Origin: Acidimicrobiales bacterium
Lineage (GTDB): Bacteria > Actinomycetota > Acidimicrobiia > Acidimicrobiales > Ilumatobacteraceae
DNA length: 54,327 nucleotides
Assembly (NCBI GenBank): GCA_035550895.1
Contig: DASZOG010000163.1
Coordinates: 1-54,327 of the forward strand
Direction of reading: 5' to 3'
Under the pieces are notes generated by a model. It did not search any database. It was not told where the DNA came from and saw only the letters and a list, made by a program, of their open reading frames with translations. Below, one piece after another: positions 1-54,327 of this stretch; the first letter of the stretch is position 1, and the number at the start of each line of letters is the position of its first letter. The position numbers and the translations under genes are program-made.

Positions 1-502
1 CCCACGTCGCCAGGGTGGTCGGGTCGGTGACCCGGTCCACGAACAGCCTCCCGTCGAGGTGGTCGATCTCGTGCTGGAACGTCCCCGCGGTGAGCCCGCG
101 GCGGACCTCGTCGTGCTCCCGGCCCTCCCGATCGAGATACCGGACGCGCACGTTCACATGGCGGAGCACGTTGCCGCGCAGGTCCGGCACCGACAGGCAG
201 CCTTCGTTGTTCTCGAACAGCTCGTCGTCCACCGGTTCCCATGAAGGGTTCACGAGGACGGTCAGCGGGATCGGCGGCTTGTACGGGTAGCGCGGGTTCT
301 GGCCGACCTCGATCACGGCGACGCGCACCGGCTCGAACACCTGGTTGGCCGCGAGCCCGGCGCCGTTCGCGTCGCGCATCGTCTCGATCATGTCGTCGAT
401 CAGGCGCTGCACCTCGGGCGAGGCCAGATCCCCCGGCGTGAGGTCGCGGGCGCGCCGCCGGAGCACCGGATGACCGATCGTCGCGATCTTGCGGATCGTC
501 AC
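1..502 (-). CDS. def: peptide deformylase (C-terminal end runs off the window start)
   Basis: Own minus-strand translation from GTG at 500-502: VTIRKIATIGHPVLRRRARDL... It contains the three deformylase motifs GAGLAANQ, EGCLSVP and QHEIDHLDG. It is absent from the ORF track because it is open at the window edge. Confidence 0.9.
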   Translation of the reverse strand, partial: MTIRKIATIGHPVLRRRARDLTPGDLASPEVQRLIDDMIETMRDANGAGLAANQVFEPVRVAVIEVGQNPRYPYKPPIPLTVLVNPSWEPVDDELFENNEGCLSVPDLRGNVLRHVNVRVRYLDREGREHDEVRRGLTAGTFQHEIDHLDGRLFVDRVTDPTTLATW

Positions 503-548
503 AGCGTCACGACGCTACCGCCCGACCAGCGTCGGCGCGCGAGAACCC

Positions 549-586
549 GGGACGGTCCACACGGCCGGGGTGACCGGGACCGTCCC
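549..586 (-). terminator. GC-rich hairpin downstream of the CHRD gene (no clear U-tract)
   Basis: GGGACGGTCC (549-558) is the exact reverse complement of GGACCGTCCC (577-586). The 10-bp stem lies between the CHRD stop (612) and the def start (502). Confidence 0.4.
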
Positions 587-611
587 AGGTTCTGAGCCCG
601 CCAGGGGCGCG

Positions 612-1247
612 CTACGGGCCGGTGTAGGGCGGCGTCGTGTCCGGGTCCGGAGCCGGTGTCGTGTCCGGAGCGGGCGTCGTGTCCGGAGCCGGTGTCGTGT
701 CCGGAGCGGACGTGTCCGGCGGAAGCGGACCAGGCGTGATCGGCTCGACCACCTCGAGCAGCTGGCCGCGGATCGCGCCGGCCTGGAACGCGGACGAGTG
801 GACGTTCACGTAGTACTCCGCCGGGAAGCCGGAGATGTCACTGAGCAGCGTCTTGTCCTCGACGGGGACGCAACCGCGTCCACCTGTCGCCAGGAGCGGC
901 ACCAAGTCGACGACGATCGGCCCGTTCTGGCCCGCCACGCCGCTGTGGATGTGGAACGCGACCACGTCGCCGTCGATGCCGCCATAGCGCAGGTCGAGTA
1001 CGCAGACCTCACGCGCTTCACGGTCGACTTCCACGACCGCGTAGCCGGCCGCGTCGAGATCGCCGACGTTCGGGTTGCCGGCGTCGTCGACTTCGTTCGT
1101 GCCGTTCAGCAGCGCCACCAACGACCCGGAACCGGTCGCTTCAGGCGTGTCCGGGTGGCCACCGGCATTCGCCGCCCCGACGGCGATCACGGTCGCTGAC
1201 GCGACCGCGGCGCCGATGGCCGCCAAGTACTTCGTCGTGGTCCTCAT
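612..1247 (-). CDS. secreted CHRD domain-containing protein with C-terminal Pro/Thr repeat tail
   Basis: ORF 612..1337 trimmed to Met31 (ATG 1245-1247), where a signal peptide begins (MRTTTKYLAAIGAAVASATVIAVGAANA). CHRD-like core: AFHIHSGVAGQNGPIVVDL and AEYYVNVHSSAFQAGAIRGQL. The start could instead be Met27. Confidence 0.75.
   Translation of the reverse strand: MRTTTKYLAAIGAAVASATVIAVGAANAGGHPDTPEATGSGSLVALLNGTNEVDDAGNPNVGDLDAAGYAVVEVDREAREVCVLDLRYGGIDGDVVAFHIHSGVAGQNGPIVVDLVPLLATGGRGCVPVEDKTLLSDISGFPAEYYVNVHSSAFQAGAIRGQLLEVVEPITPGPLPPDTSAPDTTPAPDTTPAPDTTPAPDPDTTPPYTGP
631..722 (-). repeat. 18-nt coding tandem repeat (about 5 copies) encoding PDTTPA units
   Basis: Reiterated gtcgtgtccggagc(c/g)gg units. 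The protein tail reads PPDTSAPDTTPAPDTTPAPDTTPAPDPDTTPP. Confidence 0.85.
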
Positions 1248-1410
1248 CAGACCCCCCATCTCGTGGACGCGCGTGAGGCCCGCCCAGTTGCAGGTACGTC
1301 CGGTACGTACCGGTCGGTTCTGTGCCCTCCGGAGCACCGGTGCAAACGCCTACCGTACGACGTTCGCGAGGAGTCCGTGACCAAATCGTCAAAAAAGTGA
1401 AAAACGACGG

Positions 1411-3063
<1,653 letters not shown>

Positions 3064-3092
3064 GCCCGGACGTTACGTGGTCGCCGGGAGGG

Positions 3093-3671
3093 TCACGGGA
3101 GGGCGCCGGCGAAACCGAGCGCGAGGCGCACCAGGCGGTCGTGGCCGCCGGTCATCTCGGCCCGGACCGCGGTGCTGACCGCCTCCAGCGGCGTGACCCA
3201 GGCGACGTCGAGGGCCGACTGCGATGGCGCGCACTCCCCCGCGATCGGCACGAGGAACGCCAAGCTCACCGCGTGCTGCCGCGGGTCGTGAAAGCCGCTC
3301 ACCGTCGGATCGGGGAAGTACTCGACGACGGTGAACGGCGCCGGCTGAGGCGGCAGCTGCGGCCGACACACCGGGCCGAGGTCCTTGGCGATGTGGCGCA
3401 GCAGCGCCCGTCGGACCGTCTCGCCGTAGAGGATGCGGCCGCTGACCACGGCGCGGCTGATCGTGCCATCGGCCATCGCCCGCAGGAGCAGCCCGACGTG
3501 GGAGACCTGGCCGGCACCGTCGACGCGCACCGGCACCGCGTCGACGTAGACCATCGGCACCCGGCCGCGCACCAACTCCAGGTCCTCCGGAGCGAGCCAG
3601 CTGGTGTCGGTCTCCACGATGTCCACGCGCGCCAGTCTGACGGAAAGCCGCGCGCGGGACCGGAATCGCAT
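3093..3671 (-). CDS. NUDIX-fold / DUF4916-like protein
   Basis: ORF 3093..3860 trimmed to Met64 (ATG 3669-3671) because the upstream part looks non-coding. VYVDAVPVRVDGAGQVSHVGLLLR...GRILYGETVRRALLRH resembles DUF4916 NUDIX-like proteins. It sits 29 nt upstream of hutU on the same strand. Confidence 0.6.
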   Translation of the reverse strand: MRFRSRARLSVRLARVDIVETDTSWLAPEDLELVRGRVPMVYVDAVPVRVDGAGQVSHVGLLLRAMADGTISRAVVSGRILYGETVRRALLRHIAKDLGPVCRPQLPPQPAPFTVVEYFPDPTVSGFHDPRQHAVSLAFLVPIAGECAPSQSALDVAWVTPLEAVSTAVRAEMTGGHDRLVRLALGFAGALP

Positions 3672-3773
3672 CGCGGATGTGGAGGAGCTGTGGACGATGA
3701 GTGGAGAACGCGACCGATTCTGGGGATGGCCGAGAAATCCTGCGGATAACCCTGTGTATAGGCAAAATACTGC

Positions 3774-3802
3774 TTGACCAGGCACTTCGCGTCGTTCAGA
3801 GT
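3774..3802 (+). promoter_or_regulatory. sigma-A-like promoter candidate for the downstream RNA (TTGACC-N17-CAGAGT) with an AT-rich upstream patch
   Basis: TTGACC at 3774-3779, a 17-nt spacer, then CAGAGT at 3797-3802. It is preceded by the locally AT-rich tgtgtataggcaaaatactgc. No plus-strand CDS follows for more than 4 kb. Confidence 0.4.
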
Positions 3803-3808
3803 GTCCGT

Positions 3809-4196
3809 CAGCCGGAAGGTACGAGCGGTTCGGCGACGAGGAGGAGGCATTCGGGTCCACCGGCCCGAGCGCCCGATCCGGCGAGTCGGCCGGGAGTACC
3901 GGAAGGCAGGGTACGAGCCACCGGGTGGGGCTCCTTCGGGGGTTCTCACCGCTGGCATCGGGAGAGGTCTTCGGGCTTCGAGCGATGCCGGAGACCTCGG
4001 GGGCTGCCGGGGCGACCCGGGAGTTCTCGGGAGAAAAGGGCTCGCCCGCCGGAGTTTCGGCTCCGACGGGCGAGGGTGATCGATGCGAAGGCTACCAGCC
4101 GGGAGATCGATCGTGGTGGCATACGACCAGACGGGCTGCCCCGAGCAGCGGTCCGGCTCCGGCCGGGCTCGCCGCTCGGGGCGCTCTTCGTTTTGT
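3809..4196 (+). ncRNA. candidate ~390-nt structured non-coding RNA, class unknown
   Basis: Lies in a 616-bp gap (3672-4287) whose six-frame ORFs are all Arg/Pro/Gly-rich junk. It has a promoter-like element upstream and a hairpin plus T-tract at the 3' end. Stems: 3806-3838; 3954-3960/3983-3989 enclosing GAGGTC-UUCG-GGCTTC; 4041-4074 (13 bp); 4078-4084/4106-4112. The motif CCGGAAGG..GTACGAGC is duplicated (3812-3826, 3899-3918). Confidence 0.45.
4138..4196 (+). terminator. intrinsic-terminator-like hairpin followed by a T-rich tract
   Basis: GCCCCGAGC (4138-4146) pairs with GCTCGGGGC (4174-4182), with an inner CCGG/CCGG helix. It is followed by gctcttcgttttgtg. The T-tract is present only when read on the plus strand. 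Confidence 0.5.
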
Positions 4197-4287
4197 GGGG
4201 GAAGCGCAACGGAGCGCTGACCGCGTCTTCCGGAGCGCGTCGCGGTGTGCCGGGTCCACCACCCTCGGGACACCGCGACTGCGCCGG

Positions 4288-4821
4288 TCACCAGACCTCC
4301 CCGGCCCGCCAGTCGCACGTGATGCCCGCGGTGAGATCGAGCTCGCCGGTGCGCGCGGTGCGCAACACCATCACTCCGCCGTCGTCCTCCGGCGTCCGCG
4401 TCCGACCCCCCGGCGCATCCACGAACGTCGGGCCGAGCCAGTGCTCCCAACCGAGGCGGGCGTAGAGCTCGGGCACGTCGGCCGACAGCGCGCCCAGCGC
4501 GTGCTCGGCCCGGATCGCCTCCCCGGCGGCCTGCATCACCCGGCTGGCGTACCCCCGGCCACGGGCCGCTGGTCGTGTCGCGACGCCCTCCACGTAGCCG
4601 GTCGCCAACCGCCGCTCGCCGACGACCAACTGGCGCGGGACGATCGCGGCGTGAGCCACCAGCTCACCGCCGTCGCACGCCAGGACGTGGAGACCGCCGA
4701 CGGTGTGCTCCCAGTCCGTGCCGTCGAACCGGCCCGCGAAGGCCACCTCCAGCACGTGGCGGATCTCGGTCAGTGCCCCTTCCGCCAGCTCCCGTGTGGG
4801 AACGACGGAAACGACGGCCAT
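4288..4821 (-). CDS. aminoglycoside 2'-N-acetyltransferase AAC(2')-I-like GNAT
   Basis: ORF 4288..4863 trimmed to Met15 (ATG 4819-4821). AFAGRFDGTDWEHTVGGLH, GYVEGVATRP, LGALSA and the C-terminal CDWRAGEVW closely parallel mycobacterial AAC(2')-Ic as I recall it. Confidence 0.8.
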   Translation of the reverse strand: MAVVSVVPTRELAEGALTEIRHVLEVAFAGRFDGTDWEHTVGGLHVLACDGGELVAHAAIVPRQLVVGERRLATGYVEGVATRPAARGRGYASRVMQAAGEAIRAEHALGALSADVPELYARLGWEHWLGPTFVDAPGGRTRTPEDDGGVMVLRTARTGELDLTAGITCDWRAGEVW

Positions 4822-4890
4822 GCGGCCAGCTTCGCGCCGGTCAGGTGACGATGCCGGCGCCAACCGTGGCGTGTGCCGGGGGCCTCGCGG

Positions 4891-7800
4891 TCAGGGTCGC
4901 ACGTCCCACTCCACCGTGCCGGCATACGCGCAGAACGTTCCGGTGCGCACGTTCTGGTCGAGGTGCTCGCCGAGCACCGGGTGGTGCTCCCCGATCCGGC
5001 GGATCGCCGTCCGGAGCGCCTTCGTCACGGCGAAGCGGGCCCGCTCGGCGGCGCCCGGCGTCTTGCGGTCGCGCCCCCCGAGCCCTGTGGCCCGGGACAG
5101 CTCGGCGAGCAGCGCGTCGAGCTCTGCCTGCGCTCGCGCAGCGCGTGCCGTGTCGTTCCACTCCGTCGCCTCGTCGAGCTCGGTCTGCAGCTCCTGGACC
5201 CGCGCCCGGTAGGCCGCCTTGGCCGACGCGTCGAGCAGCGGCGCGCCGGCGGCCTCGACGAGCGCCGCCCGCCCGCCGCCGGCCAAGTCGAGGACGTGCA
5301 CCTCCTCGCCCGGCCGGGCGAGGAGCCTGGCCAGATGACCGATGCCCGTGGTGTGCCGGACGCGCACCGTCGCGCCGTCGAACGTCAGCGCCCAGACGTC
5401 GCCTTCGCGCACCGCCATCGCCGGCGCGGCATGCTCCGGCTCCACGCTCCCGGAGCCGAGCTCGGCCGCGCCATCGCCCGCACCGGCCCGCCGCCAGTCC
5501 GCTGCGAGCGGCGCGACGCCGTTCAACGGCAGCTGCACGCCGAAGCGCTCCGCCGCCTCGGCGGCGTTCGCCGCGAGGAGCGCGGCGCGCTCCCCGTCAC
5601 CCGCGCCTCCGCGCTGCACCAGCGTGCGCGCCAGCGCGTACGCGACGTCCGCCGCGAACACCGGCGCGCCGAGTGCTGCGCAGGTCGCCAACGCCACTTC
5701 GTACGCGCCGACGGCGTCGTCGAGCCGGCCGGCGGCCTCCGCCGTGAGCCCGAGCGTGAACCCGACCGGCCCCAGGTTCGCCAGACCTGTGCGGCTGAAC
5801 GTGACGAACGAGGTGGCGTGAGGGGCCAACAGTTCGCTGGCGGCGGCTGCCAGCTCCTGGTCGCCGACAGCGACGGCTGCCTGCCCGGCGAGCGCGACTC
5901 CGGCGACCCACGTGAAGTCGCGCGGCGCGCCCGCGAGACCAGCGACGCCGATGCGGCGGAGCGCAGCGCGGGTGGCAGCCGTCCGTGCCGCGGCAACGGA
6001 GGCCAGGGCCATCGCGGCGCGGACCGACATCGTGTCCGGGAACCGCTCCACGGTGCGCTCGAGCTCCGGCACCAGCTCCGCGGCCCGCCCCTGCGCCATC
6101 CGCAGGCAACGGCGCGAGATCGCCACCGCGGCTGCACCGGTCGCCTGCCGGGACCGCTGGTACGTCTGCGCGGCACCGTCGAGCAGGCGCTCGGCCTCGG
6201 CCCAGTCCCCTGCCAGCGTGGCGAGCGCGGCGCGCTGCATCGGGACGACGCGGGCGAACACCGGCAGGCGGGACACTGCCGCCAGGCGCTCGAACGCGTC
6301 GAGCTCGACGCGCAGCGCCGGCCCGTCGGCCAGCTCGACCAGCAGGCCGACGCGCAGGATCCGTCCGTGGAGCCCGAGCCGCCGATCGCCCACCTGCTCG
6401 GCAAGCGCGACGACCTCGGTCGCGGCCGCCAGGCGCCGTTCCGCGTTCTCGGCGCGGGAGGCACTGACCTGCTCGGCGAGGACGCGCGCCAGCGTCGAGG
6501 GGTCGCCGAGGCGGCGGCTCATCGCCACCGCATCGCGGAACAACGTCTCCTTGCGTCGTTCCTCAGCGGTGAACAGCAGCGCCGTCCCCAGCCCGGCCAT
6601 CGCCCGTGCCCGCAGTGTGGTGTCGTCAGGGGGGAGGCCGGCGAGCGCGTCCTCGAGGATCGCGACGAGATCGGGGTCGGTCGTCAGCACGACGAACGGC
6701 TCGCCGGTCTCGAGTCCGATCTCGACGAGCAGGTCGGCGCGGCCGGCGCGCCGGGCGAGGCGCGCCGCCTCGTCCCGCGCCGCCACGGCGAGCCGCGGCG
6801 CGCCGGCGAGGTTCTGCGCCCGGGCCAGCTGGTGGAGGAGCACCGCCCGCTCGGCCGGATGGTCGCCGGTGAGCGCGTCGAGCTCGACAGCCCGCGCGTA
6901 GTGCACCGCCGCCTGCTCGTGCGCGAGCTGCTCGAGGGCGTGCTCGGCCGCCCGGACGCACGCGCCGACCGCCCGGGACGGCTCGACGACCGGCACGGCG
7001 CGTGTCCAGTGGAACGCGAGCTCGTCGACCCGCGTGTCGAGGCGCTCCCCCACCGATGCCTCGATCCGCCGCGCGTGCCGCGCGTGCAGCTCGGCGCGGC
7101 GCGGCCGGGGCACGTCGTCGTACAGGACCTCCGGTACCAGGGCGTGAACGAAGCGGATCGTGTGGCCGTCACTGCGCACGAGGCGCGCCGCGACCGCCGG
7201 CTCGAGCCGGTGAAGCGCTTCGACGTCGCCCACGCCGGACAGGGCACCAAGGTCCGCCGCGCTGAACGTGACGCCGACGACGCTCGCCATCTCCAGCGCG
7301 TCGACGGTCGCCGCGGGGAGCCGGGCGACCCGGTCGCGCACCACCTGGCGGACGTTGTGCGGCAGTTCGGCATCGCGCGCCCCGTCGCCGCTGGCGAGCA
7401 GCCGCACCAGCTCCCGCACGAAGAACGGGTTCCCCCCGGAGTCACGGGCGACCTGCTCGACCAGGGTGTCAGGGGCGTCCGGGCTGGACGAGCGGAGCAT
7501 CGCCTCGACGTCGTCGGCGTCGAGCCCGCGCAGCTGGAGGTGCTCGATGTGGGCCGCCGGCCGGCCGACGAGCATCCGCAGAGGGTGCTCCGGCTCGAGC
7601 TCGACGTCCCGGTAGGTGCCGAGGAACAGCACGGGCGCCCCATGGAGCTGCTGGGCGGCGAAGTCGAGCAGCTCGATCGACGGCGGGTCGGCCCAGTGGA
7701 GGTCGTCGAGGACGATGCACAGTGGCGTCTCCCCCGCCAGCACACCCAGCCCCTGGGCGAGCGCATCGAAGACCCGGAAGCGGTCGGTGTCACCGGTGGC

Positions 7801-8178
7801 CGGGGCGCCGCCCATGACCTCCCGCCCGAGCGGGCCGAGGTCGGCCTGCACGGGGAGGAACGCGTCGGCCACCTGCTCCGCCGGGAGGGTGCGCCGCACG
7901 TGGCGCAGCACCTGCAGCCACGGCCAGAACGCCGGTGTTCCCGGTCCCTGCCAGCACGTCGCCCACACGGTGGCCAGCTGCTCCGCAGCGGCGACCGCGA
8001 CGGCGTCGGCCGCCAAGCTCGACTTGCCGATCCCGGGCTCGCCGGCGATCAACACCAGGCAGCCCGGTCCCCGCGCCGACCGCCGGACCAGCTCCCGGAG
8101 GTGGCCGCGTTCGGCGTCACGCCCGAGGAGGTCACCGCGCGGGACGCCCGGCACGACGGACGTCGACGGCTCGCTCAC
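4891..8178 (-). CDS. large P-loop ATPase (AAA_16/STAND-like) with TPR-like helical repeats and a non-LuxR C-terminal domain
   Basis: In-frame GTG at 8176-8178 is preceded by GGAGGAAGGAGGG. Walker A: LIAGEPGIGKSSL. Walker B region: CIVLDDLHWAD. A long Ala/Leu-rich helical-repeat middle follows. C-terminus: LDASAKAAYRARVQELQTELDEA...AERARFAVTKALRTAIRRIGEHHPVLGEHL. No LuxR HTH is seen. The track ORF 4891..9522 over-extends into the antisense of the sigma operon. Confidence 0.85.
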   Translation of the reverse strand: MSEPSTSVVPGVPRGDLLGRDAERGHLRELVRRSARGPGCLVLIAGEPGIGKSSLAADAVAVAAAEQLATVWATCWQGPGTPAFWPWLQVLRHVRRTLPAEQVADAFLPVQADLGPLGREVMGGAPATGDTDRFRVFDALAQGLGVLAGETPLCIVLDDLHWADPPSIELLDFAAQQLHGAPVLFLGTYRDVELEPEHPLRMLVGRPAAHIEHLQLRGLDADDVEAMLRSSSPDAPDTLVEQVARDSGGNPFFVRELVRLLASGDGARDAELPHNVRQVVRDRVARLPAATVDALEMASVVGVTFSAADLGALSGVGDVEALHRLEPAVAARLVRSDGHTIRFVHALVPEVLYDDVPRPRRAELHARHARRIEASVGERLDTRVDELAFHWTRAVPVVEPSRAVGACVRAAEHALEQLAHEQAAVHYARAVELDALTGDHPAERAVLLHQLARAQNLAGAPRLAVAARDEAARLARRAGRADLLVEIGLETGEPFVVLTTDPDLVAILEDALAGLPPDDTTLRARAMAGLGTALLFTAEERRKETLFRDAVAMSRRLGDPSTLARVLAEQVSASRAENAERRLAAATEVVALAEQVGDRRLGLHGRILRVGLLVELADGPALRVELDAFERLAAVSRLPVFARVVPMQRAALATLAGDWAEAERLLDGAAQTYQRSRQATGAAAVAISRRCLRMAQGRAAELVPELERTVERFPDTMSVRAAMALASVAAARTAATRAALRRIGVAGLAGAPRDFTWVAGVALAGQAAVAVGDQELAAAASELLAPHATSFVTFSRTGLANLGPVGFTLGLTAEAAGRLDDAVGAYEVALATCAALGAPVFAADVAYALARTLVQRGGAGDGERAALLAANAAEAAERFGVQLPLNGVAPLAADWRRAGAGDGAAELGSGSVEPEHAAPAMAVREGDVWALTFDGATVRVRHTTGIGHLARLLARPGEEVHVLDLAGGGRAALVEAAGAPLLDASAKAAYRARVQELQTELDEATEWNDTARAARAQAELDALLAELSRATGLGGRDRKTPGAAERARFAVTKALRTAIRRIGEHHPVLGEHLDQNVRTGTFCAYAGTVEWDVRP

Positions 8179-8195
8179 CACCCTCCTTCCTCCGC

Positions 8196-8246
8196 GACGT
8201 GACCATCGTCGCATGCTCGGGTCACGCCCGTGACCCCGAAAGTCAC
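8196..8246. promoter_or_regulatory. cluster of GTGAC(C) half-sites and palindromes in the divergent STAND / ECF-sigma intergenic region
   Basis: GTGACC at 8199-8204. Perfect palindrome GGTCAC-GCCC-GTGACC at 8220-8235. GTGAC-N7-GTCAC at 8230-8246. CGACG-N7-CGTCG at 8195-8211. Confidence 0.4.
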
Positions 8247-8280
8247 GCCAAGGAGATGGCGCGACCAAACGGAGCACACG

Positions 8281-8880
8281 ATGCCGACTGCCACTGCTGA
8301 CCTGACCGCCACGACTGCCCCGCCGAGTGCCGGCCCGGACGGCGAGGACCTCTTGGCCTCGGTCGCCGCGAGCGAGGAAGGGGCGATGCACGCCCTGTGG
8401 AGCCGATACGCCCGGCCGGTGCGCCGGCTGGCGACGCAACTGTCCGGCGGGGACGCTCGCGACGCCGACGACGTCGTGCAGGAGACGATGTCCCGGGTGT
8501 GGCGGCACGCCGGGAGCTTCGACCCGGCGCAGGGGACGGAGGCGACGTTCGTGTTCACGATCGCCCGGCGGGTGATCATCGACCGCTGGCGCAGGGCCAG
8601 CCGGCGCGTCGACGAGGCCGAGCTGGCCTACCACCCGCTGCTGGACAGCGGCGCCGGCCACGCCTTCGACGCCGTACTGGCGAGGACGGTCGTGCGCGCC
8701 GCCGTCGCCAAGCTGGCCCCTCGGCACCGCGAGGTGATCGAGCTGGCCTACTTCCGCGGGCTGACGCAGGCCGAGATCGCCGAGCGCCTGGCGACGCCGC
8801 TCGGCACGGTGAAGACGCGCACGTTCAGCGCCCTGCGGGTGCTGCGGGCCGAGGTCGGCGACGTCGGGCTCGTCGCCTGA
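8281..8880 (+). CDS. ECF-type RNA polymerase sigma-70 family sigma factor
   Basis: ATG 8281 is preceded by ACGGAG; a GTG at 8230 is an alternative start. Region 2: DADDVVQETMSRVWRHAGSFD. Region 4: EVIELAYFRGLTQAEIAERLATPLGTVKTRTFSALRVLR. Confidence 0.9.
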   Translation: MPTATADLTATTAPPSAGPDGEDLLASVAASEEGAMHALWSRYARPVRRLATQLSGGDARDADDVVQETMSRVWRHAGSFDPAQGTEATFVFTIARRVIIDRWRRASRRVDEAELAYHPLLDSGAGHAFDAVLARTVVRAAVAKLAPRHREVIELAYFRGLTQAEIAERLATPLGTVKTRTFSALRVLRAEVGDVGLVA

Positions 8881-8882
8881 CG

Positions 8883-9110
8883 ATGACCACGGCAGAGAGG
8901 CCGGACGATGGACCGACGGATGCGGCGTGGCACCACGTGGCCGGCGGTGTCGACCTGCCCGGGTACCTGGGCGGCCGGCTCCCGATCGGCGACCAGCGGG
9001 CGGTCGAGGACCACCTACGTGCGTGCGCCGATTGCACCGCGGCCGTGACGAGCCTGCGCGCCGTCGACCTGCTCCTCTCGTTCGCCGCCGAGCCCGACCG
9101 CCACGGCTGA
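8883..9110 (+). CDS. small cytoplasmic zinc-binding anti-sigma factor (ZAS, zf-HC2), 75 aa, no TM segment
   Basis: The ATG lies 2 nt after the sigma stop. Complete ZAS ligand pattern H18-x25-H44-x3-C48-x2-C51 (AWHHVAGG ... VEDHLRACADCTAAV). No hydrophobic segment is present. Confidence 0.8.
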   Translation: MTTAERPDDGPTDAAWHHVAGGVDLPGYLGGRLPIGDQRAVEDHLRACADCTAAVTSLRAVDLLLSFAAEPDRHG

Positions 9111-9139
9111 CGCCCGCCGTCGCGGGGAACAACGGGGGC

Positions 9140-10627
9140 ATGACGCTTGTCCAGCGCGTCCTGCCCCAGGCGCCGATCCCTGATCTCCGGCGATACGAGG
9201 ACGAAGGCGGTGGACTCGGTCTCGGCGCGGCGGCGCAGATGACGTCCGCGGAGCTGATCTCCCTCGTCGAGGCGTCAGGGCTGCGCGGCCGCGGCGGGGC
9301 CGGGTTCCCGACCGGCCGCAAGTGGCGCACCGTCGCGGCGATGGCCTCGCCGGTGCTGTCCACGACCGTCGTCGTCAACGGCGCGGAGGGCGAGCCCGGC
9401 ACGTTCAAGGACCGCGCGATCCTGCGCGCCGCTCCGCACCGGGTCGTCGAAGGCGCGCTGATCGCGGCGCGCGCCGTCGGCGCGAACAGCGCCGTCATCG
9501 CGGTGAAGGAGTCGTTCACCACAGAGCGGCAGCGCCTGGAGGCCGCGGCCGCGGAGATGGAACGCGCCGGCTGGTTCGGTGATCTGACCGTGTCGGTCTT
9601 CGCCGGCCCGGACGAGTACCTCTACGGCGAGGAGACCGGGCTGCTCGAGGCGGTCGCCGGCCGCCCGCCGTTCCCCCGTATCGCGCCGCCGTGGCGGCGG
9701 GGCGCGGTCGAGGTCGTCGCCACAGACGACGACGTCGACTCGGAGAGCGGGCTGGCCGCACCCGTCGAGATGGCCGGCACGACCGATGCCCCACCGGCGC
9801 TGGTGAACAACGTGGAGACGCTGGCGAACGTGCCCGGGATCGTGGCCAACGGGGCCGACTGGTTCCGCAGCCTCGGCACGCCGGAGTCGCCGGGAACGGT
9901 GGTGTGCACGGTGTCCGGTGCCACGGTCCGGGCGGGTGTCGGCGAGGTCGCTCTGGGCACGCCGCTGCGCGAGGTGATCATGGCTGTCGGCGGCGGGCTG
10001 GCCGATGGTCGCTCCGTCGGTGCGATCCTGCTCGGCGTCTCGGGCGCCGTGCTGCACGCTGACCAACTCGACGTAGAGCTGTCCTACGAGGCGATGGCGG
10101 CCGCCGGCAGCGGCCTCGGCTCGGCGGGCTTCATCGTGCTCGACGACACGGTCGACCTGACGACCGTCGCCGCGGGCGTGGCCCGGTTCCTGGCGATCGA
10201 GTCCTGCGGGCAGTGCACGCCGTGCAAGCAGGACGGGCTGGCGATCGCCGGTGCGCTCGCCGACCTGTGCGCCGGCCGCGCCACGGGATCCGCGGCGCAA
10301 CTCGTCACGGACCGGCTGCGGACGATCACCGACGGCGCCCGCTGCGCGCTGGCGACACAGCAGCAGGTCGTCGTGGGCAGCCTCCTCCGGCTCGATCCGC
10401 AGCTGCTCCGCGTCCGGCACGGAGCACCGGACGGCGTCGCGCGCGTCGAACCGTCGCTGGCGCCGATGCTCATCGCCGAGCTGCTCGACATCGAGGACGG
10501 CGCGGCGATCGTCGACGCCCGCTTCGCCGGCAAGCAGCCGGACTGGACGTTCGACCCGGAGGACTCCGGCCAGTCGCCGGTGGAACGGCTCACCGATCGC
10601 CGCGCCGCGGAATCGATCGAAGGCTGA
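9140..10627 (+). CDS. orphan NuoF-like NAD(H)/FMN-binding 4Fe-4S protein (complex I 51-kDa subunit family)
   Basis: ORF 8927..10627 trimmed to ATG 9140. Motifs: GLRGRGGAGFPTGRKW, GPDEYLYGEETGLLEAVAG and the Fe-S motif ESCGQCTPCKQD...DGARCA. There is a ~100-aa C-terminal extension. No NuoE/NuoG partners are in the window. Confidence 0.85.
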   Translation: MTLVQRVLPQAPIPDLRRYEDEGGGLGLGAAAQMTSAELISLVEASGLRGRGGAGFPTGRKWRTVAAMASPVLSTTVVVNGAEGEPGTFKDRAILRAAPHRVVEGALIAARAVGANSAVIAVKESFTTERQRLEAAAAEMERAGWFGDLTVSVFAGPDEYLYGEETGLLEAVAGRPPFPRIAPPWRRGAVEVVATDDDVDSESGLAAPVEMAGTTDAPPALVNNVETLANVPGIVANGADWFRSLGTPESPGTVVCTVSGATVRAGVGEVALGTPLREVIMAVGGGLADGRSVGAILLGVSGAVLHADQLDVELSYEAMAAAGSGLGSAGFIVLDDTVDLTTVAAGVARFLAIESCGQCTPCKQDGLAIAGALADLCAGRATGSAAQLVTDRLRTITDGARCALATQQQVVVGSLLRLDPQLLRVRHGAPDGVARVEPSLAPMLIAELLDIEDGAAIVDARFAGKQPDWTFDPEDSGQSPVERLTDRRAAESIEG

Positions 10628-11183
10628 TCCCTGCGGCGCGGGCCGCGCTGGCGTACGCGGCGGCGAGCGAGTCGAGCGTCTCGTGGGCGTTCAACCCGCT
10701 CGGATTCGGCAACACCCAGAGCTCGGCGTCCTCCAGCTGCTCCGGCTGGCGGCCAGGGGTCCCGCCGCGCACGCCGAACGCGGCGCGGTAGGCGGTGAGC
10801 CCGAGCACGGCGACGACACGTGGCCGGACGCGGCGGACCGTCGCCCGCAACCGGTCGGCGCCGGCGCGCAGCTGGTCCACGCTGAGCTCGTCCGCCCGGG
10901 CCGTGGCGGAGTTGACGAGGTTCGTGATCGCCACCCCGCGGACCTGCAGATGGACGACGTCGTCCACGGACAGGCCAGCGGAGGCATCGATCGGGCGCTC
11001 GACGATCCCGGCACGGTGGAGCGCCGGCCAGAACCGGTTGCCGGGGCGGGCGAAGTGGGCGTTCACCGCCGCGGTCCACAGGCTCGGGTTGATGCCGACG
11101 AACAACAGCCGCGGCGCCGGTCCGATCAGGTCGTCGACCGGGCGCCCGCGGAAGCGCTCCAGGTCGGCCCGCGTGAACCCCAC
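10590..11183 (-). CDS. mug: G/U mismatch-specific (TDG/Mug family) DNA glycosylase
   Basis: C-terminal part of track ORF 10590..13184. LLFVGINPSLWTAAVNAHFARPGNRFW and WVLPNPSGLNAHE parallel E. coli Mug (VVFCGINPG..., WVLPNPSGL). GTG start at 11181-11183; an alternative GTG lies ~36 nt upstream. The 3' end overlaps the NuoF-like gene by 38 nt. Confidence 0.85.
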   Translation of the reverse strand: MGFTRADLERFRGRPVDDLIGPAPRLLFVGINPSLWTAAVNAHFARPGNRFWPALHRAGIVERPIDASAGLSVDDVVHLQVRGVAITNLVNSATARADELSVDQLRAGADRLRATVRRVRPRVVAVLGLTAYRAAFGVRGGTPGRQPEQLEDAELWVLPNPSGLNAHETLDSLAAAYASAARAAGISLRSIPRRGDR

Positions 11184-11297
11184 GTCCGAAGCGTCGCAGA
11201 CGGAACCACGTCCCACCTCTGTCGGAGGATGGGCGTCGCGTTCGATGATGGAACGCGAGGCACGAACACGCGTGCCAAGCGTCGAGAGGAGCACCCG

Positions 11298-11732
11298 ATG
11301 GCCGTCCAACCGATCCCCACGGGCTACAACACCGTGATCCCGTACCTCATCGCCGAGGGCGCCGGGAAGCTGATCGACTTCCTCGTCCAGGGCTTCGGCG
11401 CCCGGGAGCTGAACCGGATGTCGATGCCGGACGGGTCCGTCGGCCATGCCGAGCTGCAGCTCGGCGACTCGATGATCATGGTCGGGGACGCCGGCGGCGA
11501 GTGGCCGCCGACCCGGGCCTCGCTGCACCTCTACGTCGCGGACGTGGACGCCGTGTACCAGGCGGCGCTCGCCGCCGGCGGCACGTCGAAGGCCGAGCCG
11601 GAGCTGCAGTTCTACGGCGATCGCCGGGCGATGGTGGTCGACCCGGCGGGCAACGACTGGTCGATCGCCACCCATGTCGAGGACGTCTCCGAGGAGGAGA
11701 TGGAGCGCCGCCTGGCCGCCCAGCAGAGCTGA
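11298..11732 (+). CDS. VOC/glyoxalase-family protein (PhnB-like)
   Basis: ATG 11298 is preceded by GAGAGGAG. IPYLIAEGAGKLIDFLVQGFGARE...DGSVGHAELQLGDSMIMVGD and FYGDRRAMVVDPAGNDWSIATH. Confidence 0.85.
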   Translation: MAVQPIPTGYNTVIPYLIAEGAGKLIDFLVQGFGARELNRMSMPDGSVGHAELQLGDSMIMVGDAGGEWPPTRASLHLYVADVDAVYQAALAAGGTSKAEPELQFYGDRRAMVVDPAGNDWSIATHVEDVSEEEMERRLAAQQS

Positions 11733-11746
11733 ACGAGCGCGCCACA

Positions 11747-11779
11747 GCGGGGGCCGGCCCGTGAAGGTCCGGCCCCCGC
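11747..11779. terminator. bidirectional terminator hairpin between convergent genes
   Basis: GCGGGGGCCGG (11747-11757) and CCGGCCCCCGC (11769-11779) form a perfect 11-bp stem with an 11-nt loop. Confidence 0.6.
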
Positions 11780-11791
11780 CATGGCGTGGCG

Positions 11792-14332
11792 CTACTCCGC
11801 GGCGATCGCCTGCAACACGTCCGCTCGCGCTGCCCGGCGGGCGGGCCCGGTCGCCGCCACGACACCGGCCATGCCGGCGAGGACCCCGATCGTCACCAGC
11901 GGGGCGGCGGGAACGATCATCGTCCCGATGCCCTCCTCCTGCAGGGCGTGCACGATGCCCCACGCCCCGAGGACTGCCACGATGCCGCCGAGCACGGTGC
12001 CGAGCAGGGAGATCATCACGGCCTCCCACCGCACGGACGTGCGGACCTGGCGGCGGCTCATGCCGATCGCCCGGAGCAGGCCCAGCTCGCGCCGGCGCTC
12101 GTGGACGGACAGCGCCAGCGTGTTGGCGATGCCGATCAGGGCGATCACGACCGCCAGTGCCAGCAATCCGTAGATCAGGTTGAGCAGCTGGTCGATCTCG
12201 GCCGTGATGCTCTCCTTGAACGAGGCCTGGTCCTGCAGCTCGGCGTTCGGCCATGCGCCCAGAGCCGCCTCGAGCGCGGCATTCGCAGTCGCCGCGTCGA
12301 CGGTGTCGACGGTGTCGACGAACACCCACCGGTCGTACTGATCGGTGACGTTCGTCTCGAACGTGCCGAGGTCCACGATCCAGTCGCTGTCGACGAGGCG
12401 CTCGTCGAAGATCGCGTCGACCGTCAGGTCGACGTCGCCGGTGCGGGCGAACGTCATCGTCACCGTGTCCCCGACTGCCAGTCCGAGGTCCTCGGCCTCG
12501 TCGCGGCGGACGGCGATGCCGCCGTCGTGGACATCGGTGATCGCGCCGGACGACACGTCGAGGTCGAAGTGCCGGTCGATGGCGGTCGTGTCGAGCGCGA
12601 GGAGGGTCGTCGAGCCGCCGTCGACGCCGACCGGGGTCGACCGCAACGGTGCGACCGAGGCCACCTCGGGCAGCGCCCGCAGCTCCTCCGCCAGCGCCGG
12701 GCTGAAGCCGCCTTCCTCCCAGGCGCCGGAGTCGACGACGAAGTCGCCGCGGAACGAGCGGTCCACCGCGTCGGCGATCGACGCCTTCGTCGAGCTGGCG
12801 AGGATCGTGATGAACCCGACCAGACCGACGCCGACCATCAACGCCGACGCCGTGGCGGCGGTGCGCTTCGGGTTGCGGCGGGCGTTCTCCCGTGCCAGGC
12901 GCCCGGCCGTGCCGGAGATGCGGCGCGCAGGGAATCCGAGGATGCGGATCACGGGACGGGCGACGACCGGACCGAGCACGAACAGCCCGAGGATCGCGGT
13001 CAGCGCGCCGAGGCCGAGCAGTTGCACCGCCTCGGTGCCACTGGCCACGGTGCCGGCAGCGAACGTGACGCCGCCTGCTGCCGTCAGGCCGACCCCGACG
13101 AGCACCCGCCGCACGGACGTCGTCGTCCGCTCCACGGCCGAGTCGCGCAACGCCGCCATCGGCGCGACGCGGCTCGCCCGCCACGCGGGCGCGATCGCCG
13201 AGACGAGCGTCACGGCGAGACCGACGACGAGCGAGGTGACGATCGTCGCGGTCGAGACGACCATGCCGCCGCCGGGGATGTCGAGGCCGACCCCGCCGAG
13301 CAGTGCCTTCAGCGCGAACGACATGGCGACGCCCAGCCCGAGGCCGACGGCCGCGGCGACGACGCCGACACCGATCGCCTCACCGATCACCGAGCGGAGC
13401 ACCTGGCGCCGGCTGGCGCCGATCGCCCGCAGCATGGCCAGGTCCTTCGCCCGCTGGGCGAGGACGATGGAGAAGGTGTTGTAGATGATGAACATCCCGA
13501 CGAACAGTGCGATGTAGGCGAACGTCATCAGGAACGCGTTGAAGAACTGCAGGTCTTCCTTCATCTGCGCCTGCTTGTCGGCGGTGTCCTGCGCGCCGGT
13601 GAGCACCTCGTAGCCACCGCCGTGGAGTGACGTGCCGATCCGCTCCGCCAGCGTGTCGCTGGCGATGCCCGGCGCAGCGGTGACGACGACGCTGTCGTAC
13701 GCGCCTGGCTCGCCGAACATCTCCTGCGCGGTTGCGTCCTCGACCGCCACCAGGCTCGCTCCTGGAAGACCGTCGACGTCGCCGTACCTGGCTGTGCCGA
13801 CGAGGGAGAAGTCGCGGGGTCCGCTCTTGCCGAGCACTGTGACCGTGTCACCGATGACCCAGCCCTGGTCGGCTGCTGTCGCGGCGTCCACGACGACCTC
13901 TCTCGTGCCAATCGGGGCACGGCCGGAGGCGAGCTGCAACGGGCTCAATCCCTCGGGCAGCCAGTTCGTGCCGATCGTGGCGCCGAAGCCCTCGACGGCG
14001 CCCACCTCTCCATCCGCCAGCACGAGCTGGGAGAAGCCCTGCACCGATCCGGCGGCCGCGGACACGCCGGACACGCCGCGGATGTCGTCGACGACGGCCG
14101 CCGGGACGCGTTCGCGCGCCTCGGTGAACTCACCGTCGACAGCCACCGGCTGTTGCACGACGACGTCGATGCCGTCGTTGGCGGTCGTGAACAAGCCGTC
14201 GAACGTGCGCGACATCGTGTCGGTGAGCACTCTCGTACCGGCCATGAACGCCACGCCGAGCACGACGGCGAGCCCGGTGAGCGCGAAGCGCAGCTTGTGG
14301 GCCCACAGGCCCTTCAGCGTGAGACGGAACAT
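11792..14332 (-). CDS. ABC transporter permease, FtsX/MacB-type with two FtsX domains
   Basis: 846-aa ORF. N-terminus: MFRLTLKGLWAHKLRFALTGLAVVLGVAFMAG. Two large extracytoplasmic domains and two LRAIG(A/M)SRRQV FtsX motifs. Confidence 0.9.
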   Translation of the reverse strand: MFRLTLKGLWAHKLRFALTGLAVVLGVAFMAGTRVLTDTMSRTFDGLFTTANDGIDVVVQQPVAVDGEFTEARERVPAAVVDDIRGVSGVSAAAGSVQGFSQLVLADGEVGAVEGFGATIGTNWLPEGLSPLQLASGRAPIGTREVVVDAATAADQGWVIGDTVTVLGKSGPRDFSLVGTARYGDVDGLPGASLVAVEDATAQEMFGEPGAYDSVVVTAAPGIASDTLAERIGTSLHGGGYEVLTGAQDTADKQAQMKEDLQFFNAFLMTFAYIALFVGMFIIYNTFSIVLAQRAKDLAMLRAIGASRRQVLRSVIGEAIGVGVVAAAVGLGLGVAMSFALKALLGGVGLDIPGGGMVVSTATIVTSLVVGLAVTLVSAIAPAWRASRVAPMAALRDSAVERTTTSVRRVLVGVGLTAAGGVTFAAGTVASGTEAVQLLGLGALTAILGLFVLGPVVARPVIRILGFPARRISGTAGRLARENARRNPKRTAATASALMVGVGLVGFITILASSTKASIADAVDRSFRGDFVVDSGAWEEGGFSPALAEELRALPEVASVAPLRSTPVGVDGGSTTLLALDTTAIDRHFDLDVSSGAITDVHDGGIAVRRDEAEDLGLAVGDTVTMTFARTGDVDLTVDAIFDERLVDSDWIVDLGTFETNVTDQYDRWVFVDTVDTVDAATANAALEAALGAWPNAELQDQASFKESITAEIDQLLNLIYGLLALAVVIALIGIANTLALSVHERRRELGLLRAIGMSRRQVRTSVRWEAVMISLLGTVLGGIVAVLGAWGIVHALQEEGIGTMIVPAAPLVTIGVLAGMAGVVAATGPARRAARADVLQAIAAE

Positions 14333-14337
14333 CGCCG

Positions 14338-15117
14338 CTACCTCCCGAGGTGCTTCATGTGATCGAGAACCGACTCCGCGGACGGAGCGTGGATCTCGTC
14401 CACGATCCGGCCGTCGGCAAGCAGGACGACCCGGTCGGAGTAGCTCGCCGCGACCGGATCGTGGGTGACCATGACGACGGTCTGGCCGAGCTCGCGCACC
14501 GCCATCCGCAGGAACGACAGGATCTCGGCCCCGGTACGGCTGTCGAGGTTGCCGGTCGGCTCGTCGGCGAACACGATCGCCGGCCGCCCGGCGAGTGCGC
14601 GGGCGACGGCGACACGCTGCTGCTGGCCACCGGAGAGCTCGCTCGGGCGGTGGTTCAACCGGGTGCCGAGCCCGACGGTGTCGATCACCTGCCGGAGCCA
14701 GGCCTTGTCCGGTTTGCGCCCGGCGAGCGCCATCGGCAGGGTGATGTTCTCCCGCGCGGTCAGCGTGGGGACGAGGTTGAACGCCTGGAAGACGAATCCG
14801 ATGCGGTCCCTCCGCAGGCGCGTCAGGTGCTTGTCGGAGAGGGTGGTCAGATCGGTGTCCCCGACGAACACCCGCCCGCTGGTCAGCTGGTCGAGACCGG
14901 CGACGGCGTGGAGCAACGTGGACTTCCCGGAGCCCGAAGGGCCCATGATCGCGGTGAACCGGCCGCGGCCGAAGTCGACGGTGATGCCGTCGAGGGCGTG
15001 GACCGCGCTGTCGCCCCGGCCGTAGATCTTCACCGCGTCGACCGCGCGGGCAGCTGGCGCGGCGGTCACGGTCGGGGCGGGCAAGCGCGTGGCCAGGGGA
15101 TCGGTGAGCATCGTCAT
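14338..15117 (-). CDS. ABC transporter ATP-binding protein (MacB/LolD-like)
   Basis: Trimmed to Met22. Walker A: GPSGSGKST. Signature: LSGGQQQRVAVARAL. Walker B: IVFADEPTGNLD. The stop lies 5 nt before the permease ATG, with GGGAGG between them. Confidence 0.9.
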   Translation of the reverse strand: MTMLTDPLATRLPAPTVTAAPAARAVDAVKIYGRGDSAVHALDGITVDFGRGRFTAIMGPSGSGKSTLLHAVAGLDQLTSGRVFVGDTDLTTLSDKHLTRLRRDRIGFVFQAFNLVPTLTARENITLPMALAGRKPDKAWLRQVIDTVGLGTRLNHRPSELSGGQQQRVAVARALAGRPAIVFADEPTGNLDSRTGAEILSFLRMAVRELGQTVVMVTHDPVAASYSDRVVLLADGRIVDEIHAPSAESVLDHMKHLGR

Positions 15118-15200
15118 GCTCTGCAGCGTGCGCCTCGGGGGGACGACGATCGTCGGCCCAGCGACGGTTCCTCGGTGCACCTCCGGACGTAAGCCTGCGG

Positions 15201-16442
15201 ATGTACGCGGACGTCGGCCTGCGGGCCGATGCGCCCGCCGGAGATGCTCGCTACCGTCCAGGCGTGACGTCGCGGACGATCGCCGGTCGTCTCACGCGCC
15301 GGGGCGTGAGTCTGCTCGATCTGGCGATCGCCGCCGGAGCGGTGTTCATCGGGGTCGGCGCCCTGCTCACCGCCGAGGACGATCCGGCGTACCGCGACCC
15401 GGACATCCTCGCCGTCGCTCTCGCCGTGGCGACCACCGTCCCCCTCGTGTGGCGCCGGCGCGCCCCACTGCCTGCGCTCGTCGTGTCCACCGCCGCCGTC
15501 ACCTTGATCTGCTTGCGCGAGTACCCCGTTGATCCGCTCCCGATCGCCGTGCTCTTCCTGACCTACGGCGTCGCTGCGTACGCATCGTTGCGCCGCGCCC
15601 AGATCGGCCTGGCGATCGTCGTGGTAGCGCTGCTCGTGATCTGGGCGTCCGATCCGCCCGACTTCGGAGCGGCCGGCCTGAGTCTCAACCTCGCGCTGTT
15701 CATCGCGACGTGGCTCGCCGGCCTGGCGATGCGCTCCCGGGCCGCCGCAGCCGCCGCTCGGCTGGCAGAAGCGGAGGAGCGCGCCGAGGCCCACCGCCAG
15801 CAGGCGGCGCGCTCGGTGGCGGAGGAACGCCTGCGCATCGCGCAGGACCTGCACGACGTCGTCGCCCACTCGATGTCGGTCATCGCCGTCCAGGCCGGCA
15901 TGGGCGCGCACGTGATCGACCGTCAACCGGCGGAGGCGAAGCAGGCGCTGGAGTCCATCTCGCGGACGTCGCGCGCCACGTTGCACGAGATGCGCCACCT
16001 GCTCGGCGTCCTGCGCGGTGACGACGGCCAGCGGGCCCACGTCCCCGCGCCAGGGCTCGGCGACCTGCCGGCGCTGGTGGAGCAGGTCCGCTCGGCGGGC
16101 GTGCCGGTCGAGCTGCAGGTCGACGGGCAGCCGGCCGGTGTGCCGCTCGGCGTGGACCTCTCTGCGTACCGCGTCGTCCAGGAAGGCCTGACGAACGTGA
16201 TCAAACATGCCGGAGCGGCGACCGCGGCGGTCCACGTGCGCTACGCCCCGGGAGAGATCGTCGTCGAGGTCTCGGACGACGGGCGCGGCGCGGGCGCGAC
16301 CGCGCGAGACAACGGCGGCGGCCACGGGCTCGCCGGGATGCGCGAGCGCGTCGCGGTGTGGGGCGGCACACTGCACGCCGGCCCGGTGGCGGGCGGCGGT
16401 TACCGCGTGCTCGCCCACCTCCCGTACGGGGAGCCGTCGTGA
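15201..16442 (+). CDS. sensor histidine kinase, HisKA_3 (NarL-partner) type
   Basis: Multiple N-terminal TM helices. H-box: ERLRIAQDLHDVVAHSMSVI. HATPase: VSDDGRG...GHGLAGMRERV. The start is uncertain (15201, or GTG 15264). Confidence 0.88.
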   Translation: MYADVGLRADAPAGDARYRPGVTSRTIAGRLTRRGVSLLDLAIAAGAVFIGVGALLTAEDDPAYRDPDILAVALAVATTVPLVWRRRAPLPALVVSTAAVTLICLREYPVDPLPIAVLFLTYGVAAYASLRRAQIGLAIVVVALLVIWASDPPDFGAAGLSLNLALFIATWLAGLAMRSRAAAAAARLAEAEERAEAHRQQAARSVAEERLRIAQDLHDVVAHSMSVIAVQAGMGAHVIDRQPAEAKQALESISRTSRATLHEMRHLLGVLRGDDGQRAHVPAPGLGDLPALVEQVRSAGVPVELQVDGQPAGVPLGVDLSAYRVVQEGLTNVIKHAGAATAAVHVRYAPGEIVVEVSDDGRGAGATARDNGGGHGLAGMRERVAVWGGTLHAGPVAGGGYRVLAHLPYGEPS

Positions 16443-17104
16443 CGCGCGTCGTCATCGCCGACGACCAGGCGCTGGTGCGCACCGGCTTTTCGGTGATCGT
16501 CGATTCGGCGCCCGACCTCGAGGTCGTCGGCCAAGCGAGCGACGGCGCCGAGGCCGTGGAGGTCGTGCGGACGACCACACCCGACGTGGTGCTGATGGAC
16601 ATCCGGATGCCGGTGATGGACGGCCTCGAGGCGACGAGGCGGATCACCGGCGACCGGGCCACCGCCGCGTCACGCGTCGTGATCCTCACGACGTTCGACC
16701 TCGACGAGTACGTGTACGACGCGCTGCGGGCCGGCGCGAGCGGGTTCCTCCTGAAGGACACGTTGCCGGAGGATCTCCTCGCGGCGATCCGCGTCGTCGG
16801 CGCCGGGGATGCGCTGATCGCCCCGGCGATCACCCGCCGGCTGATCGAGGAGTTCGCGCACCGTCCCGAGCCGAGCGAGGCGTCGCGCAAGCCGATCGCC
16901 GAGCTGACCGATCGTGAGCTCGAGGTGCTCGGGATGGTCGCCCGCGGATTGTCGAACAGCGAGTTGGCGGCGGAGCTGTTCATGAGCCCGGCCACCGCCA
17001 AGACACACGTCAGCCGCCTGCTGACCAAGCTGCACGCCCGCGATCGCGCGCAGCTGGTGATGATCGCCTACGAGACCGGCATCGCCGTACCGCGCCGCTC
17101 GTGA
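16439..17104 (+). CDS. response regulator, NarL/LuxR family
   Basis: GTG 16439 overlaps the kinase stop (GTGA). Receiver: VVIADDQALVR...DVVLMDIRMPVMDG. LuxR HTH: LTDRELEVLGMVARGLSNSELAAELFMSPATAKTHVSRLLTKL. Confidence 0.92.
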   Translation: MTRVVIADDQALVRTGFSVIVDSAPDLEVVGQASDGAEAVEVVRTTTPDVVLMDIRMPVMDGLEATRRITGDRATAASRVVILTTFDLDEYVYDALRAGASGFLLKDTLPEDLLAAIRVVGAGDALIAPAITRRLIEEFAHRPEPSEASRKPIAELTDRELEVLGMVARGLSNSELAAELFMSPATAKTHVSRLLTKLHARDRAQLVMIAYETGIAVPRRS

Positions 17105-17157
17105 CGGCGCCCGCGCCTCGCACATGAGGTCGGGCGCGGCGGCGTACCATCGGCCGG

Positions 17158-18837
17158 TTGCGCGCGACGGAGGACGATACGGCGCGGCGTTCGGGAACGT
17201 TCCGTGCGGCGCTCCGCCAGCGCAGCTACCGGCTCGTGCTCGCCGCCTACGGCATCGGCGTGGCGAGCATCGGGGCGAACGGAGTCGTCGTCGCCATCAG
17301 CCTCTACGAGCGCACGGGCTCGTCGGCCTGGGCGGGGATCAGCGCCGTGTCCGGCGTCCTCCCGTTCCTGCTGCTGTCCCCGATCGCCGGCGTCATCGTC
17401 GATCGCACCGACCCGCGGCGGATGCTCTGCATCGCGGTCGCCGGGCAGGTGGGCGTCGGCCTCGCGCTCGTCCCGACCGCCGAGCACGGCGCGCTCCCGC
17501 TGGTCGCCGGGCTCGGCTTCGTGGGTGCCTTGTTCTGGACGCTGGCCTACCCATCGACGGCGGCGCTCGTGCCGCGGACGGTCCCCACCGAGGACCTCGC
17601 CCCGGCGAACGCTCTGCTGACGACGGCGGACACGGTCGCCTGGTCCATCGGGCCCGGCCTCGCCGGGCTGCTGCTCGGAGCCCGCGGATACGTGCCCGCT
17701 GCTGTCGCGTCCGCGACCGTGGCCGGCGTCGCCGTTGCCTGCGGACTGGCCGCGCTGCGCCGGCCGTTGACCGAGCTGGTGATCGACCACGACCAACCGG
17801 AGCGCTTCCTCCAGGCGTTGCGCACCGGAGTGCGCACGATCCGCAGCTCCTCGAACATCGTCGTGCCGCTGGCACTGGTCCTCGTCGCCTACTTCGTCTA
17901 CGGCGCCGCAGAAGTGCTGCTCCTCGTCGCAGCGACCGATCTGCTCGACATGGGCCGCGGCGGCTACGGCGCGCTCACGGCCGCGCTCGGCGTCGGCTCG
18001 TTCGCCGCGGTCGCGGTGGCGAACCGCGCCGCCGCTGCGCAGCGGACGACCGCGCTGCTCGGCGCCGGAGTGCTCGCCGGCGGGTTGCCACTCGCGCTCC
18101 TCGCCGCGGTCGAGACGCCCGCCGTGGCCTTGGTGCTCGTCGCCTGCGCCGGGCTCGGCAGCGTGATCGCCGACGTGCTCATCCTGGCCACGATGCAGCG
18201 CATCGTGCCCGCCGATCAGCTGGCCAGGGTGTTCGGCATCCTCGAGGCGCTGCTCGTCGCGGCCGTGATCCTCGGTTCGACGATCTCCGCGTTGATCGTC
18301 TCCGTCGCCGGTATCCGGGCTGCGCTCGTCGTCGTCGGCTCGGTGGTCCCGATCACCGCCGTGGCGACGCTCCCGCGGCTGCTCCGCCGTGCCCCACCCG
18401 AGCTCGCCGACCTCACCGCGCTGCAGCCGGCGATCGAGCTGCTCGGCGCGCTGCCGATGCTGCGGGCCGCGAGCCGCACGAGCATCGAGGCCCTGGCGCG
18501 GACGAGCAGCCGCGACACCGTCGCCGCGGGTGTCACCGCTGTCGCCCAGGGCGACCACCCGGACGACTTCTTCGCCATCGTCCGCGGCCGGTTCGAGGTG
18601 TGGAAGACGGACGCCGCGGGGGTGACGAGCATGGTCAACGCGCTCGGCCCGGGCGACGGCTTCGGGGAGATCGGCCTCCTGCAGGGCGTCCCGCGCACGG
18701 CCTCCGTCCTCGCCACGAGCGAGGCCGAGGTGCTGCGCATCCCGGGCGCGGCGTTCCTCCACGCCGTCGGTCCGGGTGCGGTCCGCGGAGGCGTCGGCCC
18801 GGCAGCGAGTGCGGTCGACTACTTCACCGCCGGCTGA
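17158..18837 (+). CDS. MFS transporter fused to a C-terminal cyclic-nucleotide-binding domain
   Basis: 559 aa. ~12 TM MFS_3-like body (FRAALRQRSYRLVL..., SPIAGVIVDRTDPRR). C-terminal cNMP fold: ALGPGDGFGEIGLLQGVPRTASVLATSEAEVLRI. A TTG start is inferred. Confidence 0.85.
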   Translation: MRATEDDTARRSGTFRAALRQRSYRLVLAAYGIGVASIGANGVVVAISLYERTGSSAWAGISAVSGVLPFLLLSPIAGVIVDRTDPRRMLCIAVAGQVGVGLALVPTAEHGALPLVAGLGFVGALFWTLAYPSTAALVPRTVPTEDLAPANALLTTADTVAWSIGPGLAGLLLGARGYVPAAVASATVAGVAVACGLAALRRPLTELVIDHDQPERFLQALRTGVRTIRSSSNIVVPLALVLVAYFVYGAAEVLLLVAATDLLDMGRGGYGALTAALGVGSFAAVAVANRAAAAQRTTALLGAGVLAGGLPLALLAAVETPAVALVLVACAGLGSVIADVLILATMQRIVPADQLARVFGILEALLVAAVILGSTISALIVSVAGIRAALVVVGSVVPITAVATLPRLLRRAPPELADLTALQPAIELLGALPMLRAASRTSIEALARTSSRDTVAAGVTAVAQGDHPDDFFAIVRGRFEVWKTDAAGVTSMVNALGPGDGFGEIGLLQGVPRTASVLATSEAEVLRIPGAAFLHAVGPGAVRGGVGPAASAVDYFTAG

Positions 18838-19892
18838 ACGAAGCGGTACGTGGTGTAGGGCGTCGACGCCGGCGGGCCGGGGGCCAGGTGGAGGACCGGC
18901 TGGGTGCCGAGCTCCATGACGAGCGAGCCGACGGTCATCCACGGCACGTCCGCGCGGCGCGGCACGGAGACCGGCGCCGTGGAGAGGAGCGCCTGGACGT
19001 CAGCGACTCCCGCCGCTTCGTGGTCGCCGGCCAGTCGGGCGTGGAGCACGCCGTACCGGTCGTGCGTCGTCGAGCCGGCGGGCGCCTCACCGATGTGACC
19101 CTCTACCGCAAGCGGATGATTCGTGTGCAACACGCAACGCGCTGACATCGACCACTCGACGACGTCGTCCTGCCAGCACTCCAGGTCGAGGAACCCGCTG
19201 CCGTCGCCGACGACGTAGTTCTGGCCCGTCGCGTGGCGGATGGCACGCAGGAACGCTGCGGCGTCCGCCAGCGAGCGGCGCGCCAGCGCGCCCCGCACGA
19301 CGTACGCCACCGGGAGCCCGTCGGGGCTGACCGGCAACGTCGGCAGCGAGTTGCAGCACACGGCGACGCCATCCCGGTTGAGGCCGTCGAAGCCGATCAG
19401 TCCCGCAGCGCTGAACACGAACGACTCGTGCTCGCGCCGCTCGTCGACGACGTGCAGCAGCACCTGAGTGCCGTCGTACGCGGTGGGCAGGTCCATGTTC
19501 TGGGCGACGATCGGCGCCTGTCCGGGCTCGTGGACGGCGAGGCTCGAACACTGCTCGACCGGCGCTCTCCCGGACGGGGCGCCCCGCCGCTGCTCCGCGA
19601 ACCACCACTGCTCGTCCATCAGCTGGTACGCACGAATCTCCGCCGGGTCGGCGGCGGCGCCCTCGGCGATGCCCGCCACCTCCGCCGCCAGCTCTGGCGT
19701 CCACCGCTGGATCGCCTCGTCGAAGCGGGTGGCGGCGAGCAGCTCGGCGAGGAAAACGTCCACGTCCGCGCCGGCGGCCGCGGCGAGGTGCGCCCGCCAG
19801 CGGTCCAGTCCGTTCGCGATGTCGGCGCGCAGCTCCTCGCCGTGTGCTCGGCCGCGGTCGCGCGCCTCGCCGGCGACGCGGACGACCCTCAC
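18819..19892 (-). CDS. C45 family peptidase / acyl-CoA:6-APA acyltransferase-like Ntn hydrolase
   Basis: GTG 19890-19892 overlaps the transporter stop (GTGA). EQCSSLAV, APIVAQNMDL, SAAGLIGFDGLNRDGVAVCCNSL, ATGQNYVVGD and CVLHTNHP fit the C45/AAT family. The track ORF 18819..20735 over-extends. Confidence 0.75.
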   Translation of the reverse strand: MRVVRVAGEARDRGRAHGEELRADIANGLDRWRAHLAAAAGADVDVFLAELLAATRFDEAIQRWTPELAAEVAGIAEGAAADPAEIRAYQLMDEQWWFAEQRRGAPSGRAPVEQCSSLAVHEPGQAPIVAQNMDLPTAYDGTQVLLHVVDERREHESFVFSAAGLIGFDGLNRDGVAVCCNSLPTLPVSPDGLPVAYVVRGALARRSLADAAAFLRAIRHATGQNYVVGDGSGFLDLECWQDDVVEWSMSARCVLHTNHPLAVEGHIGEAPAGSTTHDRYGVLHARLAGDHEAAGVADVQALLSTAPVSVPRRADVPWMTVGSLVMELGTQPVLHLAPGPPASTPYTTYRFVQPAVK

Positions 19893-22800
19893 TCGCCCAC
19901 CCCGGAGAGATAGGCCCGTTCGATGCGCTCGAACTCGTCCCGCAGCTCGGCCGCCGGCCCAGCGAGCTCCACGCGGCCACGGCGGAGCACGATCACGTGG
20001 TCGGCGATCTCGATCGCCCGCCGCGCCTGCTGCTCGACGAGGACGACCGCCGCACCGTTGTCGGCGGCGGCGCGCAGCGTGTGCAGCAGGCGGTCGACGA
20101 CGCGCGGGGCGAGTCCGAGCGAGACCTCGTCGGCGAGCAGCAGCTCCGGATCCCGACCGAGGGCCCGGGCGAGGGTGACCATCTGCTGCTCGCCTCCGGA
20201 GACGAGCCCCGCCGGTCGGCCGAGCAGTGGTTCGAGCTCGGGGAAGAGCGCGATCGCCCGGTCCACCTCCACGCCGCCGAGGTGCAGGTTCTCGCCGACC
20301 GTCAGCGCGCGCACCGCCGAGCGCTCCTCGGGAACGAGCGCCGTGCCGGTCGCCGCCCGGCGGTGCAGCGGCAGCTCGATCCGTCGCCCGCTCCAGCGCA
20401 CCTCCCCGGCGAGCGGGCGCAGGTCGCCCGCGAGGGCGAGCAGCGTCGTGGTCTTCCCGGCGCCGTTCGCGCCGAGCAAGGCGAGGACCTCGCCCCGGTG
20501 GACCTCGAGGTCGACGCCCTGCACGGCGGGCACCCCGCGGTAGCCGGCGGCGAGGCCGCGGGCTGCAAGCAGCGGGGGGCCGGACGGGACGCTCTTCGCA
20601 CTGCCGAGCGGGATCGCCGCGGGTTCGTCCGGTTCCCCGAGGTAGGCCGTGACGACCACGGGGTCGCCGGCGACGGCAGCCGGCGCGTCCTCTGCGATCA
20701 CGCGCCCGAACTCGAGTACGGCGACGCGGTCGCACACGTCGAGCACGAGCGACACGTCGTGCTCCACGAGCAGCACGGCCAGGCCCCAGTCGTCGGCGAG
20801 GCGGCGCACGAGCCGCCCCAGCTCGGCCGTGTCCTGGTCGCCCAGGCCGGCTGCCGGTTCGTCCAGCAGGAGGACTGACGGCTCGGCGGCGACGGCGCGC
20901 GCCAGCGCGACGAGGCGGCGCCGGCCGAAGGGGAGCTCCTCCGGGCGCCGGTCGAGGTCGTCGTCCAGGCCGAATTCGCGCACCACGGCCTCCGCAGCCG
21001 CGCTCAACGGCGCCGCGCCCGGACGCACGAGGTCCGTCACGTACGCGAGCGCGTCCCGCCGGTCACCTGCGGTCCGCAGGTTCTCGCGCACCGTCATGCC
21101 ATCGAACAGCTCCAGGGTCTGGAACGTGCGCCCGACCCCGGCGGCGGCCCGGCGCCGCGGCGACCAGCGCGTCACGTCGGCGTCGTCGAGGAGAACCGCG
21201 CCGTGCTGCAGGCGGGCGAAGCCGGTGAGCGCGTCGATCAACGTCGTCTTGCCCGCCCCGTTGGGGCCGATCAGGCCGACGACCTCGCCGGGAGCGACGC
21301 GCAGCGAGACCCCGGCGAGCGCGTCGACGACACCGAAGCGGACGCGCACGTCACGCGCCTCCAACGTGCGCGGCGCGATCTCCGGACGGATCCGTGCGCC
21401 GGCCACGGCGACGCCGGGCGCGCGCCGCAGCAGCGCTCCGAGCACCGGCAACCGGCGCGGATCGACGCTCGCGAGGCCGTTCGGCAGCCACAGCAGGATC
21501 GCGATGACGACGACGCCGAGCAGCAGCTGCACGACGCGGTCGTTGTCGAGCAGGTCCCCGAACGCCGTCGGGACGAGCGCGCCCGGCGCGAGCGCGGCAC
21601 CGAGCAACGCGCCGAGAACGAAGCCGATGCCGCCGATCACGGCGTACAGCACGACGAGGATCGACTCGAAGACGGAGAACGTCGGGTAGAAGACGACCGT
21701 CGGGCGGCGGAACGCGATGAGCACGCCCCCGACCGCTGCGATCGCGGCGGCGACGGCGAACGCGTACAGCTTGGCGCCGACGACGCTGATGCCGAGGGCG
21801 GCAGCCGCCCGCTCGTTCGTCCGGACTGCGACCAGGCGCCGGCCGACCCGGCCGCGGCGGATGTTGGCCACCATCAGGCCGAGAACGACGAAGCACGACA
21901 GCGCGAGCACGGCGTACCGCTCCGGATGGCGGGTCGTGTCGAAGTCGACCCCGAACAGGTCGACCGCGCCGATCTGCGTGCCGGTGATGCCGCCCGTCCG
22001 TTGCGGGTTGTTCAGGATCAGGCTCTCGAGGACGAGCGACAGCCCGAGCGTCGCCACGGCGAGGTTCACGCCGCGCGCCCGCAGCGCGGGCAACCCGACG
22101 ACGAGGCCGACCGGGATGGTCCCGGCCACGCCGACGAGCGCCGCCAGCTCGAACGGGAGGTCGTAATTCACGACGAGTCGCGCCGCGATCCACGCGCCGG
22201 CGCCGGCCAAGGCGAACTGCGCCAGGGACAGCTGCCCGGCGTAGCCGGTGACGAGGACGAGCGAGAGCACGATGATCGCCGTTGTGGCGGTCGTCGTCGC
22301 CGCCTCCACACCGTTCGTCGGCAGTCCGAACGCGACGAGCGCGATCCCGATCGCCACGAGCGCGATGACCAGACGACCGCGGACGCGGCCGGTGCCGACC
22401 TGGGGCGGGCGCTCCGCCGCCTCGCTGCGCAGCGGGAGCGCCCGGCCGCGCACCATCAGCACGCCGATGATGACGAGGAACGGGACCGCCCGTCCCCACC
22501 CCTGCAGCGCGGCGGGATCGTCGACCTTCGTCTGGAGGAACGCCACCTCGGACTCGAGCACGCCGATCAGCACACCACCGGCGAGCGTGAGGGGGTACGA
22601 GCGGAACCCGCCGACGAGCGCCGCGGCAAGGCCGGGCACGACGAGCAGGGTGAGGTTGACGACGTTCAGGCCGCTGACGTTGACGATGAGGATCGCGGCG
22701 ACCACGGCCAGTCCTGCGCCGAGCCCCCAGTTCGCGCCCGCGACCAGGTCCGGAGAGATGCCGAGCATCGCCGGCAGGCGCGGGTTCTCCGCGACGGCCG

Positions 22801-23302
22801 TCGTGGCCAGGCCGAAGCGGGTCCTGCGGGAGAGCACCGACAGGAGCACGGTCAGCGCGACTGCGACGCCGAGGAGGATCAGCCGGTCCTCGCCGATCTC
22901 GACGTCGGGCAGCACGTCGACCGTGCCGGTCGGCAGCAGCTTGGCGACGATGCGCGGCGTGTCCCCCCACAGTTCGAGCCCCAGCGCGAGCAGCACGGTG
23001 AGCAGCGCGAGGGTGGCGATCAGCCGCGACAGTGCGGGCGCGCGGCGCAGGGGCCGCATCAGCAGCACCTGCGTGGCGACACCGAGCGCGACGCCGAGCG
23101 CCACGGCGAGCAGCCACGCGAGCGGAGTCGGCATGCCGCCGTCGCGCCAGAGGTAGAACGCGAACGCGCCGATCATGCCCATCGCGCCCTGGGCGAAGTT
23201 GAGGACGCCGGAACCGCGGTAGACGAGGACGAGGCCGAGCGCCATCAGGGCGTACACCGCCCCGGCGCCGACACCGAGGAGCGCGAACCGGATCACTCCC
23301 AT
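19889..23302 (-). CDS. branched-chain-amino-acid-type ABC importer: single-ORF fusion LivH-like + LivM-like permeases + LivG-like + LivF-like ATPases
   Basis: One uninterrupted 1137-aa frame. Residues 1-295 are LivH-like and ~305-615 LivM-like. NBD1 spans ~645-890 (GPNGAGKTT, LLLDEPAAGL, AYLGE). NBD2 spans ~910-1137 (GANGAGKTT, VSGGEQQM). No stop or frame change occurs at any junction. Confidence 0.85.
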   Translation of the reverse strand: MGVIRFALLGVGAGAVYALMALGLVLVYRGSGVLNFAQGAMGMIGAFAFYLWRDGGMPTPLAWLLAVALGVALGVATQVLLMRPLRRAPALSRLIATLALLTVLLALGLELWGDTPRIVAKLLPTGTVDVLPDVEIGEDRLILLGVAVALTVLLSVLSRRTRFGLATTAVAENPRLPAMLGISPDLVAGANWGLGAGLAVVAAILIVNVSGLNVVNLTLLVVPGLAAALVGGFRSYPLTLAGGVLIGVLESEVAFLQTKVDDPAALQGWGRAVPFLVIIGVLMVRGRALPLRSEAAERPPQVGTGRVRGRLVIALVAIGIALVAFGLPTNGVEAATTTATTAIIVLSLVLVTGYAGQLSLAQFALAGAGAWIAARLVVNYDLPFELAALVGVAGTIPVGLVVGLPALRARGVNLAVATLGLSLVLESLILNNPQRTGGITGTQIGAVDLFGVDFDTTRHPERYAVLALSCFVVLGLMVANIRRGRVGRRLVAVRTNERAAAALGISVVGAKLYAFAVAAAIAAVGGVLIAFRRPTVVFYPTFSVFESILVVLYAVIGGIGFVLGALLGAALAPGALVPTAFGDLLDNDRVVQLLLGVVVIAILLWLPNGLASVDPRRLPVLGALLRRAPGVAVAGARIRPEIAPRTLEARDVRVRFGVVDALAGVSLRVAPGEVVGLIGPNGAGKTTLIDALTGFARLQHGAVLLDDADVTRWSPRRRAAAGVGRTFQTLELFDGMTVRENLRTAGDRRDALAYVTDLVRPGAAPLSAAAEAVVREFGLDDDLDRRPEELPFGRRRLVALARAVAAEPSVLLLDEPAAGLGDQDTAELGRLVRRLADDWGLAVLLVEHDVSLVLDVCDRVAVLEFGRVIAEDAPAAVAGDPVVVTAYLGEPDEPAAIPLGSAKSVPSGPPLLAARGLAAGYRGVPAVQGVDLEVHRGEVLALLGANGAGKTTTLLALAGDLRPLAGEVRWSGRRIELPLHRRAATGTALVPEERSAVRALTVGENLHLGGVEVDRAIALFPELEPLLGRPAGLVSGGEQQMVTLARALGRDPELLLADEVSLGLAPRVVDRLLHTLRAAADNGAAVVLVEQQARRAIEIADHVIVLRRGRVELAGPAAELRDEFERIERAYLSGVGE

Positions 23303-23387
23303 GCCGTCACCGCCCGCGATGTTGGTTCACGCCGGCAGCGTCAGCGGCGAGTGAGCGAGCGGAGCGAGCTCCATGTCACGGTTCGTG

Positions 23388-23408
23388 GTCCGCCGCGCAG
23401 CGGCGGAC
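23388..23408 (-). other. intercistronic stem-loop between the SBP gene and the transporter gene
   Basis: GTCCGCCGC-gca-GCGGCGGAC forms a perfect 9-bp stem with a 3-nt loop. It lies inside the 178-nt SBP-to-permease spacer. No U-tract follows. Confidence 0.5.
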
Positions 23409-23480
23409 GGCGCACTGGTGCTTCCCGAACCGCACCATCGGAAACCTGTGGTCAACGCTGGATGGTGCACCAGTGAGCGT

Positions 23481-24785
23481 TCAGCAAGGCTCTCCGGTGA
23501 ACATGTCGATGAATCCGTCGCTCAGGGTCGTGAACTCACCGCCCTCGAGCTGCTGGTACAGCCCGCAGACGTTGAACACGCGCGGCGTCAGCTCGACCTT
23601 CGGCTCCGTGAACTGCACCGGCGGGAGGAGGTCGACCTCGACTCCCTGCACGGTCGGCAGCGCGCCGTACAGCGCGGCCGCGGTCCGCTCCGGAAGGCCG
23701 GCGAGGACCTCGGCGACGACCTGCACCGCCGAGTACGAGTTCGTCCGGAACCCGCTCAGCTCGTCGAACCCGGCAGCCTCCATCGCCGCGACGTATGTCT
23801 CCCACGCTTCCGGGTTCGTCGTCTCGTTGTGGAAGAACCCCGTCACGTAGATCCCGTCGGAGAGATCGCCGAGCGCCTCGACCACTGCGGCGAACTCGGT
23901 GGTCGTCGCCGAGATCGGGATGTCCGGGTTGGTCTGGCGGAGCTGAACGATGAAGTTCGTCGCGTCCTGACCGGTCAGGCCGACGAGCACGCCGTTCGTG
24001 CCCCCTTCGAGGACGGAGGCGACGTAGGGCGCCATGTCAGGCGCGCCGACCGGGATGCTCACGTCCTTGTTCACCGCCATCCCACCGCGGGCCAGGCTCT
24101 GGTTGGCGAAGATGCCGATGGCGGCCGCGGCCGCGAGCTCGATGCGGGCGAGGCTGATCGTCGTCGCCCCGCCCTGGGAGACCAGCACGTCGGCCAGCCC
24201 CGCGGAGGCGCTGACGATGCCGCCGTACAGCGGGTAGGACGCGGCCGAGGTGAAGTCGGCGGCAGCGGCCGGGACGTTGCCGACCACCGGGATCTGCGCC
24301 GCCTCGAGCACCGGGAAGTACTCGCCGGCGTTGGCGCTGACCGGCCCGACGGCGGCGACGACGCCCTCGCTCACGGCCTGCTCGCCGCAGGCCCGAGCCT
24401 GGTTCGGGTCGTTCGCCAGGTCGCACTGGAGGATCTCGACCGGCGAGCCGTCGATGCCGCCGGCCGCGTTGAGCGCCTCCGCGGCGGCGATCGCGCCCTC
24501 GGGCACCTCCGGCGTGGCAACGGCGCCGGAGCCCTCGTACAGCACCATGATCTTGACCGGGTCGCCGGTCAGTTCGACGGCGGTCGTCTCCGGTGCGGCG
24601 GTGGTGTCCGGCGCAGCCGTCGTCTCTGCGCTCGCGGTGGTGTCCGGCGCAGCCGTCGTGCCGGACGTCGCCGCGGTGGTGGTGTCCGCCGCTTCGCCGC
24701 CGTCGTCGTCGTCGCCGCAGGCGACGAGCGCGAGCGAGAGCGCGGTGACGAGCGCGAGCGAGATCGGTGCAGGACGTCGGAACAT
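23481..24785 (-). CDS. ABC transporter substrate-binding lipoprotein (LivJ/K-like, type 1 periplasmic binding fold)
   Basis: Trimmed to Met19 (GGGGGAG lies 6 nt upstream). Signal plus lipobox: MFRRPAPISLALVTALSLALVAC. A Thr/Ala/Pro linker follows, then VKIMVLYEGSG...GIDGSPVEI. Confidence 0.85.
   Translation of the reverse strand: MFRRPAPISLALVTALSLALVACGDDDDGGEAADTTTAATSGTTAAPDTTASAETTAAPDTTAAPETTAVELTGDPVKIMVLYEGSGAVATPEVPEGAIAAAEALNAAGGIDGSPVEILQCDLANDPNQARACGEQAVSEGVVAAVGPVSANAGEYFPVLEAAQIPVVGNVPAAAADFTSAASYPLYGGIVSASAGLADVLVSQGGATTISLARIELAAAAAIGIFANQSLARGGMAVNKDVSIPVGAPDMAPYVASVLEGGTNGVLVGLTGQDATNFIVQLRQTNPDIPISATTTEFAAVVEALGDLSDGIYVTGFFHNETTNPEAWETYVAAMEAAGFDELSGFRTNSYSAVQVVAEVLAGLPERTAAALYGALPTVQGVEVDLLPPVQFTEPKVELTPRVFNVCGLYQQLEGGEFTTLSDGFIDMFTGEPC
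24581..24691 (-). repeat. 36-nt coding tandem repeat (about 3 copies) encoding TTAAPDTTA(S/A)(A/P)E units
   Basis: The 26-nt string gcggtggtgtccggcgcagccgtcgt occurs exactly at 24599-24624 and 24635-24660, with degenerate flanking copies. Confidence 0.85.
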
Positions 24786-24828
24786 GTGCATCTCCCCCAG
24801 GGCACCGCCTCGTGTCGGTCCGCCTCGA

Positions 24829-24856
24829 ATGCTAGGCACGGTTCACACATTGTCAA
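24829..24856 (-). promoter_or_regulatory. strong sigma-A-type promoter for the SBP / Liv-fusion / C45 operon (TTGACA-N16-TAGCAT)
   Basis: The minus strand reads TTGACA (24856-24851), a 16-nt spacer atgtgtgaaccgtgcc, then TAGCAT (24834-24829). It lies ~40 nt upstream of the SBP start. Confidence 0.6.
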
Positions 24857-24920
24857 GCGCTTCCGGAGTACCGGCGCGCACGGCCGCTAGTGTCCCGCGG
24901 ACGAGGTGCAGGAGGGCGCC

Positions 24921-26327
24921 ATGGTCACGGAGGATCTCGCGTTCGTCCCCGCCGTGGAGCAGGCCGAGCTCGTCCGACGCAAGGAGGTCACGCCCGTCGA
25001 GCTGACCGAGCTGTACCTGCGACGCATCGAACGCATCGACCCGCGCCTCGGCGCCTATCTCACCGTCGCCGGCGAGCAGGCACTGGAGACAGCCCGCGGC
25101 GCGCAGGACGCCCTGGCCGGCGGTGCCGATCCGCCTCCCTTCCATGGTGTGCCGATCTCGATCAAGGACCTCAACGACACGGCGGGCATCCGTACGACGC
25201 ACGGGACGGCGCGGTGGTCCGATCGCGTTCCCGATCGCGACGACGAGGTCGTGGCGCGCCTCCGCCGGGCCGGGTTCGTCATCCTCGGCAAGACGGTCAC
25301 GCCCGAGTTCGGCCCGCTCAACGTCAGCGAGCCGCCGGCATACCCTCCGGGGCGCAACCCGTGGGACCCGAGCCGGACGTGCGGCGGGTCGTCCGGCGGC
25401 GCGGCGTCGGCCGTCGCCGCCGCGCTGTGCCCGATCTCCCAGGGATCCGATGGGGGCGGGTCGATCCGCAACCCGGCGGCGTGGTGCGGCGTGTACGGCT
25501 TGAAGCCGTCGCGCAGCCGGGTCTCGTTCGCACCGGCCCCCGACTCGTTCTTCGCCATCAACGGCCCGATCGCGCGCACCGTCGCGGACGCGGCGGCGCT
25601 GCTCGACGTGATGGCCGGCTACGTCACGGGCGACGCGCACGTTGCCCCGCCGCCGTCGCGCCCGTTCGCCGCCGAGGCCGGCGCGGAGCAGGGGCCGTTG
25701 CGGATCGCGTTCCATCCCCACCCTGGTCTCGACGCGGCCGACGTCGCGCCCGCGTACTGCGAGGCCGTCGTTGCCACCGCCGAGTTGCTCATCGGCCTCG
25801 GCCACGAGCTCGTCGAGGCCGCGCCCCCGGCGTTCGACGAGGTGCTGCTCAACCAGGCGGCAATGATCTTCGCCGGGAACTTCGCCGCCCGCGCCCCCGA
25901 TTTGCCCGACCCGGACACGTTCGACCCGTGGAACCGGATGCTGCTCGAGATGGGCAAGGGTGTGTCGGCCGCGGACTACGTCCGCTCCCTGAACGGCCTG
26001 CAGACCAGGGCCCGTGACGTCGTCGCCTTCTTCGACGACTTCGACCTCCTGCTCACGCCGACGGTCGGCCAGCCGCCGCCGCCGATCGGGGCGCTGAAGG
26101 ACTTCGACCTGACGCGGATCCGCTTCGTCTTCGGCCTGACCCCGTTCACCAGCATGTGGAACACCACCGGGCAACCTGCCGCGTCGGTGCCCGCCGGGTT
26201 CGACGGCGAGGGGCTGCCGATCGGCGTGCAGCTCGTCGGTCGCCCCTGGGACGAGGCGACCGTGATCAGGGTCAGCGCCCAGCTCGAGGCGGCGCGCCCC
26301 TGGTCACACGTCCACCCGGAACTCTGA
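24921..26327 (+). CDS. amidase (amidase-signature family)
   Basis: ATG 24921 has AGGAGG 6 nt upstream; the track start is GTG 24906. HGVPISIKDL and the AS motif GGSSGGAASAVAAALCPISQGSDGGGSIRNPAAWCGVYGLKPS. Confidence 0.92.
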   Translation: MVTEDLAFVPAVEQAELVRRKEVTPVELTELYLRRIERIDPRLGAYLTVAGEQALETARGAQDALAGGADPPPFHGVPISIKDLNDTAGIRTTHGTARWSDRVPDRDDEVVARLRRAGFVILGKTVTPEFGPLNVSEPPAYPPGRNPWDPSRTCGGSSGGAASAVAAALCPISQGSDGGGSIRNPAAWCGVYGLKPSRSRVSFAPAPDSFFAINGPIARTVADAAALLDVMAGYVTGDAHVAPPPSRPFAAEAGAEQGPLRIAFHPHPGLDAADVAPAYCEAVVATAELLIGLGHELVEAAPPAFDEVLLNQAAMIFAGNFAARAPDLPDPDTFDPWNRMLLEMGKGVSAADYVRSLNGLQTRARDVVAFFDDFDLLLTPTVGQPPPPIGALKDFDLTRIRFVFGLTPFTSMWNTTGQPAASVPAGFDGEGLPIGVQLVGRPWDEATVIRVSAQLEAARPWSHVHPEL

Positions 26328-27734
26328 CGCCAGCTTCGGCCAGGGGCGGATGCGCTCGTAGGCAACCGCCAGCTGCAGCGCGAGCGCGTCCTCGTGGCGG
26401 CGGGCGACGATCTGCATCCCGACCGGCACCCCGTCGACGAACCCGGCCGGCACGGACACGACCGGGTGCCCGGAGAGGTTGAACGGAGCGGTGAACAGCG
26501 CGGGAGCGGCCGGTCCGATGTCGCGCCCGGCGACCACGGTGGGGATCGGGCCTTCGACACCGAACGCCGGCACGGGAGAGGTGGGCAGCAGGAGGATGTC
26601 GGCCCGCTCGAACAGCTCGGCCAGTGCCATGCCGACCTGGTGGCGCATCTGGTTCGTGCGGGCGACGGCGTCGAGCGACAGGTCCGCGTCGGTGAAGGCG
26701 AGCTCCATCAGCGGCCGCGCCCCCGGCGTCGCGAGCAGGTTGGCGAAAATCTCTCCCGTCGCCTCGGCGGCGGCCGGGTCGGCGTCCGCGTACAGGATCG
26801 CCGCTCCGAGCGTGACGAGGTTCGGCAGCGTCAGGCCGGCGTCGACCCGGGCGACGCCGGTCCCGGCGATCAACGCGGCTGCCGCGTCGTTGACCACCTC
26901 GGCGACGTCAGCGTCGCTGGGGGCGATGCCGAGGTCGTCGACGACGGCCACGCGCAGCCCTGCGGGAAGTGGCTCGCGCAGCATCGCCTCGTAGGGGATC
27001 GGCGGCGGGGGCAGCGAGTACGGGTCGCGCTGGTCGACGCCGACGACGCAGTCCAGGTAGCGCGCCGTGTCGCCGACGGAGCGGGCGAGCGGCCCGTAGT
27101 GGACCAGGTTCGCGTGGCCGGTGTAGGCCGGGCTGCGCGGGACGCGCCCGTAGGTGCCCTTCACGCCGACGACGCCGCACCAGCCTGCAGGGAGACGGAT
27201 CGAGCCGCCCATGTCGGACCCGGTGGCCAGCGGGACCAGCCCGGCTGCGAGCGCCGCGCCGGCTCCGCCCGACGAGCCGCCCGGTGTGCGCTCCGTGTTC
27301 CACGGGTTGTGCGTCGGGCCGTGCAGGATCGAGGTCGTGTAGAACAGCCGGCCGATCTCGGGCGACGCGGTGAGCCCGACCGGCACCGCGCCGGCGGCGA
27401 GCAGGCGGGCGCTCATCGTCGTCGTCACCGTGGCGATGTGGTCCCGCCACGCCGTCGACGCGCCGGTGTCCGGCCAGCCCTCGACCGCCTCCAGCTCCTT
27501 GATCGCGAGCGGCACGCCCGCCAGCGGGCCTGGGTCCTCTCCGGCGCGGACGCGCCCGTCGATGTCCTCCGCGGTGCGCCTGGCCCGCTCCTCGTCGACG
27601 AACACGAATGCGTGCAAGGTGCCGTCGAGGCGGGCGATGCGCGCCAGGTGATGCTCCAGGACGTCGACAGCGCGCAGCTCGCCGGCGCGGACACGGTCGG
27701 CGATGGCAACGGCGTCGTCCTCGTGCAGCGGCAT
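26304..27734 (-). CDS. amidase (amidase-signature family), second copy
   Basis: 476 aa. GVPLAIKEL and GGSSGGAGAALAAGLVPLATGSDMGGSIRLPAGWCGVVGVKGT. The convergent 3' end overlaps amidase 1 by 24 nt. Confidence 0.92.
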   Translation of the reverse strand: MPLHEDDAVAIADRVRAGELRAVDVLEHHLARIARLDGTLHAFVFVDEERARRTAEDIDGRVRAGEDPGPLAGVPLAIKELEAVEGWPDTGASTAWRDHIATVTTTMSARLLAAGAVPVGLTASPEIGRLFYTTSILHGPTHNPWNTERTPGGSSGGAGAALAAGLVPLATGSDMGGSIRLPAGWCGVVGVKGTYGRVPRSPAYTGHANLVHYGPLARSVGDTARYLDCVVGVDQRDPYSLPPPPIPYEAMLREPLPAGLRVAVVDDLGIAPSDADVAEVVNDAAAALIAGTGVARVDAGLTLPNLVTLGAAILYADADPAAAEATGEIFANLLATPGARPLMELAFTDADLSLDAVARTNQMRHQVGMALAELFERADILLLPTSPVPAFGVEGPIPTVVAGRDIGPAAPALFTAPFNLSGHPVVSVPAGFVDGVPVGMQIVARRHEDALALQLAVAYERIRPWPKLASEFRVDV

Positions 27735-27742
27735 CCGGCACT

Positions 27743-27762
27743 AGATTAGTGACGGTTCACAT
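27743..27762 (-). promoter_or_regulatory. -10 element (TAATCT) and shared ATGTGAACCGT spacer motif; predicts a leaderless amidase-2 mRNA
   Basis: The minus strand reads aATGTGAACCGTcacTAATCTagtgccggATG. The -10 ends 8 nt before the ATG. No good -35 is present. Confidence 0.4.
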
Positions 27763-27777
27763 TGACGGGGGGAAGCG

Positions 27778-28998
27778 ATGGTGACGACGGCGGCCGGACC
27801 GGCGACCACCGCCGACGAGCAGGTCAACGAGGCCGTCGAGCAGCTGTTGCGCGACCACCCGCCCGCCTCGACCGACGCGCAGGCGTTCTGGGGCGCGCAG
27901 TTCGACCTCGGGCTGGCCTGGGTGCACTTCCCGCAGGGCCGCGGCGGCCTCGGGCTCGATCCCGACCTGCAACAGGTCGTCGACGACCGGCTACGCCGCG
28001 CCGGCGCGCCCGACCCGATGCTGCGCAACTTCATGGGCCTCGGGATGCTGGCCCCGACGCTGGTGGCGTTCGGGACCGGGGAGCAGCAGCATCGCCACCT
28101 CCGGCCGGCGTTCACCTGCGCGGAGATCTGGTGCCAGATGTTCTCCGAGCCCGGCGCCGGGTCCGACGTCGCCTCGCTGGCGACGCGCGCCGTGCGCGAC
28201 GGCGACGAGTGGGTCGTGCACGGGCAGAAGGTGTGGACGACGCTGGCGCACGTCGCCGACTTCGGGATGCTGCTCGCCCGCACGGACCCGGAGGTGCCGA
28301 AGCACCAGGGCCTGACCTACTTCCTGTGCGACATGCGCCAACCGGGAGTCGACGTCCGGCCGCTGCGGCAGATGACGGGTGAGGCGGAGTTCAACGAGAT
28401 CTTCCTCAGCGGGGCACGCATCCCGGACAGCCAGCGTGTCGGCGCCGTCGGCGACGGCTGGCGGGTGGCCATCGGCACGCTGATGAACGAGCGCGTCGCG
28501 CTCGGTGCGCTGGCGAAGGAAGACCGCGGCGGCGGCGTCGTCCGCCACGCGGTCCGCCTCATGCAGGAGCATGGCGGCGACGCGGTCGCCCGCGACCGGC
28601 TCGTGCGCCGCTGGATCGAGGCCGAGGTCGTCCGGTTGACGACGCTGCGCGCCCAGTCGGCACGGGAGCAGGGCACGCCCGGGCCGGAGGGTTCGATCCT
28701 CAAGCTCGCCGTCGGTGGCCTGCAGCAGCGGATCTTCGAGCTCTGTGTCGACGCGCTCGGCGCGCACGGGATGCTCATCGGTGACTACGAGATGCGCCGC
28801 CCGACGATCATGGGCGAGTCGTCCCTCGCCGGCGACGAGGTCGACCTCGTGAAGGCGTTCCTCGCCGTGCAGGGCACGACGATCGGCGGCGGGACGACCG
28901 ACATCGGGCGGAACATCCTCGGCGAGCGGGTGCTCGGGCTGCCCGGCGAGCCGCGCACCGACCGCGACCTGCCGTGGAGTCAGGTCCCGCGCAGCTGA
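27778..28998 (+). CDS. acyl-CoA dehydrogenase family protein
   Basis: 406 aa. CQMFSEPGAGSDVASLATRAVRDGDEWVVHGQKVWTT and GGGTTDIGRNILGERVLGLP. Confidence 0.92.
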   Translation: MVTTAAGPATTADEQVNEAVEQLLRDHPPASTDAQAFWGAQFDLGLAWVHFPQGRGGLGLDPDLQQVVDDRLRRAGAPDPMLRNFMGLGMLAPTLVAFGTGEQQHRHLRPAFTCAEIWCQMFSEPGAGSDVASLATRAVRDGDEWVVHGQKVWTTLAHVADFGMLLARTDPEVPKHQGLTYFLCDMRQPGVDVRPLRQMTGEAEFNEIFLSGARIPDSQRVGAVGDGWRVAIGTLMNERVALGALAKEDRGGGVVRHAVRLMQEHGGDAVARDRLVRRWIEAEVVRLTTLRAQSAREQGTPGPEGSILKLAVGGLQQRIFELCVDALGAHGMLIGDYEMRRPTIMGESSLAGDEVDLVKAFLAVQGTTIGGGTTDIGRNILGERVLGLPGEPRTDRDLPWSQVPRS

Positions 28999-29007
28999 AG
29001 GAGACCG

Positions 29008-29853
29008 ATGTCGTCCTACGAGACCGTGCTCGTCGACGTCGAGAGTGGTGTCGCCACCGTCACCCTCAACCGCCCGCAGGCGATGAACGCGTTCGACCTG
29101 CGGATGACCGCTGAGCTCGACGAGGCCATCTGGTCGCTGGAGCGGGACGACTCCGTGCGGGCGATCGTGCTCACCGGGGCCGGCAAGGCGTTCAGCACCG
29201 GGATGGACCTCTCCACGGGCGCCGACACGTTCGGCGACGAGATGCACGAGCGGCACAACGCCGAGGTCGGCGCGACCGACGCCGAGCTCACCGAGCGGTA
29301 CGCGTTCTGGACGATGCGGACGCCGTTGATCGCGGCGATCAACGGCATCGCCATCGGGGCTGGTCTGACGATCACCTTCCTCGCCGACGTGCGTATCGTC
29401 GCCGAGGACGCCCGCCTGCGCATGCCGTTCGTGCGGCTCAACGTGCTCCCGGACGCGAACTCGACGTGGCTTCTCCCCCGCCTCGTCGGGCTCTCGCGGG
29501 CCCTCGAGCTGATGCTCACGGGGCGGTGGTTCACCGGCCGCGAAGCGGCCGACATCGGCCTCGCCTCGCGGGCCGTGCCGGCGGACGAGGTGCTGCCGGC
29601 GGCGCAGGAGCTGGCGCACGAGATCGCCGCGCACACCGCTCCTCTCGCGGTCGGGCTGACGAAGCATCTCGTCTACAAGAATCTGATGGAAGCGGACCGG
29701 GTTGCCGCGTTCACCGAGGAGACCCGACTGATCTGGTGGACCGGCTCGCAACCGGACACCGCGGAGGGCGTCACCGCCCTGCTCGGCAGGCGGACCCCGC
29801 AGTGGACGCAGTCGAAGCACACGCCGCTCCCGGACGACCTGCCCGAGCGGTGA
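29008..29853 (+). CDS. enoyl-CoA hydratase/isomerase (crotonase) family protein
   Basis: AAGGAG lies upstream. VATVTLNRPQAMNAF, VLTGAGKAFSTGMDL and AAINGIAIGAGLT. Confidence 0.9.
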   Translation: MSSYETVLVDVESGVATVTLNRPQAMNAFDLRMTAELDEAIWSLERDDSVRAIVLTGAGKAFSTGMDLSTGADTFGDEMHERHNAEVGATDAELTERYAFWTMRTPLIAAINGIAIGAGLTITFLADVRIVAEDARLRMPFVRLNVLPDANSTWLLPRLVGLSRALELMLTGRWFTGREAADIGLASRAVPADEVLPAAQELAHEIAAHTAPLAVGLTKHLVYKNLMEADRVAAFTEETRLIWWTGSQPDTAEGVTALLGRRTPQWTQSKHTPLPDDLPER

Positions 29854-31163
29854 CGACGACCGCCACGCGCCCGAAGCCGCCGCGCTGGGGGCCGCTCGGC
29901 CTGGTGCCGGCGCTCGTGCTCGTGTCGGTGAACTTCCTCGACGGGATGGAGGCGAACTTCATCCCCGGCGTGCTGTCGCTGCTGCAGGACGAGTGGGGCT
30001 TCGGCGACACCGCCGCGGGCGCGATCCCGACGGCGATGGCGATCGCCGGCCTGCTCGTCACACTTCCCGCCGGCTACCTCGCCGATCGCGTCGTCCGCAC
30101 CCGCCTCCTCGCTGTCGTCGTCGCCTCGTGGTCGGTGTTCACCCTCGCCTCGGCGCTGGCCACCGCGTTCTGGATGTTCTTCGTCATCCGCGTCCTGCTG
30201 GGCACAGCGGCGCACGTGGACAACCCGTGCTCGTCCAGCCTGATCACCGACTACTACCCCGCCGCGTCGCGAGCGCGCGTCTTCGCGCTGCAGCGCGCCG
30301 CGTGGTACGTCGGCATCTCGCTCGGGATCGCCCTCGGCGGCGTGCTCGGCGAAGCGTTCGGGTGGCGCGCCCCGTTCCTCGTGATGGTCCTCCCCGGCCT
30401 CGTCGTCGCGCTGTTGGTGTGGCGGCTGCCCGAGCCCGTGCGCGGCGGCCTGGAGCCGCCCGCGGATGGAGCGCGGGCGACTGCAGCTGGGGTGGATGTC
30501 GCGCCGGTCCCGGCATCCGGGCGCGGCTGGCGCGCGCTGTGGGCGGATGCCCGCTCGCTGCTCGACGTGCCGACCCTGCGCCTGGTGTTCGTCGGCGTGG
30601 CAGTGGCGTTCGCCGGCTTCAACGGCCTCGGCTACTGGCTCCCCAGCTTCTGGGAGCGCCAGTTCGACCTCAGCGAGGGCGAGAGTGCAGCCCTGACCGG
30701 CGCGGTAGCCCTCGTGGCCACGCTCAGCGGGTCGTGGATCGGCGGCGTGCTCGGCGACCGGTGGCACGCCAGCCGCCGTGCCGGCCGCATCGACCTCGCC
30801 GCGGGCGCCCTGCTGATCGGCGGGGTCGTGCTCGTCGTGTCGTTGGCGATGCCGGTGCTCGTCGTGCAGATCCCGCTCCTCGTGGTCGCGGCGATCCTCC
30901 TCGTCTCGGGCATGCCGAGCTACGCCGCGGCCGTGGCGGACGTGCTGCCCGTCAGCAGGCGAGGCATCGGGTTCGCGCTCTTCACGTTCCTCGTCACACT
31001 CGCCAGCGCGCTCGGCCCGCTGCTCGTCGGCGTCGTCTCCGATCTCACCGGGTCGCTGCGTACAGCGCTGATCGCCGGCGCGCTCCCCTGCATCCCCGGC
31101 GCGTTCGTCCTCGCTCGCGCCCGCACCACCTACCCGGCTGACGCCGCGGCGATCAGCGGTTGA
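29850..31163 (+). CDS. MFS transporter
   Basis: GTG 29850 overlaps the crotonase stop (GTGA). ~12 TM helices. LPAGYLADRVVRTRLL and GVVSDLTGSLRTAL. The track ORF 29466..31163 over-extends. Confidence 0.85.
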   Translation: MTTTATRPKPPRWGPLGLVPALVLVSVNFLDGMEANFIPGVLSLLQDEWGFGDTAAGAIPTAMAIAGLLVTLPAGYLADRVVRTRLLAVVVASWSVFTLASALATAFWMFFVIRVLLGTAAHVDNPCSSSLITDYYPAASRARVFALQRAAWYVGISLGIALGGVLGEAFGWRAPFLVMVLPGLVVALLVWRLPEPVRGGLEPPADGARATAAGVDVAPVPASGRGWRALWADARSLLDVPTLRLVFVGVAVAFAGFNGLGYWLPSFWERQFDLSEGESAALTGAVALVATLSGSWIGGVLGDRWHASRRAGRIDLAAGALLIGGVVLVVSLAMPVLVVQIPLLVVAAILLVSGMPSYAAAVADVLPVSRRGIGFALFTFLVTLASALGPLLVGVVSDLTGSLRTALIAGALPCIPGAFVLARARTTYPADAAAISG

Positions 31164-32346
31164 CGGCCGGCTCCCGGGGCAGGCCGAGCACGGCCTCGCC
31201 GATGATGTTGCGCTGGATCTCGTCGGTGCCACCGCCGATGTGCATGGCGAACGAGCCGAGCAGCGCGTCGGGCCAGCGCCCGCCCTCGGGTGCGACGTCG
31301 CCGGTGAGACTGCCGCTCTCGCCGAGCACGTCGCAGCCGGCGTCGGCCAGCGCCGTGCCGAGCTGCGCCGCCGCCAGCTTCAGCACCGAGCCCTCGACAC
31401 CAGGGATCGCGCCGCGCGCCAGGCTGGAGCGCACCCGAGACGTCGTCAGATCGAACACCCGGGCGAGCGTGTACAGGCCCGCCAACCGCTGCCGGTGGCG
31501 CGCGTCGCGGGCCGCCCCGGACCGCTGTGCCAGATCGACGAGCGCGCGCACTGGGCCGACCGCGGATCCCATCGCGCCGGCGGCGAGGCGTTCGTTCATC
31601 ATCGTCGTCCGCGCGACGCGCCAGCCGTCGTTCTCGTCGCCGACGCGGTTGGCGACCGGCACGCGCACGTCCGAGAAGAACACCTCGTTGAAGTGCGCGT
31701 CGCCGGTGATCTGGCGCAGTGGCCTGACCTCGATGCCCTGTGAGCGCATGTCGACGACGAGGCACGTGATGCCGTGGTGCTTCGGCGCCACCGGATCGGT
31801 GCGGAACACGCCGAGCCCGAAGTCGGCGTAGTGCGCCCCGCTGGTCCACACCTTCTGGCCGGTGACCACGTAGGTGTCGCCGTCGCGGCGGGCGTGTGCG
31901 GAGAGCGACGCCAGGTCGCTTCCTGCACCGGGCTCGCTCCACAGCTGGCACCAGATCTCCCGCCCCTCGAGCATCGGGCGCAGGTATCGCTCACGCTGCG
32001 TGTCCGTACCGTGGGCGATGATCGTGGGCCCGATCATGTTGATCCCGATCGCGAACAGGTTTGGGGGCAGCTCGCGCCGGGCGAGCTCCTCGGCGAGGAC
32101 GATCGCCTCCAGCGGGCCGGCACCTCTCCCGCCGAGCTCGACGGGCCAGGTGACCGCCGCCCAGCCGCCTTCGGCGAGCGTCAGCTGCCACGTCTTGGCC
32201 GCGGCGATCGACGCCGGATCGTCGCGAAACCCGGAGAGCACGGACAGCGGCTCGGTGGCGTCGGTGCGCGGCCGGGTGCGCGACACCAGCCACGCCCTGA
32301 CGTCGGCCCGGAACGCCGCCTCGCGCGGTGAGTCGTCGAAGTCCAC
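31153..32346 (-). CDS. acyl-CoA dehydrogenase family protein
   Basis: 397 aa. CQLWSEPGAGSDLASLSAHARRDGDTYVVTGQKVWTS and GGGTDEIQRNIIGEAVLGLP. Confidence 0.92.
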   Translation of the reverse strand: MDFDDSPREAAFRADVRAWLVSRTRPRTDATEPLSVLSGFRDDPASIAAAKTWQLTLAEGGWAAVTWPVELGGRGAGPLEAIVLAEELARRELPPNLFAIGINMIGPTIIAHGTDTQRERYLRPMLEGREIWCQLWSEPGAGSDLASLSAHARRDGDTYVVTGQKVWTSGAHYADFGLGVFRTDPVAPKHHGITCLVVDMRSQGIEVRPLRQITGDAHFNEVFFSDVRVPVANRVGDENDGWRVARTTMMNERLAAGAMGSAVGPVRALVDLAQRSGAARDARHRQRLAGLYTLARVFDLTTSRVRSSLARGAIPGVEGSVLKLAAAQLGTALADAGCDVLGESGSLTGDVAPEGGRWPDALLGSFAMHIGGGTDEIQRNIIGEAVLGLPREPAVNR

Positions 32347-32440
32347 GTCCAGCTGCTCCCCTGTTTGGACGTGAACGAACGCTAACAGTCGGCGCCTACG
32401 CTCGACCCGACGAGGAGTGCGCTCAGCAATTGGCGCGCTC

Positions 32441-33226
32441 CTAGGGCGGCGGGTCGCTGGGCGGGCCGGCGAAGCATTGCGCGATCTGTAGCCAGCGCAC
32501 CGCGCCGGGCCCGGTGGCGCGCAGCGCAGTGTCGTCGACGTGGCGGCGACGGCAGACCACGAGGCAGAAGTCCCCGACGGAGCCCTCGACGCGCTCGGCA
32601 GCGTGCGCGGGCCCCCAGTCCCACCGCTCGCCGTTCGGCCCGGTCAACACCACGTGTGGTTCCGCGTCCGGGACCGGCTCGCCGCGGTTGCGGAACGAGA
32701 ACGCCCGCGTCCTCACGCCGAGGTCGGCGATGTGGCGCAGCCGGGCGGACGGAGGCGGCGGCGGTGTCCCGGTGGCCTCGACGACGTCGTGCCCGTGGGC
32801 CCACGTCTCCATCACCCGCGCCGTGACGAACGAGGAGATGCTCATCGGCCCCGTGATCCAACCGATCCGGTCGCCGCCGGCGTAGTTGCGGACCGCGTCG
32901 AGGGTCGTGCTGGCCGCCGTCGTCCACCACTCCCGCAGCTCCGCCGGCGACAGCTCGCGGGCGCGGCGGGCCTGGTCCCGTTCCAGCTCCTCCAGGTCGG
33001 CCACGAGCTCGGAGAGTCGGGTCGCGAAGGCCCCCGGATCGGCCGCCGCGAGCCCGGCCAGCTCCTCACCGACGGCCAGATGGGCGACCTGGTCGCGGAC
33101 CGCCCACCCCGGCGCTGGTGTCGGCGCGTCCCAGGCCTCCTCCGGCAGCGCAGCGAGCACCGCCGCCAGGACCGCCTGCTCCGCGGCGAGGTCGGCGAGC
33201 AGTTCGTCCACCGTGGGCCGGCTCAC
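32441..33226 (-). CDS. TIGR03084-family / DinB-like (MDMPI N-terminal) metal-binding protein
   Basis: 261 aa. APGWAVRDQVAHL, ARVMETWAHGHDV and FCLVVCRRRHVDDT are typical of this family. Confidence 0.75.
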   Translation of the reverse strand: MSRPTVDELLADLAAEQAVLAAVLAALPEEAWDAPTPAPGWAVRDQVAHLAVGEELAGLAAADPGAFATRLSELVADLEELERDQARRARELSPAELREWWTTAASTTLDAVRNYAGGDRIGWITGPMSISSFVTARVMETWAHGHDVVEATGTPPPPPSARLRHIADLGVRTRAFSFRNRGEPVPDAEPHVVLTGPNGERWDWGPAHAAERVEGSVGDFCLVVCRRRHVDDTALRATGPGAVRWLQIAQCFAGPPSDPPP

Positions 33227-33255
33227 ACCGTTGTGTCTAGTGCAGCGCGGTCTCG

Positions 33256-33284
33256 TTGACGGTCCTGCGAGCCGTCGTTAGCGT
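33256..33284 (+). promoter_or_regulatory. promoter of the crotonase / CoA-ligase operon (TTGACG-N17-TAGCGT)
   Basis: TTGACG at 33256-33261, a 17-nt spacer containing TGCGAGCCGTCGT, then TAGCGT at 33279-33284. It lies 43 nt upstream of ATG 33327. Confidence 0.55.
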
Positions 33285-33326
33285 CAGCGGACCGCGAGAC
33301 CACGCGCTGCCGACCGGGGGACGACG

Positions 33327-34127
33327 ATGGCGGACGAAGTGCTCTACGACATCGAGGACCGCGTCGCGACGATCACGCTGAACCGCCCGGAGCGGCTGAA
33401 CGCGGCGACGTTCGAGCTCGGCGAGCAGCTGCGTAGCGCGTTCCGTGCTGCTGGCACGGATCCCGAGGTGCGGGCGGTGATCCTCACCGGCGCCGGTCGC
33501 GGCTTCTGCTCCGGCGACGACATCGAGGCGGCGTGGGGCGACCCGCGGATGCAGGACACGCTCGCCGAGCTCGCCTCACCGCGGCCGCCGATGACCCCCG
33601 AGGTCGCGGCGATCGCCGACTGCCCGAAGCCGACGATCGCGGCCGTGAACGGCATCGCGGTCGGGATCGGCATGGACCTCGCCGTGCTCTGCGACATCCG
33701 CCTCGCGTCGGAGCACGCCCGGTTCGGCCAGCTGTTCGTCAAGATGGGCCTGATGGCCGACGTCACCGGCTACTGGTGGCTGCCCCGCCTCATCGGACCG
33801 TCCGGCGCGGCGCGCCTGCTCTTCACGGGCGACGTCATCGACGCTGCCGAAGCGCTGCGCATCGGCCTCGTGTCCGAGGTCCACCCGGCCGGCGAGCTGC
33901 TCCCCGCGGCGCGGGCGCTGGCCACGCGCATCGCCGCCAACCCTCCGCTGGCGGTGGCCCACATCAAGGAAGGTCTCCGGCGGGGCGCCGCCACCGACCG
34001 CAACGGCCTGCCCGACCTCGCCGCGTTCGTGGGCAACGGCCTCGCCCGCCTGTTCGCCACCGAGGATCACGCCGAGGCGGCGGCGGCGTTCGTCGCCAAG
34101 CGCCCACCCGTCTTCACCGGCCGCTGA
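33327..34127 (+). CDS. enoyl-CoA hydratase/isomerase family protein
   Basis: 266 aa. VATITLNRPERLNA, LTGAGRGFCSGDD and AAVNGIAVGIGMD. Confidence 0.9.
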   Translation: MADEVLYDIEDRVATITLNRPERLNAATFELGEQLRSAFRAAGTDPEVRAVILTGAGRGFCSGDDIEAAWGDPRMQDTLAELASPRPPMTPEVAAIADCPKPTIAAVNGIAVGIGMDLAVLCDIRLASEHARFGQLFVKMGLMADVTGYWWLPRLIGPSGAARLLFTGDVIDAAEALRIGLVSEVHPAGELLPAARALATRIAANPPLAVAHIKEGLRRGAATDRNGLPDLAAFVGNGLARLFATEDHAEAAAAFVAKRPPVFTGR

Positions 34128-34150
34128 CGTCCGCATCGTGGAGGACCCGG

Positions 34151-35752
34151 ATGCTCGATCGTGATCTCGTCCTGCCCCACCTGATCGCCCGCCGCGCCGA
34201 CGCGACACCCGACCGGGCGGCGATGAAGGACGTCGCCGGGCGGGTGATGACCTATGCCGAGCTGTCGGCCGAGCAGCTCCGCTGGGCCGCGGCGTTGCGC
34301 CGCCTCGGCGTGGAACCGGGCGAGAACGTCGTCACGATGGTGCCGAACTCGTTCGAGTCCTATCTCGTCTGGCTCGGCCTCGCCTGGCTGCGCGCAGTCG
34401 AGGTGCCGACGAACAACGGCTACCTCGGCGAGATGCTGCGCTACCTCATCAGCAACTCCGAGGCGCGCACCGCGGTGATCGCCCACCGCTTCCTCGACCG
34501 GCTCGCCGCCGTCGCGCCGGAGCTCGAGCGGCTGGACACCGTCGTCGTGCCCGACGCCGACGAATCCTTCCCGGACTGCGGCGGAATCCGCCTCGTCGGC
34601 GCGTCCGAGTTCTTCGGCGGCGCCGAAACGGCCGTCGATCTCGCCGGGCCGGCGTACCACGACATCTGCTCGATGATCTACACCTCCGGGACCACGGGGC
34701 CGTCGAAGGGCGTGCTCGTGCCGTGGGCGGAGCTGTTCGAGTTCGTGCGCATCCTGCCCTCCGACTTCGTGGAGGAGGACGGCGCCTACTACACGATGTA
34801 CCCGGCGTACCACATCTCGGGGAAGTCCTCGCTGTACGTCGCGGCGCGGGCGCACGGGCACATCGTCCTGCGCGAGACGTTCAGCCTCGGGGAGTTCTGG
34901 GACGACATCCGCCGCTTCGACGTCCGCGCCGCCGGGCTGGTCGGCCCGATGGCCGGCCTTCTCCTCTTGGCGCCGGAACAGCCGGACGACGCCGACAACC
35001 CTCTGGACCGGATCTACGTCGGGCCGATCATCCCCCAGATCGAGCAGTTCATGCAGCGCTTCGGGGTGACCAAGGTCGGCACCGGATTCGGGATGACCGA
35101 GATCGGCGCGCCGATCGTCTCCAGCGGCTTCTCGCTGGCCAACTACCAGAGCTGCGGACGGGCGCGGACCGGGCCGCCGCACTACGAGGTGCGCGTCGTC
35201 GACGAGCTCGACGAGGACGTCGGACCGAACCGGGTCGGCGAGCTCGTCGTGCGCGCCGGCGAGCCGTGGGTGCTGTGCGCCGGCTACTACAACATGCCGG
35301 AGAAGACGGCTGAGGCGTGGCGCAACGGCTGGTTCCACACCGGCGACGGCTTCCGGTACGACGAGGAGGGGAACTTCTACTTCGTGGACCGGTTGAAGGA
35401 CGCCATCCGCCGGCGCGGAGAGAACGTGTCCTCGTTCGAGGTCGAAGCGCTCGTCAACCAGCACCCGCAGGTCGCCGAATCCGCCGCCGTAGCGGTGCCG
35501 GCCGAGATCGGCGAGGACGAGATCAAGGTGTGCGTGGTCGTCCGCCCGGGAGAGGAGCTCGCGCCTGAGGAGCTGATCGCGTTCCTCGAGCCGCGCATGC
35601 CGCGGTTCATGATCCCCCGTTTCGTCGAGGTGATCGACGCGCTGCCCAAGACGCAGGCGACGATGCGGACGCGCAAGATCGAGCTGCGCGAGGACGCGCG
35701 CAATGCCCGGACGTGGGACAGGGAGGCCGCCGGGATCACGGCGAATGACTGA
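34151..35752 (+). CDS. AMP-dependent acyl-CoA synthetase/ligase
   Basis: ATG 34151 is preceded by GGAGGA. AMP motifs: MIYTSGTTGPSKGV, GFGMTEIG, WFHTGDGFRYDEEGNFYFVDRLKDAIRRRGENVSSFEVE. The track ORF 33533..35752 over-extends. Confidence 0.92.
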   Translation: MLDRDLVLPHLIARRADATPDRAAMKDVAGRVMTYAELSAEQLRWAAALRRLGVEPGENVVTMVPNSFESYLVWLGLAWLRAVEVPTNNGYLGEMLRYLISNSEARTAVIAHRFLDRLAAVAPELERLDTVVVPDADESFPDCGGIRLVGASEFFGGAETAVDLAGPAYHDICSMIYTSGTTGPSKGVLVPWAELFEFVRILPSDFVEEDGAYYTMYPAYHISGKSSLYVAARAHGHIVLRETFSLGEFWDDIRRFDVRAAGLVGPMAGLLLLAPEQPDDADNPLDRIYVGPIIPQIEQFMQRFGVTKVGTGFGMTEIGAPIVSSGFSLANYQSCGRARTGPPHYEVRVVDELDEDVGPNRVGELVVRAGEPWVLCAGYYNMPEKTAEAWRNGWFHTGDGFRYDEEGNFYFVDRLKDAIRRRGENVSSFEVEALVNQHPQVAESAAVAVPAEIGEDEIKVCVVVRPGEELAPEELIAFLEPRMPRFMIPRFVEVIDALPKTQATMRTRKIELREDARNARTWDREAAGITAND

Positions 35753-35778
35753 CGCCGCCAGGCTGGCGGCGAGGCGGA

Positions 35779-35798
35779 TGCGAGCCGTCGTTTACACT
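35779..35798 (+). promoter_or_regulatory. second copy of TGCGAGCCGTCGTT followed by -10 TACACT; predicts a leaderless DUF35 / thiolase / TetR transcript
   Basis: TGCGAGCCGTCGTT at 35779-35792 is identical to 33266-33279. TACACT lies at 35793-35798 and GTG 35807 starts 8 nt after it. No convincing -35 is present. Confidence 0.4.
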
Positions 35799-35806
35799 CG
35801 AACGGC

Positions 35807-36238
35807 GTGGCGGTGACCACACGGCCGATTGCACCAGAGCTGTTCACCTGGCCGAGCGGCGAGCCGCGCCTGCTGGGCAGCCGCTGCACCGCCTGCGCGC
35901 TGATGGCGTTCCCGGCGCACGACGTGTGCCCGCGCTGCGGCTCGGACGAGGTCGAGGAAGCGGCCTTCTCCCGCCGGGGAACGCTGTGGACGTACACGAC
36001 GCAGGAGTTCGTCCCCAAGTCGCCGCCGTACGCGCGGGTCGAGAGCGAGGCGACGTTCCAGCCGTACATCGTCGGCTACGTCGAGTTCGCCGGCGAGGGG
36101 CGGATCGAGGGACGGATCGTCGGCTGCGCGGCCGAGGACCTGGCGATCGGGATGGAGATGGAGGTCACCGTGGTCCCGTTCATGGTCGACGACGACGGCC
36201 AAGAGGTCGTCACGTACGCGTTCCGGCCGGCAGAGTGA
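35807..36238 (+). CDS. Zn-ribbon + OB-fold protein (DUF35 family)
   Basis: 143 aa. Zn ribbon: CTAC...CPRCGS. Followed by GTLWTYTT and VGYVEFAGEGRIEGRI. Confidence 0.88.
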   Translation: MAVTTRPIAPELFTWPSGEPRLLGSRCTACALMAFPAHDVCPRCGSDEVEEAAFSRRGTLWTYTTQEFVPKSPPYARVESEATFQPYIVGYVEFAGEGRIEGRIVGCAAEDLAIGMEMEVTVVPFMVDDDGQEVVTYAFRPAE

Positions 36239-37407
36239 GGGGGCACGGCGCGGTGGACATCGCCATCGTCGGGGTCGGGCTCCACCCGTTCGGCCGCTTC
36301 CCCGAGCGGTCCGCGCTCGACCTCGGCCTCTCCGCTGCCCGCCAGGCACTCTCCGACGCCGGCCTGCGCTGGGACGACGTGCAGTTCGCTGTGGGCGGCA
36401 GCCTCGGCAGCACCCAGGGCACGAGCGCCGCACCCGACACGATGGTCGGTCGTCTCGGGCTGACGGGCGTGCCCTTCGTCAACGTCAGCAACGGGTGCGC
36501 GACAGCCGGGACCGCGCTGGCCACGGCGTGCGCGTCGATCGAGGCCGGCCAGTACGACCTCGGGATGGTGGTCGGCTTCGACAAGCACCCGCGCGGCGCG
36601 TTCGATCCCGATCCGGCGCTGCTCGGCCTCGGCCAGTGGTACGGCGACATCGGGCTCATGCTGACGACGCAGTTCTTCGCGATGAAGATCCGCCGCTACA
36701 TGCACGACCACGGCATCAGCCGCCGGACGCTGGCCAAGGTCGCGGCGAAGGCGTACCGCAACGGCGCCCGCAACCCGAACGCGTGGAGGCGCAAGCCGTG
36801 GAGCGAGGAGGAGATCCTCGCAGCGCGGATGCTCAACGATCCGCTGACGCAGTACATGCTCTGCTCCCCCGGTGAGGGAGCGGGCGCGGTCGTCGTCTGC
36901 CGTGCCGACCAGGCCCGCCGGTACACCGACCGTCCCGTGTTCGTCCGGGCGGTCACGATGCGCACCCGCCGGTTCGGCTCGTTCGAGGTGATGAGCCCGT
37001 GGCTCCCGCCGGAGCGGGCCGACGCACCCACGGTCGCGGCGGCGCGGGCCTGCTTCGAGCAGGCGGGCGTCGCGCCAGGCGAGATCGACGTCGCCCAGGT
37101 GCAGGACAGCGAGTCGGGCGCCGAGTTGATCCACCTCGCCGAGTGCGGGTTCTGCGCCGACGGCGAGCAGGAAGAGCTCGTCGCCCGCGGCGCCACGGAG
37201 ATCGGCGGGTCGCTGCCGGTGAACACGGATGGGGGGCTGATCGCCAACGGGGAGCCGATCGGCGCTTCCGGGCTGCGCCAGGTGTACGAGATCTGCCTGC
37301 AGCTGCGCGGCGAGGCGGGCGAGCGCCAGGTCGCCGGCGCGGCGGTCGGGTTCACGCAGGTCTACGGGGCGCCCGGCGTGAGCGCGTGCACGATCCTGTC
37401 CCGATGA
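36235..37407 (+). CDS. thiolase-like / SCP-x-type lipid-transfer protein (DUF35 partner)
   Basis: GTG 36235 overlaps the DUF35 stop (GTGA). IAIVGVGLHPFGRF, NVSNGCATAGTAL, NTDGGLIANGEPIGASGLRQVYE. Confidence 0.88.
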   Translation: MRGHGAVDIAIVGVGLHPFGRFPERSALDLGLSAARQALSDAGLRWDDVQFAVGGSLGSTQGTSAAPDTMVGRLGLTGVPFVNVSNGCATAGTALATACASIEAGQYDLGMVVGFDKHPRGAFDPDPALLGLGQWYGDIGLMLTTQFFAMKIRRYMHDHGISRRTLAKVAAKAYRNGARNPNAWRRKPWSEEEILAARMLNDPLTQYMLCSPGEGAGAVVVCRADQARRYTDRPVFVRAVTMRTRRFGSFEVMSPWLPPERADAPTVAAARACFEQAGVAPGEIDVAQVQDSESGAELIHLAECGFCADGEQEELVARGATEIGGSLPVNTDGGLIANGEPIGASGLRQVYEICLQLRGEAGERQVAGAAVGFTQVYGAPGVSACTILSR

Positions 37408-38000
37408 CGGTGGACGCACAGCCACGGCGGGGCAAACGCCGGCCGTACCGGCGCGACGAGATCCTCGCCGCCGCCGTCAAGCTGTTCCACGAGCGCGGCT
37501 ACCACGCGACCGGGATGGACGACATCGGCGCCGAGGCGGGGATCAGCGGTCCGGCCATCTACCGCCACTTCCGCGGCAAGGAGGAGATCCTCGAGATCCT
37601 GCTGCTCGACGCGGCGCGCGCGGCGCTCGACGACGCGCGGGAGATCGTCGAGTCGGCGACGACGCCGCGCCGCGCGCTCGAGGGCCTCGTGCGGCTGTAC
37701 GTCCAGGTGATCGCGGCGAACCCGGCGCTGGCGTTCGTCGGAATGTACGAACGGCGGACGCTCAGCGCGGAGACCCGCGCCACGATGGACCGCCTCGAGC
37801 GTCTCCACCTCGAGGAGTGGCTGCACGCGTTGCTCCAGCTCCGGCCTCAGCTCAGCGATGCCGAAGCCCGGGTGATGATCCGGGCCGTGCACGGGCTCGC
37901 CGTGGCCGCGATCGTCTACCGCAGCGGGATCGAGCGCGCCGCGCTCGTCGAGCTCGTCGTGGCGATGACGATGAAGGCGCTCACGGTCACCCGCGGCTGA
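37404..38000 (+). CDS. TetR/AcrR family transcriptional regulator
   Basis: ATG 37404 overlaps the thiolase stop (ATGA). HTH: RRDEILAAAVKLFHERGYHATGMDDIGAEAGISGPAIYRHFRGKEEIL. Confidence 0.9.
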   Translation: MTVDAQPRRGKRRPYRRDEILAAAVKLFHERGYHATGMDDIGAEAGISGPAIYRHFRGKEEILEILLLDAARAALDDAREIVESATTPRRALEGLVRLYVQVIAANPALAFVGMYERRTLSAETRATMDRLERLHLEEWLHALLQLRPQLSDAEARVMIRAVHGLAVAAIVYRSGIERAALVELVVAMTMKALTVTRG

Positions 38001-38787
38001 ACCGCGCGGCGCGCTTGGCGAGGAAGGCGGCGATGCCCTCGGCAGCGTCCGGCTGAGCTGCGGAGCGGACGAGCGCGGCCGCCTCGGCGTCGAGGTGGAC
38101 GGCCAGCGGCTGGTCGAAGCTCGCCCGCAGCAGCCGCTTCGCCTCGCCCACCGCGCGCGCCGGCCCGGCAGCCAACGCCGCCGCGAGCGCAACCACTTCC
38201 TCCTGCAGGTCGCCGTCGCGGACGACGCGCGTGACGATGCCGGCGGCCTGCGCCGCGGGCGCGTCGAGCACCTGGTTCGTCAGCGCCAGCTCCTGGGCCC
38301 GGCGTAGCCCGACGAGGCGGGGCAGGAACCACGAAGTGCCGCCGTCCGGGCTGAGACCGACGCGCGAGTACGCGACGACGAACCGCGCCGCGTCCTCGGC
38401 GACCACGAGGTCGCCGCCACACACCAGTCCGAGGCCGGCGCCGGCGGCGCTGCCCTGCACGGCCACGACGATCGGCGCGTCGATCCGCGCCAAGCCGACG
38501 ATCGCCGCGTGCAGGTGCGTCGTGACCTCCCGGAGGTGGGCCGGCAGGTCCTCCCGGTCGGCGAACGCGCGCAGGTCGCCGCCGACGCAGAAGTTCGCTC
38601 CCGCGCCGCGCAGCACGACGACGCGCACCGAGGCGTCCCGCTCGACGTCGAGCACGGCCGCGCGCAGCTCCTGCGCGAGCGCAAGATCGATCGCGTTGCC
38701 GGCCTCCGGCCGCTGCAGCGTGATCGTGGCGACCCCGCCGTCGACCGAGAAGGAGACGCTGCCCACTCGTGCCACGGTAGCGATCAC
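37987..38787 (-). CDS. enoyl-CoA hydratase/isomerase family protein
   Basis: VATITLQRPEAGNAID, LRGAGANFCVGGDL, VAVQGSAAGAGLG. The start is ambiguous (GTG at 38787, 38775 or 38766). The 3' end overlaps TetR by 14 nt. Confidence 0.88.
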   Translation of the reverse strand: MIATVARVGSVSFSVDGGVATITLQRPEAGNAIDLALAQELRAAVLDVERDASVRVVVLRGAGANFCVGGDLRAFADREDLPAHLREVTTHLHAAIVGLARIDAPIVVAVQGSAAGAGLGLVCGGDLVVAEDAARFVVAYSRVGLSPDGGTSWFLPRLVGLRRAQELALTNQVLDAPAAQAAGIVTRVVRDGDLQEEVVALAAALAAGPARAVGEAKRLLRASFDQPLAVHLDAEAAALVRSAAQPDAAEGIAAFLAKRAARFSRG

Positions 38788-38798
38788 CGCCTACCGTG
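38773..38798. promoter_or_regulatory. 8-bp inverted repeat CACGGTAG-N10-CTACCGTG spanning the crotonase / bicupin divergent junction
   Basis: 38773-38780 is the exact reverse complement of 38791-38798. Each outer end coincides with a candidate GTG start codon, one on each strand. Confidence 0.35.
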
Positions 38799-39605
38799 CC
38801 GCCGATGAACGGACCACCGCTCGACGTGCCACCGTTGCGACCGTCGTTCGTCGTGACGCGACCGGGCCCCGAAGGCGCCTGGACCACCGGCCGGGTCGGC
38901 ATGCTCTACCGCGACCTGATCCCGGGTGGCCAGGGTGGGCGGTTCATCGCCTCGCACATCCGTATCGCCGAGGACGGGCCGGTGCCCGACTACGTCCACT
39001 TCCACCGCGTGCGGTTCCAGATGATCTTCTGCCGGCGCGGCCGCGTGCGTGTCGTGTACGAGGACCAGGGCCCGCCATTCGATCTTTACGCGGGTGACTG
39101 CGTGATCCAGCCGCCCGGCATCCGCCACCAGGTCCTGGAGAGCACCGGGCTCGAGGTCGTCGAGCTGACCTGCCCCGCCGAGCACGAGACGCTGGCCGAC
39201 GAGGAGCTCATGCTGCCGACGGCCACCGAACACCCGGCGCGGCAGTTCGCCGGCCAGACGTTCGTTCGCCACCACGGCGCTACGGCGCCCTGGAGCGCCG
39301 GCCCGGTGCCCGGCTTCTCCAGCCGCGACCTCGGGATCGGCGCGGCGACCGGCGGCCTCGCCGCCGCCCGCGTGGTCCGCCGCGATCCCGGCAGCGGCGA
39401 GGGTGACACGTCCCGCACGGTGCCGCCCACGGCGGAACTTGCGTTCAGCTACGTGCTCGCCGGTCGCGCGGTGTTGCGGTCGGAACGGCACGGGGAGCAC
39501 GGCGTCGGGCCCGACGACGCCTTCGTCGTGCCGCCGGGAGAGTCCTATCGGCTCTGCGACGCGGCGGACGACGTGGAAGTGCTCGAGGTCACGCTGCCCG
39601 CCTGA
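38796..39605 (+). CDS. bicupin (two cupin barrels) protein
   Basis: 269 aa. DYVHFHRVRFQMIFCRRGRVRVVYEDQGPPFDLYAGDCVIQPPGIRHQV, plus a second barrel AFSYVLAGRAVLRSE...FVVPPGESYRL. The start is GTG 38796 or ATG 38805. Confidence 0.7.
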   Translation: MPPMNGPPLDVPPLRPSFVVTRPGPEGAWTTGRVGMLYRDLIPGGQGGRFIASHIRIAEDGPVPDYVHFHRVRFQMIFCRRGRVRVVYEDQGPPFDLYAGDCVIQPPGIRHQVLESTGLEVVELTCPAEHETLADEELMLPTATEHPARQFAGQTFVRHHGATAPWSAGPVPGFSSRDLGIGAATGGLAAARVVRRDPGSGEGDTSRTVPPTAELAFSYVLAGRAVLRSERHGEHGVGPDDAFVVPPGESYRLCDAADDVEVLEVTLPA

Positions 39606-39636
39606 CTCATCTCCCGCTCCGCCTAGGTTCTGACGC

Positions 39637-39665
39637 GCTTTGGGCGCACCTCGTGCGCCCAAAGC
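39637..39665. terminator. perfect 13-bp hairpin between convergent genes (no U-tract)
   Basis: GCTTTGGGCGCAC-ctc-GTGCGCCCAAAGC. Confidence 0.5.
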
Positions 39666-39727
39666 ACCAGAGAACGCCACGGGATGCACCGGCGGCGCGA
39701 AGTCGGGCGTCTCATCGCGCGGGCGGG

Positions 39728-39997
39728 TCAGGCGGCGACGACGAAGCTCGGCACGCCGCGCGGCGGCTTGCTGGCGAGGGCGGCCGCCACTGCGCCGAAC
39801 GCCCGGTGGCGGGCGATCGCCGCCTGCTCCGGGTCGAGCAGGACACGGACCAGCGTCTCGTCGACACCGGCTGCGAGCGCAGACCGGGCGAAGGCCCGGA
39901 CGTCGTCGAGCACATCGTCGTTCGCGGTGTCGATGCCGTGCTCGGCGATCCGCCAGGCCAACGAGTCGAGGGAACGGGGGGTGCGGTCGAACGTCAT
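39728..39997 (-). CDS. small hypothetical protein (89 aa), divergent from the LysR gene
   Basis: Track ORF 39728..40279 trimmed to ATG 39995-39997 (MTFDRTPRSLDSLAWRIAEHG...). Codon third-position GC is strong. LLDPEQAAIARHRAFGAVAAAL resembles a recurrent actinobacterial hypothetical family. Confidence 0.55.
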   Translation of the reverse strand: MTFDRTPRSLDSLAWRIAEHGIDTANDDVLDDVRAFARSALAAGVDETLVRVLLDPEQAAIARHRAFGAVAAALASKPPRGVPSFVVAA

Positions 39998-40049
39998 GAG
40001 AGTCAACGTACGGATCGACAAGGATGATGAAAAGCGATAGTCTCTTGTC
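39998..40049. promoter_or_regulatory. AT-richer divergent intergenic region with GACAAG-N21-CTTGTC; likely LysR operator/promoter zone
   Basis: GACAAG at 40017-40022 and CTTGTC at 40044-40049; ATCG-N17-CGAT lies inside. It is one of the least GC-rich stretches in the window. Confidence 0.35.
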
Positions 40050-41006
40050 ATGTCCATCAGCGTGACTGATGATTCCTCCAGTTGGCGCACCTTGCGCGAT
40101 GTGGAGATCCGGCACCTCGCCGCCCTCGGCGCCGTGGCCGACACCGGGTCCTTCGGGCGGGCAGCCGCGCAGCTCGGGTTCACGCAGTCGGCGGTGAGCC
40201 AGCAGATCGCGGCCCTCGAGCGGATCGTCGGCGAGCCAGTGTTCGAGCGCCCGGGCGGCCCCCGGCCGGTGGAGATCACACCCGCCGGCGAGGTGCTGCT
40301 CCGTCACGCACGGGTCGTCCTCGGCCGCCTGCGCGAAGCCGAGCAGGATCTGGCCGCGCTGCGTGCCGGCGAGCAGGGCCGCATCGCGATCGGGACGTTC
40401 CAGAGCGTCTCGGTGAGGATCCTCCCGGCGGTGCTCGCCGCGCTGAAGGCCGAGCGCCCTGGCGTCGACGTCCACCTGATCGAGCTCGCCGACCAGACGG
40501 AGCTGATCGACCAGGTCGTCTCCGGCGCGCTCGATCTCACGTTCGTCAACACCGTCGAGGATCCGCGCCTCGTGACAGAGTTCCTGTTCAGCGACCCGAT
40601 CATGTTCGTCACTGCGGCAACACCAGACGTGTCCGGTGGGCCGGTCGCCCCTGCCGAGATCAACGGCCGTCCACTGATCGGCGAGCAGGAGAGCTCGTGC
40701 CAGCTGCTCATCGAGTCGAGCCTCCGCCTTCTCGGCGTCTCCCCCACCTACGTGTTCCGGAGCAACGACAACGGAGCGATGCAGGCGATGGTCCGGGCCG
40801 GCATGGGCGACGCGGTGATGCCGTTGCTGGCGATCGACCGGACCGATCCGGGCGTCGTCGTGCGCGAGGTCGAGCCGCCGCTCGAGCCGCGACTGATCGG
40901 CGTCGGCTGGCGGACGGGGCGCACGCTCCCTCCGGCGGCGCGCCGCTTCGTCGAGCTGGCACACGAGGTCGCGGCGGACGTCGCCTCCGACCTCGTCGCC
41001 GCCTGA
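40050..41006 (+). CDS. LysR family transcriptional regulator
   Basis: 318 aa. HTH: IRHLAALGAVADTGSFGRAAAQLGFTQSAVSQQIAALERIVG. A LysR substrate-binding domain follows. Confidence 0.92.
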   Translation: MSISVTDDSSSWRTLRDVEIRHLAALGAVADTGSFGRAAAQLGFTQSAVSQQIAALERIVGEPVFERPGGPRPVEITPAGEVLLRHARVVLGRLREAEQDLAALRAGEQGRIAIGTFQSVSVRILPAVLAALKAERPGVDVHLIELADQTELIDQVVSGALDLTFVNTVEDPRLVTEFLFSDPIMFVTAATPDVSGGPVAPAEINGRPLIGEQESSCQLLIESSLRLLGVSPTYVFRSNDNGAMQAMVRAGMGDAVMPLLAIDRTDPGVVVREVEPPLEPRLIGVGWRTGRTLPPAARRFVELAHEVAADVASDLVAA

Positions 41007-41012
41007 CCGGCG

Positions 41013-43475
41013 ATGGCGGACGGTTCCCAGCTGCCGGCGCGGGCGCGCGTCGTCGTCGTCGGTGGCGGCGTCATCGGGTGCTCGGTCGCGTACCACCTCG
41101 CCCACCTGGGCTGGACCGACGTGCTGCTCCTGGAGCGGGACCGGCTCACGTCGGGCACCACCTGGCACGCCGCGGGGCTGATCGTCACGTTCGGGTCGAC
41201 GTCGGAGACCTCGACATCGCTACGCCGCTACACGCGCGACCTCTACGCCCGCCTCGAGGAGGAGACCGGTCTGTCGACCGGGTTCGCTCCTGTCGGGTTC
41301 ATCGAGCTGGCGACCGACCCGGACCGGCTGGAGGAGTACCGCCGGGTGGCCGCCTTCAACCGGTACTGCGGTGTCGAGGTCCACGAGATCTCGGGGCGCG
41401 AGGTCGGGGCGATGTTCCCGCTGGCGCGGACCGACGACGTCCTCGCCGGCTTCTACGTGCCTGGAGACGGCCGGGCGAATCCTGTCGACGTGACGATGTC
41501 CCTTGCCCGCGGGGCACGCCAGCTCGGCGTGACGATCGTGCAGGACACCCCGGTCACCGGGTTCCTGCGGCGAAACGGCGCGGTGACCGGCGTGCGGACA
41601 ACGCACGGCGACGTCGAGGCGGAGTACGTCGTCAACTGCGCCGGCATCTGGGCCCGCCAGCTCGGAGATACGGCCGGGGTGACGATCCCCCTGCAGGCGG
41701 CGGAGCACTACTACCTGATCACCGAGCAGATCCCGGAGATCTCCAAGGACTGGCCGGTGATCGAGGACCCGGCCGCGTACGGCTACTTCCGCGAAGAGGT
41801 CGGCGGCCTGATGATCGGGCTGTTCGAGCCGGTGTGCGCGCCGTGGCGGGTCGAGGGCGTGCCAGACGACTTCTCGTTCGGCCAGCTGCCGCCCGACTGG
41901 GACCGCATGGCCCCGTACGTCGAGCGGGCGATGGGGCGGGTGCCGATCTCGATGGACACCGGCGTGCGCACGTTCTTCTGCGGGCCGGAGAGCTTCACGC
42001 CCGATCTGCAACCGGTGATCGGCGAGGCGCCGGAGCTGCGCAACTACTTCGTCGCCGCCGGCCTGAACTCGGTCGGCATCCTCACCGGAGGGGGGCTCGG
42101 CCGCCTCCTCGCGCACTGGATCACGACCGGCCGCCCGGACATGGACGTCACCGGCTTCGACATCGCCCGCCTCCACCCGTACCAGGCGAACCCCGAGTAC
42201 CGCCGGACGCGGACCGTCGAGTCGCTGGGGATGGTGTACCAGTGCCACTACCCGTACCGGTCGATGCGCACCGCCCGCGGCGCGAAGCGCTCCCCGCTGC
42301 ACGACCGGCTGGCGGCGCGCGGCGCCTTCTTCCGCGACGTCAGCGGGTGGGAAGGGCCGGACTGGTACGCGCCAGAGGGGATGGCGGCCGACGCCGGTGA
42401 CCTGACGTGGACCCGACCGGCCTGGTTCCCGTACTGGCAGGCCGAGCACGAGGCGGCCCGCGAGGGTGTGATCGTGATGGACATGGCGTTCATGGCGAAG
42501 TTCCTCGTGCAGGGCCGCGACGCGGGCCGGTTCCTGGAGCGGATCTCCGCCAACCGGGTCGACGGCGATGCGGGCGTCATCACTTACACCCAGTGGCTGA
42601 ACGACGGCGCCACGATCGAGGCCGACCTGACCGTGACGAAGCTCGACGACGAGCGGTTCTGGGTCGTCGCCTCGGACTCCGCCCACCGCCACGCCGAGGC
42701 GTGGATGCGCCGCCACCTCGACACGGGCACGCACGCGTTCGTCACCGACGTCACCTCCGGCTATGGCCAGATCAACGTGCAGGGGCCGCGGTCGCGCGAG
42801 CTGCTGCAGTCGCTGACGACGGCCGACCTGTCGAACGAGGCGTTCCCGTTCCGCACGGCGCGGGAGATCGACATCGGCTTCGCCCGGGCGCTGTGCGTCC
42901 GCATCACGTACCTCGGCGAGCTGGGGTACGAGCTGTACGTGCCGGCGGAGCAGGCGGTGCACGTCTACGAACGGATCGTCGACGCCGGCGAGCCGCTCGG
43001 GTTGCGCCACGCGGGGTTGAAGGCGCTCGCCAGCCTGCGGATGGAGAAGGGCTACCGCGACTACGGCCACGACATCGACAACACCGACTCCGTGCTCGAG
43101 GCCGGGCTCGGCTTCGCCGTCGATCTCGACAAGCCCTGTGGGTTCATCGGTCGCGACGCCGTCGCCGCGGCCAAGGCCGCTGGGCCACCGCAGCGCCGGC
43201 TCATGCAGGTCCTCGTCAAGGACCCCGAGCCGCTGATGTTCCACGCCGAGGTCGTGCGCCGCGACGGCGAACCGGTCGGCTACGTGCGCTCCGCGTCGTA
43301 CGGGTTCACGCTCGGCGGCGCGGTCGGGCTGGTGATGGTCGAGGCGGGCGAGCCGGTCACCCAGGCCTACCTCGACGCAGGGACATGGGACGTCGACATC
43401 GCCGGCGAGCGCTACCCGGTGCTGCCGTCCCTCCGGCCGCTGTACGACCCGGGCATGGATCGGATCCGCGCCTGA
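41013..43475 (+). CDS. FAD-dependent oxidoreductase fused to an aminomethyltransferase (GcvT) domain; dimethylglycine/sarcosine dehydrogenase-like
   Basis: 820 aa. N-terminal VVVVGGGVIGCSVAYHLA...TSGTTWHAAG. C-terminal folate-binding GcvT fold: ITYLGELGYELYVP and LRMEKGYRDYGHD. Confidence 0.88.
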   Translation: MADGSQLPARARVVVVGGGVIGCSVAYHLAHLGWTDVLLLERDRLTSGTTWHAAGLIVTFGSTSETSTSLRRYTRDLYARLEEETGLSTGFAPVGFIELATDPDRLEEYRRVAAFNRYCGVEVHEISGREVGAMFPLARTDDVLAGFYVPGDGRANPVDVTMSLARGARQLGVTIVQDTPVTGFLRRNGAVTGVRTTHGDVEAEYVVNCAGIWARQLGDTAGVTIPLQAAEHYYLITEQIPEISKDWPVIEDPAAYGYFREEVGGLMIGLFEPVCAPWRVEGVPDDFSFGQLPPDWDRMAPYVERAMGRVPISMDTGVRTFFCGPESFTPDLQPVIGEAPELRNYFVAAGLNSVGILTGGGLGRLLAHWITTGRPDMDVTGFDIARLHPYQANPEYRRTRTVESLGMVYQCHYPYRSMRTARGAKRSPLHDRLAARGAFFRDVSGWEGPDWYAPEGMAADAGDLTWTRPAWFPYWQAEHEAAREGVIVMDMAFMAKFLVQGRDAGRFLERISANRVDGDAGVITYTQWLNDGATIEADLTVTKLDDERFWVVASDSAHRHAEAWMRRHLDTGTHAFVTDVTSGYGQINVQGPRSRELLQSLTTADLSNEAFPFRTAREIDIGFARALCVRITYLGELGYELYVPAEQAVHVYERIVDAGEPLGLRHAGLKALASLRMEKGYRDYGHDIDNTDSVLEAGLGFAVDLDKPCGFIGRDAVAAAKAAGPPQRRLMQVLVKDPEPLMFHAEVVRRDGEPVGYVRSASYGFTLGGAVGLVMVEAGEPVTQAYLDAGTWDVDIAGERYPVLPSLRPLYDPGMDRIRA

Positions 43476-43492
43476 TTGAGTATCCTCAAAGC

Positions 43493-44305
43493 GTGCCACC
43501 GTCGGCGTCGGCGATCGAGGTCCGGCCGCTCTCGCCCGCCGTCGGCGCCGCGGTCACCGGCGTCGACCTGCACGACGAGCTGGACGACGCGACGTTCGAG
43601 ATCCTGTGGTCGGCACTGCTCGACCGCGGGATGCTCGTGTTCCCCAGCCAGCACATCGCCGCTGCGGAGCTCGACGCGTTCGGCCGCCGGTGGGGTGAGC
43701 CGCTCGTCGTGCCGTACCTCGCGCCGCACGCCGTCGACGGGTACCCGGCGATCCTGCGCGTGACGAACATGGGCAAGCAGGGAACGCTGACCGAGAACTG
43801 GCACTTCGACTCGGCGTTCTTCGAGCAGCCGCCACCGCTGGCGATCCTCGCCGCCCAGCGCTTGCCCGACGTCGGCGGCGACACGATGTGGGCCAACCAG
43901 TACCTCGCCTTCGAGGCGCTGTCCGAGCGGATGCAGGAGCTCCTCGGCGGGCTGCGCGCCGCCTTCACGGGCACGCGCGTGGACGACGACGGCCAACGGC
44001 GTGACGTCGTCACCTACCACCCGGTCGTCCGCACGCACCCGCACACGAAGCGGCGCGCGCTGGCCATCGGGAGGATCGAATCGGTGCCCCACTTCGAGGG
44101 CATGACCGAGGCCGAGAGCCGCCCGCTGCTGCAGTTCCTCTACCAGCACGCCTCGCGGCCGGAGTTCGTCTACCGCCACCGGTGGGGGCAGGGCGACGTC
44201 GTGATGTGGGACAACCGGTGCACGCTGCACTACGCGATCCACGATTACGGCGACGAGCCGCGGGACCTGATCCGGATGACGGTCCTCGGCGAGCAGTGCT
44301 CGTAG
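43493..44305 (+). CDS. TauD/TfdA family Fe(II)/2-oxoglutarate dioxygenase
   Basis: GTG 43493 is the first start in frame after the upstream stop. IEVRPLSPAVGAAVTGVDL, NWHFDSAF (HxD), GGDTMWANQ, VVMWDNRCTLHYA. Confidence 0.88.
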   Translation: MPPSASAIEVRPLSPAVGAAVTGVDLHDELDDATFEILWSALLDRGMLVFPSQHIAAAELDAFGRRWGEPLVVPYLAPHAVDGYPAILRVTNMGKQGTLTENWHFDSAFFEQPPPLAILAAQRLPDVGGDTMWANQYLAFEALSERMQELLGGLRAAFTGTRVDDDGQRRDVVTYHPVVRTHPHTKRRALAIGRIESVPHFEGMTEAESRPLLQFLYQHASRPEFVYRHRWGQGDVVMWDNRCTLHYAIHDYGDEPRDLIRMTVLGEQCS

Positions 44306-44319
44306 CGGCGCGTGCTCGG

Positions 44320-45204
44320 TCAGGCGACAGGATCGAGGCCGTAGACGCGCTCGGCCGTGCGATGGAAGATCGCCGCCCGCTCGGGCGCGTTGAGGTCGGC
44401 TGTCGCCTCCCGATAACCCTCGACCAGCGCGGGTAGCGACCCGAACAACCGGTCGACCGGGAAGTTCGAGCCGAGCATGCACCGGTCAGCGCCGAAGGTC
44501 TCGACGCAGGAGAGGATCCACGGCCGGATGCTCGCCGCGGTCCAGTCCGGGTCCGAGGCGCCGGCGACGGCAGAGATCTTGCACACCACGTTCGGTCGCC
44601 GCGCTACGCGGGCCATCGCCGCCGACCAGGCCGCGAGGTCGCCCCGCGTGCGCTCGAGCGGCAGGCAAGCGTGGCTCAGTGCCAGCGTCACGGTCGGCCA
44701 GCGGTCGGCGATCTCCTCCAGTACGTCGAACTCGTCGTGCGCCCGGCGCAGCTCGACGGAGAAGCCGAGCTCGGCGAGCACGTCCATCGCCGGGACGATG
44801 TCCACGACGACGAGGTGCTTCGCCGACTCGTGGTCCCGGACGCCACGGACCCGTCCGTGGCGGGCGTGGTCGCGCAGGACGTCTGGTGCGCCGGGCCGGT
44901 GGAGCAGGCAGCGCCCGACGATGCCGTTCGGCATGCCGTGCTCGTCGGCCACGGACTCGAGCCACTCCGTCTCCAGCACCGGCCGCTCCAGCGGCTCGGC
45001 CGCCTGCACGTGCACGCAGCCGGCGAGTCCGGTCCCGGCGGCCTCGGCGACGTACTCGGGGACGCTGTAGCGCGGCGCGTCGAGCTCGGCGACCGCCGCC
45101 CACTTGCGGAATGTGTAGCCCGGCTGCAGCCATGCCCACTCGAGCCCCGGGACGGAGTGGTCCCAGAAGTGGATATGGGTGTCGATGAACGGCTCGTCAG
45201 CCAT
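44320..45204 (-). CDS. amidohydrolase family protein (Amidohydro_2 / TIM-barrel metal hydrolase)
   Basis: 294 aa. FIDTHIHFWD at the N-terminus. The start overlaps the upstream amidohydrolase stop by 8 nt. Confidence 0.85.
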   Translation of the reverse strand: MADEPFIDTHIHFWDHSVPGLEWAWLQPGYTFRKWAAVAELDAPRYSVPEYVAEAAGTGLAGCVHVQAAEPLERPVLETEWLESVADEHGMPNGIVGRCLLHRPGAPDVLRDHARHGRVRGVRDHESAKHLVVVDIVPAMDVLAELGFSVELRRAHDEFDVLEEIADRWPTVTLALSHACLPLERTRGDLAAWSAAMARVARRPNVVCKISAVAGASDPDWTAASIRPWILSCVETFGADRCMLGSNFPVDRLFGSLPALVEGYREATADLNAPERAAIFHRTAERVYGLDPVA

Positions 45205-46576
45205 GCTCAGCGCTCACGACCAGTTGGCGCTCGACCCAGAGCGGGCGGCGCATCTCCGGCCGAGGAGTCGGCACGGTGTAGTCGGCGTGGTAGGTGCGCT
45301 CGACCTGCCGGCCACCGACGAAGACCATCGAGATGGTGGCGATGTCCTCGATGCGGGCGAGCGGGTCGGCGTCGAGGACGATCAGGTCGGCCAGCTTCCC
45401 CGGCGTGACCGTGCCCAGCTCGTTCTCCACGCCGAGAAACGCCGCGTTCGCACCCGTCGCCATGACGAGCGCCTGCAGCGGTGAGTAGCCGAGGTCGGCC
45501 AGGAACAGCAGCTCCCGCTGGAGGCTCAGCCCGGGGACGGAGAGGTACGTGTCCGACCCGGCGAGCAGGCGCCCCCCTGCGTCGTGGTGGGCGCGAAGCA
45601 TCGCCTGCACCTTCGCGTAGCCGACGCGCAGCTGCGCGAGATCGTCGGGGTCGTCGATCCTGTAGAGCGCCGAGTCGGACCAGATCGAGCGGGCCGCGTC
45701 GGGCACGTACGCGAGCGAAGGATCCCGCGCCACCTGGGCGTCCTCCGCCGCGAAGTCGTCGCGCCGCGGACAGGCCATCCGCCACCATCCCGACATCGTC
45801 GGGATCAACGCCACGCCGTGCCCGGCCAGCTCGCGCATCAGGTCGTGGCCCCGGTGCTCGTTGATCAGCGCGTACGCCTTCCGTTCTGCCTCGTACTTGG
45901 CGTAGATGTCGCGAGCCTCGAGCGCGTCGAGGTCGATGGTCAGCCACGGGTCGAGCGTGGCCTGGACGATGCCGCTGGCGTGCTCGAGGCCGTCGATGCC
46001 AGCGTCCATCGCGGCGCGCGCATCAGTGGCCCGCAGGTGCCCGGTCACCGGCAGGCCGAGCTCGTGCGCCGCCTCGACCACCGGTGCGAGGAGCTCGAGC
46101 GGCATCCGTTCGCGCACCTTGATCGCGACAGCGCCGTGCTCGTGCAGCAGCGCGACCACGCGCCGCGCCATCGCCGGGCTCTCCAGACCGATGAAGTGGT
46201 CGCGGCGGGGAGGCGGCACGTCGAGCCCGTTGCCGGTGTAGAAGAGGCGCGGGCCGCGCGCCGAGCCGGCCTCGATCTCGCGCCGCGCGGTCGCGATCCA
46301 CTCCACGTCGTTGCCGACGTCCTTGACCGTGGTCACGCCGTGAGCGAGGAACAGCTCGCCCATCCACTCGAAGTAGTGCACGTGGACGTCGATCAGTCCC
46401 GGGAGCACGAACTTGCCGGAGACGTCGTGCACCGCCGCGCCGTCCGGCACGGCGACCTCGTCCCGCCGGCCGACCTGTGCGATGCGGTCGCCCCGCACGA
46501 GCACCGTCGCGTTCGGGACGGGAGATGCGCCGGTGCCGTCGACGACGGTCGCCCCGACAAGGGCCATGGACGTCAA
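45197..46576 (-). CDS. amidohydrolase family protein (Amidohydro_1, dihydroorotase/imidazolonepropionase-like)
   Basis: ALVGATVVDGTG...VLPGLIDVHVHY...GVTTVKD...AGSD. The start is TTG 46576 (track) or, more likely, ATG 46567. Confidence 0.88.
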   Translation of the reverse strand: MTSMALVGATVVDGTGASPVPNATVLVRGDRIAQVGRRDEVAVPDGAAVHDVSGKFVLPGLIDVHVHYFEWMGELFLAHGVTTVKDVGNDVEWIATARREIEAGSARGPRLFYTGNGLDVPPPRRDHFIGLESPAMARRVVALLHEHGAVAIKVRERMPLELLAPVVEAAHELGLPVTGHLRATDARAAMDAGIDGLEHASGIVQATLDPWLTIDLDALEARDIYAKYEAERKAYALINEHRGHDLMRELAGHGVALIPTMSGWWRMACPRRDDFAAEDAQVARDPSLAYVPDAARSIWSDSALYRIDDPDDLAQLRVGYAKVQAMLRAHHDAGGRLLAGSDTYLSVPGLSLQRELLFLADLGYSPLQALVMATGANAAFLGVENELGTVTPGKLADLIVLDADPLARIEDIATISMVFVGGRQVERTYHADYTVPTPRPEMRRPLWVERQLVVSAEHG

Positions 46577-46638
46577 GACGATTCAGTATACCGATTTGTC
46601 CGCGACCGGAGCGGACGTGGTCGGTAGTCTCCGGAGGC

Positions 46639-47664
46639 TTGAACGCTGGTTCGTGGGTGGTCATCGGGCTGGACAACGGGGGGACGTCGAACAACGCGAC
46701 GGTCCTCGACGCGTCCGGCCGGTTCCTCGTCGACCGGCTCCTGGAGACGCCGAGCCGCGTCCGCGAGGGTCCGTCCGTCGGAATCGAAGCGCTCGTCCTC
46801 GCCTTCGAGCACGTGCTCGCGGCGACGGGCAGGAAACGGGCGCAGGTGCGGGCCGTCGGGCTCGACACGCCGGGACCGGCGAGCGCGGACGGTGTCATCT
46901 CGTCCCGTGGCTCGACGAACTTCGCCCATCCCGCCTGGCCCGGGTTCGACGTGCGCGGCGCGCTCGAGACAGCGCTCGGCGTACCGGTCGTCTACAACAA
47001 CGACGGTAACGCTGCCGCCCTCTACGCGCACACCGTGCACTTCGGCGCGGACGCGGCGCACCGGTCCTCGATCTCCGCGATCGTCGGCACGGGTCTCGGT
47101 GGCGGCGTGATCGAGGCCGGCCAGATCGTCCGCGGAGCAGCGGGCATGGCTGGCGAGCTGGGCCACGTGCACATCCCGCTCCACGGACTACTGGAGGACG
47201 ATCAACCACTCCCCGGCTGCAACTGCGGCTTCGTCGGCGATGCCGAGAGCATCGCCTCGCTCACCGGCATCGAGAAGAACCTCCTGCCGTACTGGCTGAC
47301 GCGGTACCCGGACCACGAGCTCGCCCGGGTCGCGGATGTGTCCCGCGCCGCCCAACTCGTGCGCGGCCACGGCGAGCGCGGCGATCCGCTGGCGCGGCGG
47401 ATCTTCGAGCAGCAGGCGCAGGCGCTCGGGCGGCTGTTCACCATCGCAGCGAACTATTCGGATCCGGACGCCTACTTTCTCGGGGGCGGTGTCGTCGAAG
47501 CGCAACCGGCGTTCCGCGCCTGGTTCCTCGAACAGGTGCAGGCGCACACGCAGCTGCGCGCCGAGCAGGCGCGTGTCGCCCAATTCGCGCTGGTGCCGGA
47601 CCTCGACATGGCCGGTGCCCGCGGCGCCGCCCTCGCCGCCCGCGCCACCCTCGCGCAGGCCTGA
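46639..47664 (+). CDS. ROK family protein (sugar kinase or regulator-like)
   Basis: VVIGLDNGGTSNNATVLD, NDGNAAAL, VGTGLGGGVI, GELGHV and the Zn-motif variant GCNCGFVGDAE. The start is uncertain (TTG 46639 or GTG 46657). The track ORF from 46477 over-extends. Confidence 0.8.
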   Translation: MNAGSWVVIGLDNGGTSNNATVLDASGRFLVDRLLETPSRVREGPSVGIEALVLAFEHVLAATGRKRAQVRAVGLDTPGPASADGVISSRGSTNFAHPAWPGFDVRGALETALGVPVVYNNDGNAAALYAHTVHFGADAAHRSSISAIVGTGLGGGVIEAGQIVRGAAGMAGELGHVHIPLHGLLEDDQPLPGCNCGFVGDAESIASLTGIEKNLLPYWLTRYPDHELARVADVSRAAQLVRGHGERGDPLARRIFEQQAQALGRLFTIAANYSDPDAYFLGGGVVEAQPAFRAWFLEQVQAHTQLRAEQARVAQFALVPDLDMAGARGAALAARATLAQA

Positions 47665-47713
47665 GCGAGCGACCTTTCAGGCCGAATCGACGCCCACCGC
47701 ACGCGATCCTTGT

Positions 47714-47758
47714 TCTGGGCGCGAAATGGTGCGGCATGCGCAACATTTCGCGCCCAGA
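47714..47758. terminator. long near-perfect palindrome between convergent genes (15-bp outer stem plus 4-bp inner stem, no U-tract)
   Basis: TCTGGGCGCGAAATG (47714-47728) pairs with CATTTCGCGCCCAGA (47744-47758). An inner TGCG/CGCA stem lies around GCATG. Confidence 0.5.
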
Positions 47759-47795
47759 TCGAGTCGGATGAGACCGCGGGCGGTCCCGTCGCTGG

Positions 47796-49451
47796 TCAGC
47801 GGCGTTGTCCGCGGATCGTGTCGAGGAGCGGGCCGTAGCACGCCGGGTCGACTTCCGCATCGATCAGTGTCGGTGTGCGCCGGGCCAGCGCCGTGGTGAT
47901 CGCGGCGCGGTAGCCGTCCACGTCCTTGACACGCGCGGCGTCGAGTCCGCAGCCGCGGGCGATCGCCGCGAAGTCCGTCGCGCGGTAGGAGACCGCGTCC
48001 GCGCCGCCCTGGCCGTCAGGCTGCTGTTTCACCGCGATGAGGCTCAGCGCGGAGTCGTTGAACACGACGACCACGACGGGCAGGTGCAGGCGGGCCAACG
48101 TCTCCAGTTCGGCGAGGACCATGCCGAGCCCACCGTCGCCGGTGAAGCAGACCACGCTCAACTCGGGCCGGACGAGCGCGGCGGCGATCGCCGCCGGCAG
48201 GGCGAAGCCCATCGTCGCCAGCCCACTGGAGATCAGCAGCTCCCCCGGCGCGGCGACCTCCCACAAGTGCATCGCGGCGAACATGTGCGCCCCGGCGTCG
48301 ACCGTCGCGATCGTCCCCTGCGGCGCCACCTCGCGGGCGATGGTGACGACGTGCTGCGGTGTGAGCGCGCACGCCGCTTCCGGTGCCGCAGCGAGGACCT
48401 CGGCGACGGCCTGCGCGCGGAACGCACCGCCGGCGGTCGCCGGCCACGTCGACTGCGCCCCGGCCGCGGCGAAGCGAACGAGCTCCGCCGGCGCGCCGAC
48501 GACCTCGACTGTCAGTTGCTCCCCGAAGTAGGTGCTGTCGTCGATCGGCCACGCCCCGAGCAGCACGACCGGAGCGGGGTACGGCCACGGGGCCGGGACC
48601 AGCTCGACCGGATCGAGGCCGACGCCGACGATCAGGTCGGCAGCGTCGAGCGCGGGCGACTCGATCGTCGCTCCCGTGACGACCCCGGCGCTCCACGGCG
48701 CGGCGTCGGGAGTGATCCCCCGCGCCTTGTACGTCGTCAGCACGGGGACGTGCGCGCCGCGGCCGAGCTCGTCGAGTGCCGCGGTCAGGGCGCGCCGCGC
48801 CTCTGGTAGCTGCGCGATCGCACCGACGCCCGCGACGACGACCGGCCGGCGCGCGGCGCGCAACAGCCGGACCGCCGCGTCCCGCGCCGCCGAGTCATCC
48901 CGCCGATCCACGACGCCCGGGAGCGCGGCACCCGCGGACGCGCCCGGGTCGAGCTCGACGTGCACGGGTCCGGGCGGTGCGGCGAGCGCCAGCCCGACAA
49001 CGCGCGCCGCGGCCGCCGGATCGGCGCCGTCGAGGACGACAGAGGCCTTCGTCACGCTGCCGAGCAGGCTCTGCTGCGCGAGGCGCTGGTGCGACACGCG
49101 CGACCGCTCCTCGTGGCCGACGGAGTCGGTCACGAGGATCATCGGCTGCCGGTCGAGCAGGGCCTGGGCGGCGCCGTTCACGGCACTCGCCGCCCCGGGC
49201 CCCCGCGTCGCCACGCACAGGCCGGGCGCCCCCGTCAGCTCACCGGTGACGCCGGCCATGATCGCTCCTGCTGTCTCGCCGTGGACGAGGACGAAGCGCA
49301 TGCCATGTGCCTCGACGGCGCCGACGACCTCGAGGTTCGACCCGCCGCCAGGCACTCCGAACGCATGCGTCGTGCCCGCGGCGCGGCAGCCGGACACGAG
49401 CTCGGCGGCCAGCTCGCGCTGGCGCGCGACCGACTCGGAGAGCTGACCCAT
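47796..49451 (-). CDS. thiamine-pyrophosphate-binding enzyme (acetolactate synthase large-subunit-like)
   Basis: 551 aa. FGVPGGGSNLEVV, VHGETAGAIMAGVTGELTG and the TPP motif GDGGLGMVLAELETL...VVVFNDSAL. Confidence 0.9.
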   Translation of the reverse strand: MGQLSESVARQRELAAELVSGCRAAGTTHAFGVPGGGSNLEVVGAVEAHGMRFVLVHGETAGAIMAGVTGELTGAPGLCVATRGPGAASAVNGAAQALLDRQPMILVTDSVGHEERSRVSHQRLAQQSLLGSVTKASVVLDGADPAAAARVVGLALAAPPGPVHVELDPGASAGAALPGVVDRRDDSAARDAAVRLLRAARRPVVVAGVGAIAQLPEARRALTAALDELGRGAHVPVLTTYKARGITPDAAPWSAGVVTGATIESPALDAADLIVGVGLDPVELVPAPWPYPAPVVLLGAWPIDDSTYFGEQLTVEVVGAPAELVRFAAAGAQSTWPATAGGAFRAQAVAEVLAAAPEAACALTPQHVVTIAREVAPQGTIATVDAGAHMFAAMHLWEVAAPGELLISSGLATMGFALPAAIAAALVRPELSVVCFTGDGGLGMVLAELETLARLHLPVVVVVFNDSALSLIAVKQQPDGQGGADAVSYRATDFAAIARGCGLDAARVKDVDGYRAAITTALARRTPTLIDAEVDPACYGPLLDTIRGQRR

Positions 49452-49494
49452 GCGTTTACGTTATGGGCGACTGCTACCAGAGGGGGTTCTGTCG

Positions 49495-50016
49495 ATGGCC
49501 ATCAAGGTCGCCCGATTTCTCGACGTCGCCGAGGGGTTGCAGCCAGGGCAGTTCTCGGTCGGGTCCCACGACGAGGTCGCCTCGCTCGACGAGCTCGATC
49601 CGATCTACAAGCGCCTGCTCGACGAGCCCATCGCGTCCGTGCTCGGGCTGATCGGGAACGACGGGCGGGTGAACCAGACGCCGATGTGGTTCGACTACGC
49701 GGGCGACAAGGTGCTCCTCAACGTGGCGACGCACCGGAAGAAGGTGGAATGGATCCGGAAGAACGACCACCTCTCGTTCCTCCTCGTCAACCCGCAGAAC
49801 GCGTACCACTGGGTCAGCATCAAGACGACCGTCGAACGGGAGATCCTCGAGGACGATCCGCAGGAGGGCGCGTCCGTCACCGCCCAGGTCGACAAGATCT
49901 GGCAGAAGTACACCAACAACCCGCCGCCGTACGGGTTGCGTGATCCCTCGATCGACGAGCGGCGGGTGCTGTTCGTCTGCGGCGTCGATCGCGTCGCCAC
50001 GTTCGGCAAGCCCTGA
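49495..50016 (+). CDS. pyridoxamine 5'-phosphate oxidase (PPOX) family / F420-dependent-like protein
   Basis: Trimmed to ATG 49495, with GAGGGGG 9 nt upstream. SVLGLIGNDGRVNQTPMWFDYAGDKVLLNVATHRKKVEWIRKN and LFVCGVDRV. Confidence 0.7.
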   Translation: MAIKVARFLDVAEGLQPGQFSVGSHDEVASLDELDPIYKRLLDEPIASVLGLIGNDGRVNQTPMWFDYAGDKVLLNVATHRKKVEWIRKNDHLSFLLVNPQNAYHWVSIKTTVEREILEDDPQEGASVTAQVDKIWQKYTNNPPPYGLRDPSIDERRVLFVCGVDRVATFGKP

Positions 50017-50040
50017 CCGGTCGCGCCGCATCCGCCACCG

Positions 50041-51222
50041 GTGCCGCCGGCCAGCGTCGCCATCGTGGGAGGCTCGCTCGGCGGGCTCACCGCCGGGCTC
50101 CTCCTGCGCGACCTCGGGCTCGACGTCACGATCCACGAACGCGCCAACGAGGAGTTGCGTGAACGGGGCGCAGGGATCGGCTTCCTCCCCGACAGCTCCC
50201 GGTACCTCGTGGAGCGGGCCGGCGTCGCGCTCGACGACATCAGCACCGCCACCGACGTCATCCGGTACTACGACCGCCGGGGCGATGTGCTCCACGAGCG
50301 CCGTCACCGTTACCGGTTCAGCTCGTGGAACACCGTGTACCACCGTCTGCTGGCCGCGTTCGGGCCCGAGCGTTACCGGCTCGGGCAGGAGGTGGTGGCC
50401 CGCCGGGAGCTCGGCGAGCGCGTCGCGTTCGATCTCGCCGACGGCAGCAGCGGGGAAGCCGACCTGCTCGTCTGCGCGGACGGCGTCGGGTCGACGTTCC
50501 GCGCGCTGCTCCTGCCCGACGCCCACCGGCGCTACTCGGGTTACGTCGCCTGGCGGGGCATGGTGCCCGAGGGCGAGCTCGGCGCGAGCACACGGGAAGA
50601 GCTGGGCGAGGCGATCTCGTACTACGTGTATGCGAACAGCCACATCCTCGTGTATCCGATCCCCGGTCCCGACGGATCCGTGCGCGCAGGCGAGCGGTTG
50701 ATCAACTTCGTCTGGTACCGCAACTACCTCGACGGCGCGGACCTCGTCGACCTCCTCACCGACGCGTCCGGCGCGCGGCGGGAGCTCTCCCTGCCGCCGG
50801 GCACGGTGCGCGACCACCACGTCGCCGAGCTCCATGCCACAGCGACGGCGCGGCTGCCGCCTCGCGTGGCCGAGGTGGTCCACGCCACGCCGACGCCATT
50901 TCTCCAGGTCGTGTACGACCTGGAGGTGTCGCGCATGGTCTTCGGTCGCACGTGCCTGATCGGCGACGCGGCGTGGGTCGCCCGACCGCATGCCGCGGCG
51001 GGGACGGCGAAGGCGGCCGCGGACGGCTGGGCCCTCGCCGGCGCGCTGGCGACGCACGACTCGATCCCGGAAGCGCTCGCCGCGTGGGAGCCTGGGCAGA
51101 TGGAGCTCGGGCGACAGCTCGTCGAGCGCACGCGGCGCATCGGCTTCCGCTCGCAGGTCAGTTGCACGTGGGACCCGACCGACCCGGACTTCCTCTTCCG
51201 CCTGCGCGAGGAGGGCCCGTGA
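50041..51222 (+). CDS. FAD-dependent monooxygenase (2,6-dihydroxypyridine-hydroxylase-like)
   Basis: 393 aa. VAIVGGSLGGLTAGLLLRDLG, LLVCADGVGSTFR, CLIGDAAWVARPHAAAGTAKAAADG. Confidence 0.85.
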   Translation: MPPASVAIVGGSLGGLTAGLLLRDLGLDVTIHERANEELRERGAGIGFLPDSSRYLVERAGVALDDISTATDVIRYYDRRGDVLHERRHRYRFSSWNTVYHRLLAAFGPERYRLGQEVVARRELGERVAFDLADGSSGEADLLVCADGVGSTFRALLLPDAHRRYSGYVAWRGMVPEGELGASTREELGEAISYYVYANSHILVYPIPGPDGSVRAGERLINFVWYRNYLDGADLVDLLTDASGARRELSLPPGTVRDHHVAELHATATARLPPRVAEVVHATPTPFLQVVYDLEVSRMVFGRTCLIGDAAWVARPHAAAGTAKAAADGWALAGALATHDSIPEALAAWEPGQMELGRQLVERTRRIGFRSQVSCTWDPTDPDFLFRLREEGP

Positions 51223-52346
51223 GCGCCGGGCGGCGGGAGGTCGCCAAGGCGATGGCGGACCGCGCGCTGGAGCTGCTCGACGCGCTCGACCCGGATCAAC
51301 GCGCGCTCGCCGCGTGGCCGTTCGACACCGACGAGCGGACGCGCTGGTTCTACACACCGACCGACCACGGCGGGCTGCCGCTGTCGGCCATGCGCCCGGC
51401 GCAGCAGCGGCTGACGCATCGGCTCGTGGCCAGCGGGCTGTCCCGCGCCGGCTACGTGACCGTCGCGACGATCATCGGGCTGGACAACGTGCTCGATGCT
51501 GCCGAGGGCTGGACGTCGTTCTTCGAGCGCGAGCGCGGGCGTGATCCCGGCCTGTACTTCGTGCGGATCTTCGGCGACCCGGCCGGGCCGGAACCGTGGT
51601 CGTGGCGCTTCGGCGGCCATCACGTCTCGCTGCAGCACACGATCGTCGACGGCGAGGTCGTCGCGTCGACTCCCTGCTTCCTCGGCGCGGACCCGGCGAC
51701 GTCGCCGTTGCTCGGCCCGCACCCGCTGCGCCCGCTCGCCGGCGCCGAGGACCTCGGCCGCGAGCTGGTCCGTTCGTTGGACGAGGAGCAGCTCGCTGCC
51801 GCCGTCCTCTCCCCCGTCGCGCCGACCGACCTGGTCAGCGCGAACCGGAGCCGGTTCGGCCAGGGTGACGGCGACCTCCCGCTCGGACTCCCGGACATCT
51901 GGCGCACCCGCTTCACCGGCGAGCTCGGGGCGCGGATGCAGGCCACGCAGGAACGCGCCGAACGCGAGGCTGGTCTGCGGGCCGAGCATCTGGAGGCGGT
52001 CCGCCTCAGCGCAGTGGCGAAGGGGCTCGCCGCTGCGGCGCTCCGCCCGGACCAGCGGGACGCGCTCCGCGCGCTTCTCGACGTGTACGTCGACCGCATC
52101 CCCGCCGCGCTCGCCGACGCCGAGCGGGCGAAGTACGCGGGCGACGGGCTCGGCGAGCTCCGCTTCGCGTGGGCCGGCAGCATGGAGCCGGGCCACGGCC
52201 ACTACTACCGCGTGCAGGGCCGACGGCTGCTGGTCGAGTACGACAACACGCAGCGCGGCGCGAACCATGTCCACGCCGTGTGGCGCGACGCGGCGGCCGA
52301 CTTCGGGTTCGATCCCCTCGGCCACCACGTCGCGCACGAGCACTGA
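51219..52346 (+). CDS. DUF3500 domain-containing protein
   Basis: GTG 51219 overlaps the monooxygenase stop (GTGA). ERTRWFYTPTDHGGLPL, PWSWRFGGHHVSLQHT, TPCFLGADPA, EYDNTQRGANHVHAVWRD. Confidence 0.8.
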   Translation: MSAGRREVAKAMADRALELLDALDPDQRALAAWPFDTDERTRWFYTPTDHGGLPLSAMRPAQQRLTHRLVASGLSRAGYVTVATIIGLDNVLDAAEGWTSFFERERGRDPGLYFVRIFGDPAGPEPWSWRFGGHHVSLQHTIVDGEVVASTPCFLGADPATSPLLGPHPLRPLAGAEDLGRELVRSLDEEQLAAAVLSPVAPTDLVSANRSRFGQGDGDLPLGLPDIWRTRFTGELGARMQATQERAEREAGLRAEHLEAVRLSAVAKGLAAAALRPDQRDALRALLDVYVDRIPAALADAERAKYAGDGLGELRFAWAGSMEPGHGHYYRVQGRRLLVEYDNTQRGANHVHAVWRDAAADFGFDPLGHHVAHEH

Positions 52347-52348
52347 CG

Positions 52349-52370
52349 GGCGCCTGCGCGCTCAGGCGCC
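52349..52370. terminator. 8-bp GC hairpin between convergent genes
   Basis: GGCGCCTG-cgcgct-CAGGCGCC. Confidence 0.4.
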
Positions 52371-52386
52371 GGCGACACCCGGCGTG

Positions 52387-52788
52387 TCAGCCGAGAAGCT
52401 TCGCTTTCTGTGCCTCGAACTCGGCGTCGGTGATCACGCCGCGCGCCTTGAGGTCGGCGAGCTTCGCCAGCTCGTCGGCGGTGCCGCCGCCGCTGCCGCT
52501 CGTCGCGACATCGCGCACGTAGGACTGGAACGCCTGCTCCTGTGCCTTCGCCGATTCGATGTCGCGCTGTGTCATCGAATGCCCGCGGGCGATGACGTAC
52601 ACGAGCACGCCGAGGAACGGCAGGAAGATCACGAAGATGATCCACAGCGCCTTCGCGACGCCGCCCATGTCACGGCTGCGGAAGATGTCGGCGAGGACGC
52701 GGAACAGCAGGAAGAACCAGGCGATCCAGAGAAAGAAGATCAGCATGGTCCAGAACAGGTTCAGCAGCGGGTAGTCGTACGCGAGCAC
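52387..52788 (-). CDS. small membrane protein with a PLDc_N-type N-terminal TM pair and a C-terminal SHOCT domain
   Basis: GTG 52786-52788 has GGAG ~7 nt upstream. LNLFWTMLIFFLWIAWFFLLFRVLADIFR...ALWIIFVIFLPFLGVLVYVIARG. SHOCT: ELAKLADLKARGVITDAEFEAQKAKLL. Confidence 0.8.
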   Translation of the reverse strand: MLAYDYPLLNLFWTMLIFFLWIAWFFLLFRVLADIFRSRDMGGVAKALWIIFVIFLPFLGVLVYVIARGHSMTQRDIESAKAQEQAFQSYVRDVATSGSGGGTADELAKLADLKARGVITDAEFEAQKAKLLG

Positions 52789-52934
52789 TTCTTCTCCTTC
52801 GTGCAGTCGTGGCGACCGTTCGCCCGACGCGGGGAGCACACTACGTTGCCCCGTCACGGCGCCACGTCCTGCGGAGGGTGACCTTGTCGGACTACACGGG
52901 CTCGTCGCCATTCCGGCCGCGGCGCACCGGCCGT

Positions 52935-53084
52935 CTGTTGCAGCGCACGTTCCCGGTCTCGGAGCATCTTCCCGCGTGCACGCAGCGCAATCTGGGCAGC
53001 GACGCGCTGGCGGGCGTCACCGTCGCCTCGCTCGCGCTCCCGTCGGCGATGGCATACGCGCAGCTCGCCGGGCTGTCTCCGGTC
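52935..53084 (+). pseudogene. N-terminal remnant of a SulP-family anion transporter gene
   Basis: Part of track ORF 52809..53126. LGSDALAGVTVASLALPSAMAYAQLAGLSPV matches the conserved SulP N-terminal TM1-2 motif (D..AG.TVA...P.AMAYA.LAG..P). The expected GLYA and the rest of the ~500-aa protein are missing. The frame runs into the 3' end of the hydrolase gene. Confidence 0.5.
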
Positions 53085-53122
53085 GCCGTGCGCGCCGTGG
53101 AGGCCTGCCAGCCCAACGCCGA

Positions 53123-54322
53123 TTAGCGCAGCGCGGCAGTGAGGAAGTCGGTGACCCGCTGCTCCCACTCTTGTGGTTGCGCGTCGAGTCCGTCGGTGTG
53201 GTCCGCACCCGGCACCGTCCACTGCGTGACGCGTTCGGGGGCTGCTGAGGCGATGTGCTCCGCGGCGTGGGCCTCGTCGGCCACGTTCCCCGCGGTGATG
53301 AGCAGGAAGCGGGTGCCGTCCGCGCGGGACACGGCGGTACGCAGCGACGTCGGCCGGGAGGCCGCCGTCAGCAGATCGGTCAACGGGTCACGGACCGAGT
53401 TGAGCCACTCCTGCACCGTCCCGCGGACGCCGTACTCCTCTGACAACCAGGAATGATCGCCGCCGAAGCGGCCGGTGGCGCCCTCGGCCACGACGGCGCG
53501 CAGCGCGCGGTTCGTCGCCGCCGCCCCGATGGCCTCCTCGCCGCCCATGGACATCCCGACCGCGCCGATGCGACCTTCTTCGATGTCGGGCTGTTCAGCG
53601 AGGAAACACGTCGCCGCTTCGATGTCGCGATCTCCGTACCAGCCGAACTCCATGCTCCGGCCGTCGCTCTCGCCGTGTCCGCGCGCGTCCAGGAGCAGCA
53701 CCCCGAAGCCGTGGCGCGCCAGGACGGCCGCCTGATCGAGCACATCGGAACGGGTCGAGCCCGACCCGTGCAGCAGGACAACCGCCGCGCCGTTGGTCGA
53801 AGCGACGTACCACCCGGCCAGCTGCACCCCGTCGCTCGTCCGGAGAGGCACCGATTCGTACGCCAGATCTACGCTCGCCGGACTCGCGCCGATCTCGGGC
53901 CGCGGCGCGTTGGTTGCCATGACCGCAGGCACGACGACCCACCCGATCACCGCCGTGGCCACGACGAGTGCCAGCGCGCCAGCGATGCGAAACACCAGTT
54001 GGTGGCCGCGGAGCACCCGCGCCGTGGTGGCGACGAGGATCACCGCGCCCGCGGCCACTGCGACCAGCGCGGCGATCGTGAGGAGCAGCGAGCCGCCCTT
54101 GACGAGGTGCGGCAGGAATCCGCCGCCGATGCACACGAGCGCCACGCCGAAGGCGATGCCGGCGTAGCCGCCCACACGCTCCCCCCGACCGTCGAGGGCG
54201 AGCACACCGGCGGTGATCGCGAGCACGGCGACGACGCGCACGATCTGCCACCCCAGGCTCCCGTCGTGGCCCACCAGCACCGCGAGGGCAAGCCCCCCGG
54301 CGACGATCGCCGACACGCGCAC
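53123..54322 (-). CDS. membrane-anchored alpha/beta hydrolase
   Basis: ~4 N-terminal TM helices, then VVLLHGSGSTRSD, DARGHGESDG and the nucleophile elbow GMSMGG. The inferred GTG start at 54320-54322 is 5 nt from the window edge, so the true N-terminus may lie outside. Confidence 0.8.
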   Translation of the reverse strand: MRVSAIVAGGLALAVLVGHDGSLGWQIVRVVAVLAITAGVLALDGRGERVGGYAGIAFGVALVCIGGGFLPHLVKGGSLLLTIAALVAVAAGAVILVATTARVLRGHQLVFRIAGALALVVATAVIGWVVVPAVMATNAPRPEIGASPASVDLAYESVPLRTSDGVQLAGWYVASTNGAAVVLLHGSGSTRSDVLDQAAVLARHGFGVLLLDARGHGESDGRSMEFGWYGDRDIEAATCFLAEQPDIEEGRIGAVGMSMGGEEAIGAAATNRALRAVVAEGATGRFGGDHSWLSEEYGVRGTVQEWLNSVRDPLTDLLTAASRPTSLRTAVSRADGTRFLLITAGNVADEAHAAEHIASAAPERVTQWTVPGADHTDGLDAQPQEWEQRVTDFLTAALR

Positions 54323-54327
54323 CTGAC

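Follow-up and report, generated by a model that had tools for sequence, protein, structure and literature searches.

Positions 3774–4199 of the window, the whole stretch of 54,327 nt of DNA that was analysed, very probably contain a genuine structured RNA gene, read from the plus strand and belonging to an unclassified family. The unit is conserved and non-coding, its structure is that of a plus-strand RNA, and it is bounded by promoter and terminator signals. It thus shows the generic traits of an independent structured non-coding RNA gene, namely its own promoter and terminator, a non-coding sequence and strand-specific compensatory changes. An earlier note, made from the letters of the sequence, had proposed here a stand-alone promoter-to-terminator RNA of about 390 nt on the plus strand, outside any catalogued family; conservation, compensatory changes, the pattern of indels and the negative Rfam and ARAGORN searches all agree with that proposal.

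The unit occupies most of a gap (3672–4287) without any credible ORF. The earlier note had dismissed the ORFs crossing this gap as junk, and indeed they gave no match in a Pfam scan and no protein homologues. The earlier note called it by far the longest such gap, but several other stretches of the window, 560–1050 nt long, are likewise without a Pfam-identifiable gene. The features around the RNA are:

3096–3626, minus strand: DUF4916 (NUDIX-like) gene (Pfam PF16262, 3e-72)
3676–3773, no strand assigned: conserved divergent-promoter/regulatory block that separates the RNA promoter from the start of DUF4916
3774–3802, plus strand: promoter, with the -35 TTGACC at 3774–3779, a 17-nt spacer and the -10 CAGAGT at 3797–3802
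4291–4863, minus strand: AAC(2')-like GNAT gene, on the other flank of the gap

The DUF4916 gene probably starts at GTG 3626 (177 aa) rather than at ATG 3671, its relatives being 178 aa long; the 192-aa ORF is covered to 90–92% by homologues. It is the sole neighbour conserved together with the RNA, in the same divergent layout in L001, L088 and L211–L214. The other flank varies: a GNAT gene in the window, a truncated cysD in L001 and cysN in L211. The rightward unit had been described as followed by no plus-strand gene, and this holds: the next genes (GNAT, cysN, cysD) are convergent and differ between lineages.

The proposed TTGACC-N17-CAGAGT promoter was borne out as a sequence element. The consensus TTGAC-N18-20-AGRRT has one match in the whole 54-kb window, which is this promoter (0.17 expected), and the element is conserved in four lineages, with an invariant -35 and a -10 that reads CAGAGT in three of them and CACAGT in L088. 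This -10 hexamer fails an E. coli-type promoter scan. The 6–7 nt that follow it are variable (29–86% identity) and conservation resumes at CAGCCGGAAGG, from which we infer a transcription start at about 3809–3810. Upstream, the block 3676–3773 is 82–92% identical among three lineages, whereas the adjoining spacer (3627–3675) is only 36–68% identical. It carries three direct repeats of (T/G)GTGGA at 11-nt intervals (3679, 3690 and 3701), an invariant TGCGGATAACCCTG at 3741–3754 and an A/T-rich patch at 3755–3771.

Homologous regions in relatives, which the earlier note had suggested collecting, show that the unit is conserved in four lineages with strand-specific compensatory changes. The homologues are 84% (L001/L002) and 82% (L211–L214) identical to the window, L088 being partial, while strains of the same species are 99.5–99.8% identical. 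All of them lie divergently upstream of a DUF4916/NUDIX gene. Identity is 76–97% inside the unit against 36–68% in the flanking spacer, and homology is lost beyond 4285. The distribution found is four closely related uncultured actinobacterial lineages. In the DUF4916 relatives L003–L009 (76–78% protein identity), the gap is absent and neither nhmmer nor the covariance model R1 of the 5' domain, which finds known copies only, returned an RNA homologue; such an absence at this protein identity is unusual for a core housekeeping RNA. In L076 (DUF4916 89% identical), the upstream spacer is just 92 nt and does not align. Searches with exact patterns brought no further homologue to light. Genome contigs gave 0 matches to an exact 19-mer and at least 120 to CCGGAAGGNACGAN{60,90}CCGGAAGG, all of them unrelated (117 of 122 inside ORFs), and nhmmer and blastn found nothing; an 18-mer had 66 matches in metagenome contigs, all by chance, and three patterns gave chance matches only in viral contigs. 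Plasmid and phage collections gave no match to blastn in distant mode.

The plus strand of 3800–4200 folds at -235.9 kcal/mol (z -5.4), compared with -190.4 kcal/mol (z -2.8) for the minus strand, and each sub-domain folds at z -3.1 to -4.5. The predicted organisation is as follows:

3810–3908, plus strand: 5' domain, one long irregular arm (z -3.2)
3811–3813/3905–3907, plus strand: P1, in the 5' arm
3818–3822/3896–3900, plus strand: P2, in the 5' arm
3826–3857/3862–3893, plus strand: P3–P5, in the 5' arm, with a CACC apical loop
3910–3922 with 4115–4128, plus strand: P6, predicted long-range helix (MFE and consensus folds)
3924–3950, plus strand: P7, hairpin with a UUCG loop
3952–3991, plus strand: P8, two-tier hairpin, GGCATCG/CGATGCC plus an inner UUCG-capped hairpin
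3996–4033, plus strand: P9, hairpin with a GNRA tetraloop
4034–4129, plus strand: near-invariant core, comprising the junction GAAAAGG, P10, GGU, P11 and the AUA-bulged 3' strand of P6
4041–4055/4060–4074, plus strand: P10
4078–4084/4106–4112, plus strand: P11, with the 21-nt loop GCGAAGGCUACNNGCCGGNAG

The consensus fold has 165 pairs, 96.9% paired, and 14 of them are changed on both sides, a count reached by 0 of 500 shuffles, while slid controls gave 34–49% paired and 0–2 double changes; since the sample consists of three independent full-length lineages, all 82–88% identical, this covariation rests on few events. The MFE fold of the window alone behaves similarly. Compared with L001, it keeps 25–26 changed pairs and breaks 8–9 (null: about 15–17 kept, 21–25 broken); compared with L211, it keeps 23, of which 10 are double changes, and breaks 7 (null: 16.1 kept, 24.2 broken, 1.5 double). 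In each of these two tests, 0 of 5000 shuffles broke as few pairs.

P8 is the best-supported helix, with five of its 16 pairs changed on both sides and seven on one side; its loop is UUCG in the window and UUCG or UCCG in relatives. P7 has two pairs changed on both sides and two on a single side (97.7% of cells paired), and P9 one double and four one-side changes (98.3% paired), its tetraloop being GCGA in the window and GCAA in L001. In the 5' arm, pair 3820:3898 is U-A, G-U or A-U according to the lineage and two more pairs are double-changed, while P1 and P2 flank a symmetric GGAA/GGAA internal loop. The sequence CCGGAAGG, previously reported as a motif occurring twice, turns out to be the two strands of this P1/P2 helix on either side of that loop. 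The core (4034–4129) is 95–97% identical in every pairwise comparison, versus 79–87% for the DUF4916 coding DNA; within it, P10 shows G-U-compatible changes only and P11 is invariant. P6 is predicted to close a multi-helix junction around P7–P11, but its 11 pairs are all invariant, so that covariation speaks neither for nor against it. Likewise, as P1, P6 and P11 never vary, the junction is a prediction only.

These folds allowed us to revisit the helices of the earlier note. Those at 3954–3989 (with the UUCG inner hairpin), 4041–4074 and 4078–4112 reappear in the consensus fold. The one at 3806–3838 does not: in relatives its outer stem no longer pairs, and the 5' region folds as the long arm 3811–3907 instead. 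The switch or pseudoknot proposed between GAGGTCT and AGACCTC is present as a pairing in the window, but only four of its seven pairs are kept in the aligned L001 and L211, and we rejected it because it is not conserved. Neither this misreading nor that of the repeated motif alters the conclusion. A closing helix suggested by our first MFE fold (3803–3809/4131–4137) was also discarded, as its changes in L001 are uncompensated and the region is upstream of the inferred start.

At the 3' end, the following features were found:

4130–4199, plus strand: intrinsic terminator, a 27-bp interrupted hairpin (4130–4158/4161–4189) followed by GUUUUGUGGG
4197–4285, plus strand: conserved tail after the U-tract (78–84% identity)
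4204–4207/4214–4217, plus strand: small hairpin of the tail
4232–4254/4263–4285, plus strand: long, almost invariant hairpin of the tail, with the C-rich loop UCCACCACCCU

The plus-strand hairpin and T-tract previously read as a terminator withstood scrutiny. Indeed, the hairpin 4130–4189 is stable (-49.1 kcal/mol, z -4.5), with the U-tract GUUUUGUGG 3' of it, and its changes preserve pairing (three pairs double-changed, five changed on one side, 99.1% paired). One correction is that conservation runs about 90 nt beyond the U-tract; homology stops at about 4285 in all lineages. The tail gives no overall covariation signal; the changes in its stem all create G-U pairs on the plus strand, where the minus strand would have C-A. 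A simple terminator model does not explain this conserved tail, which might extend the RNA at its 3' end, be a piece released by processing or terminate transcription in both directions.

The cmscan that had been called for finds no Rfam family, and the unclassified status of the RNA stands. No match was obtained anywhere in the window at gathering score, the E-value mode returned noise only, and scans of two homologous loci (L001/L212, E≤5) gave nothing consistent. ARAGORN found no tRNA or tmRNA. The absence of any RNase P, tmRNA, SRP or riboswitch identity, stated earlier, is upheld by these searches; CCGGAAGG resembles the SRP helix-8 sequence only superficially. A riboswitch or cis-acting leader was set aside, there being no co-oriented downstream gene and no riboswitch model match.

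The earlier suggestion of an Ms1/6S-like RNA did not survive as family membership: there is no model match, no rod with a central bubble and no Ms1 synteny. The 6S model RF00013 is not among the matches at E≤10 in 3500–4500, nor at E≤5 in L001/L212. 6S RNA is an abundant, single interrupted hairpin of about 180–200 nt, closed by a stem of its 5' and 3' ends, whose large central bubble imitates an open promoter; it binds the sigma-70/SigA holoenzyme and templates pRNA. The likeness is that of a stand-alone regulatory RNA with promoter and terminator; here, in contrast, the length is about 385 nt, and the helices that covariation supports, namely a 5' arm standing apart and four or more independent hairpins (P7, P8, P9 and the terminator among them), could not form a single 6S-type rod. 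Ms1 (MTS2823 / scr3559; Mycobacterium, Rhodococcus, Streptomyces) is similarly a G+C-rich, highly structured, stand-alone Actinomycetota RNA, about 300 nt long, driven by a strong promoter of its own and not followed by a gene. In stationary phase it accumulates, and it binds RNA polymerase core from which the primary sigma factor is absent. It has a 6S-like central bubble with short hairpins at its 5' and 3' ends, whereas the present RNA, longer at about 385 nt, is predicted to form an arm and a hairpin cluster and no large central bubble. Between genera, Ms1 copies are too weakly conserved to show any BLAST similarity, and Rfam, which includes it, detects it in close mycobacterial relatives only (PMC9130861), so that the absence of an Rfam Ms1 match is a weak test. 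The Ms1 locus lies between an oxidoreductase gene and one for a HAD-IB hydrolase / 'inhibition of morphological differentiation' (PMC9130861), while the flanks here are DUF4916 and GNAT/cysN/truncated cysD.

CoRP of Corynebacterium, a 516-nt RNA that binds both the RNA polymerase core and the holoenzyme (PMC11077062), resembles our RNA by description in being genus-restricted, long, structured, intergenic and unrelated to 6S or Ms1; it differs in sitting between tRNA genes and in being cleaved into pieces of 318 and 198 nt. The large classes raiA, OLE, ROOL, GOLLD and HEARO/IsrB omega RNA are also multi-helix RNAs of several hundred nt with conserved junctions and GNRA/UNCG loops, and for them, as here, the context does not make the function evident. 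Their Rfam models gave no match, and no ORF of the IsrB or HNH kind accompanies the present RNA; moreover, the large orphan classes span many genera or phyla, while the present RNA was found in four lineages that are 82–88% identical. As for the 6C/CcsR type, the C-rich apical loop shared with the tail hairpin concerns about 50 nt after the terminator, and the main body is without such loops.

Few bacterial RNAs exceed about 300 nt and have many conserved helices, and those that have been solved are usually ribozymes, RNP scaffolds or global regulators. In the model that we favour, a housekeeping-type actinobacterial promoter would start transcription near 3809–3810 and the resulting RNA of about 385 nt would fold into the 5' arm P1–P5, with its two-fold symmetric GGAA/GGAA loop, and the UNCG/GNRA-capped hairpins P7–P11, probably gathered by the long-range P6 around the near-invariant core. 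The intrinsic terminator would end the RNA near 4195, with possible read-through or processing into the conserved 90-nt tail. The size, the capped helices, a core more conserved than coding DNA and the absence of a downstream gene together suggest a folded, protein-binding molecule, acting with a protein partner rather than as a leader or a simple antisense RNA. To our knowledge, Actinomycetota are without canonical 6S RNA and have lineage-specific RNA-polymerase-binding RNAs (Ms1, CoRP) instead, none of which has been described for Acidimicrobiia. An abundant RNA-polymerase-binding regulator, like Ms1 or CoRP, is the specific role that we would put first, by analogy and quite tentatively; those two are likewise long, lineage-restricted and mutually unrelated in sequence, and they provide a precedent for such actinobacterial RNAs (PMC9130861, PMC11077062). 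More speculatively worded, and doubtful in our eyes to much the same extent, the RNA could found a new class of large structured RNAs, either as one more RNA-polymerase-binding RNA (after 6S, Ms1 and CoRP) that evolved independently and is specific to an uncultured Acidimicrobiia-like clade, or as a new RNP or catalytic RNA whose partner would be the NUDIX-fold protein DUF4916, perhaps in the metabolism of nucleotides or of RNA 5' ends. The RNA and the divergent DUF4916/NUDIX gene may be linked in function, on the sole grounds of their conserved adjacency among close relatives. The locus offers a well-delimited candidate, with promoter, terminator, supported secondary structure and a 96-nt near-invariant core, although its very narrow known distribution limits its value. 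The constant pairing with DUF4916, whose family representative PDB 4KTB is an uncharacterised protein of NUDIX fold, is a testable lead on that protein family.

Other explanations were weighed against this structured plus-strand RNA. In RNAs of the 6C/CcsR type, G-rich ribosome-binding sites are the pairing partners of a C-rich loop; similarly, the unit could be a trans-acting base-pairing or dual-function sRNA whose active part is a conserved single-stranded loop such as UCCACCACCCU in the tail. The promoter and terminator would fit, the tail hairpin (4232–4285) is almost invariant with changes that keep plus-strand G-U pairs, and it gives a weak CcsR1-like match (17 bits, where the gathering score is 65; E 0.27). 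However, about 390 nt with at least 10 conserved helices is far beyond what base pairing needs, the C-rich loop sits 3' of the U-tract terminator, and duplex prediction against the DUF4916 5' region did no better than shuffles; we regard this explanation as unlikely. A structure on the minus strand, that is a long riboswitch-like 5' leader or a read-through terminator controlling DUF4916 downstream of GNAT/cysN, would account for the position of the element, always upstream of DUF4916 and between minus-strand genes, and P10 read on that strand is a terminator-like 14-bp hairpin followed by CCCUUUUCUC. Yet minus-strand covariation is not significant and stays at null level (9–11 changed pairs kept versus 24–26 broken in the window fold), many conserved plus-strand G-U pairs would become C-A, the fold is 45 kcal/mol weaker, the conserved promoter points the other way and no riboswitch model matches, which makes it extremely improbable.

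Equally hard to sustain is the idea that a protein gene decayed or frameshifted here, or that the gap hides a small conserved ORF. Long open frames do cross it, as is usual in DNA of 70% G+C, and metagenome annotations call a 254-aa ORF here (P0121) and another 254-aa ORF across the L214 homologue. Against coding, there is no Pfam domain, the 254-aa plus-strand ORF matches nothing but itself (99%) among 5.8e9 protein clusters, and the 205-aa minus-frame translation has 0 matches among 1.84e9 representatives; the frameshifted homologue that would point to a decayed gene was thus not found in these sets. Furthermore, the 11 indels between lineages are all of 1–2 nt, substitutions by codon phase (35/29/22) show no codon periodicity, and purifying selection is strong, unlike in a pseudogene. 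A 49-codon ORF from ATG 4083 was rejected because its frame changes between lineages in the alignment. Only slightly easier to entertain, and still very unlikely, is a DNA-level element, either protein-binding sites or palindromes (for instance a DnaA-box-like array with the AT-rich patch) or a mobile-element remnant. The core is invariant even in stems, the 3' neighbour varies between lineages, and the 11-nt-phased GTGGA repeats and TGCGGATAA, which matches the complement of the E. coli DnaA box at 8 of 9 positions, are all conserved upstream of the promoter. DNA palindromes would not, however, tolerate the dominant one-strand G-C to G-T changes; there are no terminal repeats, no transposase and no extra copies in the window, and the plasmid, phage and viral collections gave no matches. 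The GTGGA repeats themselves are not part of the transcribed unit and suit a divergent promoter region.

Comparison among related lineages shows that the gap between the DUF4916 and GNAT genes holds a conserved unit of its own, which is non-coding, structured on the plus strand and delimited by signals of a promoter and a terminator. We consider it very likely that the locus is a genuine structured RNA gene, a well-supported new large RNA; the stand-alone plus-strand structured RNA that the earlier note had proposed is backed by comparative evidence. The gene-free gap itself is real. It is flanked by two minus-strand genes, the DUF4916/NUDIX-like gene on the left (Pfam 3e-72), with hutU further left, and the AAC(2')-like GNAT gene on the right. 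Metagenome annotations start the DUF4916 ORF at ATG 3671 (192 aa), but its homologues are 178 aa long and cover just 90-92% of this ORF, so that the true start is probably GTG 3626, which gives a gap of 616-661 nt; the 15 extra N-terminal codons lack conservation, their DNA being 36-68% identical. That the gap is by far the longest of the window, as had been stated, is doubtful: a crude GC3 gene finder picked other stretches of 560-1050 nt (18838-19888, 43476-44319, 29854-30631, 46583-47187 and 37408-37974) likewise lacking a Pfam-recognisable gene, their longest ORFs giving no Pfam match and the stretches themselves no Rfam match. Orphan genes may lie there, or more non-coding DNA.

Relatives were reached by walking out from the DUF4916 protein and then fetching contigs. 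The homologues cover the whole block 3676-4285, with 84% identity to the window in L001/L002 (NCBI MAG GCA_975249275.1 and a Logan run) and 82% in L211-L214 (four JGI metagenomes, reached through a cluster member). The L088 homologue is partial, its contig terminating inside the RNA, and nine same-species contigs are 99.5-99.8% identical. Every homologue has the element upstream of DUF4916 in divergent orientation; the other flank varies (GNAT in the window, a truncated cysD in L001, cysN in L211). A leader RNA is unlikely, as there is no downstream gene, and so is a dedicated antisense RNA, since the convergent neighbour is not conserved. In L001 the PAPS-reductase-family (cysD-like) gene at 780-1157 encodes only 125 aa (311 aa in L211) and cysN is absent, which suggests a deletion or rearrangement with its breakpoint ~230 nt from the RNA tail.

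Conservation along the locus (identity between each two of window, L001 and L211)
3096-3626, DUF4916 coding DNA: 79-87%
3627-3675, spacer beside the DUF4916 start: 36-68%
3676-3802, upstream block: 82-92%
3803-3809, -10 to RNA start (7 nt): 29-86%
3810-3908, 5' arm: 81-89%
3909-4033, P6-P9: 76-85%
4034-4129, core: 95-97%
4130-4196, terminator: 81-90%
4197-4285, tail: 78-84%

The edges of the conserved block are sharp, and homology among lineages is lost at ~4285, exactly at the 3' foot of the tail hairpin, 2 nt short of the stop codon of GNAT. The ORFs spanning the gap, earlier dismissed as Arg/Pro/Gly junk, indeed contain no Pfam domain and have no protein homologues except themselves: the 254-aa plus-strand ORF found a 99% self match alone among 5.8e9 protein clusters, and minus-frame translation gave 0 matches among 1.84e9 representatives. 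Between the window and L001, substitutions fall 35/29/22 by codon phase, without codon periodicity, and all 11 indels are of 1-2 nt. Public gene calls place 254-aa 'proteins' over the locus (L214 2-766 and the Logan contig P0121); these are spurious, ORFs without homologues in non-coding DNA that is rich in G+C.

Features of the RNA locus (window coordinates)
3679, 3690 and 3701: (T/G)GTGGA in three direct copies at a spacing of exactly 11 nt, lying between RNA promoter and start of DUF4916
3721: related CTGGGGATGG, same interval
3741-3754: invariant TGCGGATAACCCTG, same interval
3774-3802, plus: promoter TTGACC-N17-CAGAGT, actinobacterial-type consensus
3811-13/3905-07, plus: P1, 5' arm
between P1 and P2, plus: symmetric GGAA/GGAA internal loop, 5' arm
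3818-22/3896-3900, plus: P2, 5' arm
above P2, plus: P3-P5, rising to a CACC loop, 5' arm
3910-22/4115-28, plus: P6, predicted long-range helix; invariant, so without covariation for or against
3924-50, plus: P7, UUCG loop
3952-91, plus: P8, best-supported helix (5 double-sided pair changes)
3996-4033, plus: P9, GNRA loop: GCGA (window) or GCAA (L001)
between P9 and P10, plus: junction GAAAAGG
4041-74, plus: P10
4078-4112, plus: P11, conserved 21-nt loop; terminator next
4130-4189, plus: terminator, 27-bp interrupted hairpin, then GUUUUGUGG (-49 kcal/mol, z -4.5)
4232-4285, plus: tail hairpin, nearly invariant 21 bp, C-rich loop UCCACCACCCU

For 3800-4200 the folding energy is -235.9 kcal/mol (z -5.4) on the plus strand and -190.4 kcal/mol (z -2.8) on the minus strand, and every sub-domain folds well below its own shuffles. 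Circularity was avoided by predicting the fold from a single sequence and then scoring the other lineage's substitutions against it. With the window fold (3810-4196, plus), L001 keeps 25-26 changed pairs canonical and breaks 8-9 (null ~15-17 and 21-25), and L211 keeps 23, 10 of them double-sided, and breaks 7 (null 16.1, 1.5 and 24.2, respectively). No shuffle in 5000 broke as few pairs in either case, and testing in the reciprocal direction gave the same picture. On the minus strand, the window-derived fold stayed at the null level (10/25 and 9/26 kept/broken). In the consensus fold of five sequences, 96.9% of 165 pairs are formed, with 14 double-sided changes, a number reached by 0 of 500 shuffles; slid controls gave 34-49% pairing and 0-2 double changes. 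One-sided changes are mostly G-C to G-U, tolerated by the plus strand only, and the P2 pair 3820:3898 is U-A, G-U or A-U depending on lineage. The helices that had been read at 3954-3989, 4041-4074 and 4078-4112 recur here as P8, P10 and P11, and in the fold as a whole the covariation in relatives that was to be looked for is present. Other readings fared less well. The outer stem of the proposed helix 3806-3838 is broken in relatives, the motif said to occur twice (CCGGAAGG..GTAC) is formed by the two strands of a single two-fold symmetric helix in the 5' arm, and the switch is not supported, since of the 7 pairs of GAGGTCT/AGACCTC only 4 survive in relatives, and the hairpins that compete with it show covariation.

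The promoter element did not pass an E. coli-type scan. It fits the actinobacterial consensus TTGACN/TAGRRT, and is the sole match to TTGAC-N18-20-AGRRT on both strands of the 54 kb (0.17 expected), in line with the rightward promoter suggested earlier. From the sharp conservation edges and the variable stretch between the conserved -10 and the conserved CAGCCGGAAGG, transcription is predicted to start near 3809-3810. The upstream repeats, CTGGGGATGG and TGCGGATAACCCTG are all kept in four lineages; these 3676-3760 elements resemble same-orientation DnaA-box complements (TGTGGAYAA; 6-8 of 9 matches) or, alternatively, response-regulator direct repeats, and are probably the operator/promoter region that serves DUF4916, the RNA, or both. 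At the other end, the plus-strand hairpin and T-tract already noted correspond to the 27-bp terminator. Past its U-tract, the tail hairpin gives a weak CcsR1-like Rfam match (17 bits); all its stem changes create plus-strand G-U pairs, and the tail 4197-4285 has no overall covariation signal. This tail may represent a 3' extension, arising by read-through or processing, or may serve to terminate the convergent gene. On the minus strand, P10 gives a 14-bp G+C-rich hairpin with CCCUUUUCUC (4034-4040) behind it, a site that scores terminator-like in a scan; it could stop GNAT read-through towards DUF4916, or be a coincidence.

No model of a known family matches this RNA. Rfam gave 0 matches at gathering score over the whole window and just noise at E<=10, ARAGORN found nothing, and no model match to RNase P, tmRNA, SRP or riboswitches (as first read by eye) or to raiA, OLE, ROOL, GOLLD or HEARO was found in three lineages. 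Membership of the Ms1 or 6S families, suggested at first, is not supported: for 6S there is no model match, the length does not fit and the fold lacks a rod with a bubble, and Ms1 agrees neither in model, synteny (HAD-IB hydrolase/oxidoreductase) nor shape. Matching none of the tested families, the RNA is an unclassified one. Ms1 (~300 nt, Actinomycetota) binds the RNAP core (PMC9130861) and CoRP (516 nt) is limited to Corynebacterium (PMC11077062); each is lineage-restricted and they share no sequence similarity (PMC9130861, PMC11077062). The resemblance of our RNA to them is of kind, not of descent.

The RNA would act as a folded molecule binding a protein. A base-pairing sRNA fits poorly, as such sRNAs are far smaller and have much simpler folds. 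Conservation of the core, stems included, exceeds that of coding DNA, which points to its sequence-specific recognition. Since Ms1 and CoRP are the known Actinomycetota RNAs that are likewise large and elaborately structured, an RNAP-associated regulator would be the likeliest specific function, though at a low probability. A partnership with the adjacent DUF4916 NUDIX-fold protein (PDB 4KTB, uncharacterised) comes next, and other RNP or catalytic roles after that.

The RNA is known from four closely related uncultured lineages only, and on present evidence its family does not extend beyond a single small clade of uncultured bacteria. The named relatives of the DUF4916 protein are Acidimicrobiales/Acidimicrobiia MAGs. 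Where protein identity to DUF4916 is 76-78%, the relatives have neither the gap nor an RNA homologue, and none was added by scans of genome, metagenome and viral contigs or by blastn against plasmids and phages. These searches returned 30 matches to CCGGAAGGNACGA-N-CCGGAAGG with an identical 91-nt span inside long ORFs, those listed being mostly from Planctomycetota (L100, L103, L104, L112, L113, L118, L121, L126, L142-L144, L156, L159 and others); this segment is presumably conserved protein-coding sequence unrelated to the RNA. In metagenome Ga0081539, an identical sequence, also unrelated and surfacing purely via a chance 18-mer shared with the RNA, is found in 17 contigs at a distance of 15-150 nt from the contig end (L010, L018, L022, L025, L029, L031, L036, L037, L042, L043, L045, L051-L054, L060 and L070), as is typical of an IS-like element or other multicopy repeat that breaks the assembly.
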